Below are positions 1 to 64,000 of a stretch of 64,000 nucleotides of DNA, piece after piece (the first letter of the stretch is position 1; each line of letters starts with the position of its first letter). The DNA is from Alphaproteobacteria bacterium (GTDB lineage Bacteria; Pseudomonadota; Alphaproteobacteria; DATDPM01): NCBI GenBank assembly GCA_041498815.1, contig JBGQJC010000005.1:2629-66628 (forward strand), written 5' to 3'. Both the position numbers and the translations under genes were made by a program. The notes under the pieces were generated by a model. It saw only the letters and a list, made by a program, of their open reading frames with translations. It was not told where the DNA came from and ran no database searches.

Positions 1-1959
1 GCCGATATCAGCGGCTGTTGGTACGGCGGCGCCCACGACAACGTCTCCGCCTTCAACGACGTCTTCAACGGCGGCGGCGGCAACGACATCATGGTCGGCG
101 ACGTTTTCGCGAACGTTATCGGCGGTAATGGCGGCAACGGCGGCAACATTGGCGCGGGCGGCGCGGGCGGCTACGGCGGCGCGGGCGGCTACGGCGGCGG
201 CGAATACGGCGGCGTCCCCGGCAATAACGGCGGCAACGGCGGCAACGGGGGCTACGGTGGCAGCGACGGCAGCGGCGGCGATGGCGGCGACGCTCGCGGC
301 GGCTGCATCCAGCTCTCGGCCTACATCAGCGGCGGCGACGACACGGTTGAGGCCTACAACGACAAGATGACCGGCGGCGCCGGCAACGACCTCATGGTCG
401 GCGACATCTACTCCGCGGTCATCGGCGGCAATGGCGGCAACGGTAGCGCCAATTCCGGTTCCGGCGACGGCGGCAATGCCTGCGGCGGCGACATCCATGC
501 CGAGGCCGGCATCTCCTCGGGCAGCGGCAACCTCGTCAACGCCTACAACGATACGATCAACGGCGGTGCGGGCGACAACACCCTGGTCGGCGACGTCTTT
601 GCCCTCGTTCAGGGCGGCAACGGCGGCAACGGCGGCAACGGCGGCAATGCCTTCGGCGGCAGGGTCTGCCTCAATGCCGGCATCGATGGCGGCAGCGGCA
701 ACAACTTGAATGCGTTCAATGACGTGCTAGTGGCGGCGGCCGCGGGCGCAAGCCTCATCGTCGGCGACGTCTATGCCCTAACCCAGGGCGGCGCCGGCGG
801 CTACGGCGGCGGCTCCGGCGGCAGTGGCAACGGCGGCCACACCGATCTGTCGGCTTACGTCGGCGGCTCGGGCGGTAACACGGTCAATGCCTTCAATGAC
901 CACATCACGGCCGGCGGTGCCGCCAACACCCTGGTCGGCGACGTCTACGTCGACAACCAGGACGGGGCTAGTAGTGGCGTTGTTCTGGAGGACATTGTGC
1001 CTCTCAGCGTCAAGAGTGACTGCAGCTCGGTCAGCCTCGATGCCAAGGCGGAAGGCGGTGACAACACGCTCCACGCCTACAACGACATCATCAGCGGGCT
1101 GGGCGGCAACGACACCATGGTCGGCGATGCCTGGGTTACCAATACCCACCATGTCGATCTTTCGGCAGAGGCCTGCAACGGCGGCTTCGACTCGGCCTTC
1201 AACGACAGCTACACGGGCGGCGCCGGCAACGATCTCCTGGTCGGCGACGTGCGTGTGGAAAACGTCGATTGCACCGATCTCAGTGCCGAGGCCCACAGCG
1301 GCGGTACCGTCTTTGCCTTCAACGACACGCTCGTCGGCGGTGCCGGCAGCGATACCCTGATTGGCGACGTCCTCACCGACGGCCACGGCGTCCTCAACGT
1401 CTATGCCGGCGATGGTGAAGGCGTCCATGCCTTCAACGATCTGCTGCTCGGCAACGGCGGCAACGATGTGATGTTCGGCGACTTCGCGTTGTTGGACGGC
1501 GACGGGTACCATGACTACACCCCGAACGTCGCGACCGGTGGCGGCGAGGATGCGTTCAACGATACCCTCGTGGGCGGTGCGGGCGCCGACTACATCGATG
1601 GCCAGATCGGCAACGACAGACTCGAGGGCGATGCCGGCAACGACACCTTCGCGTTCAACCTGCACGACAGCAACGCGCCTAGCCTCAACGACGGCAACGA
1701 CACCGTCACGGATTGGGACAAGGCCCACGATGTTCTGGACTTCCACCATGTCGTTGACCTTGGTCCCAGCAACGATCACGACGATCTGGTGGCCGCGATC
1801 AACAACATCGACAACGACGGAACCAACACGACCATCCACTTCCTCAACGGGGCCAATGTCACCCTCAACGGGATCGTGGCCACGGGTGTAGATATTTCGC
1901 ATCAACTCGATAGCCTCGTGAACAACGTGGCGACCCAGATCGTGGTTTCGCACACCTAA
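1..1959 (+). CDS. RTX-type calcium-binding repeat protein (hemolysin-type GGxGxD repeats), T1SS substrate-like; 5' partial (continues upstream of window)
   Basis: Dozens of AYND/AFND..GGAGND.LVGDV..GGNGGNG nonapeptide repeats. The reading frame is open from position 1 (ADISGCWYGG...AFNDVFNGGGGNDIMVGD precedes the annotated Met). Acidic Gly-poor C-terminal ~100 aa is typical of a T1SS secretion signal region. Confidence 0.8.
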   Translation, partial: ADISGCWYGGAHDNVSAFNDVFNGGGGNDIMVGDVFANVIGGNGGNGGNIGAGGAGGYGGAGGYGGGEYGGVPGNNGGNGGNGGYGGSDGSGGDGGDARGGCIQLSAYISGGDDTVEAYNDKMTGGAGNDLMVGDIYSAVIGGNGGNGSANSGSGDGGNACGGDIHAEAGISSGSGNLVNAYNDTINGGAGDNTLVGDVFALVQGGNGGNGGNGGNAFGGRVCLNAGIDGGSGNNLNAFNDVLVAAAAGASLIVGDVYALTQGGAGGYGGGSGGSGNGGHTDLSAYVGGSGGNTVNAFNDHITAGGAANTLVGDVYVDNQDGASSGVVLEDIVPLSVKSDCSSVSLDAKAEGGDNTLHAYNDIISGLGGNDTMVGDAWVTNTHHVDLSAEACNGGFDSAFNDSYTGGAGNDLLVGDVRVENVDCTDLSAEAHSGGTVFAFNDTLVGGAGSDTLIGDVLTDGHGVLNVYAGDGEGVHAFNDLLLGNGGNDVMFGDFALLDGDGYHDYTPNVATGGGEDAFNDTLVGGAGADYIDGQIGNDRLEGDAGNDTFAFNLHDSNAPSLNDGNDTVTDWDKAHDVLDFHHVVDLGPSNDHDDLVAAINNIDNDGTNTTIHFLNGANVTLNGIVATGVDISHQLDSLVNNVATQIVVSHT

Positions 1960-1981
1960 GCGGAGCGGGAGCAACAAAAAG

Positions 1982-2016
1982 GGGCCGGCGCCCGTAAGGG
2001 TGCCGGCCCTTTTCTA
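1982..2016 (+). terminator. Rho-independent terminator after the RTX gene
   Basis: GGGCCGGCGCCC-gtaa-GGGTGCCGGCCC stem followed by TTTTCT, 23 bp after the TAA stop. Confidence 0.6.
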
Positions 2017-2035
2017 TTCAAGGATCGGTCGGGGG

Positions 2036-2066
2036 CGAAGCCCGGAACCTTTGGTTCCGGGCTTCG
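2036..2066. repeat. Perfect 14-bp-stem palindrome (CGAAGCCCGGAACC-ttt-GGTTCCGGGCTTCG)
   Basis: Exact inverted repeat read directly from the sequence. It sits immediately downstream of the RTX terminator in a 570-bp convergent intergenic region. No U-tail on either strand. Confidence 0.5.
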
Positions 2067-2527
2067 CGTTGCGCGAAATCCGATCGGGCGGAATCCTCCC
2101 CCCTTCCTCACCTTCCCCCGCGCCCGCCCTTCACCCGCTATCCGCAACTCGCGCATCCACCTGCCTTGACTCCCGCCGGAGTGAGGAATATGATCCTATC
2201 ACGGTCTTTGACATCGTGAAACCCATGGAACCCCGCGCATAACCGCATCGGCCCAAAGTGGCCGCCGGGGGACCAGTGCCACGGCGACGCGGGGGCGTGC
2301 CGCCAAAAAACGCGGCAGCAAGACGCTGCCGAAAACCGGCATCCCGCAGCAAAGGCGTCGCATCCTGTAGCAATTGGCCGCGGCCGATCGCGTTTGGGGG
2401 GCATGGCGGGCCCGCTTTTCCGGCCGCGGCTGGAAGACATGATGACAAATGATGACATTCGCCTAAGAAACCGGGTGCGCCTCACCCTCCCGCCGCATTG
2501 CGCCGGCTTTCGGGCCGGCGCGTTTCG

Positions 2528-3616
2528 TTAGGCGGCCTTCGGCGGGTTTTCCGGGGGTAGCCGGTCCGGCAATTGCTCCAGCCAAGGCAGGAGATTCTTG
2601 ACGAGCGGCGCCTCTGCCGCCCAGCGCGAGACGCGGCCGAGGCTGTTGAGGCAATTGGTCCTGGTGACCCCCACCTTGTCGCCGGCCAGAACCTTTTCGG
2701 CGTTCCACCACGGCCCGTCCTTTTTCGAGTTGAATATAAGAGCCAGCCGCACGCAGGTATGGAGCGTGCCGTAGGTATGGAAATATTCCATCGCCTCGTC
2801 CGGGCTTGCCATTCCTTGCGCGAAGGAATCGAGGTAACGGGCCAAGACCCTCGCTTCGGCCTCGGGCCGGTCGGGCATGTATTCGTCCGCCAGCAGCCAG
2901 GCGAGGTCGTCCATGCGGTTGCGGCAGCCGGCATGCTCCCAGTCGAACCAGGCGACGGAGCCGTCATCCCGCGCCATCGCGTTGCCGGGCCGCGCGTCCC
3001 ATTTGATGAAATAGGGTTTCCGCACCCGCATCATTTTGGCGAGCTCGGGCTCGCGCAGCGCCGGCGGCGAAACTCCAAGAAACCTTCCCAGCCGCGCCGG
3101 CATGCCAAACACGGTGCGCAGCCAGCCGGGGTCCGTGCCGATGGTAATCACGCTCTTTTCGAAGCCGCAGGCAGTGGCCGCGTTTTGATTGGCCGCGACG
3201 CTTTTGACGCCCGCATCCATCCATCGCCCGCCCTTCTTGGGGTTGGCGGCCGCCAGCGCCTGGGAAAGCCGCCGGTCGCCCAGATCCTCCTGGATGAGCC
3301 AGATTCCGTCGAACGCCAAGACCTTCGGCACCGCGCCGCCGTGGGCGCCAAGGGCGTAAAGGGCCGAAACTTCGAGCCGCGCGCGTTTCGGGTTGGGGCG
3401 GCGCGTCACGATCACCGATTCCTTGCCGCATTGGACGCGGATCGACTGCCGGTTGCCGCCCGGCATGTCCACGCCCGTGACATCGAGGCCCAAAAGCGTG
3501 TAGCAGGCCGCCCCCGCCGCGCGTTTGAACGCCTCGGACCTCCTTCGCCGGTTTTCGGACTTGTCGTTCCCCGGTTTCTGGCCGTCGTCTTTATTCGTGT
3601 CGGTTTCGTTCGCCAT
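2528..3616 (-). CDS. Phosphotransferase-family (APH/choline-kinase-like) kinase
   Basis: 362-aa ORF with APH-family catalytic-loop and D..W motifs (WFDWEHAGCRNRMDDLAWLL). Divergent from the glycosyltransferase gene. Confidence 0.65.
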   Translation of the reverse strand: MANETDTNKDDGQKPGNDKSENRRRRSEAFKRAAGAACYTLLGLDVTGVDMPGGNRQSIRVQCGKESVIVTRRPNPKRARLEVSALYALGAHGGAVPKVLAFDGIWLIQEDLGDRRLSQALAAANPKKGGRWMDAGVKSVAANQNAATACGFEKSVITIGTDPGWLRTVFGMPARLGRFLGVSPPALREPELAKMMRVRKPYFIKWDARPGNAMARDDGSVAWFDWEHAGCRNRMDDLAWLLADEYMPDRPEAEARVLARYLDSFAQGMASPDEAMEYFHTYGTLHTCVRLALIFNSKKDGPWWNAEKVLAGDKVGVTRTNCLNSLGRVSRWAAEAPLVKNLLPWLEQLPDRLPPENPPKAA

Positions 3617-3635
3617 GGCTGCCTTGTCGCGCGGC

Positions 3636-3731
3636 GTTCCTCAAAAGCGATGGGGCCGTCCCCGGCCGTTCCTCAAAAGCAATGGGGCCGTCCCCGGCCG
3701 TTCCTCAAAAGCAATGGGGCCGTCCCCGGCC
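3636..3731. repeat. 3 x 32-bp tandem direct repeat (GTTCCTCAAAAGCRATGGGGCCGTCCCCGGCC) in a divergent promoter region
   Basis: Three head-to-tail copies differing only at one position (gcga versus gcaa). They begin 20 bp upstream of the kinase start codon (minus strand) and end ~75 bp upstream of the GT start. Confidence 0.85.
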
Positions 3732-3805
3732 CCTTCTTAATGTTTAAGGCGCGTGCGGTAAAGTTATGGTTAACAATTACGGTACACAAAAGACAGGGGG
3801 GCGCG

Positions 3806-4993
3806 ATGGCCAAGATCCTGATCGGGTGGGAAAGCGGCGGCGGCTTCGGCCATGTCACCCGCATCCGCCTCGCCGCCCGCGAGCTCAAGGCCCGGGGCCA
3901 CGAGCCGGTCCTTGCCTTGCGCGACGTGGTGGAGCCGGCCCCGCTTTTGGACCGCGAATCCTATCCCGTCCTTCAAGGGCCGTGCTGGTCACGGCCCACT
4001 CCGGCCCGCTTCGCCGCCGCCACTTTCGCCGACATCCTGTCCGTCACCGGCTTTGCCGACGCAGGCGACCTTTCCGCGCTGCTGCGCGCCTGGGACGGGC
4101 TTTTTTCCGTGGTCCGTCCGGACCTCGTGCTCGCCGAATACGCGCCGATGATGGTGTTGGCTGCGCGCGGAAAATTTCCCACCGTGCTGTTCGGGAGCGG
4201 CTTCACCGTGCCGCCGGCCGATCTGACGCTCTATCCGCGGCTGCAACCGCGGGTGAAGGTATCCATGCCCGAGGCCGAAGTCTTGGCCGTGGTCCAGGAG
4301 GCCCAAAAGCGCCGCGGCGGGCCGGTGCCGCAAAAGCTCTCCGAAATCTTCGCCTGCGAGCGGCGTTTCCCCTGCACCTTTCCCGAGCTCGATCCCTACC
4401 GGGCGGTGCGGCGCGAACCCCTGATCCCGCCCTTAAGCGATCTCCCGCCGCCCATGAAGCCGCCCGCAAAGCCGCGCTTTTTCGCCTATCTCGCGGCCGA
4501 AGCGCATGGATTGCCGCGGTTCATTTCGGGATTGGTGAAATCCGGGGTGCCGGGCGGGATGTTCCTGCGGCGGCCGGCCAAGGCGTTCAAAGACGCGATG
4601 AAGAAAACGAATGTCACGCTCTACGAAGACCCGCAGCCCATGGCCGAGGTTCTGGCCGGCTCGAGCTTCGTCGTCCACCACGGCGGCGCCGGAACGAGCG
4701 AAGCGTGCCTGACTTCGGGACGGCCGCAAGTCCTATTCCCCCGGCACCTGGAACAGTCGTTGACCGCCCGCTCGTTGCGGACGGCCGGAGTCGCAATCAC
4801 CATCGGCCGCGATGCGGCCGTGGAGACGATGGCTAAAGAGATACGGGAATTCGCGGAGAATAAAGCGGCGCTCGGCCGCGCCGCGGCGCTGTCGCACGAG
4901 ATCGCCGCCCGCGGTCCGCGCCCCGGCGTTGCGCCCATCGTCGACGCCTGTGAAGAGCTGCTGGCGCAGCCGCGCGCCGCACCCGTGCTATGA
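3806..4993 (+). CDS. GT-B fold UDP-glycosyltransferase (MGT/GT1/GT28-like)
   Basis: MAKILIGWESGGGFGHVTR N-terminal Gly-rich motif and HHGGAGTSEA C-terminal UDP-sugar-binding motif. This is the in-frame Met inside the 806-aa ORF; the upstream part of that ORF is antisense to the kinase gene and overlaps the repeats. Confidence 0.75.
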   Translation: MAKILIGWESGGGFGHVTRIRLAARELKARGHEPVLALRDVVEPAPLLDRESYPVLQGPCWSRPTPARFAAATFADILSVTGFADAGDLSALLRAWDGLFSVVRPDLVLAEYAPMMVLAARGKFPTVLFGSGFTVPPADLTLYPRLQPRVKVSMPEAEVLAVVQEAQKRRGGPVPQKLSEIFACERRFPCTFPELDPYRAVRREPLIPPLSDLPPPMKPPAKPRFFAYLAAEAHGLPRFISGLVKSGVPGGMFLRRPAKAFKDAMKKTNVTLYEDPQPMAEVLAGSSFVVHHGGAGTSEACLTSGRPQVLFPRHLEQSLTARSLRTAGVAITIGRDAAVETMAKEIREFAENKAALGRAAALSHEIAARGPRPGVAPIVDACEELLAQPRAAPVL

Positions 4994-5835
4994 TTCGAAC
5001 GATGCAGTCTCCGAGATATTCGATCGTAACCACCTGCAAGAACCGGTTGGATCACCTGAAGGTTTCCTTGCCCGCTTTTTTGACCTTCGAAGGAGCGGAG
5101 GTCATCGTCGTCGATTACGGCTGCCCACAGGGCACGGGTGACTTTGTCAAGCAGAACTACCCGGCTGCAAAAGTCGTCAGCGTAACCGATGACCAAGGAT
5201 TCAACCCTTCAAGAGCCAGAAACATCGGCGCCCGCCAGGCTACGGGGGAATATCTTTTCTTTATGGATGCCGATGTCGTGATCCGAGATTTGAAATTGAA
5301 TGAGTCGATGCGAACTCATGAGCGGCCAGATCGCTTCATGACTTTTTCGAACTCGCTTAAGGCAATTGATCTGCTTGGATCCTGTCTTGTCCCGAAGGGG
5401 GCGTTCGACAAGATCGGCGGCTACGACGAAGTTATCAGCGTCTATGGCGGAGAAGAACGCGATTTATATGCGCGATTGCGCTTTCACGGGGTCGGGCAAT
5501 TTTTGCTGAATGTCGGAGGGTATCTGGAAACTATAAAGCACTCCAATGACGAGCGAATGAGTTTTCGTGAAGGCTCTACGGTAAGAAACTCGGTTGTAAT
5601 CACCACATGCTATCGGCAAATAAAACTTGGCCTCATGCGCTTTCTCGGGAAAGAGCTTGACTACCCCGAGCGCCTGGCACTTTGGAAGTCCGTCAAATCT
5701 CAATCGGAGGAAAAATTCCTGTCCGATGCGAACCGATGGGATTTTGTTATCGAGGTTCCCCTAGAGACTCCGTATTGGCCGCTTAAGGGAATTAAATACA
5801 GCAGGAAGCTGATGCTCACAGTTGAAATAAGTTGA
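4990..5835 (+). CDS. GT-A fold glycosyltransferase family 2-like protein (low-GC)
   Basis: SIVTTCKNR...VIVVDYGCPQG...FFMDADVV (DxD-type motif). GC is clearly lower than the flanks. The start overlaps the upstream GT stop (ATGA). Confidence 0.65.
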   Translation: MIRTMQSPRYSIVTTCKNRLDHLKVSLPAFLTFEGAEVIVVDYGCPQGTGDFVKQNYPAAKVVSVTDDQGFNPSRARNIGARQATGEYLFFMDADVVIRDLKLNESMRTHERPDRFMTFSNSLKAIDLLGSCLVPKGAFDKIGGYDEVISVYGGEERDLYARLRFHGVGQFLLNVGGYLETIKHSNDERMSFREGSTVRNSVVITTCYRQIKLGLMRFLGKELDYPERLALWKSVKSQSEEKFLSDANRWDFVIEVPLETPYWPLKGIKYSRKLMLTVEIS

Positions 5836-5874
5836 GATAAATCTGCGATGCACCAAAGACAACGGTGCTCGGAA

Positions 5875-7767
5875 TCAATCGTCGAACCATGGCCCTTTCG
5901 GCACGGGCGGGGGATTGTCCCACAGCCGCTCGGCAAGGTCTTTGCGGTGTGTCGCAAAAACCGCCGTCGCGAAAAGATGCCGGCCCGGCTTGTGCCGCCC
6001 CAACAACATCGGCGTGATGGTCTGCGGATTGATGAGGTTGGTGTTGGGCAATGCCCGGACCATCGTTGCGTGTCGCTCGGAAACGCGATCGCCGACCCCG
6101 AGATCGCGAATGCCTACGATCCCGTCTCGAACGTCGAGCAAAATATTTTTCTCACCGCCCCGCTGCAGAGATTCGCGTCCGGCGTCGGATAGACCGGTAC
6201 AATCAATCGAGAAACCACCCTCCTTGGTTATGATCGGCTGCCGTGTCTCGAGACGATGGATGCGCAGCATCCAAGGCAATTCGACCGGGACAAGCCATGT
6301 CTCGACCGCGACATCGGACCACGCCCGCCAGCGCGAATAGAGCCAATCCGCCTCGACCGTGGCGGCCTCGACGGCTTCACGGACGCGAAACTGGTTCGGG
6401 GAATTGGCATAGGCGATCGCAAGGGCGTTGTCGTAGCAGCCCTGATCGATGCCGCCCCAGTTGCTCTCGATGCTGAAGCCGTATCGCGAGGAATAGGCGA
6501 ATTTCGAGTATTTCGCGACGCCCTGGCGGATGAAACGGTTGCTCTGCCCGCTCGACAACATGACCGCGTGGGTGTCGTCGCGCTGGAGGATGAGCCCGGC
6601 ATGTTTCTGAACCGATTTGGGCGGCGCCGAACTCGGCGCCTCTTCCGACGTCCAGAACGGATGGCCTGCTCCGACCGCAAGCGGCAGGAACGCTTTCATC
6701 GCCCAGTAAGGTGATTGCGGCGAGTTATATGCTTCCGACATCAGCAAATTGGCATAGCCGTAACCGATCGTCAGCGCGCCACCGCGGTCGGCGATCGGTT
6801 TGTCGGACCACCAGCGCATGTGACGCAAGAACAGCCCCTTGGCCTCGCCCCATGGAACGGCCTCGACGTCGGCAAAGGCGAGCGCCCCCCAAAAGGCGCA
6901 TTGCGCGAAGCGATAGGTCAGGCTGCGGCCGAACGGGATGGCCGCACCGTCCTTTCCGAACCAGTGCCGGAAATCCTTGGCGAAGAGCGCGGCGCGCTCG
7001 CGATACACACGCGCGCGCTCGGGATCCCAATCACCAGCCAGCCTGGCATAGATGAGTCCGTAGAAATGAAAAGCGAAGGCGATGTAGTAGTCGAGTTGCG
7101 GGCAGTTGCCGTCGCGATACCAACCGTCGCCAAGATAGAAACGGTCGAGCTCGGTGCAGGCGTCCTGCACAAGCCCGCGGTTCCACGGCCCCTCGATTCG
7201 CTTGAGACCGAGATTGACGAGGACGCGGAAAAAGCGCCAGTTGTTGTCGACCGTCTCAAATTCGTTGATGCCGCCGAGCCAGCGCAGGAGATTGTCGCGC
7301 GCGCGCACCGGCAGCGGCTCCCAGACGAGTTCCGGAACAAGTGCCAGCGCGAAGCCGATCGCCGCCATTTCGACCATCCGCTGGTCGCATTTCTTGGTCC
7401 ATCCCCAGAACTCGGGATGATTGGGATCGCTCCCGTTTGTCAGGCCCTTGCGAACAAGATCCCAGGCATCGATCTCGCCGCCGCCAGCGGCGAGCGGCAC
7501 GAGCCCCCAGAGTGGCCGGGCGAAACCCTCAAGCTCTGCTGCGGCTTCGTCGAAGTGCGCCGCGCTGCTGGAAATGCGCACGCGGGCGCCCCCGGGGCTG
7601 TAACAAGAGCGCAACGGCTCGAAAAGGGCATGAACGGCGGATATGACGTCATCTCGGTCATTGAACGGATTGCCTCGCAAAGGCCGGAAGCCAGAATCGA
7701 AATTCCGCTCGATACTCATCAAGCCGCTGTTCTTGAAGTGATTATCGACATTCAAGTCGTGAAACAA
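5875..7767 (-). CDS. DUF2264-family protein (putative polysaccharide-active glycoside hydrolase/lyase-like)
   Basis: 630-aa ORF. Length and composition match DUF2264 proteins, which occur in polysaccharide loci. No overlapping competing ORF of comparable quality. Confidence 0.55.
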   Translation of the reverse strand: MFHDLNVDNHFKNSGLMSIERNFDSGFRPLRGNPFNDRDDVISAVHALFEPLRSCYSPGGARVRISSSAAHFDEAAAELEGFARPLWGLVPLAAGGGEIDAWDLVRKGLTNGSDPNHPEFWGWTKKCDQRMVEMAAIGFALALVPELVWEPLPVRARDNLLRWLGGINEFETVDNNWRFFRVLVNLGLKRIEGPWNRGLVQDACTELDRFYLGDGWYRDGNCPQLDYYIAFAFHFYGLIYARLAGDWDPERARVYRERAALFAKDFRHWFGKDGAAIPFGRSLTYRFAQCAFWGALAFADVEAVPWGEAKGLFLRHMRWWSDKPIADRGGALTIGYGYANLLMSEAYNSPQSPYWAMKAFLPLAVGAGHPFWTSEEAPSSAPPKSVQKHAGLILQRDDTHAVMLSSGQSNRFIRQGVAKYSKFAYSSRYGFSIESNWGGIDQGCYDNALAIAYANSPNQFRVREAVEAATVEADWLYSRWRAWSDVAVETWLVPVELPWMLRIHRLETRQPIITKEGGFSIDCTGLSDAGRESLQRGGEKNILLDVRDGIVGIRDLGVGDRVSERHATMVRALPNTNLINPQTITPMLLGRHKPGRHLFATAVFATHRKDLAERLWDNPPPVPKGPWFDD

Positions 7768-7781
7768 TGATTAGGCTTGGC

Positions 7782-8495
7782 TCAAGCATGCCTTTTTAGC
7801 TCGCCAAAAGCCCGATCTACGTAGGACTTAAATTCTTCCCAATTCGTCACGTGCTCTTCGCCATGTGTGGGCTGTTTTGGATTTTCGATTCGAACGGGAC
7901 GATCGAAATAATCGTCAAGCTCGGAGCAATGAAACGCAGGTTGGCAGAGATCTTCGTAGGTTATCCGGATGGCATTCGGGACCATATCGAGTTGAGCAAG
8001 GCTCGTATGCACGTAGGCCAAATTCCGGCGCACGAGTTTTGCGTCGTCTTGGGGGCGGAATATCCACTTCTCGTCAGGCCGCTCGCCTTTTCGCTCCCAA
8101 GAACCGAACTTCATCGCCGCGATGAAACTTGCCACCGTGGAGACAACATCCAGCCGACTCAGGGTTATAAATTTTATCCCCGGAATTTGAATAAACTGGG
8201 TGTAATCCTTATGCCGCTCGGGCATGGATTTGAAGCCGCAAAAGGGAAAGGAGGCGTTGTAACGGAAAAAACTGTCGACCAATTGCCGCGGCGTCGCGAT
8301 TTCATGACCGCAGAGCCGAGAATACCCTGTTAGGTATTCGCCGATCATGCGCGGCATTAGAAGCTCGTCATCGAACCATTCGTTGTTCTTGCTCGGCAGG
8401 GCCACATCCGGGAACTTTCCCAGCGATCTCATCAATGACGTGGATCCCGCGCGCCCGGTGGTCAGAACGCAAAATCTTTTTCGAGAGTATGTCAT
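7782..8495 (-). CDS. Sulfotransferase-family protein (low-GC)
   Basis: 5'-PSB-like P-loop motif (RFCVLTTGRAGSTSLMRSL) near the N-terminus. Start taken at Met51 (MTYSRKRF) of the ORF because the longer N-terminal extension would overlap the tRNA-Thr gene. GC is ~50%. Confidence 0.65.
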   Translation of the reverse strand: MTYSRKRFCVLTTGRAGSTSLMRSLGKFPDVALPSKNNEWFDDELLMPRMIGEYLTGYSRLCGHEIATPRQLVDSFFRYNASFPFCGFKSMPERHKDYTQFIQIPGIKFITLSRLDVVSTVASFIAAMKFGSWERKGERPDEKWIFRPQDDAKLVRRNLAYVHTSLAQLDMVPNAIRITYEDLCQPAFHCSELDDYFDRPVRIENPKQPTHGEEHVTNWEEFKSYVDRAFGELKRHA

Positions 8496-8606
8496 GTCCT
8501 TGGCGCTCTTAATCTGGCCTCTGCTGCCGCATCGCCGAAAACGCGCCACCGCCACGCCCGGCGCGCCTATACCCACCGGCCAAGAAATGGAACCGCGCGG
8601 GAAAGA

Positions 8607-8682
8607 TGGTGCCGCCTGGGTGACTCGAACACCCGACCCCCGCATTACGAATGCGATGCTCTACCAACTGAGCTAAGGCGGC
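8607..8682 (-). tRNA. tRNA-Thr (anticodon CGU)
   Basis: Hand-folded cloverleaf: acceptor GCCGCCU/AGGCGGC, D-arm GCUC-AGUUGGUA-GAGC, anticodon loop UUCGUAA, T-loop UUCGAGU, discriminator A, CCA encoded. 76 nt. Confidence 0.85.
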
Positions 8683-8843
8683 GCCGCCGGCCGGCGTACA
8701 GACAAGCCATTGAACCGGAAGGATATTTAGGAACCGTCAACGCCGGCCCAAGGCTTGGTCCCGGGGGCAAGCTAGCCCTATCCCGCAAAGGCCGTCAACG
8801 CCGCTGCGCTTCAAGCCCGGCAACGCCTAAAGCCCGGCTACGT

Positions 8844-11522
8844 CTAAAGCCAAGTCCCGAAGCGGCGGATGTAGAACTGCTTCACGAGCTGAGTGAGCGT
8901 GCAGTAGCTGAGCAGGATTCCCGCTAGCCACGGGAAATACGTCATCGGCAACGGCACGAGACCTAGATGCGCACCGAGTGGCGAAAATGGCAGATAGATG
9001 CCAATCGCCATGATCGAAGCGGTGAGCAGGATCACCGGCGTCGCCGCCCGGCTTTGGATGAACGGAATATGCCGTGTCCGGATCATATGAACGATGAGCG
9101 TTTGCGTCAGCAAGCCGACGACGAACCAGCCCGACTGGAACAGCGATTGCTTTGCGATCACGTTGGCACCGAAGACGAACCACATGACCACGAAGGTCGC
9201 AATATCGAATATCGAACTGATCGGTCCGATGAAGACCATGAAGCGCGCGAGACCGCCCGCGTCCCACTTGCGCGGCACTTTGAGGTAGTCCTTGTCCACG
9301 TCATCCCACGGAATCGAGACCTGGGAGATGTCGTAGAGAAGGTTCTGTGTCAGCAACTGGATTGGCAGCATCGGCAGGAACGGCAGAAAGACGCTGGCGA
9401 CCAGGACGCTGAATACGTTTCCGAAGTTCGAACTCGCCGTCATCTTGATATATTTGATGATGTTGGCGAAGGTTTTGCGTCCTTCGATGACCGCTTCCTC
9501 CAGCACCATCAGGTTCTTTTCCATCAGGATGATGTCTGCCGATTCCTTCGCAATATCGACGGCGGTCTCGACCGAGATTCCCACATCCGCGTCTTTGAGC
9601 GCGGCGGCATCGTTAATTCCGTCGCCCAGGTAGCCGACCGTGTGGCCGTTGGCTTGCAACGCCCGGATTACACGGGACTTCTGCAACGGCGACATCTTGG
9701 CGAAGATCGTGGTGTGTTCGGCGACCTCGGTGAGCTGCGCGTCGGATAGCGCTTCCACGTTCCTGCCCAGCATCGTGTGCTCTATCGCAAGACCCACCTC
9801 CTTGCAGATTTTGCGTGTGACGATCTCATTGTCGCCGGTGATGATCTTGATACTAACGCCGTATTCCTTGAGAGCGGCGATGGCTTGGCGCGCAGTTTCC
9901 TTGGGAGGGTCAAGGAACGCGACGTACCCGGCGAGTACCAAGTCTTTTTCATTTGCGACCGAGTAGGTGCGGTCCTCTGGTGGCAGCCACTTGTAGGCAA
10001 CCGCGAGCGCGCGGAGCCCTTCTTTGTTCAATTGACGGGTAAGCCGGCGCACTTCTTTACGCATGTCGTCGGTGAACGGCACGGCCCCGCGCGGCAATGC
10101 GCCGTTATCGTCGGCAGACGCGCAAAGCGGGAGGACTTCTTCGATCGCGCCTTTGCAAATCAAGAGATTTTGGTTGCCCCCATTGCGCACGACGACAGAC
10201 ATGCGGCGGCGCACAAAATCGAATGGGATCTCGTCGATCTTCTTGTAGTGTTTGAGATCGTCCACCAAATCCAGGGCCTGCGCATATTCAAGCACGGCCA
10301 CGTCGAGGAGATTTTTCAAGCCCGTTTGATGGAAACTGTTCAGCCAGGCAAATTCCAGTACCTGGCTGTCCTCACGGCCATGGATGTCGAGGTGCTTCTC
10401 CAGAATGACCTTATTTTGCGTCAGCGTCCCGGTCTTGTCGGTGCAAAGGATATCCATCGCGCCGAAGTTTTGGATGGCGTTAAGCCGCTTCACGATGGTC
10501 TTGCGCCGGGCCATGGCCACTGCGCCTTTGGCAAGATTGGCGGTCACCACCATCGGCAGCATTTCGGGCGTGAGGCCAACTGCCACCGAAGCCGCAAACA
10601 GTAGCGACTCAAGCAAGTTACCCTTGGTAAGGGCGTTGATGAGGAACACGAGTGGTGTCATCACCATTAAGAAGCGGATCAGCATCCAGCTAACCCGGTT
10701 GATGCCCTTGTCGAAACTCGTGAGCGGACGTGCACCTACGATGTCCTTCGCCACCGCACCGAAATAGGTCACATCGCCGGTCGCGGCCACGATCGCCGTC
10801 GCCGTGCCGCTGACTACGTTTGTTCCCATGAAGCAAGCCGTTTCCTGTTCCAGCGGAGGGTGCGAGGAGCCAGGTGTTTTCGTCAGCGGAAGAGGGTATT
10901 TTTCGACGGGGATAGACTCGCCGGTCAGCATCGCTTGGCTGACGAATAGATCTTTGGCGGTTAGAAGCCGCACGTCCGCAGGGATCATGTCGCCCGCCGA
11001 CAGATAGATGATATCTCCGGGAACGAGCGAAGCGATCGGCAATTCCTGCGGCCGCTCCATTCCGGCCCGAAGCACGGCCGTGGTGGAGGTCACCATCGCT
11101 TTCAAATCTTCTGCGGCCTTGTTGGAACGAAATTCCTGCCAGAATCGCAGGAGCGTGCTGAGCAGCACCATCGCGTTCAAAACGAAAATGGTTCTCAGCG
11201 AGCGATCCTCGGGTGCCGCGAAAATCACGTCGGTGAATAGCGAAACAATGCTGACCGCGAACAGCACACCGTTGAAAGGCGTCAGGAACGCGCGAAAGAG
11301 TTGTTGATACCAAGTCGGCGGCTTTTCGTGGCTGACTTCGTTGAGGCCATAACGTGCCCGCCGTTTCTCGACCTGTTCTTCGGTCAACCCGTTCGGGCTT
11401 GCCTCCAGCTTCTTGCGTGCTTCATCAGGCGTGCAGTCGCATAATCCGGTGAGTGGAGACACAAGAAGCTGCTTGCTCTCGGGACGCCCGCCATTCAGCC
11501 CGTTCCTAATGTCTTTGTTCAT
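8844..11522 (-). CDS. mgtA: Magnesium-translocating P-type ATPase MgtA/MgtB
   Basis: DKTGTLT phosphorylation motif, GDGINDAAAL hinge motif, 10-TM topology, and N-terminal GLTEEQVEKRRARYGLNEV actuator motif. Start taken at MNKDIRNG; an alternative upstream ATG lies at 11591. Confidence 0.9.
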   Translation of the reverse strand: MNKDIRNGLNGGRPESKQLLVSPLTGLCDCTPDEARKKLEASPNGLTEEQVEKRRARYGLNEVSHEKPPTWYQQLFRAFLTPFNGVLFAVSIVSLFTDVIFAAPEDRSLRTIFVLNAMVLLSTLLRFWQEFRSNKAAEDLKAMVTSTTAVLRAGMERPQELPIASLVPGDIIYLSAGDMIPADVRLLTAKDLFVSQAMLTGESIPVEKYPLPLTKTPGSSHPPLEQETACFMGTNVVSGTATAIVAATGDVTYFGAVAKDIVGARPLTSFDKGINRVSWMLIRFLMVMTPLVFLINALTKGNLLESLLFAASVAVGLTPEMLPMVVTANLAKGAVAMARRKTIVKRLNAIQNFGAMDILCTDKTGTLTQNKVILEKHLDIHGREDSQVLEFAWLNSFHQTGLKNLLDVAVLEYAQALDLVDDLKHYKKIDEIPFDFVRRRMSVVVRNGGNQNLLICKGAIEEVLPLCASADDNGALPRGAVPFTDDMRKEVRRLTRQLNKEGLRALAVAYKWLPPEDRTYSVANEKDLVLAGYVAFLDPPKETARQAIAALKEYGVSIKIITGDNEIVTRKICKEVGLAIEHTMLGRNVEALSDAQLTEVAEHTTIFAKMSPLQKSRVIRALQANGHTVGYLGDGINDAAALKDADVGISVETAVDIAKESADIILMEKNLMVLEEAVIEGRKTFANIIKYIKMTASSNFGNVFSVLVASVFLPFLPMLPIQLLTQNLLYDISQVSIPWDDVDKDYLKVPRKWDAGGLARFMVFIGPISSIFDIATFVVMWFVFGANVIAKQSLFQSGWFVVGLLTQTLIVHMIRTRHIPFIQSRAATPVILLTASIMAIGIYLPFSPLGAHLGLVPLPMTYFPWLAGILLSYCTLTQLVKQFYIRRFGTWL

Positions 11523-11818
11523 GGCGCAAAGTCCCGTGTTGCAATCAATTCCAAGTTTTCGAGAAAGCAGGCGGCGGTATTTGCCATCCACTGGTTCGAT
11601 GACACCGTTTCAATAGGGCGGTGCGCCACTTCGTTCGCGCCGAATGCCTCGAGCCGTGCTTCCGCTTCGCTCAATCCGGCGCGCGTGGTCTTGAGGGCTA
11701 AAAGCACGGCTTCGAGGTCGCCGCCGGCTTGGCGCGCGGCAGTCGGAATCCGCGCCTCTGGCGTTTGCGCCCGGAACGGGTTCAGCCTTGGAAACGGAAG
11801 TTTTGCTGCCTCGCTCAA
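11519..11818 (-). CDS. Upstream ORF (99 aa) translationally coupled to mgtA; carries a P-type-ATPase N-terminal-like motif
   Basis: Its stop overlaps the MNKD start of mgtA in an ATGA arrangement. It contains GLSEAEARLEAFGANEVAHRPIE, a paralogous copy of the mgtA N-terminal motif. Pro-rich near the start (PFPRLNPF). Confidence 0.35.
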   Translation of the reverse strand: MSEAAKLPFPRLNPFRAQTPEARIPTAARQAGGDLEAVLLALKTTRAGLSEAEARLEAFGANEVAHRPIETVSSNQWMANTAACFLENLELIATRDFAP

Positions 11819-12143
11819 GGGCCCGCCTCCGCCGCGCCGGACCTGGCGCGGCCGGACGGGCTTTAAGCGGGCCCTAAGATCGGGGCCGCGCTTGCGATGC
11901 CCGCCCCGCCGGCTACGTCCGGGGCTCTCACGTTTTGGTTCGCTCGCACCGCCAAAGCCGCGCTCGCGGCGGCAACGGTGCGACGACTAGAGTCGCTTGC
12001 CATGTGACGCTGTGTGCCTTCGTTTTTGAATTCGCGTGCGGGTGAAACCACGCAACGTGAACCGCCTCTTATACCCGGCCGGGACCTAAGTCAACTCGTG
12101 GGCGGAACTTGCGAACGGTACGCCGAAATTCCTGAACGTTCGG

Positions 12144-13508
12144 TTACATCGGGCCGGAAAGCGGCGGCGACAGCGGCGAGAGCGGTGCAGCTAAGCTCGG
12201 CAGATTGGTAATCTCGGGCCGCGCCGGCGAGGCCCAAGCCAAGCCGTCGAAGGCGTTGCACGCCGGGCAAATCGGGTGCCAGGTGGCGACGGCGGCGGCG
12301 CAGCGCCGGCACACCCAGGCGTCTTCGTGTTCGGCCTCCGCGGCCCTAGCCAGCCATTGGCGGGCCTGCAACGGATCGCCGCTTTCCTGCTCCTCGAGCT
12401 TGGCCATCAGCCGGAACACGCGCCGCCCCGGGTTGGGCGCCAAGAGAGCAAGCCGCAAATGGCGCCGCGCTTCGCCCCAAAGCCGCGAATCGAGCGCGGC
12501 TTGCGCGATCGCGATATGGGTCTCCTCGTGATCGGGCCTGATGGCGCCGAGGCGCGCGGTGCGCTGAAGGCGCGCGAGCGGCTCTTCATCGGGTGCCAGT
12601 GCGCGAAAGGCGTCGGCGAGATCGGGATGGGGATGTTCGGCCCAGGCGGATTCGACGATCTTGCGCGCCCGCCTTCTCTCGCCGCGCCCGGCCAAAAGCC
12701 GCCCGAGCTTGGCCGCCACCGGCACCAAATCGGGCGCAAGCTTGTAAGCGCGCCGCAAAAGATCCGCGGCTTCGGCGGTGCGCCCGTCGGATTCCGCGGC
12801 TTGGCTCTGACCGTAAAGCGCCACCGCCTCGCGCACTCGCGCGGTCGCCGGCGCAATCACCCGGCTGCGCCCGGCCTGGTGCAGGACCATGGCGGCCTCG
12901 GCCCATAATCCGCCTTGCGTTTGCAGCTCGGTCAAGACGCCGATCAGCCACGGCGTCTTGGGGCGAAGGCGATAGGCGCGTTTCGCCAAGGCCAGCGCCG
13001 TTTCGTTGTCGTGGTCGCGCAGCGCCTGATTCAAAAGCCCGCGCAGGCCCAGAAAAACGGTGTCGGGCCGCTCCAGCATGGCGGTGAAATATTTGCGCGC
13101 CGCTTCCTGGTCTCCCGCCATCTGGGCCGCTTGCGCCGACAAAAGCCGGGTCAGCGGCGGATCGGCCAAGAGCCCGTCGGCGCGGGCGGCTTGTTTGCGC
13201 GCCTCTTCCGGGTCGCCCGCCGCAACCGCGACGAAGCCGCGCGTCAGCGCCTTATAGCCGCGGTGGCGCCGCCGCTCGGCCCGCGCTGAACCGGTTCGCC
13301 GGACGGCGGAGCGCAAGGCGCCCCAGCCGCGCCAAAGGATTCCCGACACGACCGAAAACAGCACCAGCGCGCCGGCCAGAACCGCAAACGACGTGTCGAT
13401 GCGGTAGCCGAGCCAGACTGCGCTGACGTGGCCCGGATGGTCGGCCATCCAGGCGACGGCAATGGAAAACAGGACGAGGACGATAAAGAGAATGAACGCC
13501 CGGATCAT
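12144..13508 (-). CDS. hemY: HemY-like protein (TPR-containing, heme-biosynthesis-associated inner-membrane protein)
   Basis: N-terminal TM helices, TPR-like repeats, and a C-terminal Cys-rich zinc-ribbon (CRRC...CPAC). Positioned after the hemC-hemD-mic60 genes as in other alphaproteobacteria. Confidence 0.8.
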   Translation of the reverse strand: MIRAFILFIVLVLFSIAVAWMADHPGHVSAVWLGYRIDTSFAVLAGALVLFSVVSGILWRGWGALRSAVRRTGSARAERRRHRGYKALTRGFVAVAAGDPEEARKQAARADGLLADPPLTRLLSAQAAQMAGDQEAARKYFTAMLERPDTVFLGLRGLLNQALRDHDNETALALAKRAYRLRPKTPWLIGVLTELQTQGGLWAEAAMVLHQAGRSRVIAPATARVREAVALYGQSQAAESDGRTAEAADLLRRAYKLAPDLVPVAAKLGRLLAGRGERRRARKIVESAWAEHPHPDLADAFRALAPDEEPLARLQRTARLGAIRPDHEETHIAIAQAALDSRLWGEARRHLRLALLAPNPGRRVFRLMAKLEEQESGDPLQARQWLARAAEAEHEDAWVCRRCAAAVATWHPICPACNAFDGLAWASPARPEITNLPSLAAPLSPLSPPLSGPM

Positions 13509-13530
13509 CGGGGCGCGGTTTCGGCAAACA

Positions 13531-14643
13531 TCACTTCGCGGGACCGTCGCTCTGGGCGATTTGCCCGATGGCGCGAAGATGCAGCTCCTTGAGGGCCTTC
13601 TCCGCCGCTTGGCGCGCGCGCGCCTTTTCCATCCAATCCTGCGCCGCGGCGGCGGGCGCTCCGGTCAAAGCCGCCATTTCGCCGAGCGCGCCGTCGAGAT
13701 CGTCCAGGCCCAGCCTGTTCTCCGCCCTGGCGATGATCGCGTCCGGCGCGCTGCCTTCCGCGGGGCCGACCTTGCGCACGGTCACCACGCTCGCCGCCTG
13801 GGCCATCGCCTTGTCCAGCCAATCACCGTTCTGCGGGGCCGCCCCGGCTTGCACCACGGCGCTCGCAACGCTTTGGAATCCTTCACGAAGTTCCCACAGC
13901 GTCGCAACCCCGGAGGAAGCAAGGGGTTCGATGGGCGCGGTCACGCTTTTGATGCCGTCGTCGCCCAGCGCATTCACGGCCGCAAGCTCTGGGGCGAACG
14001 GCTTCGAGACCGAAAGCGCCTCGCGCAATTGTCCGACGGCAACGACCAGGGCCTGATTGCGTTGGGCCTCGGCGGGCGGCTTGGCATGCTGCGCGTCTTC
14101 GAGCGACGCCAATCGCTCCTTGAGGCTCGCCACCTCGTCGGCGCTTCGCTTCGCTTCGGCCCGGGCCTCGTCGAGGGCTCCCTGGTCGGAATGGCCGGTT
14201 GCCGCTTCGGCCTTGAAGCGGGCCGTGTTCTTTTCGAGTTCCGAGATTCGTCCCGATAGCCCTTCGATCTTTTCGGCGAGGAGCGCCAGAGCCGCCTCGG
14301 CGTCCTTGGGCGAGGGTGCATCGGCGTTGCTCGCGATCTTTTTCTCGATCTCGCCGAGGCGCTGGTCGATGGTCGCCAGCGGGGTTTGCGCCGCCTGGAC
14401 CACGGCGCCCGAAAGCTCGGCGCGCACCTGCGCCTCGATGCGCTTGCTATCGGCCTGCTGGGTCGCGGCTTCCAGGAACCAGAGCGAGGCGAGGCCGCCG
14501 CCGCTCACCAGCGCCACGCCCACGATCGCAACCCAGATCCAGCCGTGCCGGGCGTGGGGCGAAGGATCCGCCTTCTTTTTTTTCGCGGGCGGCTTGCCGT
14601 TGCGCCGGGCTTTGGCCGGCGCTTGCGCTTCGGGATCCGTCAT
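13531..14643 (-). CDS. Alphaproteobacterial Mic60/mitofilin-like protein (HemX-like, COG4223)
   Basis: N-terminal basic region plus one TM, a long coiled-coil (ELEKNTARFKAEA...SLKERLASLEDAQ), and a C-terminal mitofilin-like region. Located between hemD and hemY, the established alpha-Mic60 genomic context. Confidence 0.7.
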   Translation of the reverse strand: MTDPEAQAPAKARRNGKPPAKKKKADPSPHARHGWIWVAIVGVALVSGGGLASLWFLEAATQQADSKRIEAQVRAELSGAVVQAAQTPLATIDQRLGEIEKKIASNADAPSPKDAEAALALLAEKIEGLSGRISELEKNTARFKAEAATGHSDQGALDEARAEAKRSADEVASLKERLASLEDAQHAKPPAEAQRNQALVVAVGQLREALSVSKPFAPELAAVNALGDDGIKSVTAPIEPLASSGVATLWELREGFQSVASAVVQAGAAPQNGDWLDKAMAQAASVVTVRKVGPAEGSAPDAIIARAENRLGLDDLDGALGEMAALTGAPAAAAQDWMEKARARQAAEKALKELHLRAIGQIAQSDGPAK

Positions 14644-14677
14644 CGCCGTGCCTCGCTGCGTTTCATCGATTCCGCAT

Positions 14678-15397
14678 CTATGTCCGGCGCATCCATCCGT
14701 CGATTTCGTTCATCAGCGCGGCGAGTTCGGGGCGCGACGCGCAAATCGTCTCTTGCCACTCGATGCCGCGCGCAGCCCTGGTCACCGCCTCGCTCAGGCA
14801 GAATGCGGCGGTGCCGCCAAGCGCCGCCTCGAGGCCGGCCGCGACCGCAAGGGTAACAAACGCCGCCGCGGTTCGGGGAGAGAAAAAAAGGACCATGCCG
14901 ATCGCATTGTTATGTAACTGCTCTAAGGTGCCGGGGGAAAAGTTTTCCACAGGCTTGGACTCGTAAAGTACCGCGCGGCGCACGCTAAACCCGCTTTGTG
15001 ACAGGATTCCGGCCAAATCGCCCGCCGCAACACTTCCCGCCGCATGCAAGACCGCGCCCGCCCCGGGATCGAGGCTCTTGGCAACGAGCCTTGCCAGGTC
15101 CTCGACGTCGCCCCTGGCGCTGGCGACCCTGGCGAACCCTAACCTCCGCGCTTCCGAGGCCGTGGCATCGCCCACCGCGAACACCGGGAAATCACGCGCA
15201 GGATCGGCCGCGGCAAAGGCGCGGACCCCGTTGGCGCTGGTGAACAGAACCGCCTGAACGCCCGCCAGGTCCGGCTTTGCCCCCGGCAGGGCCACGATTT
15301 CGAGCACCGGCTCGATCACCGGCTCGATGCCGCGCCGGAGCAAATGATCCGCCGTCTCGATGGCGTCGATCCTCGGTCTCGTGATCAGCGCGCGCAT
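14678..15397 (-). CDS. hemD: Uroporphyrinogen-III synthase
   Basis: MRALITRP...VLFTSANGVRAF pattern (the HemD family is weakly conserved). Start taken at Met104 of the ORF; upstream residues would overlap hemC. Immediately downstream of hemC. Confidence 0.75.
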   Translation of the reverse strand: MRALITRPRIDAIETADHLLRRGIEPVIEPVLEIVALPGAKPDLAGVQAVLFTSANGVRAFAAADPARDFPVFAVGDATASEARRLGFARVASARGDVEDLARLVAKSLDPGAGAVLHAAGSVAAGDLAGILSQSGFSVRRAVLYESKPVENFSPGTLEQLHNNAIGMVLFFSPRTAAAFVTLAVAAGLEAALGGTAAFCLSEAVTRAARGIEWQETICASRPELAALMNEIDGWMRRT

Positions 15398-15399
15398 GG

Positions 15400-16323
15400 T
15401 TATGCCGCGAAAACGATGTTGCCGGCCTGGGCTCGAAGCTCGGCGCCCGCCTCCGCCCCGATCTTCACGGCGTCCTGCAAACTTCCGCGCATCGTCACCT
15501 TGTAAACCCGGGTGCCGTCGAGGGTCGCAACCAAGGCGCGCAAGATCAGCACGCCGCCCTCGATCTCGGCGAGGCCGGCGATGGGCGTGCGGCACGAGCC
15601 TTCGAGCACCGCCAACAGCGCGCGCTCGGCCTTGACGCAAGTTTCGCTCGCTTGGTCGTTGACGGGCGCCACAAGATTCTTCACCCGCGCGTCGCCCGCG
15701 CGGCATTCAACGCCGATCGCACCCTGGCCCGCGGCGGGAAGCATGACGTCCGTGCCAAGCACCGCCGTCGCTTCGCGCTCCAGGCCCAATCGCTTGAGGC
15801 CGGCCAGCGCCAGGATCGTGGCATCGGCGGCGCCGTCGCGGATCTTGCGCAGCCGTGTTTCGACGTTGCCGCGCAGGGGAACTATTTTCAAATCGGGGCG
15901 CAGCGCCAGGAGTTGCGCCTGCCGGCGGGGCGATCCGGTGCCGATTTTGGCCCCCGGCGGCAGCGCCTCCAGGCTTGCGGCGCGCGGGCTGAAAAAAACG
16001 TCGCGCGGATCTTCCCGCGCCAAGACCGCGCAGATTTCCAATCCCTCGGGGAGCGCCGCCGGCAGGTCCTTGATCGAATGCACCGCGACGTCGATGCGCC
16101 CCTCGAGCAACGCCTCCTCGATCTCCTTCACGAACAGCCCCTTGCCGCCGATCTCCGCAATCGGCGGCAGCTCGCCCGCGTCGCCGCTGGTTTTGATGAT
16201 CGCGAGTTCGATCGCGCCGTCGCTTGCCAGCGCCGGGTCGGCCTTGGCCAGCCTCTCTTTCAATTCCCGTGCCTGGGCCAGTGCCAGCGGGCTGCCGCGG
16301 GTGCCTATGATGAGTCCGGCCAT
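15400..16323 (-). CDS. hemC: Porphobilinogen deaminase (hydroxymethylbilane synthase)
   Basis: MAGLIIGTRGSPLALAQA N-terminus and a dipyrromethane-cofactor Cys region. Start taken at Met32 of the ORF (MAGLIIGTRGS). Confidence 0.9.
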   Translation of the reverse strand: MAGLIIGTRGSPLALAQARELKERLAKADPALASDGAIELAIIKTSGDAGELPPIAEIGGKGLFVKEIEEALLEGRIDVAVHSIKDLPAALPEGLEICAVLAREDPRDVFFSPRAASLEALPPGAKIGTGSPRRQAQLLALRPDLKIVPLRGNVETRLRKIRDGAADATILALAGLKRLGLEREATAVLGTDVMLPAAGQGAIGVECRAGDARVKNLVAPVNDQASETCVKAERALLAVLEGSCRTPIAGLAEIEGGVLILRALVATLDGTRVYKVTMRGSLQDAVKIGAEAGAELRAQAGNIVFAA

Positions 16324-16399
16324 GGCCCGTCTTACCCCTTGATGGCCTGGCTTGAAAGTGCTTCGTGAACCGCTGCACAGCCCCTTTTTTCGGATGGCC

Positions 16400-17452
16400 A
16401 TGCTGGTTCTGGGCATCGAGACAAGCTGCGATGAAACCGCGGCCGCTGTAATCAGCGACCGGCGCGAAATCTTGGCCGACGTCGTGCGCTCCCAGGTCGA
16501 AAGCCACGCGCCATTCGGCGGGATCGTGCCCGAGATCGCGGCCCGCGCCCATCTCGATCATCTCGATGCGCTCATCCGCCAGGCAATGGAAACCGCGGGC
16601 ATTACCTTCGCCGAGCTGGACGGGGTCGCCGCCACCGCGGGGCCCGGCTTGATCGGCGGGCTCATCGTCGGCCTCATGACCGGCAAGGCGATCGCGGCGG
16701 TGCGCGGGATTCCTTTTTCGGCGGTAAATCATCTCGAAGGGCACGCGCTGTCGCCGCGCCTCGTATCAGATGTCCCGTTTCCTTACCTGCTGCTTCTCGT
16801 TTCCGGCGGGCATTGCCAGCTCTTGATCGCGGAGGGGGTCGGGCGCTACCGGCGCTTGGGGACCACCATCGACGACGCCGTGGGCGAGGCCTTCGACAAG
16901 GCGGCGAAGATGCTGGGGCTCGCTTATCCGGGCGGGCCCGAGATCGAGCGCGCGGCCAAATCCGGGAATCCGTCGCGCTTCGACCTGCCGCGTCCGCTGC
17001 TGCGCAGCGAGGGCTGCCACTTCTCCTTTTCCGGGCTCAAAACCGCGCTCCGGCGCAGCATCGCCAAATTGCCGGCGCTCGATGCACGCACCGTGTCCGA
17101 TCTTGCCGCGAGCTTCCAAGCCGCCGTCGGCGATGTGCTGGCCGATCGCTGCGCCAACGCCATCGAGATCTTCCGCAACGATTATCCCGAATCGGAAACG
17201 CTGGTGGTCGCGGGCGGCGTCGCGGCGAATGAGTATTTGCGCTTAAGGCTGGAACGGCTTTGCGCCGGAACGGGAATGCGCCTCGTCGCCCCGCCCCAGA
17301 AACTCTGCACCGATAATGCGGCGATGATCGCCTGGGCGGGCATCGAGCGCCTGCGTCTGGGTCTCGCCGATTCGCTCGACGTACCGGCGCGTCCGCGCTG
17401 GCCGCTCGACCCAACGGCCCCGCCCGCGGCCGGCGCCGGCGTCAAGGCGTAA
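16400..17452 (+). CDS. tsaD: tRNA N6-adenosine threonylcarbamoyltransferase TsaD (Gcp)
   Basis: [18 protein letters not shown]-terminus, HxxGH-type metal site, YPGGP. Divergent from hemC. The alternative start at 16352/16394 is less typical. Confidence 0.9.
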
Positions 17453-17515
17453 TCCTTCGGAGTTGGAATCGGGCGCGCCGCCGTGGCACCGTGACATAGT
17501 CAGGTAGGGAATCGC

Positions 17516-18523
17516 ATGGCGCGAATCGGCATCATCGGCGGCGGCGCCTGGGGCACGGCGCTAACCCTCGTCGTCAAGCGCGCGGGGGGCGAGGCGGTGC
17601 TGTGGGCGCGCGAGCGCGAGGTGGTCGAATCCATCAATGCGCGCCACGAGAATCCCCTGTTCCTTCCCGGCGCCGCCCTCGATCCGGCGCTCCGCGCGAC
17701 CGGAAAGTTGGCCGAGGCGGCGCAAGCCGAAATCCTGCTGCTGGTGACGCCGGCCCAGTTCCTGCGCGCGGCCGCAAGCGAAATCGCGCCGCACTTGAAG
17801 CCCGGAACGCCCACCGTCATCTGCGCCAAGGGAATCGAGCGCGGAACTTCTGCGCTCATGAGCGAGATCGTGGCCGAAGTCTTGCCCGATTCTCCCATCG
17901 CCGTGCTCTCGGGGCCGACCTTCGCGGCCGAGGTCGCGGCCGGGCTTCCAACCGCCGTCACGCTGGCCTGCCGCGACCCGAGCGTAGGGGAAATGCTCTC
18001 CCGCGCGCTCGGCACCAAGAATTTCCGGACTTATCTCTCGGAAGACGTGACCGGCGCCGAAATCGGCGGCGCGGTCAAGAACGTGCTCGCGATCGCCTGC
18101 GGCATCACGGTCGGACGCAAGCTGGGCGAAAACGCGCGTGCCGCGCTCATCACCCGGGGGCTGGCCGAAATCATCCGGCTCGGGCTAGCGAAGGGTGCCC
18201 GCCTGTCCACCATGATGGGGCTCTCCGGCTTCGGCGATCTCTCGCTCACCTGCAACAGCACCCAGTCGCGCAACACCTCGCTCGGCATCCGGCTGGCGGA
18301 AGGATCCTCGCTCCAAGACGCGCTCGCGAGCGGCCAATCGGTTGCCGAAGGCGCATTCTCGGCCGAAGCCGTGCGGCAACTGGCGAACCGGCTCAACGTC
18401 GAGATGCCGATTTGCTTCGGAGTGGACCGGATCTTGAACGCGGGGGCCGCCATCGACGCCGTGATCGCGCAGCTTCTCGAGCGCCCCTTCAAGGAAGAGA
18501 GCACCGACCTGCCGCTGGATTGA
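17516..18523 (+). CDS. gpsA: NAD(P)H-dependent glycerol-3-phosphate dehydrogenase
   Basis: MARIGIIGGGAWGTAL Rossmann motif and GAVKNVLAIACGI. Conserved tsaD-gpsA order. Confidence 0.9.
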   Translation: MARIGIIGGGAWGTALTLVVKRAGGEAVLWAREREVVESINARHENPLFLPGAALDPALRATGKLAEAAQAEILLLVTPAQFLRAAASEIAPHLKPGTPTVICAKGIERGTSALMSEIVAEVLPDSPIAVLSGPTFAAEVAAGLPTAVTLACRDPSVGEMLSRALGTKNFRTYLSEDVTGAEIGGAVKNVLAIACGITVGRKLGENARAALITRGLAEIIRLGLAKGARLSTMMGLSGFGDLSLTCNSTQSRNTSLGIRLAEGSSLQDALASGQSVAEGAFSAEAVRQLANRLNVEMPICFGVDRILNAGAAIDAVIAQLLERPFKEESTDLPLD

Positions 18524-18570
18524 GAGCCCCGTTTCGGCTAGCCTCGGCGCCGGTCTGCCGGGGGAGTTGG

Positions 18571-18852
18571 ATGCTGTTCGCCGTCATCTGTATCGACAAG
18601 AAAGATTCTGCCGCGCTGCGTGCGGCAACCAGGCCCCGGCACCTCGAATACCTGGAAACCTTCCGCTCGCACATCACGATCTCGGGCCCGATCTTGTCCC
18701 AGGATGGTGCTACGCCCCAGGGCAGCCTCCTCATTCTCGATCTCGCCGATTACGCGGAGGCGGCAGCCTTCGCGCGCGACGATCCCTACATGAAGGCGGG
18801 GCTCTTTGCCACGGTCATCGTCGCCCCGTTCAAGAAAGTGTTTCCGGCGTAG
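18571..18852 (+). CDS. YciI-like (YCII-related) small protein
   Basis: 93-aa in-frame Met at the end of a spurious long ORF; MLFAVICIDKKDSAALRAATRPRHLEYL is the typical YciI-like fold signature. Confidence 0.6.
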   Translation: MLFAVICIDKKDSAALRAATRPRHLEYLETFRSHITISGPILSQDGATPQGSLLILDLADYAEAAAFARDDPYMKAGLFATVIVAPFKKVFPA

Positions 18853-18864
18853 CCGGACGGATTC

Positions 18865-19278
18865 ATGGCTTTTTGGCTCATGAAATCCGATCCCGAGGAA
18901 TGGCCGTGGGCCGATCAAGTTGCGGCCGGCACCGCCGAATGGGACGGCGTGCGGAACCATCAAGCATCGAACAATCTGAAAGCGATGCGCCGGGGCGAGT
19001 GCGCCTTCTTCTATCACTCGGGCGGCGAGACGCGCATCGTGGGCGTGGTCGAGGTGACGCGCGAGTATTATCCGGACCCGAGCGATCCGGCGCACCGCTT
19101 CGGCATGGTGGACGTGAAGGCGCTGCGGGCGGCCACGACCCCGGTGCCGCTCGCCGCGATAAAAGCCGAACCCCGGCTTTCGCATCTTGCCCTGGTACGC
19201 CAGCCGCGTCTTTCCGTCATCCCGGTCGATGCCAAGTCCTGGGCGCTACTCTCGAAAATGGCGGGGCTGGGGGTGTGA
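18865..19278 (+). CDS. EVE (PUA-like, DUF55) domain protein
   Basis: MAFWLMKSDPEEW...WDGVRNHQA..NLKAMRRGECAFFYHSG is the canonical EVE-domain N-terminus. Confidence 0.75.
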   Translation: MAFWLMKSDPEEWPWADQVAAGTAEWDGVRNHQASNNLKAMRRGECAFFYHSGGETRIVGVVEVTREYYPDPSDPAHRFGMVDVKALRAATTPVPLAAIKAEPRLSHLALVRQPRLSVIPVDAKSWALLSKMAGLGV

Positions 19279-19324
19279 TTGGCAAGGCCGCCCCTGCCAA
19301 GCAGCACAGAAGGGAGGCAGAGAT

Positions 19325-19702
19325 ATGAAACTAAAGGTAGGGTCTGCACGCAACGAGGACGTTTATAAAGATATCGCTCGTATCAATCGACATGATCGCG
19401 GTGGCATACGGGCGGGACAAATCTGCAAAGTATCCGTTGGTCAGGCGTCAAGATATTTCATTGTTCGCGGACTGCCCGATCGCGGTCAAATCCTTTTAGA
19501 CGACCTGTCACGTGATGCGCTGAATGTTAAGCAGGGTACGGAATACGACTTCAGCGTCACGGCGACTAACGTATTTGGGCGAATACGGTGGGCCTGCGAT
19601 GTTGCGGATCCGGGGCCACGAATTGCCGCATGGCTGGGGGTTTTGTCTCTCGTCCTGGCCGCAATAGGAATCTTCCTTGCCTTGTTCTCGATCTGGTCCT
19701 AG
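19325..19702 (+). CDS. Hypothetical small protein with C-terminal transmembrane anchor (low-GC patch)
   Basis: Strong SD (AGAAGGGAGG) 6 bp upstream of ATG. 126 aa. C-terminal WLGVLSLVLAAIGIFLALFSIW helix. Local GC ~50% versus ~66% in the flanks. Confidence 0.45.
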   Translation: MKLKVGSARNEDVYKDIARINRHDRGGIRAGQICKVSVGQASRYFIVRGLPDRGQILLDDLSRDALNVKQGTEYDFSVTATNVFGRIRWACDVADPGPRIAAWLGVLSLVLAAIGIFLALFSIWS

Positions 19703-19805
19703 CACCCGAATTGACCCATTCTTCCTTGTCCGCTACCCGGTGTTGCCGTATCGGATTGATCCGGAACGGCTTTTCGTATTAGCGTGAAGGCTTCAGGGGG
19801 GCCTC

Positions 19806-20270
19806 ATGAACTACGTTCAGAAAACGCTCCAGCCGGGCGAAACCATCGTCTTTCAGACCAAACTCCATTGGATCATCTATGTGCCGTGCCTAGTCGCGTT
19901 ATTGGCCGGGCTCGTGGCGCTCGTCTTCGGCGACAAGGCGCCCGTTCCGGCACTTGCCGCCCTGATCCAGATGGCGGGGGAGGCACTCGTGGTCCTGGCG
20001 GTCGTCATGGGGTTTTCGATGTGGATTCAATTCATCTCCACCGAGATGGCCATCACCAACCGCCGGGTGATCGCGAAGATCGGCTTCATCTGGCGGCGCA
20101 CCATCGAGATGGAACGCCAAAAGGTCGAATCCGTGTCGGTCGATCAAAGCATCCTCGGCCGCATGCTCGACTACGGCACCGTCACGGTGCGCGGCACCGG
20201 TTCCACGCTCGAGCCCATGTCGAACATCGACGGGCCGATGGAATTCCGCAACAAGCTGCTCGCGGGCTAG
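19806..20270 (+). CDS. Bacterial PH-domain membrane protein (YdbS/YdbT-like, bPH_2/DUF304)
   Basis: Two N-terminal TM helices followed by a bPH domain pattern (ITNRRVIAKIGFIWRRTIEM...VTV). Confidence 0.6.
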   Translation: MNYVQKTLQPGETIVFQTKLHWIIYVPCLVALLAGLVALVFGDKAPVPALAALIQMAGEALVVLAVVMGFSMWIQFISTEMAITNRRVIAKIGFIWRRTIEMERQKVESVSVDQSILGRMLDYGTVTVRGTGSTLEPMSNIDGPMEFRNKLLAG

Positions 20271-20386
20271 CCGCTCGTCCCTCGGGCGCTTGTAAGGGCC
20301 CGCGAATCTTCGGATAATCCAGGAAAGTTGCGGCGGCGGGCCAACCGCCGGCAAAAATCCATGAGCCTTGTCCGGGGAGTGGCGCC

Positions 20387-22324
20387 GTGAACGAAATCCA
20401 TGTCTATCCCATTCCCGAATCTTGCGCCGAGTCCGCCTGGATCGACGAGGAACGGTATCTGCGCGACTACGAGCGCTCGCTCAACGACCCCGAAGGATAT
20501 TGGCGCGAACAGGGAAAAATCCTCGATTGGATCAAGCCCTACACCAAGGTGAAGGACTCATCGTTCACCGGCGACGTCCATATCCGCTGGTTTCATGACG
20601 GCACACTGAACGCGTCCGTCAACTGTCTCGACCGCCATCTGGCTTCGCGCGGCGACCAAACCGCGATCATCTGGGAAGGCGACGACCCGAGCGTGAGCAA
20701 GTGCATCACCTACCGCGAGCTTCACGAACAGGTCTGCCGCTGCGCCAACGCGCTGAAGTCGTTGGGCGTTGCGAAAGGCGACCGAGTCGGAATCTATCTC
20801 CCGATGATTCCCGAGGTTGCGGTCGCGATGCTCGCCTGCGCCAGGCTGGGCGCGATCCATTCCGTCGTATTCGGCGGCTTCTCGGCCGATTCGCTTGCCG
20901 GGCGCATCCACGATTGCGGCGCGACGGTGCTGATTACCGCCGACGAAGGTTTGCGCGGCGGAAAGCGCGTGCCGCTGAAAAAAAACGCCGACGAGGCGCT
21001 CAAATCCTGCCCCGAGGTCAAGCACGTCGTCGTCGTGCGCCGCACCGGGGGGCCCGTGCCATTTATGGCCGGCCGCGACTCTTGGTATCACGAGCTCACC
21101 GCCGCCGCCTCGCCCGATTGCCCGCCGGAAGAGATGAACGCCGAAGACCCGCTCTATATTCTCTACACCTCGGGCTCGACCGGGAAGCCCAAGGGCGCTC
21201 TTCACACCACCGGCGGCTATCTCGTCTTCGCCGCACTCACCCACAAATACGTCTTCGACTACCACGACGGCGACATCTTCTGGTGCACCGCCGACGTCGG
21301 CTGGGTCACGGGCCACACCTACATCGTGTACGGTCCGCTCGCCAACGGCGCGATCAGCGTCATGTTCGAAGGCGTTCCGAACTATCCCGATTACTCGCGC
21401 TTCTGGCAGGTCATCGACAAGCACAAGGTCAATATCTTCTATACCGCGCCCACCGCGATCCGCGCGCTCATGCGTGAGGGCGACGCGCCGGTCAAGAAAT
21501 GCTCGCGCAAGTCGCTGCGGCTCTTGGGGTCGGTTGGCGAGCCCATCAATCCCGAGGCCTGGGAATGGTATCACCGCGTCGTCGGCGAACACCGCTGCCC
21601 GATCGTCGATACCTGGTGGCAGACGGAAACCGGCGGAATTCTCATTACCCCGCTGCCCGGCGCAACCCGGCTCAAGCCCGGTTCGGCGACGCGCCCCTTC
21701 TTCGGCATCAAGCCCGTGATCGTGGACAACCAGGGCCGTCAATTGGAAGGCGTTTGCGAAGGCAATCTGTGCATCGCGGATTCATGGCCGGGGCTGATGC
21801 GCACCGTCTTCGGCGACCACGACCGTTTCGTGAAGACCTATTTCACGATCTATCCGGGGCTCTATTTCACCGGCGACGGCTGCCGCCGCGACGCCGACGG
21901 TTACTATTGGATCACGGGCCGCGTGGACGACGTGATCAAAGTCTCGGGGCATCGCATCGGCACCGCCGAGATCGAAAGTGCGCTCGTCGGCCACGGCAAG
22001 GTGGCCGAAGCCGCGGTCGTCGGCTACCCCCACGACATCAAGGGCGAAGGCATTTACGCCTATGTGACCCTGATGGAAAACATCGAGCCCTCGGAGGAAC
22101 TCCGCAAGGAACTTGTGGGGTGGGTACGCAAGGAAATCGGGCCCATCGCCACCCCCGACGTCATCCAGTGGGCGCCGGCGCTCCCCAAGACCCGCTCGGG
22201 CAAGATCATGCGGAGAATTTTACGCAAGATCGCGGCCCACGAGGTCGATTCGCTCGGCGATATCTCGACTCTCGCCGATCCGTCCGTGGTCGATAATCTG
22301 ATCGAGAACCGGGGAGCGAAATAA
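20387..22324 (+). CDS. acs: Acetyl-CoA synthetase
   Basis: Full-length Acs signature including [26 protein letters not shown] (AMP-binding) and the C-terminal SGKIMRR lysine motif. GTG start. Confidence 0.95.
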
Positions 22325-22336
22325 CGCGGCGCGCGC

Positions 22337-22846
22337 CTACCGTTCGGCTTGGGATTTCGTGCACCAGGGCTGGCGCTCGCCGCCGCCGTAAGCCCGCACC
22401 AGGCCGGAGCGAAGCATGAGATCGGCGACATTCTCGCCGCTCAAAGTGTCGACCTCGGCCAAAACTCTGCCGCCGTATTTGTCGGAGCGGATGTCCTTAA
22501 GCGTCACGCGGCCGCCTGCTACCACCGCCGCAAGCCGGTCGCGCGCGGCCTCCGCCAGTTTGAGTTCCTTATCGCATTGCGGCTCGCGAAGTTCCGGTGC
22601 ATCGATGCCCAAGATGCGCACATGGGTCTCGACGTCTTGGCCGAGCCAGATGCGGGCTTTCACGGCGATCGTGTCGCCATCGATGATTTTGACAACTTCC
22701 GCCGGCACCGGGCCGGGAACGGATTCGCCCGCCTGCGCCGCAACCAAACCTGCGATCGCGCAGGCGATCGCGAAACTCACGCCGCGCAATAGACGCCGAT
22801 TTGAATCGTTTCCCGAAACTCTGAACGTCCCGCGCATGGGGCTCAC
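22337..22846 (-). CDS. Thermonuclease (staphylococcal-nuclease/SNase-like) family protein, secreted
   Basis: Signal-peptide-like N-terminus, GDTI...IRILGIDAPE catalytic-core pattern of SNc domains. Confidence 0.7.
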   Translation of the reverse strand: MSPMRGTFRVSGNDSNRRLLRGVSFAIACAIAGLVAAQAGESVPGPVPAEVVKIIDGDTIAVKARIWLGQDVETHVRILGIDAPELREPQCDKELKLAEAARDRLAAVVAGGRVTLKDIRSDKYGGRVLAEVDTLSGENVADLMLRSGLVRAYGGGERQPWCTKSQAER

Positions 22847-22965
22847 AGGGTTGGACTATGCCACGCTGATTCTTTCCGGCCGGTGTATGCCGGCATGCGG
22901 GCAAAGCCCGGGCGTCATAGGAATATCGCCTTTCCAGCCTTGACGAATCAAGCTGAAAAAGGTAA

Positions 22966-23074
22966 ATATCCCTAAGATACGTCTATAAACCTAGACGGGA
23001 TCAGAAATCTATGCACCGCCCGCCCCGTTCCCAGTCGCCGTAACGGGTAGGCTCGGGGCCCTTGGGGCCGCCGC
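22966..23074. repeat. Left copy of a ~107-bp direct repeat (attL-like); duplicated 3' end of the DUF1674 gene
   Basis: About 95% identical to 24791..24897. Contains a second copy of the last ~72 nt of the DUF1674 ORF plus ~34 nt of downstream sequence. Confidence 0.8.
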
Positions 23075-23190
23075 CTCACCTATCGGCGGATTGCTCCAAG
23101 GCCAGCGAGCGCATAGGCGTTATACGCGACAGGAGTAGGGCACCATTTTAAAGCGCATCAAGTTGCTAATTCGCCTTACAAATACACTTA

Positions 23191-23251
23191 TTGACAACCG
23201 GGGCCAATAGTCCTATGTAACCAAAGCGGTTACGTAACCAACTTGGTTACG
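23191..23251 (+). promoter_or_regulatory. Sigma70-like promoter (TTGACA-17-TATGTA) overlapping two tandem palindromic operators GTAACC-N5-GGTTAC
   Basis: TTGACAaccggggccaatagtccTATGTAACCaaagcGGTTACGTAACCaacttGGTTAC, 25-85 bp upstream of the higB GTG. Typical autoregulated TA operator architecture. Confidence 0.6.
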
Positions 23252-23275
23252 ATTTGTTAATGGGTCTGCGATAGC

Positions 23276-23554
23276 GTGGCCATTGAAAGCTTCAGGCATA
23301 AGGGACTGCAGGAGCTATTCATTAATGGGAAATCCAAACGAATCAATCAGAACCACCGCAACAAACTTATCGAGTTAATGGATATTTTAGACGCAGCCAC
23401 AGCAACGAAAGATTTGGAAGGCGTAAATGACTTTCATCCACTAAGGGGAAACAGAAAGGGCGAATATTCGATGCACGTGAGCGGAAATTGGTGCCTTACG
23501 TTTGAATTTGAAGACGGGGAAGCTCGCAATTTGGATTACGAGGATTATCACTAA
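23276..23554 (+). CDS. higB: HigB toxin (RelE/ParE superfamily mRNA interferase, killer protein)
   Basis: 92 aa; SFRHKGLQELF...HPLRGNRKGEYSMHVSGNWCLTFEFEDGEARNLDYEDYH matches the HigB family pattern end to end. GTG start. Low-GC. Confidence 0.85.
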   Translation: MAIESFRHKGLQELFINGKSKRINQNHRNKLIELMDILDAATATKDLEGVNDFHPLRGNRKGEYSMHVSGNWCLTFEFEDGEARNLDYEDYH

Positions 23555-23578
23555 ATCTTGTAACTAAGGATAATTGCC

Positions 23579-23881
23579 ATGAAGCGGAATAGGCGTCCCA
23601 CTGCCCCAGGAACCATCTTGCGTAAGTATTATCTTACGCCTCGACAGATTTCTGTCGCGCAGCTAGCGACGGCGGCGGGAATTAGCAGGAAACACGCGAG
23701 CAACATCACGAATAACAAGGCATCTATTACGCCCGAGGTGGCGTATCGGCTCGGCAAGGTATTGAACACGACCCCGCAGTTTTGGATAAATCTGCAGAAC
23801 GCCGTTTCTCTGCACGACGTGCACCGCAGGCTAGCTACATGGAGGCCCGCCGAGGTCCACCCCTCCGCAGTATCGTGCTAG
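23579..23881 (+). CDS. higA: HigA antitoxin (XRE-family HTH, addiction module antidote)
   Basis: 100 aa; helix-turn-helix SVAQLATAAGISRKHASNI...PEVAYRLGKVLNTTPQFWINLQ typical of COG3093 HigA. 24 bp downstream of higB. Confidence 0.85.
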   Translation: MKRNRRPTAPGTILRKYYLTPRQISVAQLATAAGISRKHASNITNNKASITPEVAYRLGKVLNTTPQFWINLQNAVSLHDVHRRLATWRPAEVHPSAVSC

Positions 23882-23886
23882 GCTGC

Positions 23887-24036
23887 CTACTTCCTAGAAT
23901 TTTTAAGGGCGGTGGCCTCCGGGCTGCCGCCCTTCTTCGTTTGGGCCTTACGCGGCTTCGGCGGCATACTGAGCGCCCGCTTTAGCGCCTCATCGCGGCG
24001 CTTCTCATCTTCAGCCTTTTGTTTGCGAGTTGTCAT
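23887..24036 (-). CDS. Possible 49-aa Lys/Arg-rich small protein (MTTRKQKAEDEKRRDEALKRAL...), uncertain
   Basis: Open frame on the minus strand in a GC-rich stretch between higA and the HEPN gene. Its ATG overlaps the HEPN gene ATG divergently. It competes with a possible N-terminal extension of the HEPN gene (plus-strand ORF from 23912). Confidence 0.2.
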   Translation of the reverse strand: MTTRKQKAEDEKRRDEALKRALSMPPKPRKAQTKKGGSPEATALKNSRK

Positions 24037-24682
24037 GTTCGTTCCCAAAGAAACCATACTCTGGGCATTCCAAGATTATCCAGCCGAAGCTGCAATTATC
24101 GGGCGACTTCTTGCTGGCTATGGTGATTTGGAATTTACCCTTCTAACGTGCGTCGTGGCCGTGAGTAGGGACGTAAATACTTCCATCCGCACACTGTTCC
24201 GAGTGCGGGGAGAAAAACAACGAATCCAAATCGCGGATGCCATAATTCGGCACGCCTATAAGAAGGCCGGGTTATATGAGCCTTACTGTGAGGGCATTGG
24301 AGCTATGGAGTTTTGCCGTCAAATCCGAAATCAATATGCCCATTGCCATTGGATTTCCTACAAAAAGCAACAGACCGGTCTGTTTTTCACAGACCTAGAA
24401 GATGTTGCCAAACAAAATTCCGATGACCCAACAGTGCAGGAATTGCACGTTGATGTACCTCTTCTCGACAGCCAAGAGGCGTACTTTAGCTACACGATGA
24501 GCTGTCTAGTTTTTTTGAATCTGGAATATAAGCGGCTGACGGGGCAATCACCCACCCATACCTTATCAATGCCGAAAAAACGGCCTCGACCGAAGCTGCA
24601 TAATCCTCCAGAAGAGCATCCCCCTCCGACGCTAAAAGAAGTACGTGAAACCCCTCCTGAATCACAGGAAGAGGGATCGTAA
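24035..24682 (+). CDS. HEPN-domain protein (Abi-like putative RNase) with Pro/Glu-rich C-terminal tail
   Basis: Canonical HEPN R-N-x-x-x-H motif in hydrophobic context (FCRQIRNQYAHCHWISY). ~215 aa. GC ~45%. The ORF may extend to an ATG at 23912. Confidence 0.5.
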   Translation: MFVPKETILWAFQDYPAEAAIIGRLLAGYGDLEFTLLTCVVAVSRDVNTSIRTLFRVRGEKQRIQIADAIIRHAYKKAGLYEPYCEGIGAMEFCRQIRNQYAHCHWISYKKQQTGLFFTDLEDVAKQNSDDPTVQELHVDVPLLDSQEAYFSYTMSCLVFLNLEYKRLTGQSPTHTLSMPKKRPRPKLHNPPEEHPPPTLKEVRETPPESQEEGS

Positions 24683-24790
24683 TTTCTTTTTCCTGAATCG
24701 CCATCCATCCGCGCTCCTTGAAAAACAAGGAACTCGAAACACGGTGGATTTTGGAATAAGGGAACGTGCGCCAAGTATATAATCGCGCTT

Positions 24791-24897
24791 ATATCCCTAA
24801 GATACGTCTATAAACCTAGGTAGATCAGAAATCTATGCACAGCCCGCCCCGTTCCCAATCGCCGTAACGGGTGGGCTCGGGGCCCTTGGGGCCGCCG
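24791..24897. repeat. Right copy of ~107-bp direct repeat (attR-like) covering the authentic 3' end of the DUF1674 gene
   Basis: See left copy; 5 mismatches and 1-2 indels over ~107 bp. Confidence 0.8.
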
Positions 24898-24989
24898 GTC
24901 TCGGGAACCTTGGCGGGCGGCTTTGCTGCGGCTGCTGGCGCCGGATCGTTCGCCGCTTTCTTTTCGTTGCCGGGATGAGATTCGCTCAT
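24825..24989 (-). CDS. DUF1674 family small protein (SdhAF4-like)
   Basis: Conserved C-terminal GPEPTRYGDWERGG motif of DUF1674/SDHAF4. Start taken at MSESHPG; an alternative ATG lies at 25025. Confidence 0.65.
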   Translation of the reverse strand: MSESHPGNEKKAANDPAPAAAAKPPAKVPETGGPKGPEPTRYGDWERGGLCIDF

Positions 24990-25168
24990 GGCCCGCAAAA
25001 AGCCCCCGATGTCATCAAATGTCAACAGCGTCGGCTCGCGCTTGCAACAAGTGCGGGAAACGAAGCGTGCGGCCTTGAAGCGATGCGCCGGTTTCTTATC
25101 TAACCTCCAGCTTTCAAAGGTGCTGGAATGGCGCGCCTGCCGACAAAAGACGCCACCGAGGCGGCGAT

Positions 25169-26062
25169 TTGAACGGATTTCTGAATTTTTCGCGCACCAC
25201 GTTGCTGCTGGCGGGCTTGACCGGCCTGTTCCTGGCCGCCGGCTATTTGATCGGCGGCGAGAGCGGCATGGCGGTCGCGTTCCTGTTCGCGCTCGGCACC
25301 AACCTATTCGCCTATTGGAACGCAGACAAAGTCCTCTTGTCCATGTACGGCGCCAAGGAAGTGGACGAAAAGAGCGCGCCCGCGCTCTACGGCACGGTCC
25401 GCACCCTGGCCGGCCGCGCCGGACTCCCGATGCCGCGCGTCTATATCGTGGACAATCCCCAGCCCAATGCCTTCGCCACGGGCCGCAATCCCGCCCACGC
25501 CGCGGTCGCGGTCACGACCGGCCTTATCCGGAATCTCACCATGGAACAGGTCGCGGGCGTGCTCTCCCACGAGCTCACCCATATTCGCAATCGCGACACG
25601 CTCACCATGACGGTCACGGCGACGATTGCGGGCGCGGTCTCGATGCTCGCCAATTTCGCCTTCTTCTTCGGCAATAACCGCAACAATCCTCTCGGCTTCC
25701 TCGGCGTGATTCTGGTGGCGCTGTTGGCGCCGGTCGCCGCCGTCTTGGTCCAGCTTGCGATCTCGCGCGGACGGGAATACGAAGCCGACCGGGGCGGCGC
25801 CGGGATATCCGGCAATCCCTTGCCGCTCGCCTCCGCCCTGGAGAAGCTGGAGCAGGCACGCCTTCAAATCGGCAATGAGGAGGCCGAGCGCAATCCCGCA
25901 ACCGCCCATCTCTTCATCGTCAATCCGCTGCGGGGCGGCGGGGTTGGCTCCCTGTTCTCGACCCATCCCCCGATCGCGGAGCGCATCGCCCGCCTCCGCG
26001 CCATGGCCGCCCGCGCCGGCACATCCCCGATCCCGCCCTCCGGCCACGGACCCTGGGGCTAA
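25169..26062 (+). CDS. htpX: Zinc metalloprotease HtpX (M48 family)
   Basis: [10 protein letters not shown] HExxH motif, four TM segments, and the EYEADRGGA downstream motif. Confidence 0.9.
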
Positions 26063-26121
26063 AACCGGCGCCGCTTCGGACAAAGCTTTCGCCGGCGGCC
26101 GGTTTCCGCTAAAGGGTCGCC

Positions 26122-27456
26122 ATGTCGGGAAGCGTCCTCTCGCCCCGCACCGCCGCCTTGGAAGTGCTGCAGGATACCTTGCGGCGCGGCCGCCCCTTCG
26201 ACGACGCGTTTTCCGGCCATTCCGGGCTTGCCCAGATGACCGACCGCGACCGCGCCTTCGTGCACCTCCTGGTCGCAACCGTGCTGCGGCGCTTGGGCCA
26301 GATCGACGCCCTCATTGCCGCCTTTTTGGAGCGCCCGCTCCCAGTCGGCACGGCTGCGGTGCAGGAATCGCTGCGGCTTGGCGTTGCCCAGCTCATGTTC
26401 CTCAAGACGCCGCCCCATGCCGCTGTGGACACCACCGTCAAGTTGATCGAGGAAACGGGCCACGCCGCCTTGAAGGGTCTCGCCAACGCGCTGCTGCGGC
26501 GCGTCGCCCGCGAGGGCGAGGCCATACTGGCCGGCCAGGACGCCCCGCGCCTCAACACCCCGGATTGGCTCTGGGATTCCTGGGTCGCCGCCTACGGCGA
26601 AGACACCGCGCGCGCGATCGGGGCCGCCAATATGGCCGAGCCGCCGCTCGATTTCTCGGTCAAGGACGATACCGCCAAATGGGCCGAAAAACTTGGCGCC
26701 GCGGTGCTTGCCACCGGAACGCTGCGCCGCCCCGGTGGGTCCCAAGGCGGCGGCGGGATCGTCTCCAGCCTCCCCGGCTTTGCCGACGGGGCGTGGTGGA
26801 TCCAGGACGCGGCCGCGGCGTTGCCGGTGAAATTGCTCGGCGACGTCGCGGGCAAAGCGGTGATCGAGCTGTGCGCGGCGCCGGGCGGAAAAACCGCGCA
26901 GCTCTCGGCCGCCGGCGCCGAGGTCCGGGCGGTCGAACTTTGGCCGCCGCGGATCGAAATTCTGCGCAAGAACCTGAAGCGCCTTCATTTGGATGCCATC
27001 ATCATCGGCGCCAACGCGACGCGCTGGCGCCCAAGCAAACCGGCGCCATTCGTGCTGCTCGATGCGCCTTGCACCGCGACCGGCGCGATGCGCCGCCACC
27101 CCGACATCGCGCGCCTCAAGACCCCGCAAGACGTCACGCGCATGGCGGCACTTCAGGACCAGTTGCTGGACGCAGCAGCCGAGATGGTCGCCCCCGGCGG
27201 CGTCCTCGTCTATTGCACCTGCTCGCTTCAGCCCGAGGAAGGGCCGCAGCGCATCGCAGCCATGCTGGCCCGCAACGATTCCTTTGCCCGCGAAAAGATC
27301 GGGGCCGAAGAACTGAACGGACTTGCGGAGCTCATATCCCCGGAGGGCGATCTCCGCACGCTCCCCTGTCATCTGGGCGGGGCCATGGCTGCAAACGGCG
27401 GTCCGCCCGGCGGGCTCGACGGTTTCTATGCCGCGCGCTTGCGGCGCAAGGCCTAG
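26122..27456 (+). CDS. rsmB: 16S rRNA (cytosine967-C5)-methyltransferase RsmB/Sun
   Basis: NusB-like N-terminal domain followed by a NOL1/NOP2/Sun catalytic domain (DAPCTATG...CTCS). Confidence 0.85.
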   Translation: MSGSVLSPRTAALEVLQDTLRRGRPFDDAFSGHSGLAQMTDRDRAFVHLLVATVLRRLGQIDALIAAFLERPLPVGTAAVQESLRLGVAQLMFLKTPPHAAVDTTVKLIEETGHAALKGLANALLRRVAREGEAILAGQDAPRLNTPDWLWDSWVAAYGEDTARAIGAANMAEPPLDFSVKDDTAKWAEKLGAAVLATGTLRRPGGSQGGGGIVSSLPGFADGAWWIQDAAAALPVKLLGDVAGKAVIELCAAPGGKTAQLSAAGAEVRAVELWPPRIEILRKNLKRLHLDAIIIGANATRWRPSKPAPFVLLDAPCTATGAMRRHPDIARLKTPQDVTRMAALQDQLLDAAAEMVAPGGVLVYCTCSLQPEEGPQRIAAMLARNDSFAREKIGAEELNGLAELISPEGDLRTLPCHLGGAMAANGGPPGGLDGFYAARLRRKA

Positions 27457-27488
27457 ACCGTGAGCCGCGCGCGCCAGAAGCTGGGCCG

Positions 27489-29195
27489 ATGATGCCATTC
27501 CCGCCCATGCCCGAACTCCGGCGCGCCGCGCATTGCGCCATACGCAGCATCAACGCGGGGTTAAGCGAGCTTTGCTTCCGCGTTCCCCTCTACAAATTGA
27601 CTCTCGCCAGGCGCGGCCCCCGCGAAATCCGCCATGCCGCGCCCGATCCCTGGCCGGGCTTCCCGGCGCGCGGCGAGGCGATCGTCGAAGGGCGCTTCGC
27701 TTTGGGCGGCGAAACCGTTTTCGGCGACCTGGCGGCCTGGGGCGGCGATGCCGGGCCCGCCTGGCGCGAAGCCTTTCATTCCTTCGAATGGCTGCGCGAC
27801 CTGCGGGCGCTGGGCGGCGACCCGGCGCATCAGCGCGCGCGCAAGCTGGTCAAGGATTGGATCACGCGCTGCGATGGCTGGAGCACGCCCGCCTGGCGCG
27901 GCGACGTTTTGGGACGGCGCCTCGCCTCCTGGGTTTCCCATTACGATTTCTTCGCCGCCGGGGCGGACGCCGCCTTCCGCGCCCAGGTGCTGGTTTCGCT
28001 GGCGCGCCAGACGCGACACCTGTCGCGCATATTGCCGGGCGCCTTGGATGGTGCTGCGCTTTTGTCGGCGATCAAGGGTCTGGTGCTGGCGAGCTTGGCG
28101 CTTCCCAATTCCACCCGCGCGCTCGCTCGCGCCCTCGATCTTCTGGCGCGCGAGCTGCCGCGGCAAATACTTCCCGACGGCGGGCACGTCGAGCGCTGCC
28201 CGTCGTTGCAGCTTTCCGTGCTGCGCGATCTCGTGGATTTGCGCGGCGCGTTATTGGCGGCGCAATATCCGGTGCCCGAGGAACTTTTGAATGCCATCGA
28301 CCGCGTCGCGCCGATGCTGCGCTTCTTCCGCTTGGGCGACGGCGGGCTCGCGCTGTTCAATTCCGGCGGCGAGGAAGAGCCCTGGCTCATCGACCTCGTG
28401 CTCACGCGCGCCGACGCCAAGGGCAAGCCGCTCTCCGCAGCACCCCACAGCCGGTTTCAAAGATTGGCGTTGGGGCGCAGCGTCGTGGTGCTCGATGCCG
28501 GGGCGCCCGTCTCCGTCCATTGCGCCCGCGGCATTGCCGAGCGCGCCCATGCCGGGACGCTCGCTTTCGAAATGAGCGAGGCCAAGGACCGGCTGATCGT
28601 GAATTGCGGCCCGGCGCCCGCGCGCACGCCGGAATGGAACCGCGCGGCGCGCGCCACGGCCGCCCATTCGACGCTCGTCGTCGCCGACACCAATTCGGCC
28701 GAAATCCGCGAAGACCGCCTGGCGAACGGCCCCGAGAGCGTGCTCTGCCGGCGCACCGAAACCGAGGAGGGCATCACCCTCGAAGCCCAGCACGACGGAT
28801 ATGCCGGGCCATTCGGCTTGGTGCATCGCCGCCGCCTGACCCTCAGCGCCGGCGGCGAGGAATTGCGCGGCGAGGATTCGCTTATCGCGGCCGGCAAGCG
28901 CCGCAAAAGATCGGAGCATCCGTTTGCGATCCGGTTCCATCTTCATCCCGACGTGAAGGCCTTGCCGCTCCAAGACGCCCACTCCGTGCTCCTCAAGCTC
29001 GCCTCGGGAATGGGCGTGCGTTTCGCCGCCACCGGCGGGTCGGTTGCGATCGAGGACAGCGTTTATCTCGGGACCGGGGAGCCGCGCAAAAGCCGCCAGA
29101 TCGTGGTGACCGGTACCGCAAAACCGGCAAAGGAAGGCGAGGCCGCGGTCGTCTCGTGGGTGCTGGCCCGCGCCGGGGCGAAGCCGGGGCGCTAA
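27489..29195 (+). CDS. Heparinase II/III-like family protein
   Basis: Alpha/alpha toroid-type N-terminal region and beta-sheet C-terminus characteristic of the heparinase II/III-like family. Start taken at MMPFPP inside the spurious 1146-aa ORF. The same rsmB-(this gene)-...-purH neighbourhood is seen in many alphaproteobacteria. Confidence 0.6.
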   Translation: MMPFPPMPELRRAAHCAIRSINAGLSELCFRVPLYKLTLARRGPREIRHAAPDPWPGFPARGEAIVEGRFALGGETVFGDLAAWGGDAGPAWREAFHSFEWLRDLRALGGDPAHQRARKLVKDWITRCDGWSTPAWRGDVLGRRLASWVSHYDFFAAGADAAFRAQVLVSLARQTRHLSRILPGALDGAALLSAIKGLVLASLALPNSTRALARALDLLARELPRQILPDGGHVERCPSLQLSVLRDLVDLRGALLAAQYPVPEELLNAIDRVAPMLRFFRLGDGGLALFNSGGEEEPWLIDLVLTRADAKGKPLSAAPHSRFQRLALGRSVVVLDAGAPVSVHCARGIAERAHAGTLAFEMSEAKDRLIVNCGPAPARTPEWNRAARATAAHSTLVVADTNSAEIREDRLANGPESVLCRRTETEEGITLEAQHDGYAGPFGLVHRRRLTLSAGGEELRGEDSLIAAGKRRKRSEHPFAIRFHLHPDVKALPLQDAHSVLLKLASGMGVRFAATGGSVAIEDSVYLGTGEPRKSRQIVVTGTAKPAKEGEAAVVSWVLARAGAKPGR

Positions 29196-30457
29196 AGCTC
29201 CCAGCGGCGGATTGAATCTTGAAGCTTCAGGTTCCGCCACAGTCCCTTGATGTCGGCCACCAGCCCGCCGGGTTTCACTAGTGCTGCCAGATCGGCGGGC
29301 GAGAACGCGCGGTATTCGTCATGGGCCACGGCGCCGACCACGCAATCGAATTTCTGATCCTTTGGAATGCGCGGCGCGAGCGCGATGCGATAAAGTGCGG
29401 CGGCTTCGCGCGAATCGGCCAGCGGGTCGTGCACGGTGACGCGGTGTCCGTAATCCGCGAGGCCCCTCACGACATCCGCTACCTTGGAATTGCGCAAATC
29501 GGGCACGTTTTCCTTGAAGGTCAGGCCGAGGACGAGAATCTCCTTATGGCCCTGGTCGCCGCCAAGCTCGCGCGCGATGCGCTCGGCGACGAAGGTTCCC
29601 ATCCGGTCGTTGATGCGCCGCCCGGCCAGGATCACTTCCGGGTGGTGGCCGAGCTGCTCGGCGCAATGGGCGAGATAGAAGGGATCGACGCCGATGCAAT
29701 GCCCGCCCACCAGCCCGGGCCGGAAGTCGAGAAAGTTCCATTTCGTGCGCGCGGCGTCCAAGACGTCGAACATGGACAGGCCCAGCTTCTGGAAAATCTG
29801 CGCGACCTCGTTGATGAAGGCGATGTTGATGTCGCGCTGGGCGTTCTCGATCACCTTGGCCGCTTCCGCCGTGCGGATGTCCTTGGCAACATAGACGCCG
29901 GCCTCGGTCACGGCGCCGTAAATGCCCGCGAGCGTGGCGGCCACCTCCGGAGTCTGCCCCGCGACCACTTTAACGATCTTCTCCAGCGTATGGGTGCGGT
30001 CGCCGGGATTGATGCGCTCGGGCGAATAGCCGAGGAAGAAATCGCGGCCCGGCGCGAGGCCCGAAACCTTGGCGATCTCCGGCCCGCAGATGCCTTCGGT
30101 GACGCCGGGATAGACCGTGCTCTCGAAGACCACGATGGCGCCCTTGGCCACGGCGGCGCCCACGGTGCGGCAGGCGGCAAGCACCAGGGACAGATCGGGC
30201 CGGTTCTTGTCGTCCACGGGTGTCGGCACCGTGACGATGAATACGTCCGCGCCTTTGATGTCATTGGGCGCGGCTGTGATCCGCATCTTGGCCGCGCTGA
30301 GAACGGCCGTATCGACCTCGCCGGTCCGATCGATCCCCGACTTCAATTGCTCGACGCGCTCGGCGTTCACGTCGAAACCGGTGACGTCGTGATGGCGGGC
30401 GAGTGCCACGCAAAGTGGCAGCCCGACGTAGCCGAGGCCGATGACGGCGATGCGCAC
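29192..30457 (-). CDS. Nucleotide-sugar dehydrogenase (UDP-glucose/GDP-mannose dehydrogenase family; TviB/WbpA-like)
   Basis: RIAVIGLGYVGLP NAD-binding N-terminus, catalytic Cys region (GGHCIGVDP). Start taken at the GTG (VRIAVIG) 82 codons into the ORF. Confidence 0.8.
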   Translation of the reverse strand: MRIAVIGLGYVGLPLCVALARHHDVTGFDVNAERVEQLKSGIDRTGEVDTAVLSAAKMRITAAPNDIKGADVFIVTVPTPVDDKNRPDLSLVLAACRTVGAAVAKGAIVVFESTVYPGVTEGICGPEIAKVSGLAPGRDFFLGYSPERINPGDRTHTLEKIVKVVAGQTPEVAATLAGIYGAVTEAGVYVAKDIRTAEAAKVIENAQRDINIAFINEVAQIFQKLGLSMFDVLDAARTKWNFLDFRPGLVGGHCIGVDPFYLAHCAEQLGHHPEVILAGRRINDRMGTFVAERIARELGGDQGHKEILVLGLTFKENVPDLRNSKVADVVRGLADYGHRVTVHDPLADSREAAALYRIALAPRIPKDQKFDCVVGAVAHDEYRAFSPADLAALVKPGGLVADIKGLWRNLKLQDSIRRWEL

Positions 30458-30571
30458 GGCAATCCCCTGGAGAGGCGGGCGGTGGCGCGATTCCTTGCCC
30501 TCCCGCCCCGGCTTTGTCAATGCGGGCGGCCCGGCTTTCGCCGCCCTTGGCCCGCGCGGTATAACCGGCCC

Positions 30572-31579
30572 ATGGGGGGAGCGGGTTACGTCCTGGCCTT
30601 TGCCGTGGTCTTCGCCGCGGTGCTTTTCGGCACCGGCGCCGCCGCGAAGTATCTGCGGGCGCGCGCCATCCTCGATCGGCCCAACGAGCGCAGCAGCCAT
30701 GCCGCGCCCACGCCCAGGGGCGGCGGCATCGCGGTCAGCGCGGTGTTGATATCGGCCTTCGCCGCGATCGGTTTCGTCACGGCGGAACGCCCCACGGCCT
30801 CGGCCGCACTTCTTATAGGGGCGCTCGTTCTCGCCGCCGTTTCCTGGATCGACGATCTGCGCGGCTTGCCGCCTTGGCTGCGGCTTGCGGTGCAGGTTGC
30901 CGCGGCGACTTCCGCGCTGCCGGCGCTCCCCCTATCGGGACTCGTATTCCAGGGATTGTTGCCGCCTCTCGCCGATCACGCGGCTGCGGTACTGCTCTGG
31001 GTCTGGTTCGTCAATCTGTTCAATTTCATGGACGGGATCGATGGGATCGCGGGGGTGGAGGCGGCCACCAATGGGTTCGGGTTGTTTCTCATTGCGCTTC
31101 TGTTTCCGGCTGCCGGTGCGCTACCGGGGTTTGCGCTCTATGCGCTCACCATCGCCGCCGCCGCGCTAGGCTTCCTGTGGTGGAATTGGGAGCCGGCCAA
31201 GGTGTTCTTGGGCGACGTGGGAAGCGTGCCGCTCGGATTCCTGCTGGGCTTTCTGCTTTTGTCCCTGGCGGCGGCGGGCTTATGGCCTGCCGCGCTCATC
31301 CTGCCGCTTTATTACCTCGCCGATTCGGGCGTCACGCTGATGCGCCGTATCGCCGCGGGCGAGAAAATTTGGCAGGCGCATGCCGGCCATTTCTATCAGC
31401 GCGCCGCGCGCCGCATCGGCTCCCATGCCGCAACGGTGCGGGCGATTGCTTTCGCCAACCTCGGCCTCATGGGCCTGGCGCTTTTGGCCTGCGTTGGCTT
31501 TGAGGCGGCGGCGCTGGTTTCGGCCGCCGCGGTCACGGCCCTGCTTCTGGCCTATCTCGCGGGGGGCTTGAAGCCATGA
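30572..31579 (+). CDS. Undecaprenyl-phosphate N-acetylhexosamine-1-phosphate transferase (WecA/WbpL/MraY family, GT4)
   Basis: NLFNFMDGIDGIAG motif, multiple TM helices. Start taken at MGGAGYVLAF inside a spurious longer ORF. Confidence 0.8.
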   Translation: MGGAGYVLAFAVVFAAVLFGTGAAAKYLRARAILDRPNERSSHAAPTPRGGGIAVSAVLISAFAAIGFVTAERPTASAALLIGALVLAAVSWIDDLRGLPPWLRLAVQVAAATSALPALPLSGLVFQGLLPPLADHAAAVLLWVWFVNLFNFMDGIDGIAGVEAATNGFGLFLIALLFPAAGALPGFALYALTIAAAALGFLWWNWEPAKVFLGDVGSVPLGFLLGFLLLSLAAAGLWPAALILPLYYLADSGVTLMRRIAAGEKIWQAHAGHFYQRAARRIGSHAATVRAIAFANLGLMGLALLACVGFEAAALVSAAAVTALLLAYLAGGLKP

Positions 31580-31610
31580 TCTGCCTCCCGCCCTGTGCTA
31601 TTTTCGGGCG

Positions 31611-33545
31611 GTGACCGCCATGCCGCGCTTGCGCCGGATCAGCCGCGCCAATATCACCTTCGCCCACGATATCGTGATGGCGGCGCTCTCGTTTGTCCTC
31701 TCGCTTTATTTGCGGGTCGGCGATCAGATCTTCGCATACTCGCCGGAATTCGTGCTGCGCGGGACCTTCACCTTCACGGCGATCGCGGCCGCCGTGTTCT
31801 GGTGGACCGGGCTCTATCGCGGCGTGTGGCGCTACGCCTCGCTCAACGACATGGTGGCGATCGCCAAGGCGGTGACGCTTGTCGCCCTCATCTTCCTGGC
31901 GTTCCAGTTCCTCGCCACCCGCCTCGAGGATTTCCCGCGCTCGGCCCAGGTCATCAATTGGTTCGTCCTCATTTTCCTTTTGGGGGGCCCGCGCTTCGTC
32001 TATCGCGTGGCGAAGGACCGGGGGTTCCGCTTCGTTCTGAAGCGCGAAACCCATCCCCAGATTCCGGTGCTGCTGATCGGCACGGGCGACGCGGCGGAGC
32101 TTTTCATCCGCGAGATGGGACGCGATGCGAACGCGCCCTACCGCGTCGTCGGGTTTCTTTCGGCCAAGGACGGGCGCGTTGGACGCCACATCCACGGCGT
32201 CGAGGTGTTGGGCGATTTCGGCGATCTCGACACGGTCGTGGAAAATCTGTCGACGCAAGGCGAGCGGCCCCAGCGCATGATCATCACCAGCGACCGCATT
32301 GCGGGCGAAACCGTGCGCGCGCTGCTCGAGTCGTCCTTCCGCCTCGGCATCGCATTGTCCCGTCTTCCGCGCCTGACCGATTTCAAGAGCGGCACGCCCG
32401 AGAAGCTGGAGGTGCGGCCGGTCGCCATCGAAGACCTGTTGTTCCGGCCGCAAACGGTGCTCGACCGCGAATCGATGCGGGCCCTTCTGGCGGGAAAGCG
32501 CGTGCTCGTCACCGGGGCGGGCGGCACCATCGGCGCGGAGCTGGTGCGCCAGATCTCCGATTTCGGCCCGGCCCATCTGTCGTTGCTCGATAACGGCGAG
32601 TTCGCGCTTTACGCCATCGACCGCGAATTGTCCGAGCGCCACGCCGGCCTGCCAAGAGCCGCGATTTTCGCCGATGTGCGCGATAGCGCCCGCGTCAACG
32701 AGTTGATGAAAAGCCAATCGCCTGAACTCGTGTTCCACGCCGCGGCCTTGAAGCACGTGCCGGTGGTGGAAGACCACCCCAACGAAGGCGCCCTCACCAA
32801 CGCGATCGGAACGCGCAACGTCGCCGATGCCTGCGCCGCTGCGGCTGTGCGCGCCATGGTGCTGATCTCGACCGACAAGGCGGTCAATCCGACCAGCGTG
32901 ATGGGGGCGACCAAGCGTTTGGCCGAAAGCTATTGCCAGGCGCGCGACGTCGTTTCACGCCGCGGTACGAACATCACGCGGTTTTTGACGGTGCGCTTCG
33001 GCAACGTGCTGGGTTCGACCGGCTCGGTCGTGCCCCTGTTCCAGCACCAGCTGCAGCGGGGCCTGCCGCTGACCGTCACCGATCCCGCCATGACCCGCTT
33101 CTTCATGACCGTGCGCGAGGCGGTGGAACTCGTGCTTCAGGCGTCGGCACTGGGGGCCGCCGGCGGCGAGGAGGGGCGCATCTTCGTCCTCGACATGGGC
33201 GATCCGGTCAAGATCCTCGACCTTGCCCATCAGATGATAAGGCTTGCCGGGCTGACGCCCGATCGCGACGTGCCGGTCGTTTTCACTGGCGTGCGCCCCG
33301 GCGAAAAATTGCATGAGGAACTTTTCCACGGCGCGGAAAAAATCGAGCCGACCGAGGCGAAGGGAATTTTGCTCGCGGCGCCCCGCACCGCCGACTTGGC
33401 CGTGCTCTTGCGCGCCTTCGAGGAATTGGAAGAGGCGGCAAAGGCCGGGCGCAGCGAACAGACGCTGAGCCTGCTGGCGCGGTTCGTTCCCGAATACCGG
33501 CCCCTGCACGAGACCGGCGACGCCCGGCGGGCCGTCCGCCCGTGA
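31611..33545 (+). CDS. Polysaccharide biosynthesis protein CapD/WbpM/PglF-like (membrane-bound UDP-GlcNAc 4,6-dehydratase/epimerase)
   Basis: Four N-terminal TM helices, then [18 protein letters not shown] Rossmann motif and an SDR catalytic region. Confidence 0.85.
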
Positions 33546-35152
33546 GCCAGCCGCCGCCGCAAGGCGCTGCAGCCGGTATCGCCGGGCTTGTCCCGATCAC
33601 CCGGGCCCTCATTTCGGTTTCCGACAAAACCGGACTAGCCGAATTCGGGAAGTTCCTCGCCGGGCGCAAGGTCGAGATACTTTCGACCGGCGGCTCGGCC
33701 GAGGCACTCCGCAAGGCGGGGGTGCCGGTCACCGAGGTTTCAACGGCGACCGGCCAGCCGGAGATTTTGGGCGGGCGGGTCAAGACCCTGCACCCCAAGA
33801 TTCACGGCGGAATTCTGGCCAAGCGCGACGAGCCTTCGCACCTGGCGCAATTGTCGGCCCAGGGCATAGCAGCCATTGATCTGGTCGCGGTCAACCTTTA
33901 TCCGTTCGAGGCGGCGCTGGCCAAAGGGGCCGATTTCGCGACCTGCATCGAGAACATCGACATCGGCGGGCCGGCGCTGATCCGCGCCGCGGCGAAGAAC
34001 CATGATTTTGTCACGGTCGCCGCCGATCCGGCGGATTATCCGGCCATCACGGCGGAGATGGCGGAACACGATGGGGCCACCAGCTTGCGCTTGCGCCGGC
34101 GCCTGGCCGCCGATGCCTATGCGCGCACCGCGTCCTACGATGCGGCGATCGCGGACTGGATGTCGAAGAACCAGGGCGATTTATTCCCCCAGCGCATGAT
34201 CCTGGCGGGCGTGCGCCGGCAACTCCTGCGCTACGGCGAAAACCCGCATCAGCAGGCGGCGTTCTATGCCACGTCCGAGAAGCAATTCGGGGTCGCGACC
34301 GCGGTCCAGCTTCAGGGCAAGGAACTCAGCTACAACAATTTGAACGACACCGATGCCGCCTTCGGGCTGGTCGCGGAATTTCGCGAGCCCGCCTGCGCCA
34401 TCGTCAAGCACGCGAACCCGTGCGGGGCCGCGACCGCGACGACCCTGAAGGAAGCTTGGGAACGCGCGCTCGCCTGCGATCCGATAAGCGCCTACGGCGG
34501 GGTCGTCGCCTTCAACCGCCCACTCGACCCCGATACCGCGCGCGAAATCGCCAAGCTCTTCACCGAGGTCATCATCGCACCCCAAGTCCTCGATCCCGCG
34601 CGCAAGATCCTGGCGGAGAAAAAGAATTTGCGCGTGCTGGAGGCGGGCGGACTCCCGGACGCGGCGCTGTCGGGAGTAGTCTTCCGCTCGCTTGCGGGCG
34701 GATTCCTGGCCCAGACTCTCGATAACGAAGGCAGCCCGGAATTAAAAGTGGTCGGCAAGCGCGCGCCCAGTGCGGCCGAAAGATCGGATCTATTGTTCGC
34801 CTTCCTGGTCGCAAAGCACGTGAAGTCGAACGCGGTCGTCTTCGCCCATCGCGGCGCGACCGTTGCCATCGGCGCCGGGCAAATGAGCCGCGTCGATGCC
34901 GCGCGCATCGCGGTCCTGAAATCCGACGCCGCCGCGCGCATTGCCGGCGAGAAAAAGCGGCGCACGGAAGGCTCCGTGGTTGCCTCGGACGCCTTCTTTC
35001 CGTTCCCGGACGCCCTCATCGTGGCGGCGGAAGCCGGCGCTTCGGCTGCGATTGCCCCGGGCGGGTCGGTGCGCGACGACGAAATCATCGCGGCGGCGGA
35101 TGCGCATGACATGGCGCTGGTCTTTGCCGGCGCGCGGCACTTCCGGCACTAA
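33542..35152 (+). CDS. purH: Bifunctional AICAR transformylase / IMP cyclohydrolase
   Basis: MGS-like N-terminal domain ([11 protein letters not shown]) and AICARFT C-terminal domain over the full length. Confidence 0.95.
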
Positions 35153-35480
35153 GGCCGGTCCCGACACGGGCCCCAACAGATCGCGGAAAGAGGATCGGGT
35201 TAAACGCGCCTAATCGGGAACATCCCGGCCGGTGTGAAACGCATCCCAACCGCCATCGCCACTGTGACCAACGTCGTGGCACCGGTAGTCATCGCCGCAA
35301 CCGTCCCCATGACCTTGGTCCACTCGCGCGCGGCCACGACGAACGGAGCGGCTGCCGACGCGACAGCGGCGATCGCCGCTTTCGATGCGGCATCGGATGG
35401 ATGCGAAAAGGATTCGGATCGAATGGCGGGCAAAGATACGGTCATGACAAGCACCCAAAGGTTGATTCGAAGACCGGGAA

Positions 35481-35555
35481 ATGGAGCGGGAGACGGGAAT
35501 CGAACCCGCGACCCTCACGTTGGCAACGTGATGCTCTACCTCTGAGCTACTCCCG
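35481..35555 (-). tRNA. tRNA-Gly (anticodon GCC)
   Basis: Hand-folded cloverleaf: acceptor GCGGGAG, D-arm GCUC-AGAGGUA-GAGC, anticodon loop UUGCCAA, T-loop UUCGAUU, discriminator U, CCA encoded. Confidence 0.85.
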
Positions 35556-35765
35556 CATTCCGCCCGGCCCCAGACGGGCGGGGTCCGATAATAAGTAAAG
35601 CCCCCGGCATTGCAAGCCTTCCCCCGAAGCCTTAAGCGGCGTCCCCAGGCGACGGTTCTTGCCCGGCGAAGCCGCAGGTTCCATTTATAGGGCCTGCGGT
35701 CTTAACATATCCTTATCTGCGCCAGGCCCCAGGAACAGGGCCCGACAGGAGTCCCCGGAAAACCG

Positions 35766-36680
35766 ATGGAACCGATTTTGAAATCCGCCCCGCCCGAAGC
35801 AAACGCCGTCAAGGACGGCAACACCGCGAGCTTCATGGCCGATGTGATCGAGGGCTCGCGCGAGAACATCGTGCTGGTGGATTTTTGGGCGCCGTGGTGC
35901 GGGCCGTGCAAGCAACTCTCGCCCATCCTCGAGCGCGAGGTAGCCGGGACCAAGGGCGCGGTCCGCCTCGTCAAGATCAACATCGACGAGAATCCGGATC
36001 TCGCGCGCGAGATGCACGTGCAGTCGATTCCGGCGGTCTACGCTTTCTATCAGGGCCGCCCGGTCGACGGGTTCATGGGCGCGCTCCCGGAGCAGCAAGT
36101 CAAAGCATTCCTCGAGCGGATGGTGCGCGCGGTGGGCGGCGAGTTGCCGGCGGCGGCGCTTTCGGAAATGGCGGCCGAGGGGGACGCGATGCTGGCCGCG
36201 GGCGACATTCCGGGCGCGGAGCAGCTCTACCGCGAAGTGCTGGCCGCCGATGCCAAGCACGCAGGCGCGCTTGCGGGAACGGTTCGAAGCCGCATCCAGG
36301 CGGGAGACCATGCTGCCGCGCGCAAGATCATTGATCGCATCCCGGCCGAGCTTTCCGGAGCACCCGAAATTGCCGCGGCGCGAAGCGCCCTCGAGCTTGT
36401 CGAACAGCGCCCGGACGCCAATGCCGTCCGCCAAGCGCAAGAGAAATTGGCGGCGAACGTGAACGACCACCCCGCGCGATACGACCTTGCCGCCGCCCTT
36501 TATGCCGACGGCAAGTCCGAGGAGGCGGTCGATCAATTGATCGAGATCGTCAAGCGCGACCGCGACTGGAACGACCAGGCGGCGCGCACGCAGCTCTTGA
36601 AGCTGTTCGAGGCGCTGGGCCCCGCGCATCCGGTGGCGATGGCCGGACGGCGCAAGCTGTCCTCGGTGCTGTTCAAATGA
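35766..36680 (+). CDS. Thioredoxin-domain/TPR co-chaperone (YbbN/CnoX-like)
   Basis: N-terminal thioredoxin fold with WCGPC and a C-terminal TPR-like region. The antisense 354-aa ORF is discounted. Confidence 0.8.
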
Positions 36681-37345
36681 CGTCGCTGGACGAAACCGCG
36701 AACGGCCTTCTTCCCCACGAGCTTCCGATCTTTCCGTTGACCGGAGCATTCCTGATGCCCCAGGGCCGGTTGCCGCTTCATATTTTCGAGCCGCGTTACC
36801 TGGCGATGTTCGAGGATGCGCTCAAGGGCGACCGGCTGATCGGCATGGTCCAGCCGGTCGAGCCCGATGCGGAGGCGCGCCAGCCCGAGCCCGCGGTCCA
36901 CGCGACCGGTTGCGCGGGGCGAATCATCGTATTCAAAGAGACACGCGACCGCCGCTTCGAGATCGTGCTCGAAGGGGTGAGCCGCTTCGACATCGCGCGC
37001 GAACTCCTTGGCCGGCGCGGCTACCGCGTGGTCGAAGCGGTCTGGGATCGGTTCGGCCGCGACACCGGGGCGGACGAGGCGCTCGATACCGGGCTCAGGT
37101 CCCGCCTCTTGCAATCGCTGGAGCGATATCTCGCGGCGCGGGGCGTGACTTCGGACGATTCCGGGATCGCCGAGCTTTCGGGGTCCGAGTTGGTGGCCGC
37201 GATCGCCATGGCCTGCCCGTTCCACGCCATCGAGAAACAGGCGGTTCTGGAATCGCAGGCCGTGGACGAGCGCGCCCGGCTGCTCGCCTCGCTCCTCGAC
37301 ATGGCGGCGCATGGGCAAGAGCCCCCTTACATCTCACGCCAGTGA
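36677..37345 (+). CDS. LON substrate-binding (Lon N-terminal) domain protein
   Basis: ~220-aa protein with a Lon-N/PUA-like pattern. Its start overlaps the cnoX-like stop. This is a common pairing. Confidence 0.65.
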
Positions 37346-37356
37346 CGGAGGAAACC

Positions 37357-37554
37357 ATGACTCGCAACGCCGTCGATCCCAAGCTTCTGGAAATCCTGGT
37401 CTGCCCGCTCACCAAAGGGCCGCTGCGCTACGACGAACAGGCCCAGGAACTCATCAGCGAGCAGGCGGGGCTGGCCTATCCGATCCGCGACGGCATTCCG
37501 ATCATGTTGGTGGATGAGGCGCGGCGCCTGGACGATTCACATACCCGCAAATGA
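37357..37554 (+). CDS. Trm112-like (UPF0434/YcaR) small protein
   Basis: 65 aa; [14 protein letters not shown]...[19 protein letters not shown] is the Trm112/YcaR signature. Confidence 0.75.
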
Positions 37555-37599
37555 ACCCCGCGCGGCGATGCCCCAAGCGAATATAAGGGTCACGCACAA

Positions 37600-37968
37600 G
37601 TGACCGGGGGCACCCGGCAGTGGCCGGTGGAAATCCGGCTCAAGACCGCGGACAAAATCCTCGAGATCGATTTCGACGACGGCAAAACCTTCCGCTATCC
37701 GGCGGAATACTTAAGGGTCGAAAGCCCGTCCGCCGAGGTCAAGGGCCACGGCCACGGCCAGCGCAAGATCGTTCCCGGCCGGCGCCATGTCGGGATCATG
37801 GAATTGGAGCCGGTCGGCAATTACGCGATCCGCATCCGGTTCGACGACCTGCACGACACCGGCATCTACACCTGGAATTATCTTTACGAGCTAGGCGGCG
37901 AATACGAGCAACGCTGGCAGGAATATCTCGATCAGCTCGCAGCAAAAGGCCTCTCGCGCGATCTGTGA
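37600..37968 (+). CDS. DUF971 family protein (gamma-butyrobetaine hydroxylase-like N-terminal domain)
   Basis: ~120 aa with ILEIDFDDGKTFRYPAEYLRVESPSAE...YAIRIRFDD..GIYTW, a DUF971 pattern. Confidence 0.65.
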   Translation: MTGGTRQWPVEIRLKTADKILEIDFDDGKTFRYPAEYLRVESPSAEVKGHGHGQRKIVPGRRHVGIMELEPVGNYAIRIRFDDLHDTGIYTWNYLYELGGEYEQRWQEYLDQLAAKGLSRDL

Positions 37969-37979
37969 CGCCGGCAGCA

Positions 37980-39218
37980 CTACAAGGGCTCGCCCCGCAT
38001 CAGGCGCGGAAGTTCCCCGACTAGCCCCATGGCATGGCGCATGAAAAAGCGTTTCAACCCGGGGAGCCTGTTGACCGCGGCAAGGCCGAGGTCGCGGACA
38101 AGACGCACCGGAGCGAGATCGTTCGAGAACAGCCGGTTCAATCCATCGGTTGCGGCGATGAGCGCGAAAGAATCGAACCGCCGCCAGCGCTCGTACCGCG
38201 CGAGAACATCCGCGTCCCCGATATCGCGCCCCGCGCGCTTGGCGTCGGCCAAGACCTCCGCCAGTGCCGCCACATCGCGCAAGCCCAGGTTCAGGCCCTG
38301 GCCGGCGATGGGGTGGATGGCGTGGGCGGCATCGCCCGCCAGCACCAGCCGCTCGGCGACGTATTTATCGGCATGGACGAGGCCCAAGGGGTAAGACCAG
38401 CGCGGGCCCGTGACTTCGAGTTTGCCCAAGAAATCTCCGAACCTTAGCTTCAGCTCGGCCAGAAAAGCTTCGTCGTCGAGCGCCATGAGCCGCGGCGCCT
38501 CATTCGCGCGCTCGGTCCAGACGATCGAGGAGCGGTTTCCTTTGATCGGCAGGATCGCGAAAGGCCCCGCGGGCAGGAACCGCTCGTGGGCGATGCCGCG
38601 GTGCGGGCGCTCGTGGGCGACGGTGCAGACGATCGCGGTCTGGGGATAATTCCAGCGCGCGGCGGCTATTCCCGCCTCGCGCCGGAGCTTCGAGTCGCGC
38701 CCATCCGCCGCGACCACGAGCTTGGCGTCGATGACACTTCCATCCGGCAATTCCGCCGTCACGCCGCTTGCGTTGCGCTCGAGCCGCGCGATTTCGGTCC
38801 CATCCAGGAGTTCGACGCCGGGGCTTTTTGCGGCGTGCTCGTAAAGCACACGGCGCAGATCGCGGTTCTCGACGATATGCCCGAGGGGCCGACCTTGAAG
38901 CGGCGGGGCAAGCTCCCGCGGGTCGTAGTGGAGAAAGAGGGGTGCCCGCCCATCCGATACCCGGATCTCGCGAATCGGCTCTGCCAACGGCTCCAGCGCC
39001 GGCCAGATGCCGATACCCGCCAAGAGAATTGCCGACCCGTGGGCGATCGCGGAAGTCCGGCCGTCGAATTTGGCGTCCAGGTGTTTGGCGAAAGGCTCGC
39101 GGTCGATCACGACCGACGTCAGCTTTGCCTTTGAGAGCGCCACCGCCAGCGTCAGGCCGATGAACCCGCCGCCCGAAATCAGGACATCGGCGGTCTTGGG
39201 CGCAGGTCTGTTGGTCAT
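37980..39218 (-). CDS. UbiH/UbiF/VisC/COQ6-family FAD-dependent ubiquinone-biosynthesis hydroxylase
   Basis: ADVLISGGGFIGLTLA FAD-binding N-terminus and DAAH motif (GDAAHAIHPIAGQGLNLG). Start taken at MTNRP (Met66 of the ORF). Confidence 0.85.
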   Translation of the reverse strand: MTNRPAPKTADVLISGGGFIGLTLAVALSKAKLTSVVIDREPFAKHLDAKFDGRTSAIAHGSAILLAGIGIWPALEPLAEPIREIRVSDGRAPLFLHYDPRELAPPLQGRPLGHIVENRDLRRVLYEHAAKSPGVELLDGTEIARLERNASGVTAELPDGSVIDAKLVVAADGRDSKLRREAGIAAARWNYPQTAIVCTVAHERPHRGIAHERFLPAGPFAILPIKGNRSSIVWTERANEAPRLMALDDEAFLAELKLRFGDFLGKLEVTGPRWSYPLGLVHADKYVAERLVLAGDAAHAIHPIAGQGLNLGLRDVAALAEVLADAKRAGRDIGDADVLARYERWRRFDSFALIAATDGLNRLFSNDLAPVRLVRDLGLAAVNRLPGLKRFFMRHAMGLVGELPRLMRGEPL

Positions 39219-39510
39219 GGGCCGCAGCTTGGCGGGGTCACTCCCTGCTGTCCAGAACGGGGGGCTCTGACCGCGGGAACCCACTGGTTTTGCGGGGCCG
39301 GGCGGGGCTTTGTACAGAAAATGGCGATTGTATAGATGACAAACCCAATGGATTTGCGTGCGCGCGGTGCCACACCCTAGCTTTTCTGCCGTTGGCAGGC
39401 GTGCGCGCCGCACATTCCCGTTGCGCCCAGCGCAATTTGCTGCGAGAAAATATCAGGATGTTAAGAGTTATTTAACCAAACATTAACGATTTATTAATCT
39501 TTATTAAGAA

Positions 39511-39597
39511 TGGTGGGGTCGGCGGGATTCGAACCCGCAATCCGTGGGAGGAAGCCGCATCCAAAGCGGCTGCGTTTACCTATTTCGCCACGACCCC
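39511..39597 (-). tRNA. Class-II (long variable arm, Leu-like body) tRNA, 87 nt, with anticodon loop UUUGGAU (anticodon UGG by standard numbering); identity uncertain
   Basis: Acceptor GGGGUCG/CGACCCC, discriminator A73, 3-bp D-stem with Leu-like D-loop AAAUAGGUAAA, anticodon stem GCCGC/GCGGC, 15-nt variable arm, T-arm GCGGG-UUCGAAU-CCCGC, CCA encoded. Confidence 0.7.
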
Positions 39598-39605
39598 ATA
39601 CGCGA

Positions 39606-39680
39606 TGGCGGACCGGGGGAGATTCGAACTCCCGACCAACGGAGTAACAGTCCGTTGCTCTGCCACTGAGCTACCGGTCC
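39606..39680 (-). tRNA. tRNA-Asn (anticodon GUU)
   Basis: Acceptor GGACCGG, D-arm GCUC-AGUGGCA-GAGC, anticodon loop CUGUUAC, T-loop UUCGAAU, discriminator G, CCA encoded. 75 nt. Confidence 0.85.
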
Positions 39681-39689
39681 AAATCGCGT

Positions 39690-40964
39690 AGCGGGCGTGG
39701 GGCGGCCCTCGGTGTCCAACTTTGGGCCGCCCCCGCCCCGACCAATCCGTCTGCGATGTATCGTCGCAGGCGAACAAAACGAGTCCTAACCCTCCTAAAT
39801 ACTTAACGCAAGGGGGGTTTGTCCAGATGTTGTGGATTTTTACAATGCCGGGCCACAAGTCAATTGGGAAAGACAAGACAAGGCCGACAACGGCCTTTCG
39901 CAGTGGGCCAGTGACGCTTCATCCTCTCAAATTCGAGGAGGCAGTTGCCGGGCTCGTTAAAGTTAAGCCAGACGCGCCATTGGTGCCCGGTAAAGAAGCC
40001 TCTTCCCCTCGGCCCCGCGCACTGCGTTCATCGCCCGCTCGCCGTCCGTAATCTTCCGGCTGTTCCATCGAAATTCAAACTCCCGCAAATAGCGGCTTAA
40101 GTGGCGTTCGCTCACATGATGGAACGTGCCGAAAATGCCGCGCTTCAAGAGCGAGTGGTACGACTCAGCAAAATTGATATGGATGATGCCTCGGACGTAG
40201 GATTTCGAGTGATTGATGACTGAGTGCCACGCGAAACGCTTTTTAAGACCGCGGTACGCTTGGTATTGGTCCGTGATGATATGCGCCGTGTCGTTTACCG
40301 CGAGTTGGATAATCGGCTTCAGGCTGCCAGCCTTCGAATTGGGGATGTGAAACGTGCGGGCTTCACCTTGGCGGTCAACAAGGGTCATAACGACCATCTT
40401 ATGAGCGGTTCCGCGTCCTACCCGCCGCTTGCGCATATTATTGCTGAATTTGCCGCCGATATAAGTTTCATCTACTTCGACAGTGCCGCCGTCTTTCCCG
40501 AGCATTCCGATTAATGGCGGCTGAGACATCGCAAGCCGGACGCGATGGCATAAAAACCATGCGCTTTTGTAAGTAAGACCAAGCTCGCGCTTTAGCTGGT
40601 TCGCGCTCACACCCTTTTTCGAGCTGCACATTTGGAAGATGGCATATAGCCATTTCCCGAGCGGGATGTGTGAGTCCTCGAAGATGGTCCCCACCCGCGC
40701 CGTGAATTGCTTACGGCATTTGCCGCACTTGCGGAGCCCAAGGCGCGTTGTGCTGCCTTCGATGCTGTAAATCTTCTCGGCGCTGTTGCAATGCGGGCAA
40801 ACCGGCCCATTCGGCCAACGTAGGCCCTCTACAAAGGCAATCGCGGCCTTCTCGTCGTTAATGAATTGTGCTATCTCATTGATATTCATGGCCGTATCTC
40901 CTATTACGGCCTCATTGTAGACCCTCCATTGGGTCTGTCAAGTATATAATCGCCCAGAAAATGA
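39690..40964 (-). mobile_element. IS1595-family insertion sequence (boundaries approximate)
   Basis: Single transposase ORF in a lower-GC segment. A direct 8-9-bp match (C)AAATCGCG at 39681-39689 and 40964-40972 may be a target-site duplication. No convincing terminal inverted repeats were found by eye. Confidence 0.4.
39963..40889 (-). CDS. IS1595-family transposase (DDE transposase with N-terminal zinc-ribbon)
   Basis: N-terminal CPHC...CGKC zinc-ribbon, followed by the DDE domain pattern typical of IS1595/ISXO2-like transposases (308 aa). Confidence 0.8.
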   Translation of the reverse strand: MNINEIAQFINDEKAAIAFVEGLRWPNGPVCPHCNSAEKIYSIEGSTTRLGLRKCGKCRKQFTARVGTIFEDSHIPLGKWLYAIFQMCSSKKGVSANQLKRELGLTYKSAWFLCHRVRLAMSQPPLIGMLGKDGGTVEVDETYIGGKFSNNMRKRRVGRGTAHKMVVMTLVDRQGEARTFHIPNSKAGSLKPIIQLAVNDTAHIITDQYQAYRGLKKRFAWHSVINHSKSYVRGIIHINFAESYHSLLKRGIFGTFHHVSERHLSRYLREFEFRWNSRKITDGERAMNAVRGAEGKRLLYRAPMARLA

Positions 40965-41072
40965 TCAAATCGCGAAATTTGCTCAACGATTGGGCAGGAT
41001 TCCTGACCGAAATCGCGGTAGGGACGGCTGCTTGCGGGCCAAGCCGTTGAATCTTAACGATTGATTAAGAAC

Positions 41073-41088
41073 GGCACGGTTCTTGAAA
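41073..41088 (+). promoter_or_regulatory. Putative sigma54 (-24/-12) promoter upstream of glnK
   Basis: cGGCACGgttcTTGAa versus consensus TGGCACG-N4-TTGCW, ~80 bp upstream of the glnK ATG. The -12 GC is degenerate (GA). Confidence 0.35.
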
Positions 41089-41170
41089 TCAAGTTCCCGG
41101 TTCCGCATGCCTCCGGCCTTAGGGCCTCGGGCGAGGGGCCGGAAACGGTGCAACCGGAAGGAAGCGGCGG

Positions 41171-41509
41171 ATGAAGCTCGTCATGGCGATCGTGAAGCCT
41201 CACAAGCTCAACGAAGTGCGTGAGGCGCTGACACTTATGGGGGTTCAGGGGATGACCGTATCCGAGGTCAAAGGCTTCGGGCGGCAGAAGGGACATACCG
41301 AGATCTATCGCGGTGCCGAATACGAAGTCCTGTTCGTGCCCAAGGTGAAAATCGAGGCGGTGGTGGCCGACAACATGGCCGATGCCACCGTCGAGGCGAT
41401 CCAGAAGGCCGGCACCACGGGACGCATCGGCGACGGCAAGATCTTCGTTCTCGATGTCGGCCGCGCGGTCCGCATCAGAACCGGCGAAACGAATGAGAAC
41501 GCTCTTTAG
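41171..41509 (+). CDS. glnK: Nitrogen regulatory protein P-II
   Basis: 112 aa, full-length P-II signature including the T-loop with Tyr51 (RGAEYEV). Immediately followed by amtB. Confidence 0.95.
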   Translation: MKLVMAIVKPHKLNEVREALTLMGVQGMTVSEVKGFGRQKGHTEIYRGAEYEVLFVPKVKIEAVVADNMADATVEAIQKAGTTGRIGDGKIFVLDVGRAVRIRTGETNENAL

Positions 41510-41518
41510 GAGGGATGC

Positions 41519-42874
41519 ATGAAATTCAAATTCCCGTCTGTTGATGTCGGAAGGTGGCTGGGCATTGCCCTTGCCGTACTTCCGGTCCTGTTGCTCGCGG
41601 TGGGGGCGAGCGCGGATGAGGCGGCACCCGCGGCGGAAGCAGCCGCAGCGGCGGCGCCGGCACCGGCACCGACGCTCAATTCCGGCGACACCGCCTGGAT
41701 GTTGGCTTCGACCGCGCTCGTGCTGATGATGACGATTCCGGGCTTGGCGCTGTTTTACGGCGGCATGGTGCGCAAGATGAACGTGCTCACCATCTGCATG
41801 CAGAGCTTCGCCATCACCTGCCTTGTGACCGTCCTGTGGACGATCTACGGCTACAGCCTGGCGTTCCGCCCGGGCGGCGACTACATCGGCGGCCTCGACC
41901 GGCTTCTTCTGGCGGGCATGGAAAAGGACACGCTGTTCCAAACCGTGCCCGAGTCCGTGTTCATGTGTTTCCAGCTCACTTTCGCGATCATCACGCCGGC
42001 CCTTATTACCGGCGCCTTTGCGGATCGCATGAAGTTCTCGGCCATGCTGTGGTTCATCGGGCTGTGGGCGACCTTGGTCTACGACCCGATCGCCCATTGG
42101 GTGTGGGGCGGCGGCTTCCTCCAGCAAGCGGGCGTTCTCGATTTCGCGGGCGGCACCGTCGTCCATATCGACGCGGGTGTGGCGGGCTTGGTCGCCTGTC
42201 TCGTGCTCGGGAAACGGCGCGGATTGGGCCACGATCAGATGGCTCCCCATAATCTGGTCTTGAGCCTGATCGGCGCCTCGCTGCTGTGGGTCGGCTGGTT
42301 CGGGTTCAACGCCGGTTCGGCGGTGGCGGCGAATGGAAGCGCCGGCATGGCGATGGCGGTGACTCAGATCGCGACCGCCACCGCGGCCTTGGCGTGGATG
42401 TTCACGGAATGGCTGCTGCGCGGCAAGCCGAGCGTGCTCGGGATTCTCTCGGGCGCGGTGGCGGGCTTGGTGGCGATCACGCCGGCTTCGGGCTTCGTCG
42501 GCCCGATCGGCGCACTCGTCATCGGCGTTGCGGCGGGCGTGGGCTGCTATTGGGGCGCCATGAGCCTCAAGCCCATGTTGGGTTACGACGACTCGCTCGA
42601 TGCCTTCGGCGTCCATGCGGTCGGCGGCGTCATCGGCGCCTTGTTGACCGGCGTATTCGCGGTCAAGGCGATCGGCGGGACCGCCGGCGTGCTCGAAGGC
42701 AACACCGGGCAGTTCGCGATCCAGGCTTACGGCGTTATTTGCACAATCGTCTACGACGCGGTCGCGACCTTTATCATCCTCAAGGTGATCGACATGCTGA
42801 TCGGACTTCGGGTCAGCGAGGACGAAGAACGCGAGGGCCTCGATCTCGCCCTGCACGGCGAGGTGGTCCAGTAG
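41519..42874 (+). CDS. amtB: Ammonium transporter AmtB
   Basis: Signal peptide plus 11 TM helices, with the conserved Amt twin-His and DFAGG motifs. The 600-aa antisense ORF is discounted. Confidence 0.95.
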   Translation: MKFKFPSVDVGRWLGIALAVLPVLLLAVGASADEAAPAAEAAAAAAPAPAPTLNSGDTAWMLASTALVLMMTIPGLALFYGGMVRKMNVLTICMQSFAITCLVTVLWTIYGYSLAFRPGGDYIGGLDRLLLAGMEKDTLFQTVPESVFMCFQLTFAIITPALITGAFADRMKFSAMLWFIGLWATLVYDPIAHWVWGGGFLQQAGVLDFAGGTVVHIDAGVAGLVACLVLGKRRGLGHDQMAPHNLVLSLIGASLLWVGWFGFNAGSAVAANGSAGMAMAVTQIATATAALAWMFTEWLLRGKPSVLGILSGAVAGLVAITPASGFVGPIGALVIGVAAGVGCYWGAMSLKPMLGYDDSLDAFGVHAVGGVIGALLTGVFAVKAIGGTAGVLEGNTGQFAIQAYGVICTIVYDAVATFIILKVIDMLIGLRVSEDEEREGLDLALHGEVVQ

Positions 42875-42880
42875 ACATCC

Positions 42881-42920
42881 GGCGGGGGTGGGGCTGTCCC
42901 ACCCCCGCCGTCAATTTGGG
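42881..42920 (+). terminator. Putative terminator hairpin after amtB
   Basis: GGCGGGGGTGGG-gctgt-CCCACCCCCGCC perfect 12-bp GC stem 7 bp after the stop. The tail is only weakly U-rich (gtcaatttggg). Confidence 0.45.
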
Positions 42921-43171
42921 TTGGCTCATCTCAAAGGCGGATCGGGAGCGACGGGCCCGTTCCGCCGTTTTTTTTCTGCATTTTCCTCGTCAAAAACCTT
43001 GGCCTGTAGTGCCAATGGCCGGTATAACGCCGGTTACAAATTCCCACGTAGCATTGTGGCAAATGCGCACCAGTCGATATGTCCGAATTGGATAAATAGG
43101 GGATTCACATTTGCCAGATATGGTGATATCTATGTGGTCGTGTACTATCTCTTGTACGAGATGTAGCGATT

Positions 43172-43801
43172 TTGGACACGATGAGTCGCACGTCCACAAG
43201 CATCAAAGAAAAGAGAATCTCTATGCTGAGCGCCGTTAGCACTCAGCGGGTGCGGGGTGACCAAAAGCTCGCGCGCTTGCGAGACATCATCGCCGAAAAC
43301 TCGATAATTCATCGCGAGGTCAAACTCGCATCGGGTGGCGTGAGCGACGTTTACTTCGACATGAAAATGTCGCTTCTGAACCCCGAAGGAGCGAATCTTG
43401 CGGCCGATCTCATCCTCGATATCCTGGGCAACGAGAAGGTGGATGCCGTGGGCGGTCTCGCGCTTGGCGCGTGCCCAATTGTTTCTGCGCTGTGCGTAAA
43501 GGCTTTTGATCAGCAAAAATCTTTGAAGCCATTCTATGTGAGAAAAGAGCCGAAGAAACACGGAACTCAGAAGCTGATCGAAGGCGGACCTTTGGAGAAA
43601 GGATCCCGAGTTGTAATTGTCGACGACGTAACGACAAAGGGAAAATCGGTTCTACTGGCCGTTAAAGCCGTTCGCGATCTTGGCTGCAGCGTGAACAAAG
43701 TCGTCACCGTCCTAGATCGGCTCCAGGGTGCCCGCGAAAACCTCGCCAAAGAGGGGATCGAGCTCGTGGCGCTCTTCACTCGAGATAATTTTTCAGTCTG
43801 A
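43172..43801 (+). CDS. Orotate-phosphoribosyltransferase-like type-I PRTase (low-GC, orphan)
   Basis: PRPP-binding motif VVIVDDVTTKGKS and OPRTase-like upstream motifs (KLASGGVSDVYFDMK). GC ~52% in a ~66% GC genome. Preceded by a ~250-bp AT-rich stretch. The start may be at the internal MLSAV. Confidence 0.6.
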   Translation: MDTMSRTSTSIKEKRISMLSAVSTQRVRGDQKLARLRDIIAENSIIHREVKLASGGVSDVYFDMKMSLLNPEGANLAADLILDILGNEKVDAVGGLALGACPIVSALCVKAFDQQKSLKPFYVRKEPKKHGTQKLIEGGPLEKGSRVVIVDDVTTKGKSVLLAVKAVRDLGCSVNKVVTVLDRLQGARENLAKEGIELVALFTRDNFSV

Positions 43802-43969
43802 CCGGGCCTCTCGGCGCAAAATCAGGACCGGCGAGCCCCAGGGCGCGCCCGGGCCCATAGATTGGGGCGGGGCCGCAGATGGGCCCGGACTCTTGTGCCG
43901 GGCAAAGGCTTCGGCATAGAATTGTTTATGTTTTGTACCGGGGTTATCCCCAAGCGGGCGGATTAGGCC

Positions 43970-46264
43970 GTGGCCCGAACCGTCGTCACCCGCAGGTCAG
44001 AGTCAGGAGCGTTCAAAACGCGCCTTGGCGAGGGTTTGGGTGCGCTTCTGATCGGATTGGCGGCGGCGATCCTGCTGGCGCTTTCGAGCTTCGATCCCGC
44101 GGACCCTTCGTTCAACCGCGCCGCCGCCGGGCCGATCAATAATCTTCTCGGCCGTCCCGGCGCCTACGGGTCCGATCTCCTGCTCCAGTCGGTCGGGCTT
44201 GGCGCCGGCGCGCTGGTCCTGCTCCTCGGCATTTGGGGATGGCGGCTTGTCTTCCATAAAGGCTTCAAGCTGGCGTGGCTGCGTCTGGCGCTTCTTCCGC
44301 TCGTGCTGGTCGCCGCCAGCTTGGCGCTCGACGTCCTGCCGGTGCCCATGGCCTGGCCGTTTCGCTCGGGCCTCGGCGGTGTCGTGGGCTATGTGGGTCT
44401 GGCAAACCTGGCCAAATCCGTGCAGCATTTCGGTTTCGGCCTCGACGCCAAATTGCTGGCGGCGGGCTGTGCCGAGTTGGCCCTGATCCTTTTCATCGCC
44501 GCCAGCGGCATCACGTTTTCCGAATGGCGCGCGCTCGGGCGGAATCTGATTCGGGCGGCGCAGTTTTTGCGCGCTTGCGTGCTGCGGTTCGGCGTTTGGC
44601 TGGCGCGCTGGGAAAAGCGGCGCCACCGGGAGGCGCGCGCGGAATCGGAGCCGAGATTCGATGGAGCACAAAGGGCGCGCAACCGCGATCTCATCGCCCC
44701 GCCGAAAGCGGCGAGGAAAAGGTCGCGCCAGGGCACGCTCGATCTCGTGCAAAGCGACAAGTACCGGCTGCCGCCGCTGGACGAGCTCCAGGAGCCGCCC
44801 CTGTCGGCCCGCGGCGCCGCGGTGGACGAGGGGGCGCTCACCGCCAACGCCCGGCTTTTGGAATCGGTGCTGGCAGACTTCGGCGTAAAGGGCGAGATCG
44901 TGAAGGTGCGCCCCGGTCCGGTGGTGACGCTTTACGAATTGGAACCCGCGCCCGGCACCAAAACCAGCCGTGTGATCTCGCTCGCCGATGACATCGCCCG
45001 CTCCATGAGCGCGGTTTCGGCCCGCGTCGCGGTGGTGCCGGGACGAAACGTGATCGGCATCGAATTGCCGAACGCCACGCGCGAGACGGTCTATTTGCGC
45101 GAGCTGTTGTCGTCCCAGGGCTACGAACGCACGGCGGCCGAATTGGCGCTGGTGCTGGGCAAGGATATCGGCGGCGCGCCGGTGATCGTCGATCTGGCGC
45201 GCATGCCGCATCTGCTCGTGGCCGGCACCACGGGCTCCGGCAAGTCGGTCGCGATCAACGCCATGATCTTGTCGTTGTTGTTCCGGCTGCCGCCCGACCA
45301 ATGCAAACTCATTTTGATCGATCCCAAGATGCTGGAGCTTTCGGTCTACGAGGGCATTCCCCATCTGATCGCGCCGGTCGTGACCGAGCCCGGCAAGGCG
45401 ATCGTGGCGCTCAAATGGATCGTGCGCGAGATGGAAGGGCGCTACCGCTCGATGTCGCAACTGGGCGTGCGCAACATCGCCGGCTACAACGCGCGCCTTG
45501 CCGAAGCCAAGACCAAGGGCGAGGTCCTGACGCGCAAGGTGCAGACCGGCTTCGACCCCGAGACCGGCCAGCCGCTTTACGAGGAGCAGGCGCTCGAGCT
45601 TTCGCCGCTGCCGCTCATCGTCGTCGTCGTCGACGAGATGGCGGATCTGATGCTGGTGGCGGGGAAAGAGATCGAGGCGTCCGTCCAGCGCCTGTCGCAG
45701 ATGGCGCGCGCCGCGGGCATGCATTTGATCATGGCGACGCAGCGCCCCTCGGTGGACGTCATCACCGGCACCATCAAAGCCAATTTCCCCACCCGCATCA
45801 GCTTCCAGGTGACATCGCGCATCGACAGCCGCACGATCCTCGGCGACCAGGGGGCGGAACAGCTGCTCGGCCAGGGAGACATGCTCTATATGGCGGCGGG
45901 CGGGCGCATCACCCGCGTGCATGGGCCGCTGGTTTCCGACGACGAAGTCGAATCCGTCGTCGCCTTCCTGAAAAAGCAGGGCGAGCCCGTCTATATCGAG
46001 GCGATCACCGAGGACGACGGCCAGCTGTTTGGCGAAGACGGGCTTCTGGCCGAGGGCGGCGACGACCTCTACCGGCAGGCGGTGGCCCTGGTTGCGCGCG
46101 AAGGCAAGGCCTCGACCAGTTTCATCCAGCGCCACCTGCAGATCGGCTATAACCGCGCCGCGCGCCTGATCGAGCGGATGGAGCAGGACGGCGTGGTGAC
46201 CCGGGCGGATCGCGTCGGGCGCCGCGAGGTCTTGATCCGGGACATGGGCGATCTGGTCAGCTAG
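43970..46264 (+). CDS. ftsK: DNA translocase FtsK
   Basis: N-terminal TM helices, Pro-rich linker, motor domain with Walker A (GTTGSGKS) and C-terminal winged-helix gamma domain. Confidence 0.95.
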   Translation: MARTVVTRRSESGAFKTRLGEGLGALLIGLAAAILLALSSFDPADPSFNRAAAGPINNLLGRPGAYGSDLLLQSVGLGAGALVLLLGIWGWRLVFHKGFKLAWLRLALLPLVLVAASLALDVLPVPMAWPFRSGLGGVVGYVGLANLAKSVQHFGFGLDAKLLAAGCAELALILFIAASGITFSEWRALGRNLIRAAQFLRACVLRFGVWLARWEKRRHREARAESEPRFDGAQRARNRDLIAPPKAARKRSRQGTLDLVQSDKYRLPPLDELQEPPLSARGAAVDEGALTANARLLESVLADFGVKGEIVKVRPGPVVTLYELEPAPGTKTSRVISLADDIARSMSAVSARVAVVPGRNVIGIELPNATRETVYLRELLSSQGYERTAAELALVLGKDIGGAPVIVDLARMPHLLVAGTTGSGKSVAINAMILSLLFRLPPDQCKLILIDPKMLELSVYEGIPHLIAPVVTEPGKAIVALKWIVREMEGRYRSMSQLGVRNIAGYNARLAEAKTKGEVLTRKVQTGFDPETGQPLYEEQALELSPLPLIVVVVDEMADLMLVAGKEIEASVQRLSQMARAAGMHLIMATQRPSVDVITGTIKANFPTRISFQVTSRIDSRTILGDQGAEQLLGQGDMLYMAAGGRITRVHGPLVSDDEVESVVAFLKKQGEPVYIEAITEDDGQLFGEDGLLAEGGDDLYRQAVALVAREGKASTSFIQRHLQIGYNRAARLIERMEQDGVVTRADRVGRREVLIRDMGDLVS

Positions 46265-46329
46265 GCCCGCCCTTTAATCTCTACCTTCGGACCCCTACAT
46301 CTAGGCGTCGGATAAACGCGGAGACAATT

Positions 46330-46968
46330 ATGGGATTTTTCCGGGCTCAATGGTTGGCGGCGGCGGTTCTGCTGGCGGTGTCGCCGCTGGCGGCCGCGCC
46401 CGCCGATACCACGGGCGCCGACGCCAAGGCCCAGGACTTGGCGCGCATCGAAAAATACATGAACGACCTGCACACCATGTCCGCCAAATTCCTTCAGTCC
46501 ACCAGCGACGGCAGCACCGCCCAAGGCAAGCTTTATATCCAGCGCCCGGGACTCATTCGCGTCGAATACGATCCGCCGACGCCCGTCTTGATCGTTTCCG
46601 ACGGGACCCAGGTGCATTATTACGATTCCCAGCTCGGCCAAGTGAGCACCGTGAGCCTCTCCGATACGCCGGCCGCGGTGCTGGTGCGCAACTCCTACAA
46701 GCTCGGCACCGATGTCAATGTGGTGAATTACGACCGCGGCCCGAACGTGATCCGGCTGACATTGCAGGATGCCAAGAATTCCGACGCCGGCCAGCTGAGC
46801 CTTACCTTCCAGGACAATCCGTTGTCCCTCCAGCAATGGAAGATCAAGGACCCGCAAGGGACGGAAACCACGGTGGCGCTGTTCGATCCGCACCGCGACA
46901 TCCAGCTTAATCCCAAGCTCTTCGAGTTCATCGATCCCGCCAAGGGCCAAGTCCCGTTCGGCAACTGA
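46330..46968 (+). CDS. lolA: Outer-membrane lipoprotein carrier protein LolA
   Basis: Signal peptide plus LolA fold pattern. Conserved ftsK-lolA order. Confidence 0.85.
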   Translation: MGFFRAQWLAAAVLLAVSPLAAAPADTTGADAKAQDLARIEKYMNDLHTMSAKFLQSTSDGSTAQGKLYIQRPGLIRVEYDPPTPVLIVSDGTQVHYYDSQLGQVSTVSLSDTPAAVLVRNSYKLGTDVNVVNYDRGPNVIRLTLQDAKNSDAGQLSLTFQDNPLSLQQWKIKDPQGTETTVALFDPHRDIQLNPKLFEFIDPAKGQVPFGN

Positions 46969-46974
46969 CGGCGG

Positions 46975-47763
46975 CTACGCGGCAACGAAGGGGTGCAGGA
47001 TCAATCGGGGAAGCGTTTCCTCGGCCCTGCCTTCGACCCCGATCGTCATGCCCAAAACTCTGCGCGCGCGGCTTTTCGAGCGGAACAGCGGATCCCAGAA
47101 GCTGAACACCGTGCCGTAATTGGAATCGGTGTCGCGCTTGATAGCGTGATGGTGGACCCAGTGAATCGAAGGCGTGATCACGATGCGCGAGAACATCGCC
47201 TCCGCGCCGGCGGGAAGCGCCAAATTCGAATGGTGGAAGAGCGCCGCCATCAAGACCAAGGTCTCGAAGACCAGAACCGAAGACAGCGGGAAACCGATGA
47301 CCAGGATGACGCCGGCCCGGGCCAGCGCCGAAAGCAGCACCTCGCCGAAATGGAACCGCACCGCGGTCGTGGTGTCGAGCGTTTCGTCCAAATGATGCAC
47401 CGAATGGAAGCGCCACAGGAACGGAACCTCGTGATTCGCGCGGTGCCACCAATAGATCAGGAAATCGAGAACCAGCACGTCGAGGGCCAAGCCCGGCAAG
47501 CCGCTCCACCAACTCGGCCGCCACAGCGCGTGGTTCGCCGCAAACGCGGTTACCGGAAGGACGATCAGGGGAGAGAGCGCGAGGTTGACGGCCCACAGCG
47601 CACCGTTGCGGAGCAACCGGCGCATTCCCGGTGGCGAAGCGCCGTGAAGGGGCAACGCGGAGACGTCGGCCGGGCGGAATCTTTCCGCCGCGAACAGCGC
47701 CGCGAACCATAGGGCGACGACGGCGGTCTTGGCTCCGAACGCGCCCGCCATGAACTCAAGCAT
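46975..47763 (-). CDS. Fatty-acid hydroxylase / sterol desaturase superfamily membrane protein
   Basis: Histidine boxes HRANHEVPFLWRFHSVHH and HHxxxxxHH-like (WVHHHAIK), with four TM helices. Start taken at MLEFMAG; the longer N-terminus would translate the tandem repeats. Confidence 0.7.
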   Translation of the reverse strand: MLEFMAGAFGAKTAVVALWFAALFAAERFRPADVSALPLHGASPPGMRRLLRNGALWAVNLALSPLIVLPVTAFAANHALWRPSWWSGLPGLALDVLVLDFLIYWWHRANHEVPFLWRFHSVHHLDETLDTTTAVRFHFGEVLLSALARAGVILVIGFPLSSVLVFETLVLMAALFHHSNLALPAGAEAMFSRIVITPSIHWVHHHAIKRDTDSNYGTVFSFWDPLFRSKSRARRVLGMTIGVEGRAEETLPRLILHPFVAA

Positions 47764-47794
47764 GACGCGACATATCGCATGGGGCGCCCCCGGC

Positions 47795-47895
47795 GCAAAG
47801 CGCCGGCAAGAAGCCCAGCGCAAAGCGCCGGAAAGGAGCCTAGCCGCCAAGCGCCGGCAAGAAGCCCAGCGCCAAGCGCCGGCAAGGGGGCACCG
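47795..47895. repeat. ~4 imperfect tandem copies of a ~25-27-bp unit (GCGCAAAGCGCCGGCAAGAAGCCCAGC-like)
   Basis: Read directly: gcgcaaagcgccggcaagaagcccagc / gcaaagcgccggaaaggagcctagccgc / caagcgccggcaagaagcccagc / gccaagcgccggcaagggg. Lies upstream of the hydroxylase gene. Confidence 0.7.
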
Positions 47896-47989
47896 GCGGC
47901 GGGAGAGAGACGGCGCTCAACCCCTCGAAACCGCATTTTAGCTATGCGTTGAGTGCATTGCTGATTTGCCTTGTATGCATTACAAGATT

Positions 47990-48139
47990 AACCAACACAC
48001 ACTAAATTAACGGTCAAGAAGCGGTCGAGTCCGCAAAGGTCTCGAATCGTCCGGTGCGGTTCCCCTGCCGCATTCGGACTCCGTGAGGAGCTTCAATACG
48101 AGCGCCCGGTCACCCCCCTGACCGGGCGCTTTCTTTTTT
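47990..48139 (+). ncRNA. Candidate small RNA ending in a strong intrinsic terminator (speculative)
   Basis: Orphan terminator AGCGCCCGGTCA-cccccc-TGACCGGGCGCT plus TTCTTTTTT at 48100-48139 with no upstream plus-strand CDS. An AT-rich ~150-bp region upstream holds the 17-bp palindrome CTTGTAtgcatTACAAG (47970-47986) and a weak -35/-10 (TTGCCT-17-TAACCA). Confidence 0.3.
48100..48139 (+). terminator. Rho-independent terminator (12-bp perfect stem plus U-tract)
   Basis: AGCGCCCGGTCA cccccc TGACCGGGCGCT TTCTTTTTT. Confidence 0.8.
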
Positions 48140-48246
48140 CGGCGGCGGCGAAGCGGGGGTGCCTTGATGGCCCTGCGGCCCCGCCCTATTTTCGGACCCG
48201 CCGCGCAAGACAAGAAACGGGACCACGCGGCCGGGGAAATGTCGCG

Positions 48247-48972
48247 ATGGCCGGACATAACCAAGGCGGAGGCAAACCGGCGCAGAACGGGCGCCGGTAC
48301 CGCATCGCCGCGACCTCGCGGCCGGCGCGCCACCTCACGCTGGCGAGCCTGACGCCGGCCGACGGCGCGGCCTTTCCCTTCCGCGCCGGGCAATACGCGC
48401 GGGTCGGTTTCGACGGCCTGCCGCCGCGCAATCTTTCGATCGCAAGCGCTCCCGGGAGCCCCGCCCTCGAATTCCACATCCGCGACCGGGCCGGCCATGG
48501 GGGCGATCTGTTCCAACGCCTCAAGCCGGGGGAAGAGGTGGTTGTCGAAGGCCCGTTCGGAGCCGGATTTTGGCGCGAGGATCACGCCGGGCCGATCCTG
48601 GCGGCGGCTGGAGGCGCCGGGCTCGCGCCCGTGAAGTCCATCATCGAGACGGCGCTAGGCCGTGGCATGACCCAGCCGATCCATCTTTATTTCGGCGTCC
48701 GGGACGAGCCCGACCTTTACCTCGAATCCCATTTCGACGCATTGGCGCGGGCAAATCGCAACTTGCGTTTCGTGCCGGTGCTATCCAAGGCATCGAAAGC
48801 GCAAAGTCGGCGCACCGGTTTGCTTGCCGAGGCCCTTGCCGCCGATTTCCCGGCGCTGGCCGGATTCAAGGCTTATGTGTTCGGGCCGGGCGCCATGGTG
48901 CATGCAACCATCCGGGCCTTGCGGGCACTAGGCATCGAGCCGGGCGACATCCACACCGACGAACCGCCGTGA
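48247..48972 (+). CDS. FAD/NAD(P)-binding oxidoreductase (ferredoxin-NADP reductase / flavin reductase-like)
   Basis: FAD-binding RxYS-type motif (RNLSIAS), GGAGLAP NAD(P)-binding motif, ~240 aa. Confidence 0.7.
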   Translation: MAGHNQGGGKPAQNGRRYRIAATSRPARHLTLASLTPADGAAFPFRAGQYARVGFDGLPPRNLSIASAPGSPALEFHIRDRAGHGGDLFQRLKPGEEVVVEGPFGAGFWREDHAGPILAAAGGAGLAPVKSIIETALGRGMTQPIHLYFGVRDEPDLYLESHFDALARANRNLRFVPVLSKASKAQSRRTGLLAEALAADFPALAGFKAYVFGPGAMVHATIRALRALGIEPGDIHTDEPP

Positions 48973-49787
48973 AGAAACCGAAGGAGCTTCGCGTCGTCAC
49001 CTGGAACATCAATTCGGTGCGGCTGCGCATCGCCCAGTTGGCGCAAGTTGCGGCCGAGCTTGCGCCCGACATCGTCTGCCTTCAAGAAACCAAGGTCGAG
49101 GACAGGCATTTTCCCCACGCCGCCGTCGCGGAGCTGGGTTTCGCGCACCGGCTGGTGCGCGGGATCAAGGGATATAACGGGGTCGCGATCTTGTCGCGGC
49201 TGCCGCTAGTACCGCTGAAATCGAAGGATTGGTGCGGGAAAGCGGACGGCCGCCACGCCGCGGCGAAAATCGACTGCGGCGGCGCCGAAATCGAAATCCA
49301 GAATTTCTATGTTCCGGCGGGAGGCGACATCCCGGACCCGGAGGAAAACGACAAATTCGCCCACAAGCTGGCGTTCCTCGACGAGATGGCCGATTGGTCG
49401 GGCGCGCGAAGATCGCGTCCGGTGATTCTGGTGGGCGATCTCAATGTCGCGCCGCTCGAGACCGACGTGTGGTCCCACGCGGCGCTTTTGAAGGTGGTGA
49501 GCCACACGCCCGTGGAGGTCGCGCGCCTGACCGGAATCATGGAAGCGCGCCCCTGGGTGGACGCCGTGCGCCACTTCGTTCCCGAACCCGAACGGCTTTA
49601 CACCTGGTGGAGCTACCGGGCGAGCGACTGGGCGGCAAGCGACCGCGGGCGAAGGCTGGACCATGTTTGGGTGACGCCGGAGCTTAAAGCCAAGCTCCGC
49701 CACGCGCAGGTGCTGCGCCAGGCGCGCGATTGGAGCCGGCCTTCCGATCACGTGCCGGTCATGGTCACGCTGGACTTGAGGGCGTGA
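48969..49787 (+). CDS. xthA: Exodeoxyribonuclease III
   Basis: LRVVTWNINSVR...CLQETK...LVGDLNVAP...SDHVPV pattern of the ExoIII/APE1 EEP family. The GTG start overlaps the upstream stop (GTGA). Confidence 0.9.
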   Translation: MKKPKELRVVTWNINSVRLRIAQLAQVAAELAPDIVCLQETKVEDRHFPHAAVAELGFAHRLVRGIKGYNGVAILSRLPLVPLKSKDWCGKADGRHAAAKIDCGGAEIEIQNFYVPAGGDIPDPEENDKFAHKLAFLDEMADWSGARRSRPVILVGDLNVAPLETDVWSHAALLKVVSHTPVEVARLTGIMEARPWVDAVRHFVPEPERLYTWWSYRASDWAASDRGRRLDHVWVTPELKAKLRHAQVLRQARDWSRPSDHVPVMVTLDLRA

Positions 49788-49794
49788 ACGGGCG

Positions 49795-50493
49795 CTACGG
49801 GACCAGACGGTAGCCGCCGGGCTCGGTGATCAGTATTTGGGCCACCGCGGGATTGACCTCGATCTTCTGGCGCAATCGATAGACGTGGGTCTCGAGGGTG
49901 TGGGTCGTGATTCCGGCGTTATAACCCCAGACCTCGTCGAGCAGGACTTCGCGGCTCACCGGCTTGTTTCCGGCGCGGTAGAGAAAACGCAAGATCGCGG
50001 TTTCCTTTTCGGTGAGCCGGATCTTGCGGCTGTTGGCGTTGTTCAGCAGCAGCTTGGAGCCGGGGCGGAAGCTGTAGGGGCCGATCGTAAAAACCGCGTC
50101 CTCGCTCGCCTCGTGCTGGCGCAGCTGGGCGCGGATGCGGGCCAGGAGCACGCCGATCTTAAAGGGCTTGGCGATGTAATCGTTGGCGCCCGCGTCCAGG
50201 CCCAGAATCGTGTCGGCCTCGGTGTCGGCGGCGGTGAGCATGATGATGGGGGCGGCGACGCCTGCCCGCCGCAGCAGGCGGCAGACCTCGCGCCCGTCGA
50301 TGTCGGGCAAGCCGATGTCCAAGAGCACCAGATCGAAACGCCCGGTTTTCGCCGCCTCGAGCGCGGCCTTGCCGCTCGCCGCCTCGACCGCCGCGAACTC
50401 CTCGTGCAGTTGGAGTTGCTCGCAGAGCGATTGGCGGAGCGCCGCGTCGTCGTCGACTAAAAGGATTTTCTTCTCAACCGTCATTGACCCCAC
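49795..50493 (-). CDS. OmpR-family two-component response regulator (orphan; no adjacent kinase)
   Basis: Receiver domain with LLVDDD, phospho-acceptor D in DLVLLDIGLPDIDG, conserved K in YIAKPF, and a C-terminal winged-helix trans_reg_C domain. Confidence 0.85.
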   Translation of the reverse strand: MGSMTVEKKILLVDDDAALRQSLCEQLQLHEEFAAVEAASGKAALEAAKTGRFDLVLLDIGLPDIDGREVCRLLRRAGVAAPIIMLTAADTEADTILGLDAGANDYIAKPFKIGVLLARIRAQLRQHEASEDAVFTIGPYSFRPGSKLLLNNANSRKIRLTEKETAILRFLYRAGNKPVSREVLLDEVWGYNAGITTHTLETHVYRLRQKIEVNPAVAQILITEPGGYRLVP

Positions 50494-50616
50494 CGGCCGG
50501 GGTCAAGCCGGCCGGCCGTTAGCGGCTCCGTAACCTAACCGCGATTAAACTTGTCTATCGGAGGGGCCAATACTATTTGGAAATCCGCCGGTGAACAACT
50601 TAAGGGGGCTGGGGCC

Positions 50617-51357
50617 ATGAGGCCGGCCGCTAACCATATCCGGGGCTTTGCCACAGGGCTGTGCGCGGCACTTGCCGTTGCCGCCCTGCCGGCAAGTGCG
50701 GGCGAGGCGAAGCTCGGCGGGCCGGCGGACGGCGTACTGCTGCGGCCGGCCGACGACTCCAAGGCCCTGTTCGACTGGTCCTGGGCCAATCCCGATGCCT
50801 CCGGACAATTCACGCCGCGGCTTTCGGGGCTTGCGCTCACCTGGCCCGGCGGGGCCGGGGATGACGCCCTTGGGTCGGGTGCTGGCCTCGGCGTGCCGCG
50901 GGCCTTCGGGTTTTTCGGCGAGGACGTGGGATTTAGCCTCGGTGCCGGCGTCGCCCGGCCAGGGGACGCGGCGCTTTTGGGCCCGGGTTCCGCGGATCAA
51001 GCGGGCGTGGGCGGGCGGGTGAAAATCCGCTCGGTGAGTCTCGGTGGCGCCTTCATCGAGACCCGCGAGACCGGCGCTTGGGGCGAGGCGCGGCGCATTT
51101 CCGGCGGCCACGACATCGACCTCTCCTACTCGTTTTCCGCGGGCAGCGTCAGCCTGTCGCATTCGAGCGGGCCGGACATGCTCCGGCCCTTCGCGGACCA
51201 GGACCACGACACGGTTGCGCTCTCGGGCCGCTATCTGGTCGGGCCCGGCCTCGACATGACGGCGGCCCTCGCCTTGGGCGGGACGGGCGCCAGCGATCCG
51301 GTGCAATCGGCCTTCGACGGTTACGCCTTGACCGCGGGCTTGCGCCTCTCGTTCTAG
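50617..51357 (+). CDS. Putative outer-membrane beta-barrel protein
   Basis: Signal peptide (MRPAANHIRGFATGLCAALAVAALPASA). Gly/Ser-rich, alternating amphipathic strands. C-terminal ...GLRLSF with terminal Phe. Confidence 0.5.
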   Translation: MRPAANHIRGFATGLCAALAVAALPASAGEAKLGGPADGVLLRPADDSKALFDWSWANPDASGQFTPRLSGLALTWPGGAGDDALGSGAGLGVPRAFGFFGEDVGFSLGAGVARPGDAALLGPGSADQAGVGGRVKIRSVSLGGAFIETRETGAWGEARRISGGHDIDLSYSFSAGSVSLSHSSGPDMLRPFADQDHDTVALSGRYLVGPGLDMTAALALGGTGASDPVQSAFDGYALTAGLRLSF

Positions 51358-51503
51358 GCCCGGATTCAAGCTTCCGGCAGCAACCGCCGGGAAGAAATTG
51401 CCTAAGGCCGCGCGATTTGGCGCCGCTCTTATTTCAACCATCTGAAATCCCTACCTGATTCCTTGGCACCGGGGTTGCACGGAGACTCCCGAAAGGAGCG
51501 TCC

Positions 51504-52676
51504 GTGGACCTCCCGATATACGGCCAGAATCCCGCTCTGGCGCTTGCGTCGGCGCAAGTTGCCGCAATTACGCCTGCAGGCCCTCCGGCGCCCGCTTTGG
51601 GCGATGCGGCCGGAACCGATTCGTCCGACGGGTCAAAGCCGAAGTCCCAGCCGATGGGCTTTCTGGCCCTGGCGCTTCAGACCCAGAACCAAGTCGACAA
51701 TGCCGGCGGTGCCGGCCGGCCCCAGCGCGCGCTCGTCAACCTGGCGTTCGGCGACGACGGCTTCGGCTTCGACGACGTGATCGACACCATCAATCCGCTC
51801 CAGCACATTCCGATCATCTCGACGATCTACCGCGCGCTCACGGGCGACAAGATCGACGTGGTGCCGAGCCTCATCGGCGGCGCGCTTTTCGGCGGCGTGG
51901 TTGGATTCTTCGGCGCCGCGGTGAACGCGGCGGTCGAGGATTCGACCGGCCACGACATTGGCGATCACGTCGCCATGGCCCTCTTCGGCGAGCCCGACCA
52001 GACCGAGCGCGAGCCGGTGATATTCGCCAGCGCCGACCCGAGTGAGCCGAAACCCAAAGATCCGGCCGCAACAGTACCCTGGTATCAGGCGAACGCGCCG
52101 GCGCCGCCTGCAGCAACACTTGCCGCCGTCCCGAGTGCCGCTCCCGTCATCGGCGATGCGGGAGACTCCGATGCACCCGCGGATGCAACCTCCGCCCTGG
52201 CGCCGGTGAAGCCGTTGACGCCGGCCCAGAACGCGCTCCTGCAAGAGCGGGAATTCGACACCGCAGGCCAAAAACCGGCGGCAGCCCCGGCGGGGACCAT
52301 TCCCGAACTTTCGCCGGAACAAGCCGATCTGCTGCTGCGTTCGGTCGGCCTGAAACCGGCAAAGCCGGCCGCCCCGCCCGTAACCGGCAGCGATGCGCCC
52401 CCGGTTAATGCGCCCGCGGTCGATGCGATACGGGTCGATGCGGTACCGGATGCGGCCGATGCATCGGGCGCGGACGATCCCGGCGACGATCCCGCCCGTG
52501 ATTCCGGCGTGCCACCGCAAGCTCCCGTCCACACCGGCACGCTCAAGCCCTCGGGCCAGATCGGTGCAGAGGCCAACTCCGATTTCGCGCAGCGCATGAA
52601 ATACGGCCTCGAGCGCTATCAAGCCCACCCCACGGCCCTCAACCCCAAACCCCCGCACCTCGACGTCGTCCAATAA
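51504..52676 (+). CDS. Hypothetical Pro/Ala-rich protein
   Basis: 390-aa ORF of low complexity (PAxPA repeats) with a central hydrophobic segment. No recognisable catalytic motif. Confidence 0.4.
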   Translation: MDLPIYGQNPALALASAQVAAITPAGPPAPALGDAAGTDSSDGSKPKSQPMGFLALALQTQNQVDNAGGAGRPQRALVNLAFGDDGFGFDDVIDTINPLQHIPIISTIYRALTGDKIDVVPSLIGGALFGGVVGFFGAAVNAAVEDSTGHDIGDHVAMALFGEPDQTEREPVIFASADPSEPKPKDPAATVPWYQANAPAPPAATLAAVPSAAPVIGDAGDSDAPADATSALAPVKPLTPAQNALLQEREFDTAGQKPAAAPAGTIPELSPEQADLLLRSVGLKPAKPAAPPVTGSDAPPVNAPAVDAIRVDAVPDAADASGADDPGDDPARDSGVPPQAPVHTGTLKPSGQIGAEANSDFAQRMKYGLERYQAHPTALNPKPPHLDVVQ

Positions 52677-52753
52677 CGGCCCCTCGGTTTCAACCGCGGG
52701 CGCCGCGATCCCGGCCCTATGACAAGGGTTGCGGCTTGCCGCTATAACGGGGC

Positions 52754-53266
52754 GTGGATTTTCTGGTCACGCAAACTTCGGCCCATCGCGGCGTGCTTGC
52801 CTGCGGCGATGCGGTTTTCCCGTGCGCGCTGGGGAGAAGCGGCGTGCGCGCGGATAAATCGGAAGGCGACGGCGCGACGCCCAAAGGATGCTTTGCGCTT
52901 CGACGCCTGCTCTACCGCGCGGATCGGATCGCCAAGCCCGTGACGCTTTTGCCGGCGCAGGCACTCGATCCGGCGGACGGGTGGTGCGACGATCCCGCGG
53001 ACCCGTTCTACAACCGCCAGGTACGTCTTCCCTACCGGGCGCGGGCCGAGAAACTGTGGCGCGACGACGGCGTTTACGACGCGATCGTGGTCTTGGGCTG
53101 CAACGACGATCCGGTGATAGCCGGGCGCGGCAGCGCGATTTTCCTTCACGCCGCAAAGCCGGATTTGGCGGCGACCGAGGGCTGCATCGCGCTGAAATTG
53201 GATGATTTGCTGACCGCCTTGCGCTTTGCCGGCGCGGCCGACCGGCTGTGCGTGGCCGGGCCTTAG
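52754..53266 (+). CDS. L,D-transpeptidase (YkuD domain) protein
   Basis: Catalytic His/Cys pair in FLHAAKPDLAATEGCIAL, typical of the YkuD/Ldt family. Confidence 0.75.
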   Translation: MDFLVTQTSAHRGVLACGDAVFPCALGRSGVRADKSEGDGATPKGCFALRRLLYRADRIAKPVTLLPAQALDPADGWCDDPADPFYNRQVRLPYRARAEKLWRDDGVYDAIVVLGCNDDPVIAGRGSAIFLHAAKPDLAATEGCIALKLDDLLTALRFAGAADRLCVAGP

Positions 53267-54528
53267 CCGGTCTTGGGCGGTACGTCGCCGCCGATTAATT
53301 CGATCCGGCGGATGGAATCGAGGTAGCCGGGGTCGCGGCGCCAGCGCTGGAGGACCGCGGTTGCGGTTGCCGCGTCAACACGGTCGAAGAAATCGAGCAC
53401 CGCGGCGACCTCGGCCGGGCCTGCGGGCTTCGCGCCGGGGTGTGCCCGGCGGCTGAGGACGAAGATGACGGCGAATTCGCGCCGCTCGATCCCGACCGCG
53501 CGGCACGCCACCGCCAGCCCTTCGCCGCCCGTTTCGAAAATCACGCGCCGCGCCAGCGTGAGGCGGATGCCGGTCAGCTTGACGAGCAGCGCCTCGAACA
53601 AATTGATCTCGCCCTGGCGCAGGACCTGGATCAAGAGCTCGGGTGTGATCGCCTTCGCCTCGTTCAAGCGATCGGCAAGCTCGAACGGCTTGCTCTTGGA
53701 CGGGTCGTCGGATTCGGCTGCGCGCAGCGCATCCATCACCGTCGATTCGATGGTGTTGTCGATATCGGCCGTGTCGACGTCGAAATTCTCGACGATGTGC
53801 TGGCGCAGCGCCGCCGAGACCCACCAATACATCTTCTTGGCGAGATCGGGGCCGAGATCGGGCCGGGCCACGAGGGGATTGTGAAAGCGGTCGATGCGCT
53901 TCGACTGATCCACCAGATATTCCATGGTGGTGCGGGAAATCTTGGAGTTGGGGTTTTCCAAGAGCGCCGCGATCACGTCGCCCTGGCCGGTGCCGACCAG
54001 GGCGTCGGCGACGTCTTCGGGCACGCTGTCGCGCATGGCGATCGCCAACTGGTGCTCGAGCGTGCGGTGATGGACGATCTCGATCAGGTCGAGATTGTGC
54101 AGCACCTGGCTGCGGCTGAGGATGGAATGCGCGACCTCGATCTGGTCGTTTGCCAGCGCCTTGATGAGATCGTGCGGCGCGTGGGGTTGGTGCGAGAGCC
54201 GCTCGGCCAGGTCGCGGCGCACCGACATCTCCACCTCGTGAATGAGGTGGCGCAGGATGTCGTTCATCAACTCCCGCTCGGTGTCGCTCAAGATGTCGTG
54301 CTTGCCGAGGAAAAGGTCGTTGATGGCGGAGCCAAGCTCGTTGCGCGCGGCGGCGGATTTGGTGCGCGCGAGCCGGATCAGATAGTCGATGCCGATCGAT
54401 TCGGGCAGGCCGTGCGGTGCGGCATTCTTGGCGGCGGCGGTGCCGGAAGGGGCGGCGGGCGCGGATTTGGGCGCGTTCACCGCGGCTTCGTCCGCGGTCT
54501 TGTGCCGTTTGGCGGAATTCTTGGGCAA
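53263..54528 (-). CDS. DUF2336 family protein
   Basis: ~420-aa alpha-helical repeat protein with the alphaproteobacterial DUF2336 pattern (DYLIRLAR...ELMNDILRHL...). The antisense 441-aa ORF is discounted. Confidence 0.55.
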   Translation of the reverse strand: MPKNSAKRHKTADEAAVNAPKSAPAAPSGTAAAKNAAPHGLPESIGIDYLIRLARTKSAAARNELGSAINDLFLGKHDILSDTERELMNDILRHLIHEVEMSVRRDLAERLSHQPHAPHDLIKALANDQIEVAHSILSRSQVLHNLDLIEIVHHRTLEHQLAIAMRDSVPEDVADALVGTGQGDVIAALLENPNSKISRTTMEYLVDQSKRIDRFHNPLVARPDLGPDLAKKMYWWVSAALRQHIVENFDVDTADIDNTIESTVMDALRAAESDDPSKSKPFELADRLNEAKAITPELLIQVLRQGEINLFEALLVKLTGIRLTLARRVIFETGGEGLAVACRAVGIERREFAVIFVLSRRAHPGAKPAGPAEVAAVLDFFDRVDAATATAVLQRWRRDPGYLDSIRRIELIGGDVPPKTG

Positions 54529-54713
54529 ATGCCCTCCCCTTGTCTGACGCCACGCCCCCGGTTGCTGCGGCTAAACCGCGCAGGCGGCGGGTCGAACCTG
54601 CGAATCGTAGGCGCGATGGCTTATCAATTCGTTAATCGAAAACGGGCCGGGGAGCGAAGAATTCGCGGCGTAATCGGCAAATGGAACTTTCGTAAAATTC
54701 CGGCGTTTTACTT

Positions 54714-56024
54714 GTGCGGCGCGGATGCCGCGCCTGGGCTTCGGCTTGGCCGCGCCGTGCTATAATTAGGGCCGACAAAGGGGTGCTCGGCGCCGTGACC
54801 AAGCGAAAGATCGCATTAGCGCTTGCCGTTTGCGGGACGATTGCCGCGGGCCCCGTTCATGGGGCCGACCGGGCGCCGGGCGCGCGGATCGAGGTGCGCG
54901 CCGACGATCTGCCCCAGCCCTACGCCACCGAAAGCACGACCAACCCTTCGCGCATCATTCCCGCGCCCGAGGGCGTAGCGCCCAAGCTGCCGCCCGGATT
55001 CCGGGTCGGCGTTTTCGCTTCGGGCTTGACGGATGCGCGCTGGCTCGCCGTGGCCGACAACGGCGACGTGTTCCTGGCCGAGCCGTCGGCGGGGCGAATT
55101 ACCTTGCTGCGCGATTCGAACGGCGACGGCAAGGCGAATATGGTTCAAACCTTCGCCGAAGGATTCGACCGGCCGCACGGGATCGCGTTCCGCCCCGGAT
55201 ATCTCTACGTCGCCGACACCGAGCGGGTGTGGCGGTTGAAGTACGAACTGGGGCAAACCAAGGCGGCGGGGAAACCGGAGCCGGTGACGGCGCCAAAGGC
55301 CTTGGGCGACGGCAACGGCCACTGGACGCGCAACATCGTCTTCAGCCCCGACGGCACCAGGTTTTACGTGACCGTCGGATCGCGCGCCAATATCGACGAA
55401 GAGCGGGCGCCCCGCGCCACCGTCCAGGAATTTGCCGCCGACGGCGGCGCGCTCGGCACCTATGCGAGCGGGCTTCGCAATCCCGTCGGCATCGCCTTCT
55501 ATCCCGGCACCCCGGATCTCTATGTGGCGGTGAACGAGCGCGACACGCTCGGCGACGGGCTGGTGCCCGATTATCTGACCAGGCTCAAGCCGGGCGGCTT
55601 TTACGGCTGGCCCTATTTTTATCTCGGCCAGCATCCCCAGCCGGGATTCGCCGACAAGAGACCCGAACTGGCCGCGACGGCTATTCCGCCCGACCTCTTG
55701 TTCGAATCCCATTCCGCGCCCTTGGGCCTCGTGTTCTACGGCCGCGACAACTTTCCGCAGGAGTACCGCGGCAATGCGTTCGTGGCGCTGCACGGCTCGT
55801 GGAACTCGAAGCATCCGCGCGGCTACATGGTGGCGCGCGTGCCGTTCAAGGACGGCCGCCCGCAAGGCTATTACGAGGCTTTCATGACCGGGTTCTGGCT
55901 TGCCGGCGAAAACCGGGCCGAGGTCTGGGGCCGCCCCGCGGGCCTGGCGATCGCGGGGGATGGCAGTCTCTTGGTGGCCGACGACGTCGGCGAAAAAATC
56001 TGGCGGGTGCGCTACGGCGATTGA
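54714..56024 (+). CDS. PQQ-dependent soluble sugar (glucose/sorbosone) dehydrogenase, beta-propeller (YliI/Asd-like)
   Basis: Signal peptide, then GSDH-family propeller motifs (GRITLLRDSNGDGKA...HWTRNIVFSPDG...HGSWNS). The true start may be a GTG slightly downstream of 54714. Confidence 0.8.
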   Translation: MRRGCRAWASAWPRRAIIRADKGVLGAVTKRKIALALAVCGTIAAGPVHGADRAPGARIEVRADDLPQPYATESTTNPSRIIPAPEGVAPKLPPGFRVGVFASGLTDARWLAVADNGDVFLAEPSAGRITLLRDSNGDGKANMVQTFAEGFDRPHGIAFRPGYLYVADTERVWRLKYELGQTKAAGKPEPVTAPKALGDGNGHWTRNIVFSPDGTRFYVTVGSRANIDEERAPRATVQEFAADGGALGTYASGLRNPVGIAFYPGTPDLYVAVNERDTLGDGLVPDYLTRLKPGGFYGWPYFYLGQHPQPGFADKRPELAATAIPPDLLFESHSAPLGLVFYGRDNFPQEYRGNAFVALHGSWNSKHPRGYMVARVPFKDGRPQGYYEAFMTGFWLAGENRAEVWGRPAGLAIAGDGSLLVADDVGEKIWRVRYGD

Positions 56025-56113
56025 CGCGCGTTGCGCTACGGCGACTGATGCGCGTTAAGGATAACGCGCGATTTAACGAATCGTTAGCGCCGACTCTCTA
56101 GTCTCCGGCAGCC

Positions 56114-56308
56114 ATGGATATCAAACCCAGCGCCGACGTTCTCCAAGCCATCGGCTCGCTCCACGCCGAGCGGTTCGCGGCCAAGCCCCGGGTTGTCGCG
56201 GCCGCGGTTCAGGCGGTGCGGCAAACGAGCGCGCCGAATGCGCCGCCGCAAGACATCAATCCCGCCCGCCTTTACCGGCCAGGCTCCTTCCTCGACATCT
56301 TCGTCTAA
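56114..56308 (+). CDS. Hypothetical 64-aa protein
   Basis: Isolated ORF between the PQQ-dehydrogenase gene and the ftsY end. No recognised motif. Confidence 0.25.
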   Translation: MDIKPSADVLQAIGSLHAERFAAKPRVVAAAVQAVRQTSAPNAPPQDINPARLYRPGSFLDIFV

Positions 56309-56322
56309 TCCGGCAGGGGCAA

Positions 56323-57249
56323 TCACCCCTCCAACCCCAACAGCGCGCGGGCAAACGAATCCGCCTCGAAGGGGCGGAGATCTTCCGCCTGCTCGCCGAT
56401 GCCGATGGCGTGAACCGGCAAGCCGAAACGCTCGGCCAAGGCCACCAGCACGCCGCCCTTGGCCGATCCGTCGAGCTTGGTGAGGATGAGCCCGGTGACT
56501 TGAATCATGTCGCCGAAGGTTTGCACCTGGGCGACGGCGTTCTGGCCGGTGGTGGCATCCAGCACCAACAGCACGTCGTGGGGCGCGTCGGCATCGAGCT
56601 TCTTCAGCGCGCGGGCGATCTTCTGCAACTCCGCCATAAGGTCCGCTTTGTTGTGGAGGCGCCCGGCGGTGTCGATGAACAAGAGATCGGCCGCATCGCG
56701 CCTAGCTTGCTCCAGCGCGCCGTAAGCAAGACCCGCCGGATCCGCCCCGGGTGCGCCCGCGAACACGGTCGCACCCGTGCGTTCGCCCCAAATTTTCAAC
56801 TGATCGATGGCCGCCGCCCGGAAGGTGTCGCAGGCGGCCATGGCGACGCGGAGATTCCGGTCGCGGTAGAATTTCGCGAGCTTGCCGATGGTGGTGGTCT
56901 TGCCGGTGCCGTTCACGCCGACGACCAGCACGACCCGGGGATTGAAGCGGGGATCGAGGGCGAGCGGTTTGGCGACGGGCGCCAGGATTTCGGCGATGGC
57001 GCCGGCGAGCGCCTCGCGCAATTCGCGCTCGGTGGTTTGCGGGCCGAACCGGGATTGGCCGAGTGATTTGGCAAGCTTCGCCGCGGCGGAAGGGCCGAGA
57101 TCGGCCGCGATCAGGAGCTCTTCGAGTTCGTGCAGCGGCGCCGCATCGAGCCGGCGCTTGGCAATCAGGTCGCCGATTCCGGTCTTGAGCTTCGACGCCG
57201 ATTTCGCGAGCCCGCCGCTGAGCCTGGCGAGCCAGGTGCCGGACGGCAT
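56323..57249 (-). CDS. ftsY: Signal recognition particle receptor FtsY
   Basis: NG domain with GVNGTGKTTTIGKLA (G1), DTAGR (G3), TKLDG (G4). Start taken at MPSGTWLARLS. The ATG overlaps the mtaB stop (TGATG). Confidence 0.9.
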   Translation of the reverse strand: MPSGTWLARLSGGLAKSASKLKTGIGDLIAKRRLDAAPLHELEELLIAADLGPSAAAKLAKSLGQSRFGPQTTERELREALAGAIAEILAPVAKPLALDPRFNPRVVLVVGVNGTGKTTTIGKLAKFYRDRNLRVAMAACDTFRAAAIDQLKIWGERTGATVFAGAPGADPAGLAYGALEQARRDAADLLFIDTAGRLHNKADLMAELQKIARALKKLDADAPHDVLLVLDATTGQNAVAQVQTFGDMIQVTGLILTKLDGSAKGGVLVALAERFGLPVHAIGIGEQAEDLRPFEADSFARALLGLEG

Positions 57250-58544
57250 CAAATCCGGGCGCAGAGCTCGCCGCCAGCGATCCCGGTTACCGTCGCGGGC
57301 ACGATCTGGCCGGGTTCGCCGCCGGCAGGCTCGCCGCCGGCCAACCGCACCGGGGCGAAGTGTTCGCTGCGCCCGAAGCCTGGCCGCTCGATCAGCACAT
57401 GGGCCGTGGTTCCGACGCGGGTCGCGAGATAGCGGGTGCGCGCCAGATCGCCCAAAGCCCGGAGCCTTGCCGCGCGCTTCTTGATGACGCGCCTTTGGAC
57501 CTGCGGCATGCGCAGGGCGGGCGTGCCGGGGCGGGGCGAGAACGGGAAGACATGGAGCCAGACCAGGCCGCAGTCTTCGATGACGGCCGCTGTGTTCTCG
57601 AACATCTCCTCGGTTTCGGTCGGGAACCCCGCGATCAAGTCGGCGCCGAAGACGATATCGGGGCGGAGCTCGCGAAGATGCCCGCACAACTCGACCGCCT
57701 GGGCGCGCGAATGGCGCCGCTTCATGCGCTTCAAGATCATGTCGTCGCCCGATTGCAGGCTCAAATGCAGATGCGGCATCAACCGTTCTTCGTTCGCAAA
57801 CAGCCGCAAAAGATCGGAATCGATTTCGGCCGGGTCAATCGAGGACAAACGCAGCCGCGCGACGACGGGCACGAGAGCCAGCAGGCGCTTCACCATCTGG
57901 CCCAAGCTCGGGCGCCCCGGCAGATCGGATCCGAAAGACGAGATGTCAACGCCCGTGAGCACGATCTCGCGGTAGCCGCCCGCAGTCAGCGCCCGCACCT
58001 GATCGACGATGGCGCCCAAAGCCACGCTCCGGCTCGGCCCCCGGCCAAACGGGATAATGCAGAAGGTGCAGCGGTGGTCGCAGCCTTGCTGCACCTCGAC
58101 GAAGGCGCGCGCACGGCCCTCGAATCCGGGAACGAGATGGCCGGCCGTCTCGCGCATGCTCATGATGTCGTTGACGAGAATCCGGGGCGATTGCGCGGGC
58201 GTTTGGAGCCCGCCGCGGTAAAGCCCGGCATCGAGTTTTTCCACGTTGCCCAGCACGAGATCCACCTCGGCCATGGCGGCGAAGCGCTGCGGGTCGATTT
58301 GGGCGGCGCAGCCGGTCACCACGATCCGCGATTGCGGGCGTTGTTTGCGAAGTTTTCGGATCGCCTGGCGCGCCTGGCGCTCGGCCTCGAGCGTGACCGC
58401 GCAGGTGTTGACGATCACGGTGTCGGATAGTCCGGCGTCGCGGGCCAGAGTCTTGATCGCCTCGGACTCGTAAGCGTTGAGACGGCAGCCGAAGGTGACG
58501 ACCTCGACGCCCGACGGAAGGCTCGCTGCCGGCGCCGCGGTCAT
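57249..58544 (-). CDS. mtaB: tRNA t6A37 methylthiotransferase MtaB (radical-SAM, MiaB-like)
   Basis: UPF0004 N-terminal Cys triad plus radical-SAM CxxxCxxC (QQGCDHRCTFCIIP) and a TRAM-like C-terminus. Start taken at MTAAPAAS. The start overlaps the dapF stop (ATGA). Confidence 0.85.
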   Translation of the reverse strand: MTAAPAASLPSGVEVVTFGCRLNAYESEAIKTLARDAGLSDTVIVNTCAVTLEAERQARQAIRKLRKQRPQSRIVVTGCAAQIDPQRFAAMAEVDLVLGNVEKLDAGLYRGGLQTPAQSPRILVNDIMSMRETAGHLVPGFEGRARAFVEVQQGCDHRCTFCIIPFGRGPSRSVALGAIVDQVRALTAGGYREIVLTGVDISSFGSDLPGRPSLGQMVKRLLALVPVVARLRLSSIDPAEIDSDLLRLFANEERLMPHLHLSLQSGDDMILKRMKRRHSRAQAVELCGHLRELRPDIVFGADLIAGFPTETEEMFENTAAVIEDCGLVWLHVFPFSPRPGTPALRMPQVQRRVIKKRAARLRALGDLARTRYLATRVGTTAHVLIERPGFGRSEHFAPVRLAGGEPAGGEPGQIVPATVTGIAGGELCARI

Positions 58545-59374
58545 GACAGCAGATGGCGCGGGAGATTGCCGGTGAAGCTCACCTCGACCGGGCCCGAAAG
58601 CATGACGTGATCGTCCTTCATCCATTCGACGGTGAGACTTCCGCCGTCGAGCACGATCTCCGCCTTGCGGCCCGCCATGCCGCGCCGGTTCGCGGCGACC
58701 AGGGCCGCGCAGGCCCCGGTGCCGCAGGCCATGGTGACACCGGTGCCGCGCTCCCACACCCGGACGCGGATCTTTTTCGGGCTTAGCACCTGGACTATTT
58801 CGATATTGGCGCGCCCGGGAAAAAGCGGATGGTGTTCCAGAAGGGGCCCCACCACCGGCAAATCGATCGATTCCGCGTTCTCGACGAAAAAGACGGCGTG
58901 CGGATTGCCGACATTGACCGCGACGGGGTCCGATAACGGCCCCATCGAGATCGGCAGATGCAAGGTGTCGGCGGCTTCGCTGAGCGGGATGTCGCGCCAA
59001 TCGAGCTTGACGCGCCCCATGTCGATGGTGATGGCGCCGTCCGGGCCTTCCTCGGCGTCCAAGAGCCCCGACTTGGTCTCGATGATCAAGTGATCGCGCT
59101 TGAGCTCGTCCATCAGAAGGGCCGCGATGCAGCGGGAGGCATTGCCGCAGGCTTCGACCTCGCCGCCGTCGGCGTTGAAGATGCGCATGGCGACGTCGGC
59201 CAAGCCCGTTCCGGTTTTCTCAATCAGGATCACCTGGTCGCAGCCGACCCCCTTGTGGCGGTCGGCGATTTCCCGCACCTGGCCGGAGTCCAGCGCCAGC
59301 GCCCCGCCGCGGCCATCGAGCACGACGAAATCGTTGCCAAGCCCGTGCATCTTGATGAAAGGAAAGCCGTTCAT
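58541..59374 (-). CDS. dapF: Diaminopimelate epimerase
   Basis: MNGFPFIKMHGLGNDFVVLD N-terminus and both catalytic Cys motifs (GNASRC, CGTGACA). Confidence 0.95.
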   Translation of the reverse strand: MNGFPFIKMHGLGNDFVVLDGRGGALALDSGQVREIADRHKGVGCDQVILIEKTGTGLADVAMRIFNADGGEVEACGNASRCIAALLMDELKRDHLIIETKSGLLDAEEGPDGAITIDMGRVKLDWRDIPLSEAADTLHLPISMGPLSDPVAVNVGNPHAVFFVENAESIDLPVVGPLLEHHPLFPGRANIEIVQVLSPKKIRVRVWERGTGVTMACGTGACAALVAANRRGMAGRKAEIVLDGGSLTVEWMKDDHVMLSGPVEVSFTGNLPRHLLS

Positions 59375-59582
59375 GACCCGCCATATATGGCCCGGGATTG
59401 GCCCAAGTCCACAGATTCCCGGGGGTTTTCGGCCGGCCGGCCCGCGCTTGACTTGGGCGCAAACCCCGACCTAAAGTCCCGCCCGCCTAGCCGATTTTAT
59501 AGGCTTTTTGCCCCCACGGGGGTCCGTCAGTCCGCGATATTCGCGCACTGGCGCGTTTTGCTTTTGCCAGTTAGGGACCGGA

Positions 59583-60932
59583 ATGTTCGAAACGCTGACC
59601 GGGAAATTGGGCGAGGTCTTCGACCGGCTGAAGCGCCGCGGCGCGCTGTCGCAAGCGGATGTTTCCGAGGCGCTGCGCGAGGTGCGCGTGGCGCTTTTGG
59701 AGGCCGATGTCGCCCTGCCGGTGGTCAAAGACCTGCTGGGCCGGGTCGCGGTCAAGGCGGTCGGCGAAGCGGTGATCCGCAGCGTCAGCCCCGCCCAGAT
59801 GGTGATCAAGATCGTCCACGACGAGTTGGTGGAAGTCCTGGGCCGCGAAGCGGCGCCGTTCGAACTCAAGGCCGCGGCCCCGGCGGCGGTGCTGATGGTG
59901 GGCCTTCAGGGCTCGGGCAAGACCACGACGGCGGCGAAGCTTGCGCTTCGGCTTCACACGCGCGAGCGAAAAAAGATTCTGATGGCGTCGCTCGATACCC
60001 GCCGCCCCGCGGCACAAGAACAGCTCGCCGTCTTGGGGCGGCAGGCTTCGATTGCGACGCTGCCGGTCGTTGCCGGCGAAGACGCGCTCCAAATCGCCAA
60101 TCGCGCCATGGACACGGGAAGGCGCGAAGGGTTCGACGTCGTCATTCTCGACACCGCGGGGCGCATGCACGTGGACGAGGAATTGATGGGAGAGGCTGTG
60201 GCCATCGAAGCGGCAACCAATCCCGCAGAAACCCTGCTGGTGGCCGACGCCATGACCGGCCAGGACGCGGTCCATGTCGCGGCGCGGTTTTCCGAGCGGT
60301 TGAAAGTGACCGGAATCATTTTGACGCGGGCCGACGGCGATGCGCGCGGCGGCGCGGCACTCTCCATGCGCGCGGTGACCAACCGCCCGATCAAGTTCCT
60401 CGGCGTCGGCGAGAAGATGGACGCGCTTGAGGTCTTTCATCCCGAGCGCGCGGCCTCGCGGATTCTGGGCATGGGCGACATCTTGGGGCTGGTGGAGCGC
60501 GCGGCCGAATCGGTGGACCGCGAACAGGCCGAGAAGATCGCGAGGAAAGCGGCCAAGCAGGGCCTGGACCTCGAGGATTATGCGGCGCAGCTCGCCGAGC
60601 TATCGAAGATGGGCGGGATTTCGGCCCTCGTGAACATGCTTCCCGGCGTTGGCAAGATTCAAAAGGGATTGGAAGCGGCCGGAATCGACAACCGCGTGAT
60701 CGTACGGCAAAGAGCGATCATCGATTCCATGACCCGCGCCGAAAAGCGCGACGTGAAGCTGTTGAACGCATCGCGGAAAAGGCGCATCGCCGCCGGATCG
60801 GGGACCAGGGTCGAGGACGTGAACAGATTGGTCAAACAATTCTTGGATATGAACCGCACCATGAAACAAATGGGGAAACTCGGGCAGCGGGGCATGATGC
60901 GCCACGGCCTGCCGGGATTTCCGCCGCGTTGA
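59583..60932 (+). CDS. ffh: Signal recognition particle protein Ffh
   Basis: N domain, G domain (GLQGSGKTTT, DTAGR, TRADGD) and a Met-rich M domain. Start taken at MFETLTGKLGEVF. Confidence 0.95.
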   Translation: MFETLTGKLGEVFDRLKRRGALSQADVSEALREVRVALLEADVALPVVKDLLGRVAVKAVGEAVIRSVSPAQMVIKIVHDELVEVLGREAAPFELKAAAPAAVLMVGLQGSGKTTTAAKLALRLHTRERKKILMASLDTRRPAAQEQLAVLGRQASIATLPVVAGEDALQIANRAMDTGRREGFDVVILDTAGRMHVDEELMGEAVAIEAATNPAETLLVADAMTGQDAVHVAARFSERLKVTGIILTRADGDARGGAALSMRAVTNRPIKFLGVGEKMDALEVFHPERAASRILGMGDILGLVERAAESVDREQAEKIARKAAKQGLDLEDYAAQLAELSKMGGISALVNMLPGVGKIQKGLEAAGIDNRVIVRQRAIIDSMTRAEKRDVKLLNASRKRRIAAGSGTRVEDVNRLVKQFLDMNRTMKQMGKLGQRGMMRHGLPGFPPR

Positions 60933-60989
60933 AGGCAATGAAACCCGCGATCGCAATAGAGCAATAGAGAAGGAGGGAGAAATCACAAG

Positions 60990-61562
60990 ATGTCGGTGAA
61001 GATACGCATGGCCAGGGGCGGTGCCAGGAACCGGCCCTTTTTCCGGGTGGTGGTTGCCGAATCGAGCGCGCCGCGGGACGGGCGCTTCATCGAGAAGCTC
61101 GGCACCTATAACCCGCTTTTGCCCAAGGAGCATCCGCAGCGCCTCATCCTCAACATGGAGCGGATAAAATATTGGATATCAAAAGGCGCAACGCCTTCGG
61201 ATCGCATCGCGCGATTCCTGGGCGCCGCGAACGTGCTGCCGATGCCGAAGATCCATGCGCAGACGACCAAGGACAAGCCGCGCGCCAAGACGGTGGAGAA
61301 ATTGAAGGCGAAGGACGAGGCGCGCGTGGCTGCGGCCGACGCCGCGGCCAAAAGGGCGGCCGAAGCGGCAGCAACCCCGGAACCCGAGAAACCCGCCGAA
61401 CCGCCGGCCGAACCGCCGGCCGAAAGTGCTGGCGAAGTGGGCGCGACGCCGGAACCCGAGAAACCCGCCGAACCACCGGCCGAAAGTGCTGGCGAGGGTG
61501 CGGGCGAGGCTACGGGCGAGGGTGCGGGCGAAAACGCCGGCGATCAGCCGGCGGCAAGCTAA
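60990..61562 (+). CDS. rpsP: 30S ribosomal protein S16 with a C-terminal Ala/Pro/Glu-rich repeat extension
   Basis: [42 protein letters not shown] is the canonical S16 N-terminus. ~80-aa C-terminal tail has tandem [18 protein letters not shown] repeats, mirrored by DNA repeats at 61372-61500. Confidence 0.9.
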
Positions 61563-61574
61563 GGAGCGGATGCC

Positions 61575-62222
61575 GTGCGGGCCAAAAGCTCGAGCGAACC
61601 GGAGATGCGCCAATCCGCGCGCCAGCACGGCACTGCCGAAGCGCCGGGTGCCCGCATCCATGTCGGCACGATTGCCGCCGCCCACGGCATCAAGGGCGAG
61701 GTGAAGGTGAAAAGCTTCACCGAAAATCCCTTGGACATCGCCGCTTACGGCGCGGTTTGGGACGAAGCGGGGGTAAGGCGTTTCGAGATGACGGTGAAAT
61801 CGCAGGCCAAGGGTGTTGTCGTCGCCGCCATCGCCGGAATCCGGGACCGCAACGCCGCGGAACGGCTTCGCGGCATCAAGCTTTATATCCCGCGCGCGGC
61901 CCTGCCGGAGCCTGCATCCGGCGAGTTCTATCATGCGGACCTGATCGGATTGCGCGCCGAGCTTCAAGACGGGACTTTGCTCGGCACGGTCGCCAGCATC
62001 CACAATTTCGGCGCCGGCGACGTGATCGAGATCCGGCGCGCCCAAAGGCCCGAGATCGATCTTCCCTTCACCGAGCGCGTCGTTCCGGTGGTGGATATAT
62101 CGGGCGGGCGGATCGTGGTGGCGCCGCCCGAAGGATCGCTCGAACAGCCGGCCCCGAAGTCGAAGCCCCATCCCGCGAACTCGAAGCCCGCGCGGACCAA
62201 AAGGAGGGCCCGTGGCAAGTAG
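61575..62222 (+). CDS. rimM: Ribosome maturation factor RimM
   Basis: [17 protein letters not shown]-terminal beta-barrel and PRC-barrel C-terminus. The start may be a downstream Met. Position rpsP-rimM-trmD is conserved. Confidence 0.85.
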
Positions 62223-62964
62223 TGCGGCAAATCGCAACGGCGCCGTTTGGCAGGCCCGGGTCTTGACCCTGTTCCCCGAGGCCTTTCCGGGGCCGCTCGG
62301 CGTTTCGCTTTGCGGCCGTGCGCGGGACGACGGGTTGTGGACGCTGGAAACCATGGACATCCGCGATTTCGCGCGCGATAAGCACCGCACCGTTGACGAC
62401 GCCCCCTTCGGCGGCGGCCCCGGCATGGTGATGCGCCCCGACGTGGTGGAAGCGGCCTTGGCCGCATGCGGCGGAACCGGCGCCCCCTTGATCTATCTTT
62501 CGCCGCGCGGGCGTTTGCTCACGCAGCGCCTGGTCAAGGAGCTGGCCGCCGGGCCGGGCGTCATTCTTCTCTGCGGCCGGTTCGAAGGCGTCGACGAGCG
62601 GGTTCTCGCCCACCTCCGGATCGAGGAAATTTCGCTCGGCGATTTCGTTCTGTCGGGCGGCGAGGCGGCGGCGATCGCGCTGATCGAATCCTGCGTGCGG
62701 CTTTTGCCGGGCGTGGTGGGGGCGGAAGAATCGCTGGCCGAGGAGAGTTTCGAGCAAGGGCTTCTCGAATACCCGCATTACACGCGGCCCCAAGACTGGC
62801 AGGGGCACGCCGTGCCGGAAGTTCTGGTGTCGGGCGACCACGCCAAGATCAAAGCCTGGCGCACCGCCCAGGCGGAAGAAATTACCAGGCGGCGGCGGCC
62901 CGATCTTTGGGAGGCCTATGTCGCGAGCCACCGGGACCCGGGAAAAAAGAAACGCAAGAGCTAG
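62212..62964 (+). CDS. trmD: tRNA (guanine37-N1)-methyltransferase TrmD
   Basis: SPOUT fold motifs ([22 protein letters not shown]). Confidence 0.9.
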
Positions 62965-63024
62965 CAGCCAAGCGCAGCGTCATCGACGACGCGCCATATA
63001 GAGATTGGATAAGGAGAGACCGCC

Positions 63025-63483
63025 ATGACGTTGATACAGGACTTCGAGCGCGCCCAGATCGCGAAGCTCACGGAGGGCCGCGAGATTCCCGATTTCGCGC
63101 CGGGCGATACGCTGCGCGTCCACATCAAGGTGGTCGAAGGCGAGCGCAGCCGCATTCAGGTCTATGAGGGCGTCTGCATCGGCCGCAAGAACGCCGCGCT
63201 CAATTCCTCGTTCACCGTGCGCAAGATTTCCTACGGCGAGGGGGTGGAGCGGGTCTTTCCACTCTATTCGCCGCTGATCGACAAGATCGAGGTGGCGAGG
63301 CGCGGGCGCGTGCGGCGCGCCAAGCTCTATTATCTGCGCGGGCTCACCGGGAAAAGGGCGAGGATCGCGGAGAAGACGGCCTTCGTGCCGGGGGCCGAGA
63401 GTGCGGCGGAGGCGGCCGCCGAGCGGGCCCGCGAGGAGCAGGCGATCGCCGAGGGCAAAGGCCCGGCCGAGGAAAAGTCTTGA
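63025..63483 (+). CDS. rplS: 50S ribosomal protein L19
   Basis: Canonical L19 sequence ([29 protein letters not shown]...) with a short Ala/Glu-rich C-terminal tail. Confidence 0.95.
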
Positions 63484-63558
63484 GGCCGGGCCGGTTGAAG
63501 GAGCAAGCCCGCCGCCCCAGGTGTTGATTCGAGGCTTGCGGTTGAGGCAGACGGCGCC

Positions 63559-64000
63559 ATGGCGCAGACGTTATTCGACAAGATCTGGCAGAGCCACCTG
63601 GTGCACGAGGCGGACGAGGGGACCTGCGTCCTCTATATCGACCGCCATCTGATCCATGAAGTGACGAGCCCCCAGGCTTTCGCGGCCCTGCGGGCCTCGG
63701 GCCGCAAGGTGCGCCGGCCCCAGGCCACGCTCGCGGTCGCCGACCACAACGTGCCGACGCAAGATAGGGCTAATGGCGTGGCCGACCCGGAGTCGCGCCT
63801 TCAGATCGCGACCCTGGAACGTAATTGCACCGAATTCGGCATCCAATATTTTGCCATGGACGACGTGCGCCAGGGAATCGTCCACATCATCGGGCCGGAG
63901 CAGGGCCTGACCCAGCCGGGGATGACGATCGTCTGCGGCGATTCCCATACCTCCACCCATGGGGCCTTCGGGGCGCTGGCCTTCGGCATCGGGACGTCCG
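63559..64000 (+). CDS. leuC: 3-isopropylmalate dehydratase large subunit, 3' partial (runs off window)
   Basis: [15 protein letters not shown]...[16 protein letters not shown]...[22 protein letters not shown] is the canonical LeuC N-terminus. Confidence 0.9.

Follow-up and report, generated by a model that had tools for sequence, protein, structure and literature searches.

Probable remnant of a cargo-carrying IS1595-family insertion sequence with a higBA cassette and a candidate HEPN-type passenger gene

Genes and features between the SNase and DUF1674 genes

The locus lies between two host genes, one for a staphylococcal-nuclease-like protein (SNase) and one for a DUF1674 protein, in a 64-kb stretch of alphaproteobacterial DNA that was analysed as a whole and is called the window below. 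From left to right it contains:

22337-22846, minus strand: host SNase gene, staphylococcal-nuclease-like (PF00565, E = 3e-9)
22966-23073, no strand: DR-L, the left direct repeat; an orphan DUF1674 3' end with the last 24 codons, the stop and 34 nt
23072-23116, plus strand: transposase 3'-end remnant, IS1595-family; the last 14 codons, RLTYRRIAPRPASA, and then a stop
23191-23250, plus strand: higBA promoter and operators, read from the sequence
23276-23554, plus strand: higB, 92-aa toxin, an mRNA interferase with the RelE fold (PF05015, E = 6e-20; phrog_3066, E = 1e-27)
23579-23881, plus strand: higA, HTH antitoxin of 100 aa (TIGR02607, E = 5e-24; PF01381, E = 4e-9)
23887-24057, minus strand: small basic ORF of 56 aa (49 aa if the start is at 24036), divergent from gene 3
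23905-23934, plus strand: terminator-like GC-rich hairpin after higA; its stem of 13 bp leads into a T-rich tract
24035-24682, plus strand: gene 3, 215 aa, a conserved passenger of the IS lineage, containing IRNQYAHCHW
24486-24704, minus strand: ORF4, 72 aa, convergent with gene 3 and overlapping its codons 151-215
24766-24787, minus strand: right terminal inverted repeat (IR), IS1595-family, with its tip at 24787; inward from the tip it reads CGCGATTATATACTTGGCGCACG
24791-24897, no strand: DR-R, the right direct repeat; the 3' end of the live DUF1674 gene and 34 nt past its stop
24825-25025, minus strand: host DUF1674 gene (PF07896, E = 5e-17)

The GC content of 23074-24790 is 49.4%, as compared to 64% for the whole window, in agreement with the low-GC segment reported in the first-pass annotation. 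The two direct repeats of about 107 bp that were described there, the right one holding the last 24 codons and stop of DUF1674 and the left one being an orphan, were confirmed by alignment: a block of 29 nt is 100% identical and is followed by a patch with a 4/3-nt indel and then by 75 nt with 96% identity. The repeat occurs only twice in the window, with 0 copies expected by chance. Five differences separate the two copies, of which three are coding; two of these are synonymous, and the remaining one gives L in the live gene and R in the orphan. Since the orphan copy carries the consensus residue (R in 17 of 20 relatives, against L in the live DUF1674) in addition to two synonymous changes, the differences follow the pattern expected of two alleles.

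The order HtpX, DUF1674, SNase is kept in 20 distant relatives, where the DUF1674 and SNase genes are neighbours separated by 54-251 bp. In none of these 20 was cargo present between the two genes, or a duplicated repeat, which supports the proposal that the segment is an insertion. A metagenome scan based on the SNase gene gave no close relative (>60% identity) of the source genome, the best being at 60%, and thus no exact empty site is at hand. One contig (L074) was considered as a circular form or a variant of the locus, and was rejected; it is from the same strain and is broken within the repeats.

The higBA genes make up an autonomous toxin-antitoxin cassette of the ordinary type II kind, in which the toxin gene comes first and the antitoxin gene lies next to it, and the profile matches given above leave the original identification of this pair intact. 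HigB toxins cut ribosome-bound mRNA and are neutralised by HigA. The promoter with tandem palindromic operators could also be found again in the sequence: TTGACA at 23191-23196 is followed, after a 17-nt spacer, by TATGTA at 23214-23219, and the -10 hexamer is overlapped by a tandem pair of 17-bp palindromes, GTAACC-N5-GGTTAC, located next to each other at 23217-23233 and 23234-23250. Owing to the final A of its -10 hexamer, this promoter was not listed by a strict promoter scan. The palindromes are presumed to be HigA operators, through which HigA would, by analogy with its family, repress the cassette. The closest HigB relatives are 66-67% identical and occur in unrelated contexts, and gene 3 is absent beside HigBA relatives. 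A 226-aa gene that follows HigA in another contig (L075) was considered as a gene 3 homologue and rejected, as it is not homologous. An Rfam search of the islet returned no match, and neither did a blastn search of E. coli genomes with an odd tRNA.

Insertion sequence landmarks at the islet edges and in related loci

The inner edges of both repeats coincide with remains of an IS1595-family element. On the right, DR-R begins 3 nt beyond the tip of a terminal IR that has one mismatch with the 15-mer IR core common to 11 complete elements; the sequence GCGATTRTATACTTG is matched 3 times in the window, with 0.08 matches expected. This IR lies 106 bp past the stop of gene 3, the same distance being 78-310 bp in complete elements. 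On the left, the remnant sequence CGCCTCACCTATCGGCGGA agrees with the transposase 3'-end consensus GGCAAGCGCCTCACCTATCGGCGGACT derived from 10 loci, and the pattern YTSACNTATCGGCGGA, which has 1 match in the window where 0.01 would be expected, was confined to transposase 3' ends across the loci examined. The remnant is fused to DR-L, and at least 2 nt of microhomology are shared at the junction. A left IR was sought in 22850-24740 and none was found; a weak GGCG-TTATA at 23116 was considered for this role and rejected. An intact IS of this type has a DDE_Tnp_IS1595 transposase with an N-terminal Zn ribbon and two terminal IRs, of which just the last 14 codons and the right IR are left. Since the left IR is lost, as well as the transposase save for these codons, the remnant is unable to move alone. 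A complete sister element with the same type of IR is present elsewhere in the window (39323-40954); this second IS encodes a DDE_Tnp_IS1595 transposase with a Zn ribbon and has a clean 8-bp target duplication.

Homologues of gene 3 are repeatedly found within such elements. An IS1595-family transposase gene lies directly upstream, on the same strand, in 20 of 40 loci, and in 11 loci IRs enclose the transposase and gene 3 homologue together, with an 8-bp target duplication that is clean in 6 of the 11 and approximate in 3 more. What lies between the transposase and the small ORF differs from element to element: the slot may hold ClpP-like or GIY-YIG genes, a nested IS or small ORFs. Neither HigB nor HigA was detected within 6 kb of the gene 3 homologue in any of the 40 loci, and no parent element with higBA in its cargo slot was found. 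Against a reading as an IS it should be mentioned that gene 3 stands alone, with no transposase or small ORFs detectable, in 15 of 41 loci.

On these grounds we consider it likely that segment 23072-24787 represents 1.7 kb from the right-hand side of an IS1595-family IS with cargo, and that the repeats stem from one illegitimate join. The parent element would have consisted of a left IR, the transposase gene, a variable slot, the small ORF, gene 3, ORF4 and the right IR, in this order and with the small ORF and ORF4 on the minus strand; higBA would occupy the variable cargo slot. A surviving right part of an IS, with higBA and the passenger genes that belong to the lineage itself, amounts to mobile-element debris and not to a three-gene defence module.

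Origin of the repeats and alternative explanations

The IS would have entered one allele about 31 nt past the DUF1674 stop. In a single illegitimate event, over 2-8 nt of microhomology, position 23073 of the allele without the IS could then have become joined to the transposase 3' end in the allele that carried it. This may have occurred by homology-facilitated illegitimate recombination of incoming DNA, a process reportedly described by de Vries and Wackernagel in 2002, or by unequal exchange. The outcome would be that the resident DUF1674 3' end is left as an orphan at the left, with a second copy on the live gene at the right. We infer that such a join, of one allele without the IS and one with it, and not att recombination, is the most likely source of the 107-bp repeats. 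Two observations count against it: the microhomology at the join is certain for 2 nt only, and CTT is found between the IR tip and DR-R where TAA precedes DR-L, a mismatch that calls for divergence between the alleles or for an IS tip exceeding that of other elements by 3 nt. In the absence of a close relative the exact site has been seen neither empty nor with a full IS, and the recombination scenario is accordingly a reconstruction.

The same junctions would be obtained if the full IS had inserted in situ and sister chromatids had then exchanged unequally, between DUF1674 and the transposase 3' end, to give a tandem duplication, from which the upstream IS copy was subsequently lost. This makes a foreign allele unnecessary, but it requires two events, and precise loss of the upstream IS predicts CTTATATC before DR-L, where TAAATATC is observed. 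Moreover, all five differences between the repeats would have to postdate the duplication, yet the orphan copy has the consensus R. We therefore regard this two-step origin as unlikely. Even less probable is the interpretation that was given to the repeats initially, namely that they are attL and attR of an integrase-less, CIME-like islet that integrated site-specifically into the DUF1674 3' end with an integrase acting in trans. Direct repeats that restore the 3' end of a gene are indeed the classical signature of such an event, and the low GC content of the islet and the empty sites in relatives (n = 20) agree with it, although the IS model predicts the same empty sites. However, an IR tip at 3 nt from DR-R and a truncated transposase at the end of DR-L are landmarks of an IS, a third copy of the repeat is missing from the window, and the cargo holds nothing resembling a recombination module; a crude regex search for an integrase-like motif (HxLRH[ST]-type) in the real ORFs of the 64-kb window, islet included, was also negative.

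The suggestion that higB, higA and gene 3 constitute one three-gene toxin-antitoxin or Abi module, in which HigA would neutralise or repress both toxins, builds on the adjacency and common orientation of these genes in the window. It can hardly be maintained: HigBA occurs at none of the 40 gene 3 loci, 20 of which instead have an IS1595-family transposase, HigBA relatives lack gene 3, and higA is separated from gene 3 by an antisense gene as well as a terminator hairpin. At the comparative level such a module is already refuted, and gene 3 forms a transcription unit of its own. The islet is in our judgement an ordinary decayed IS that exposes an uncharacterised IS-borne HEPN-like module. As a lesson for annotation, direct repeats that copy the 3' end of a gene do not prove att-site integration; here they appear to be the trace that illegitimate joining left at a broken IS.

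The gene 3 module and its relation to known systems

The protein encoded by gene 3 has the Rx4-6H motif of HEPN proteins, and the RNxxxH motif noticed in the first-pass annotation holds up in an alignment of 40 diverse family members, where R98, N99 and H103 are invariant. This makes gene 3 a candidate HEPN-type nuclease. The assignment to HEPN as such was not borne out by library searches: gene 3 gave no match with Pfam (where HEPN, Abi_2, Swt1 and AbiU2 had been proposed), with PADLOC as a check for defence systems, with NCBIfam or with PHROGs, and all 40 family members remained without a Pfam match at E <=5, described HEPN families included. A profile search of the PDB gave no match either, Foldseek against PDB and BFVD returned nothing significant, and tblastn against plasmids was negative. 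The evidence of a HEPN fold is suggestive only. The family is large, with 146 matches at E <=1e-3 and about 1000 representative clusters at 50% identity, and carries no annotation in any library searched.

Gene 3 is overlapped at both ends by minus-strand ORFs. Its start codon and that of the small ORF overlap as CATG at 24034-24037. The small ORF is found at the same relative position, with the motif KRDEVLKRMLKTPPKPHKP, in 16 of 41 loci, shows differences of 0.47, 0.46 and 0.64 by codon position, and was called as a gene in the Logan assembly and, as a 49-aa protein, by NCBI (P0260); it has no family match in Pfam, PADLOC, NCBIfam or PHROGs, and a homologue search returned only the ORF itself. 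ORF4, which has no match in Pfam, is kept in 19 of 41 loci and was called as a gene in the contig from the same strain (L074). Substitutions in the overlap fit the frame of this conserved antisense ORF (by codon position, the differences are 0.57, 0.50 and 0.61) and not that of the low-confidence Pro/Glu-rich tail of gene 3, which was earlier listed as a feature of the protein.

A description of a passenger set with the small ORF, gene 3 and ORF4 was not found in the literature. Gene 3 presumably acts as a HepS-like solo HEPN ribonuclease, restrained by one or both of the small overlapping antisense genes, and the module presumably aids persistence of the IS through addiction or defence. More tentatively, the three could form an undescribed HEPN-type toxin/antitoxin or anti-phage unit that is integral to an IS1595-family lineage in Alphaproteobacteria. 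If true, this would be a simple IS with its own addiction or defence nuclease, in which antitoxin genes run antisense over both ends of the toxin gene. It is also conceivable, but somewhat doubtful, that gene 3 and its antisense partners serve transposition as accessory or regulatory factors, for example in target choice or copy-number control, and have no part in toxicity or defence. Tight linkage to the transposase, a position within the IRs, an antisense layout that is typical of IS regulation and the lack of a nuclease family match for gene 3 speak for such a role. For IS1595-family members, however, the transposase is normally the sole requirement (PMC8101967). An invariant RNxxxH is moreover hard to explain in a pure regulator, and gene 3 occurs without a transposase in 15 loci.

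The gene 3 family is a fixed passenger of an IS1595-family lineage with a swappable cargo slot (HigBA, ClpP-like, GIY-YIG). We take this lineage to belong to the ISNwi1-type subgroup, with ends ggnnatTAT in the ISfinder table, and its passenger-carrying elements presumably correspond to 'ISNwi1+' in ISfinder. The parents have a transposase with a Zn ribbon and a DDE_Tnp_IS1595 domain, terminal IRs that begin GGCGATTAT, and 8-bp AT-rich target duplications, traits that are as described for the IS1595 family (PMC8101967). The studied copy differs from these elements in having 14 transposase codons and one IR only, and the passenger set of small ORF, gene 3 and ORF4 is unannotated in all libraries searched. 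With type II HigBA systems the cassette shares the toxin-first order, the RelE-fold HigB, the HTH-type HigA and palindromic operators over the promoter; nothing is unusual here beyond the fact that its nearest homologues are at only 66-67% identity.

Homology-facilitated illegitimate recombination, a term used in PMC6382021, combines a homologous anchor with a microhomology joint to insert foreign DNA and can duplicate recipient sequence, which fits the joint between DR-L and the transposase remnant. Its operation at this locus is deduced from the product, the donor and recipient alleles not being among the sequences found.

HepS, a solo HEPN anticodon nuclease of prophage Gifsy-1 (PDB 9oik; PMC13043305), has no detectable sequence homology with gene 3; it was sought in Gifsy-1 of LT2, and that copy of the prophage is without HepS. 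HepS occurs in prophages and without partner genes, whereas gene 3 occurs in an IS, is overlapped by two small antisense ORFs and has a predicted activity. Toxin-antitoxin pairs embedded in Tn3-family transposons (PMC7157771) have in common with the present locus that a toxin-antitoxin cassette lies within a transposable element, where it plausibly helps maintenance, but the transposon family, the gene layout and the position of the cassette differ, and higBA is one of several alternative cargos here. Should gene 3 prove to be an active HEPN nuclease that is controlled by the antisense genes overlapping it, built-in addiction or defence functions would be carried by insertion sequences as well as by Tn3-family transposons and prophages.

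Insertion between two host genes

The low-GC segment described in the first-pass annotation (49.4% GC between the repeats, 64% in the window) and its two direct repeats, the left one an orphan of the 3' end of the DUF1674 gene, are present as follows:

22337-22846, minus strand: staphylococcal-nuclease-like gene (PF00565)
22966-23073: left repeat, orphan copy, beside the promoter side of the nuclease gene
24791-24897: right repeat, last 24 codons and stop of the DUF1674 gene plus 34 nt downstream
24825-25025, minus strand: host DUF1674 gene (PF07896, E = 5e-17)

The repeats share a 29-nt block of 100% identity and, beyond a short indel patch, 75 nt of 96% identity, and occur in the window as these two copies only, with a chance expectation of 0. 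They differ by one indel and four substitutions. Two of the three coding differences are synonymous; at the third, the orphan copy has R where the live one has L, and since 17 of 20 relatives have R, the functional DUF1674 gene carries the derived residue. The live L (in ERGGLCIDF) is encoded at 24840-24842 and the orphan R at 23016-23018. An identical islet from the same strain was found in Logan (L074, SRR29604901), where the contig breaks off within the repeats.

Querying metagenomes with the nuclease protein yielded 30 loci of 40-64% identity and no closer relative. The empty sites that the first-pass annotation had proposed to look for were encountered in 20 of these 30 loci, where DUF1674 lies directly upstream of the nuclease gene, with HtpX and Acs often placed as in the window. 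The spacer from DUF1674 stop to nuclease start is 54-251 bp, as compared to a computed 153 bp for the window when the islet and one repeat are left out, and higBA, gene 3 and the duplicated repeat are absent from all 20. Judged from gene order in these relatives, the islet segment is an insertion.

Gene 3 and its companions in an IS1595-family lineage

The toxin-antitoxin part of the islet is ordinary and was correctly recognized: HigB (PF05015, E = 6e-20) and HigA (TIGR02607, E = 5e-24) give clear profile matches, and the promoter (TTGACA-17-TATGTA) overlaps a pair of adjoining GTAACC-N5-GGTTAC palindromes. Outside the strain, the nearest HigBA relative (66% identity; locus L075, 1118-2415) forms an insertion between queC-like and PTPS/queD-like genes and is followed by a 226-aa protein, unrelated to gene 3 and without a Pfam hit on record. 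The other islet features are:

23887-24057, minus strand: small basic ORF, next after the variable slot
23905-23934: terminator hairpin after higBA
24035-24682: gene 3, 215 aa, containing IRNQYAHCHW
24486-24704, minus strand: ORF4, 72 aa, convergent with gene 3 (about 70-130 aa where conserved)

Homologues of gene 3 number 146 at E <= 1e-3, none with a Pfam domain, and the family comprises 1008 representative clusters in a library clustered at 50% identity. An alignment of 40 sequences, which backs the ATG at 24035 as start, contains the HEPN RNxxxH motif and is invariant at E18, G23, A27, G28, Y29, C94, R98, N99, H103, L144 and E148. The confident AlphaFold2 model (pLDDT 92, pTM 0.85) consists mainly of helices, and a small sheet follows the motif. 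The earlier assignment to HEPN is backed by the motif and its invariant R98, N99 and H103. The protein matched nothing in any profile library searched and the model gave no significant Foldseek match in PDB or BFVD; the support for a HEPN fold is suggestive. Gene 3 is probably a HEPN member, with putative nuclease activity. Several homologues look truncated or split into two ORFs (L036, L041, L042, L043, L025), which suggests that the passenger gene may decay frequently.

The proposal that higB, higA and gene 3 form a three-gene module is not supported. When one genome per species was scanned, 40 loci with a gene 3 homologue were obtained, almost all from Alphaproteobacteria, and a HigB or HigA homologue occurred within 6 kb in 0/40, whereas a transposase of about 310 aa lies immediately upstream on the same strand in 20/40. 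This transposase has the domains PF12762 and PF12760 and is matched by the IS1595-family model NF033547. Terminal inverted repeats (IRs; consensus GGCGATTATATACTTGAC) bracket transposase and gene 3 homologue together in 11 loci, and an 8-bp AT-rich target duplication is clean in L018, L024, L027, L029, L037 and L039 and approximate in L005, L028 and L038. The bracketing repeats and the duplications indicate transposable IS elements, 2.0-2.9 kb long, in which gene 3 is a passenger.

The small ORF, predicted by two gene-calling pipelines, is conserved at the same position in 16 of 41 loci (motif KRDEVLKRMLKTPPKPHKP); its start overlaps that of gene 3 as CATG, and its differences by codon position (0.47, 0.46, 0.64) make the third position the most variable. 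ORF4, which gave no family match, is conserved in 19 of 41 loci and covers gene 3 codons 151-215. Over this overlap the wobble position is the least variable gene 3 codon position, which implies selection on the ORF4 frame. The Pro/Glu-rich tail noted in the first-pass annotation does exist, with low pLDDT, but because the selected frame there is that of ORF4, it probably has no function within the gene 3 protein. The transposase accompanies 13 of the 16 small-ORF loci and 13 of the 19 ORF4 loci; gene 3 stands alone in 15 loci. By comparison of these loci, the large unannotated RNxxxH family and the two small antisense ORFs are a conserved passenger set of this lineage.

Complete elements have a variable stretch directly downstream of the transposase, with contents such as:

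L027, 5187-5810: ClpP-like protease (PF00574, E = 6e-15)
L037, 4849-5193: GIY-YIG nuclease
L026, 1991-2972: nested IS630-like element
L016, 5318-5823: small ORFs

In the window this slot is filled by higBA with its promoter and terminator hairpin. Its varied contents suggest that the position between transposase and small ORF may be a cargo hot spot.

Islet ends and origin of the repeats

The islet is what remains of a cargo-carrying IS1595-family element, decayed and no longer mobile. At the right end, the IR core GCGATTATATACTTG is matched exactly at 24772-24786 on the minus strand. The degenerate IR pattern has three matches in the window versus 0.08 expected, the other two being the ends of a second element. 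The IR tip at 24787 lies 106 bp past the gene 3 stop, a distance that is 78-310 bp among complete elements, and 3 nt separate it from the right repeat. At the left end, CGCCTCACCTATCGGCGGATT...TAG (23072-23116) translates as RLTYRRIAPRPASA and a stop codon, matching transposase 3' ends (consensus GGCAAGCGCCTCACCTATCGGCGGACT, encoding GKRLTYRRT). A 16-nt pattern from these 3' ends occurs once in the window, versus 0.01 expected, and in the fetched loci at transposase 3' ends only. No left IR was found in 22850-24740.

The repeats had been interpreted as attL and attR of a site-specific integration. IS features define both repeat edges, which speaks against this interpretation; moreover, a crude test detected no tyrosine-recombinase-like motif among the real ORFs of the window. 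Repeat identity ends at 23073 and the transposase consensus begins at 23072, so the joint has a microhomology of at least 2 nt, and up to 8 if the parent encoded GRR. We infer a single illegitimate join between an IS-free allele with a break at 23073, within DUF1674, and an IS-bearing allele with a break in the 3' end of the transposase gene, after which ordinary homology to the right of the join would complete the exchange. Such homology-facilitated illegitimate recombination, or unequal exchange, would give the order host-left, left repeat, transposase 3' end, rest of the IS, right IR, right repeat, DUF1674 body. A two-step route in situ, by tandem duplication and subsequent loss of the full copy, is possible as well, but fits the flanks less well, as the 3 nt outside the IR tip are CTT versus TAA before the left repeat. 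A two-allele origin fits both these flanks and the differences between the repeat copies, of which the orphan carries the consensus R.

A second element and relation to known IS

The window also contains a complete IS1595-family element:

39315-39322 and 40955-40962: 8-bp target duplication CAGAAAAT
39323-40954: element, IRs matching at about 30 of 34 positions
39511-39597, minus strand: 87-nt tRNA, proline anticodon (UGG)
39606-39680: tRNA-Asn(GUU)
39963-40889, minus strand: transposase (NF033547, E = 3e-59)

Its passenger slot holds the two tRNA genes instead of protein genes, as is the case in 0/11 other complete elements. The 87-nt tRNA is class II in shape owing to its long variable arm; it has A73, its CCA is encoded in the gene, and it gave no blastn match to E. 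coli tRNAs; its D-arm (GUGGCGAAAUAGGUAAACGCA) presumably resembles that of tRNA-Leu. With a Leu-type body and a Pro anticodon, it may either mistranslate or be a copy in decay.

The IR tips (ggnnatTAT) and the passenger-bearing variants correspond to what we take to be the ISNwi1 / ISNwi1+ subgroup of the ISfinder table. IS1595-family elements have 8-bp duplications and a Zn finger and usually contain one gene only (PMC8101967); what is new is the recognition of the RNxxxH family and two antisense ORFs as an IS passenger set, beside a swappable cargo slot.

Follow-up and report, generated by a model that had tools for sequence, protein, structure and literature searches.

Which amino acid would be delivered by a tRNA that joins the body of a leucine tRNA to an anticodon for proline, and which codons would it serve? 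The question is raised by a gene in a 64,000-nucleotide stretch of alphaproteobacterial DNA, referred to here as the window, where ARAGORN predicts tRNAs for Thr, Gly and Asn in addition to this UGG tRNA, and no others. To our knowledge, it is very rare for a natural tRNA to have an anticodon at odds with its charging identity, the main cases being tRNAProX of Streptomyces and the poorly understood allo-tRNAs.

Structure and identity elements of the UGG tRNA

39511-39597, minus strand: class-II Leu-type tRNA with anticodon UGG, A37, A73 and encoded CCA (ARAGORN, Rfam, fold, covariance)

The gene is 87 nt long including the encoded CCA, and ARAGORN places the tgg anticodon at its position 35. 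It scores 62.4 bits against the Rfam model RF00005 (E = 3.9e-11; gathering score 29) and 94.9 bits against a covariance model of its own family. It has the general features of a tRNA: a cloverleaf with U8, A14, G18G19, a T-loop of the form UUCRANY and a discriminator base after the acceptor stem. The minimum-free-energy fold is the cloverleaf drawn by hand in the initial annotation, whose description of an 87-nt class-II tRNA of Leu type with A73, UGG and A37 is reproduced exactly by ARAGORN, Rfam and the fold. An acceptor stem GGGGUCG/CGACCCC precedes the discriminator A73. The 3-bp D-stem (GCG/CGC) closes the D-loop AAAUAGGUAAA, the anticodon stem GCCGC/GCGGC carries the loop UUUGGAU (U34, G35, G36 and A37), the variable arm comprises 15 nt (UUCCUCCCACGGAUU), and the T-loop is UUCGAAU. 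The D-stem, variable arm, anticodon stem and anticodon loop all appear in the computed fold as they were first annotated.

The D-arm had been described as close to that of E. coli tRNA-Leu, and this holds: when aligned explicitly with leuT, leuZ, serT, tyrT and proM of E. coli, the D-arm region is 70-95% identical to tRNA-Leu (leuT, leuZ) and 35-65% identical to tRNA-Ser, tRNA-Tyr and tRNA-Pro(UGG). A blastn search of E. coli genomes with the UGG tRNA gave no match. A scan of metagenomes with the D-arm pattern, unspecific for the insertion sequence family and yielding no abundance estimate, matched genuine tRNA-Leu(UAA) together with many other Leu-like tRNAs; these matches support the classification of the UGG tRNA as Leu-type. 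It resembles bacterial tRNA-Leu (E. coli leuT, leuZ) in its class-II structure, 3-bp D-stem, GGCGRAAYNGGTARAC-type D-arm, A14, placement of G18G19, A15:U48 Levitt pair and A73, and in having a variable arm some 15 nt long. The Leu identity set, namely A73, A14, A15:U48, the Leu-type D-arm and the long variable arm, is present, and a leucine anticodon (NAG or YAA) is replaced by UGG. Unlike bacterial tRNA-Leu, the tRNAs of this type carry UGG or AGG, are borne by an insertion sequence, and in part depart from it at position 33 (C33) or 37 (a pyrimidine).

Among features of tRNA-Pro, the molecule has G35, G36 and A73 and lacks C1:G72, G15:C48, the short class-I variable loop and G37, in place of which are G1:C72, A15:U48, the 15-nt variable arm and A37. 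Bacterial LeuRS does not use the anticodon as a determinant, and features of the D-arm and tertiary core were reportedly found to be LeuRS determinants by Asahara and colleagues in 1993. The identity elements thus suggest that the UGG tRNA would be charged with Leu. The tRNA might also be charged with Pro, alone or alongside Leu, because G35, G36 and A73 are ProRS determinants; this applies especially to ProRS of the archaeal type, which reads mainly the anticodon. A search for a synthetase gene within the element that carries the tRNA found none.

The tRNA lies inside an IS1595-family element

Inverted repeats, a target duplication and an empty site in relatives define the segment 39323-40954 as one 1,632-bp element of the IS1595 family. 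It contains a transposase, a small conserved ORF, tRNA-Asn and the UGG tRNA, and is inserted between a ubiH-like gene and glnK.

39315-39322: target-site duplication, left copy CAGAAAAT, same 8 bp at 40955-40962
39323-39352: terminal inverted repeat at the tRNA end, GGCGATTGTATAGATGACAAACCCAATGGA, 87% complementary to 40925-40954
39606-39680, minus strand: canonical tRNA-Asn(GUU), inside the inserted block (ARAGORN; Rfam, 74.1 bits)
39692-39740, minus strand: GC-rich leader hairpin with GUUGGAC in its loop (inverted repeat; fold of -42.8 kcal/mol)
39827-40051, plus strand: small conserved ORF of about 74 aa with the motif GPVTLHPLKFEEAVAGLVKVKPD, start codon uncertain
39836-39863, minus strand: putative promoter TTGACT-16-AAAAAT, TG-extended, which could drive the tRNA pair (consensus scan only)
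39880-39897, minus strand: terminator-like hairpin 3' of the transposase stop codon (consensus scan)
39963-40889, minus strand: IS1595-family DDE transposase, 308 aa (PF12760 Zn_ribbon_IS1595 and PF12762 DDE_Tnp_IS1595)
40914-40941, minus strand: putative transposase promoter TTGACA-16-TACAAT (11 of 12 consensus matches)
40925-40954: terminal inverted repeat at the transposase end, 30 nt, pairing with the tRNA-end repeat
40955-40962: target-site duplication, right copy CAGAAAAT, matching the left copy

Family membership is indicated by the DDE_Tnp_IS1595 domain with its Zn ribbon, the terminal inverted repeats and the 8-bp target duplication; the inverted-repeat consensus GGCGATTATATACTTGACAAACCCA is common to related elements. 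Alignment with relatives that are about 95% identical in the flanking genes shows 39325-40954 to be absent from them. Comparison of the locus in the relatives L003, L004 and L006 disclosed the empty site GTACAGAAAATGGTCAAATC, with a single copy of the 8 bp and no orthologous tRNA. For the exact 1,632-bp element, one insertion site is on record. The tRNA had been placed next to an IS1595 insertion, and the association with IS1595 stands; the inverted repeats and the target duplication locate the tRNA within the element, however, and not beside it.

Both tRNA genes have the same orientation, tRNA-Asn(GUU) coming first and the UGG tRNA following at the distance of 8 nt noted originally; the leader hairpin is found upstream of the pair. 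A comparable hairpin of 9-13 bp precedes the tRNA by 5-15 nt in almost every related element, with YUGGA in the loop in about 10 of 30. The -35 hexamer of the putative transposase promoter falls inside the inverted repeat. Inspection of the anticodon loop against the inverted repeats and mRNA revealed no extended complementarity (> 3 nt).

The small ORF and the tRNAs are read divergently, and the ORF also overlaps, in antisense orientation, the 3' end of the transposase gene. Its product is a conserved small basic protein, and the family motif P[VI]SLAPLxFE[ED]A[VL]xxLLxVKP is retained in some 40 related elements, although its codons have turned over synonymously. The ORF matched no Pfam family, a word-index search gave no homologue, and exhaustive phmmer returned only repetitive giants and one 67-aa relative. 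For the transposase, 7,835 homologues were collected; its AlphaFold model is of low confidence (pLDDT 55) and weakly informative.

A family of tRNA-bearing elements

The same kind of tRNA was observed in diverged relatives of the element, with transposases 40-81% identical, in Alphaproteobacteria, Chloroflexota, Acidobacteriota and viral contigs; those with transposases 75-81% identical include class-II tgg tRNAs. ARAGORN detected the tRNA in 24 of 80 genome loci, and the covariance model added 3 more. In at least 11 elements it is enclosed by inverted repeats and target duplications. Both the tRNA and the small ORF follow one transposase clade, so the earlier suggestion of a tRNA-like gene associated with a mobile element is borne out in a stronger form than proposed: within an IS1595 subclade the tRNA is part of the core and is inherited together with the rest. 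Accompanying cargo genes in related elements are of the defence or toxin-antitoxin type.

Across 27 family tRNAs, pairing is intact in 99.4% of stem cells, and compensatory (double) changes are seen in 19 of 20 pairs. This level of pairing was reached by none of 500 shuffles, and slid controls gave about 40%. Covariation extends to tertiary contacts, with C19:G56 in L036 and A18 accompanied by G55 in L043, L050 and L099. The anticodon is always UGG or AGG, position 34 being U or A only and G35 and G36 unvarying. In addition, A14, A15 and U48 are invariant, A73 is found in 25 and G1:C72 in 24 of the 27 sequences (C1:G72 in none), and CCA is encoded in many members.

These data bear on the proposal that the gene is a decaying tRNA-Leu(UAG), or a chance tRNA-like sequence. 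UGG is one substitution away from UAG; however, the fold is intact and covaries across the family, a perfect cloverleaf with UGG or AGG is seen in dozens of diverged homologues, and the anticodon is retained between elements even where transposase identity is as low as 40-80%. Moreover, the whole block is an insertion into a site without an orthologous tRNA-Leu. The proposal is refuted by this comparison, and we consider decay or chance practically negligible.

C33 (7 family members) and a pyrimidine at position 37 (3 members) are both unusual for efficient decoders and count against the reading of the tRNA as a dedicated decoder. These substitutions would fit a tRNA-like RNA with a role outside translation, whose L shape and UGG loop would be bound by a protein (transposase, ProRS or the product of the small ORF) or would serve as a processing or regulatory element of the insertion sequence. 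Such a role would also accommodate the degenerate companion tRNA-likes that retain YUUGGA loops (L050, L034, L065 and L072), the YUGGA of the upstream hairpin loops, and the conserved basic protein without assigned function. On the other hand, the restriction of position 34 to U or A, complementary to the third base of the codons described below, is a signature of codon reading, and the full cloverleaf, tertiary pairs, A73 and often the encoded CCA are all retained. We regard a non-translational role as quite improbable.

Sister tRNAs with the same Leu-type body and an ochre-reading UUA anticodon were found in L027, L090 and L168; in their transposases, neither in-frame TAA codons nor readthrough extensions were found. 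Since ProRS could not use the anticodon of these sisters, they support the reading of the shared body as a substrate for Leu.

Matching codons in the transposase gene

39981-39983, minus strand: dedicated CCA codon, transposase residue 303 (CCA in 20 of 20 UGG-type elements with Pro there)
40515-40517, minus strand: dedicated CCA codon, transposase residue 125 (CCA in 23 of 24 UGG-type elements)

The transposase gene of the window has two CCA codons only, for residues 125 and 303. In related elements CCA is often kept at residue 196 as well, and CCA codons at residues 125, 196 and 303 number 64 of about 83 in 34 transposase genes. Codon entropy at residues 303 (H = 0) and 125 (0.25) is the lowest of 87 conserved columns, the next value being 0.93, and no column of such low codon entropy exists in elements without the tRNA. 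CCA at residues 125 and 303 recurs in UGG-type elements as distant as 41-44% identity. In AGG-type elements, residue 125 is encoded by CCT instead of CCA, and AGG is combined with CCT at the dedicated sites in two unrelated lineages, the clade of L043, L049, L075 and L085, and L107. The association between anticodon and codon is significant when kinship is ignored (Fisher p = 2.4e-4). Exceptions to the codon rule among UGG-type elements are CCG in L233 and L046 and CCT in L044, L055 and L122; they count against dedicated decoding of the sites as Leu, as do Pro at residue 125 in elements without the tRNA, conserved cargo prolines at CCA and the overall lack of CCA codons in otherwise hydrophobic columns.

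Four neighbouring genes of the host use CCA for 1% of their prolines. Its share in transposase genes is 23% in tRNA-bearing elements vs 12% in those without the tRNA, while at invariant prolines the relation is reversed (3% vs 10%). Alignment revealed no columns with Leu in tRNA-less and Pro in tRNA-bearing transposases, and overall the CCA codons of these transposases are not in otherwise hydrophobic columns. As both column tests were negative, wholesale recoding is ruled out, and the codon conservation is site-specific only. Residue 196 is P in 71, L in 21, M in 7 and Y in 5 of the 120 closest homologues, in an unambiguous sequence context. Residue 125 is genuine Pro in 17 of about 50 elements without the tRNA. 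An apparent alternation of P (104) and L (11) at residue 303 was rejected as an artefact of a one-residue indel, residue 302 being P in exactly 11 sequences. In cargo genes, hydrophobic partners were found for 19% of prolines encoded by CCA vs 12-14% of those encoded by other Pro codons, and many CCA codons are at conserved prolines.

The match could also be explained by a helper tRNA charged with Pro, recognized by ProRS through G35, G36 and A73 and providing an extra supply of CCA (or CCU) decoder. The fixed rare codons would then be pause sites relieved by the tRNA of the element, as in the bldA/TTA system, leaving the amino acid unchanged. This explanation agrees equally well with the codon-anticodon match and with CCA being rare in the host, and it is favoured by the frequent true Pro at residue 125 in tRNA-less elements, by conserved prolines encoded by CCA in cargo genes and the small ORF, and by the overall enrichment of CCA in tRNA-bearing transposase genes. 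It leaves unexplained, however, why a Leu-type body persists in more than 40 diverged lineages with no drift towards tRNA-Pro, why sister tRNAs combine this body with UUA anticodons, why P, L and M alternate at residue 196, and why CCA is avoided at invariant prolines in tRNA-bearing elements only. Furthermore, hosts must already decode CCA, and gating by extra supply would thus be weak. We consider this explanation less likely than not, but the main rival to decoding as Leu.

Possible role of the tRNA

The codon-anticodon match at fixed sites points to a dedicated decoder acting on the ribosome, and the presence of the LeuRS identity set, the missing tRNA-Pro features and the indifference of bacterial LeuRS to the anticodon suggest Leu as the amino acid most likely delivered. 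Leu is also favoured by the P, L, M and Y seen at residue 196 and by the depletion of CCA at invariant prolines in tRNA-bearing elements. To the combined statement, that the tRNA of the element is a dedicated decoder of the CCA sites in its transposase and most likely brings Leu to them, we give even chances on the basis of sequence comparison.

Transposase, small conserved protein and Leu-type tRNA (UGG, or AGG in some lineages) have been carried jointly over long evolutionary time, with the matching rare Pro codon (CCA, or CCU in AGG lineages) kept at two to three fixed transposase sites. In the mechanism we propose, the tRNA, once expressed and charged by LeuRS, would decode these sites and give rise to a Leu-variant of the transposase, competing with the Pro-variant made with host tRNA-Pro(UGG); the host presumably also decodes CCA. 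Private recoding of this kind, in which two to three transposase CCA codons are rewritten from Pro to Leu and the level of the tRNA decides between isoforms and hence mobility, is put forward tentatively, at slightly less than even chances. The element would thereby encode its own switch for recoding, with the leader hairpin and the small conserved protein as the probable means of tuning it; both may act on the level of the tRNA. Pro-to-Leu mistranslation at the few host CCA codons would be collateral. The possibility of a natural mistranslating or regulatory tRNA that inserts Leu at Pro codons, raised in the initial annotation, is therefore plausible and is sharpened by the dedicated CCA codons of the transposase, while its charging with Leu is deduced from identity elements.

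Alternatively, a Leu-charged tRNA could be cargo for general mistranslation, introducing a Pro-to-Leu ambiguity across the proteome that would be useful to the host or the element under stress, with no special link to the transposase. The Leu identity set combined with a Pro anticodon would be expected in this case, cargo of the defence or toxin-antitoxin type would be fitting company, and a precedent exists in the tRNAProX family of Streptomyces (PMC10404621). General mistranslation predicts neither site-specific conservation of CCA or CCT nor its covariation with the anticodon, and we regard it as improbable.

Comparison with known systems

In the bldA system of Streptomyces, the level of tRNA-Leu(UAA) gates particular genes that contain TTA codons, rare in a GC-rich genome. 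The element has in common with it the pairing of a rare codon with a specific tRNA, the target gene carrying both CCA codons at conserved sites. The bldA tRNA is chromosomal, correctly charged and the sole decoder of its codon, whereas the tRNA studied here is borne by the element and disagrees in identity and anticodon.

IS1595-family elements with passenger genes are reportedly termed 'transporter IS' by Siguier and colleagues (2009) and in ISfinder. The elements described here share with them DDE_Tnp_IS1595 with the N-terminal Zn ribbon, inverted repeats, the 8-bp duplication and variable passengers. They differ in that the tRNA and the small ORF are constant and co-inherited, not variable cargo. 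We found no mention of tRNA passengers of IS1595-family elements in the literature, nor an earlier description of a Leu-type tRNA with a Pro anticodon carried by an insertion sequence.

The tRNAProX of Streptomyces and Kitasatospora, with its partner ProRSx, is a natural family in which identity and anticodon disagree; some members have A34, and mistranslation has been shown (PMC10404621). The conflict between aminoacylation identity and anticodon is the shared trait. There, anticodons for Ala, Thr or Asn are found on a Pro body that is served by a dedicated synthetase; here, a Leu-type body carries a Pro anticodon, the element holds no synthetase, the carrier is an insertion sequence, and matched codons are found in the carrier gene. 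The tRNA of the window thus falls outside the tRNAProX/ProRSx family.

Allo-tRNAs are irregular class-II tRNAs of soil bacteria with missense or nonsense anticodons, noted near toxin-antitoxin genes; one of them overlaps a transposon-related ORF, and the authors of the study speculated on a link with transposable elements (Mukai et al. 2017, PMC5389517; review PMC7609411). They are distinguished by 8/4 or 9/3 acceptor/T stems, G73 and Ser identity, in contrast to the 7-bp acceptor stem, 5-bp T-stem (7/5), A73 and Leu-type features of the UGG tRNA. Neither element boundaries nor codon matching are described in the allo-tRNA work (PMC5389517).

Recoding by suppressor tRNAs of phages offers a further parallel, as a tRNA of the element alters the reading of its own codons and is thought to time expression (PMC10879173). 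It concerns stop codons in many late genes of large phages, whereas here the codon affected would be a sense codon (CCA/CCU), at two to three fixed positions of one gene only, that of the transposase, in an insertion sequence of 1.6-3.4 kb.

Implications and wider occurrence

The family crosses phyla and is large, placing a canonical Leu-type body with a Pro anticodon on a simple insertion sequence, and its candidate target codons can be read from the transposase gene of the element itself. It provides a concrete model for deliberate sense-codon ambiguity in bacteria. If the proposed recoding is true, it would be the first natural gene-specific reassignment of a sense codon by an insertion sequence, and would add a new layer to the ways in which insertion sequences may control transposition. 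It may also account for the puzzling link noted earlier between irregular tRNAs, toxin-antitoxin genes and transposon fragments. With regard to annotation, such genes are labelled tRNA-Pro by their anticodon, and 'Pro' at the dedicated sites may not be Pro. Elements of this kind could spread mistranslation between genomes, and the scaffold may serve genetic-code engineering.

Related Leu-type tRNAs with UUA, UCA, GUA, AUC and other anticodons were detected in metagenomes, and suggest that the proposed recoding, if true, may be part of a wider phenomenon.

The tRNA lies inside an insertion sequence

The same locus was fetched from close relatives through exact protein matches to GlnK and the UbiH-like protein, both encoded next to the block. 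In six relatives (loci L003-L008) the flanks are ~95-98% identical to the window, positions 39325-40954 are absent, and the empty site reads GTACAGAAAATGGTCAAATC. The inserted block carries terminal inverted repeats and has a direct 8-bp duplication, CAGAAAAT, on either side. The Leu-type tRNA with the proline anticodon UGG came in with this 1,632-bp insertion sequence of the IS1595 family. The initial annotation had considered a mobile-element-associated gene next to an IS1595 insertion; empty site, inverted repeats and duplication bear out the association and correct the placement, since the tRNA lies within the block. The proposed alignment with orthologous tRNAs finds no counterpart at this locus in L003-L008, because the whole block is an insertion.

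Features of the window
8607-8682 (-), host tRNA-Thr(CGU), ordinary gene
35482-35556 (-), host tRNA-Gly(GCC), ordinary gene
39323-39352 and 40925-40954, 30-nt terminal inverted repeats, 87% complementary
39511-39597 (-), UGG tRNA, ARAGORN label "tRNA-Pro", anticodon tgg at position 35
39606-39680 (-), tRNA-Asn(GUU), Rfam 74.1 bits, 8 nt upstream of the UGG tRNA on the same strand
39692-39740, strong GC-rich leader hairpin upstream of the tRNA-Asn/UGG tRNA pair
~39827-40051 (+), small ORF, strand opposite to transposase and tRNAs
39963-40889 (-), IS1595-family transposase (PF12760 and PF12762)
39981-39983 (-), CCA codon, transposase residue 303
40515-40517 (-), CCA codon, transposase residue 125

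Both tRNAs inside the block lie on the transposase strand, downstream of its gene, and the element is a minimal form without cargo genes. An inward-facing perfect TTGACA -35 hexamer is present within the inverted repeat; together with TACAAT at 16-nt spacing (40914-40941, minus strand) it is likely to form the predicted transposase promoter. A related element from another organism (locus L023, 1-5800; transposase 75% identical) is located between two amtB genes and also adjoins a ubiH-like/glnK/amtB cluster, as the window element does, which may reflect coincidence or a regional target preference. Target duplications of the element family are A/T-rich.

Structure of the UGG tRNA

Four tRNAs were detected in the window by ARAGORN, with no host tRNA-Leu or tRNA-Pro among the genes of the window. 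This structure-aware software places the UGG anticodon as originally read. The Rfam tRNA model gives the gene 62.4 bits (E = 3.9e-11) and aligns it with a long insert in the variable region. Its minimum-free-energy fold is the cloverleaf drawn in the initial annotation: a 7-bp acceptor stem followed by A73 and an encoded CCA, a D-arm with a 3-bp stem and an 11-nt loop, an anticodon stem GCCGC/GCGGC with the loop UUUGGAU, a 15-nt variable arm and a standard T-arm. Its D-arm region aligns with E. coli tRNA-Leu (leuT, leuZ) at 70-95% identity and with E. coli tRNA-Ser, tRNA-Tyr and tRNA-Pro(UGG) at 35-65%. Every descriptive statement made earlier about the UGG tRNA thus holds. The neighbouring tRNA-Asn(GUU) is fully canonical and is also cargo of the element, so strains that lack the element have one copy fewer.

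A conserved family of tRNA-bearing elements

Transposase homologues number in the thousands, and the closest two clusters, at 81% and 75% identity, each have a class-II tgg tRNA in their context. A scan with a transposase profile, limited to one genome per species, yielded 80 loci (46-61% identity) in Alphaproteobacteria, Chloroflexota, Acidobacteriota and other phyla. At 24 of these, ARAGORN revealed a tRNA of 84-96 nt ~0.1-2.3 kb from the transposase (20 tgg, four agg), and a family-specific covariance model added three tRNAs with longer variable arms. Inverted repeats (consensus GGCGATTATATACTTGACAAACCCA) and 8-bp duplications enclose transposase and tRNA in at least 11 elements; elements with recognisable boundaries are 1.9-3.4 kb long. 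On a neighbour-joining tree, tRNA and small ORF follow one large transposase clade and are, with few exceptions, absent from its sister clade.

Nearly all tRNA-bearing elements encode, divergently from the tRNA, a small protein of ~55-80 aa with basic tails and the motif P[VI]SLAPLxFE[ED]A[VL]xxLLxVKP. Synonymous turnover of its codons, AGY/TCN serine switches included, identifies it as a real coding sequence. Variable cargo (PIN_10 with a MerR/DUF433-like protein, SocA/Panacea, DUF3800, an ImmA/IrrE-like HExxH protein, and others) either lies downstream of the small ORF or separates the tRNA from the shared promoter region. A GC-rich hairpin of 9-13 bp precedes the tRNA by 5-15 nt in almost every element; some hairpins continue into a terminator-like U-run, and in ~10 of 30 elements the loop contains YUGGA, the anticodon-loop motif. 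This hairpin might work as an attenuator or bind a protein, and either the hairpin or the small ORF might attenuate or regulate tRNA expression.

Selection on the RNA was assessed by aligning 27 distinct members of the family. Standard pairing occupies 99.4% of stem cells and both-sided changes affect 19 of 20 pairs, a level of pairing and covariation reached by none of 500 shuffled controls; slid controls show ~40% pairing. Tertiary contacts covary as well, with C19 and G56 in place of G19:C56 in L036, and A18 with G55 in L043, L050 and L099, members of different transposase clades. Positions U8, A14, A15, A21 and U48 are invariant, while A73 is present in 25 and G1:C72 in 24 of the 27. About 88% of the anticodons are UGG and the others AGG; G35 and G36 are invariant, and C or G never occupies position 34 in family tRNAs. 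The wobble bases U and A are able to read an entire four-codon box. Seven members depart somewhat from the canonical pattern by C33, and three by a pyrimidine at position 37. The earlier option of a decaying tRNA-Leu pseudogene is ruled out, the gene being real, part of an insertion sequence and conserved as a family.

Transposase codons matched to the anticodon

CCA accounts for 1% of Pro codons in four neighbouring host genes, and the transposase gene of the window contains just two CCA codons, one at residue 125 and one at residue 303. CCA codons were then counted in the transposases of 34 elements from the clades that bear the tRNA.

CCA codons in transposases of 34 elements
Residue 125: 23
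Residue 303 (302 after a 1-residue indel): 25
Residue 196: 16
Remaining positions combined: ~19

In an unbiased scan of codon entropy over all 87 columns whose conserved amino acid has four or six codons, the lowest values belong to residue 303 (0; CCA in 20/20) and residue 125 (0.25 bits; CCA in 23/24). The third-ranked column, a preferred Gly codon, has 0.93 bits, and no comparable low-entropy column exists in tRNA-less elements. For other conserved prolines (26, 29, 32, 76 and 183) the codon switches freely between CCG, CCC and CCT and is almost never CCA; shared ancestry therefore cannot explain CCA conservation.

The AGG-type clade (L043, L049, L075, L085) has CCT at the fixed sites. CCT also occupies both 125 and 303 in L107, an AGG-type element on a viral contig whose transposase belongs to an unrelated lineage (38-41% identity to this clade, 42-46% to others). 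Both sites are CCA in distantly related elements of the UGG type (L112 and L116, 41-43% identity; L248, L251, L252). Exceptions are CCG in L046 and L233, and CCT in UGG-type L044, L055 and L122, which could still be read by U34. These patterns strongly indicate that the codon at fixed transposase sites follows the anticodon of the tRNA, with the exceptions named. Complementarity between position 34 and the third base of the fixed codons is predicted by decoding on the ribosome, and is not predicted if the RNA has a structural or protein-binding role.

Leucine or proline

E. coli LeuRS recognises tRNA-Leu by A73, A14, A15:U48, D-loop layout and the long variable arm; the anticodon plays no part in recognition by bacterial LeuRS. 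All these features are present in the tRNA body, and C1:G72 and G15:C48, used by bacterial ProRS, are missing from the UGG tRNA. In addition, elements of the same kind (L027, L090) carry the same Leu-type body with an ochre-reading UUA anticodon, which ProRS could not recognise. Residue 196, in the unambiguous context ..VR[P/L/M/Y]NVD.TAHI.TD, is P in 71, L in 21, M in 7 and Y in 5 of the 120 closest homologues; it is Leu (CTC) in the window transposase, and where DNA is available, the codon for Pro at this residue is CCA (CCT in the AGG clade). CCA at invariant prolines is depleted in tRNA-bearing elements (3%, vs 10% in tRNA-less ones), which also favours Leu.

The main rival is a Pro-charged "rare-codon helper" tRNA, which ProRS could charge through G35, G36 and A73. 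Residue 125 is often a true Pro in tRNA-less elements, CCA sites in general are not hydrophobic columns, and several cargo genes use CCA for conserved prolines. With the points on both sides weighed together, delivery of Leu by the UGG tRNA is about evenly balanced. Leu insertion by the element's own tRNA would act as a switch on the transposase, the mechanism we infer for that case.

Relation to known systems

The closest precedents include the regulatory tRNA/codon pair bldA/TTA and IS1595-family elements with passenger genes. Others are the Streptomyces mistranslation system tRNAProX/ProRSx (PMC10404621), phage recoding by suppressor tRNA (PMC10879173), and allo-tRNAs, which were noticed close to toxin-antitoxin genes and to a transposon-related ORF and were suspected of a mobile-element link (PMC5389517, PMC7609411). 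In none of them does an insertion sequence carry a canonical Leu-type tRNA with a Pro anticodon and also have matching codons in its transposase, and a full-text literature search found no description of such a combination. Direct evidence makes us highly confident that the tRNA forms part of the insertion sequence, that its family is conserved and that anticodon-matched codons occupy fixed transposase sites. The finding touches both on naturally occurring tRNAs whose identity and anticodon disagree and on recoding through tRNAs of mobile elements, and is considerably more interesting than first described.

Variant and companion tRNAs

In L251 (6269-6344) the long variable arm is lost, leaving a 76-nt class-I-like tRNA with the loop CUUGGCU, G1:C72 and A73; its transposase keeps CCA at residues 125 and 303. 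Elements elsewhere have other companions at the tRNA-Asn position, many of them degenerate tRNA-likes beside the UGG tRNA (L023 3968-4056; L033 6837-6908; L034 7458-7535; L050 2118-2186; L065 8932-9002; L070 6060-6130; L252 6037-6108). They show odd D-arms, loops of at least 8 nt or no D-arm, and several retain a YUUGGA-type loop.

Leu-type class-II tRNAs with anticodon UUA, A73 and a leuZ-like D-arm (L027 7154-7240; L090 6780-6865; L168 718-806) would read the UAA stop codon. Those of L027 and L090 sit in IS1595-type elements, in whose transposases in-frame TAA codons or readthrough extensions were not found; no transposase was found near that of L168 in the 2.2-kb locus. Metagenomic loci L128, L133, L135, L149, L161 and L196 have Leu-like class-II tRNAs that share this D-arm and have anticodons GUA, UCA (opal), AUC, CGG or GUC, and a separate metagenomic group (L134, L144, L177, L184 and others) combines a GUU anticodon with U37. 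Leu scaffolds with swapped anticodons thus appear to be widespread in environmental DNA. Two further tRNAs adjoin IS1595 transposases: a class-II tRNA with anticodon UAC (L077 4745-4831) and a 95-nt Ser-type (G73) tRNA with anticodon UAU (L076 7024-7118), the latter reminiscent of the allo-tRNA(UAU) group tied to transposons by Mukai et al. (PMC5389517).
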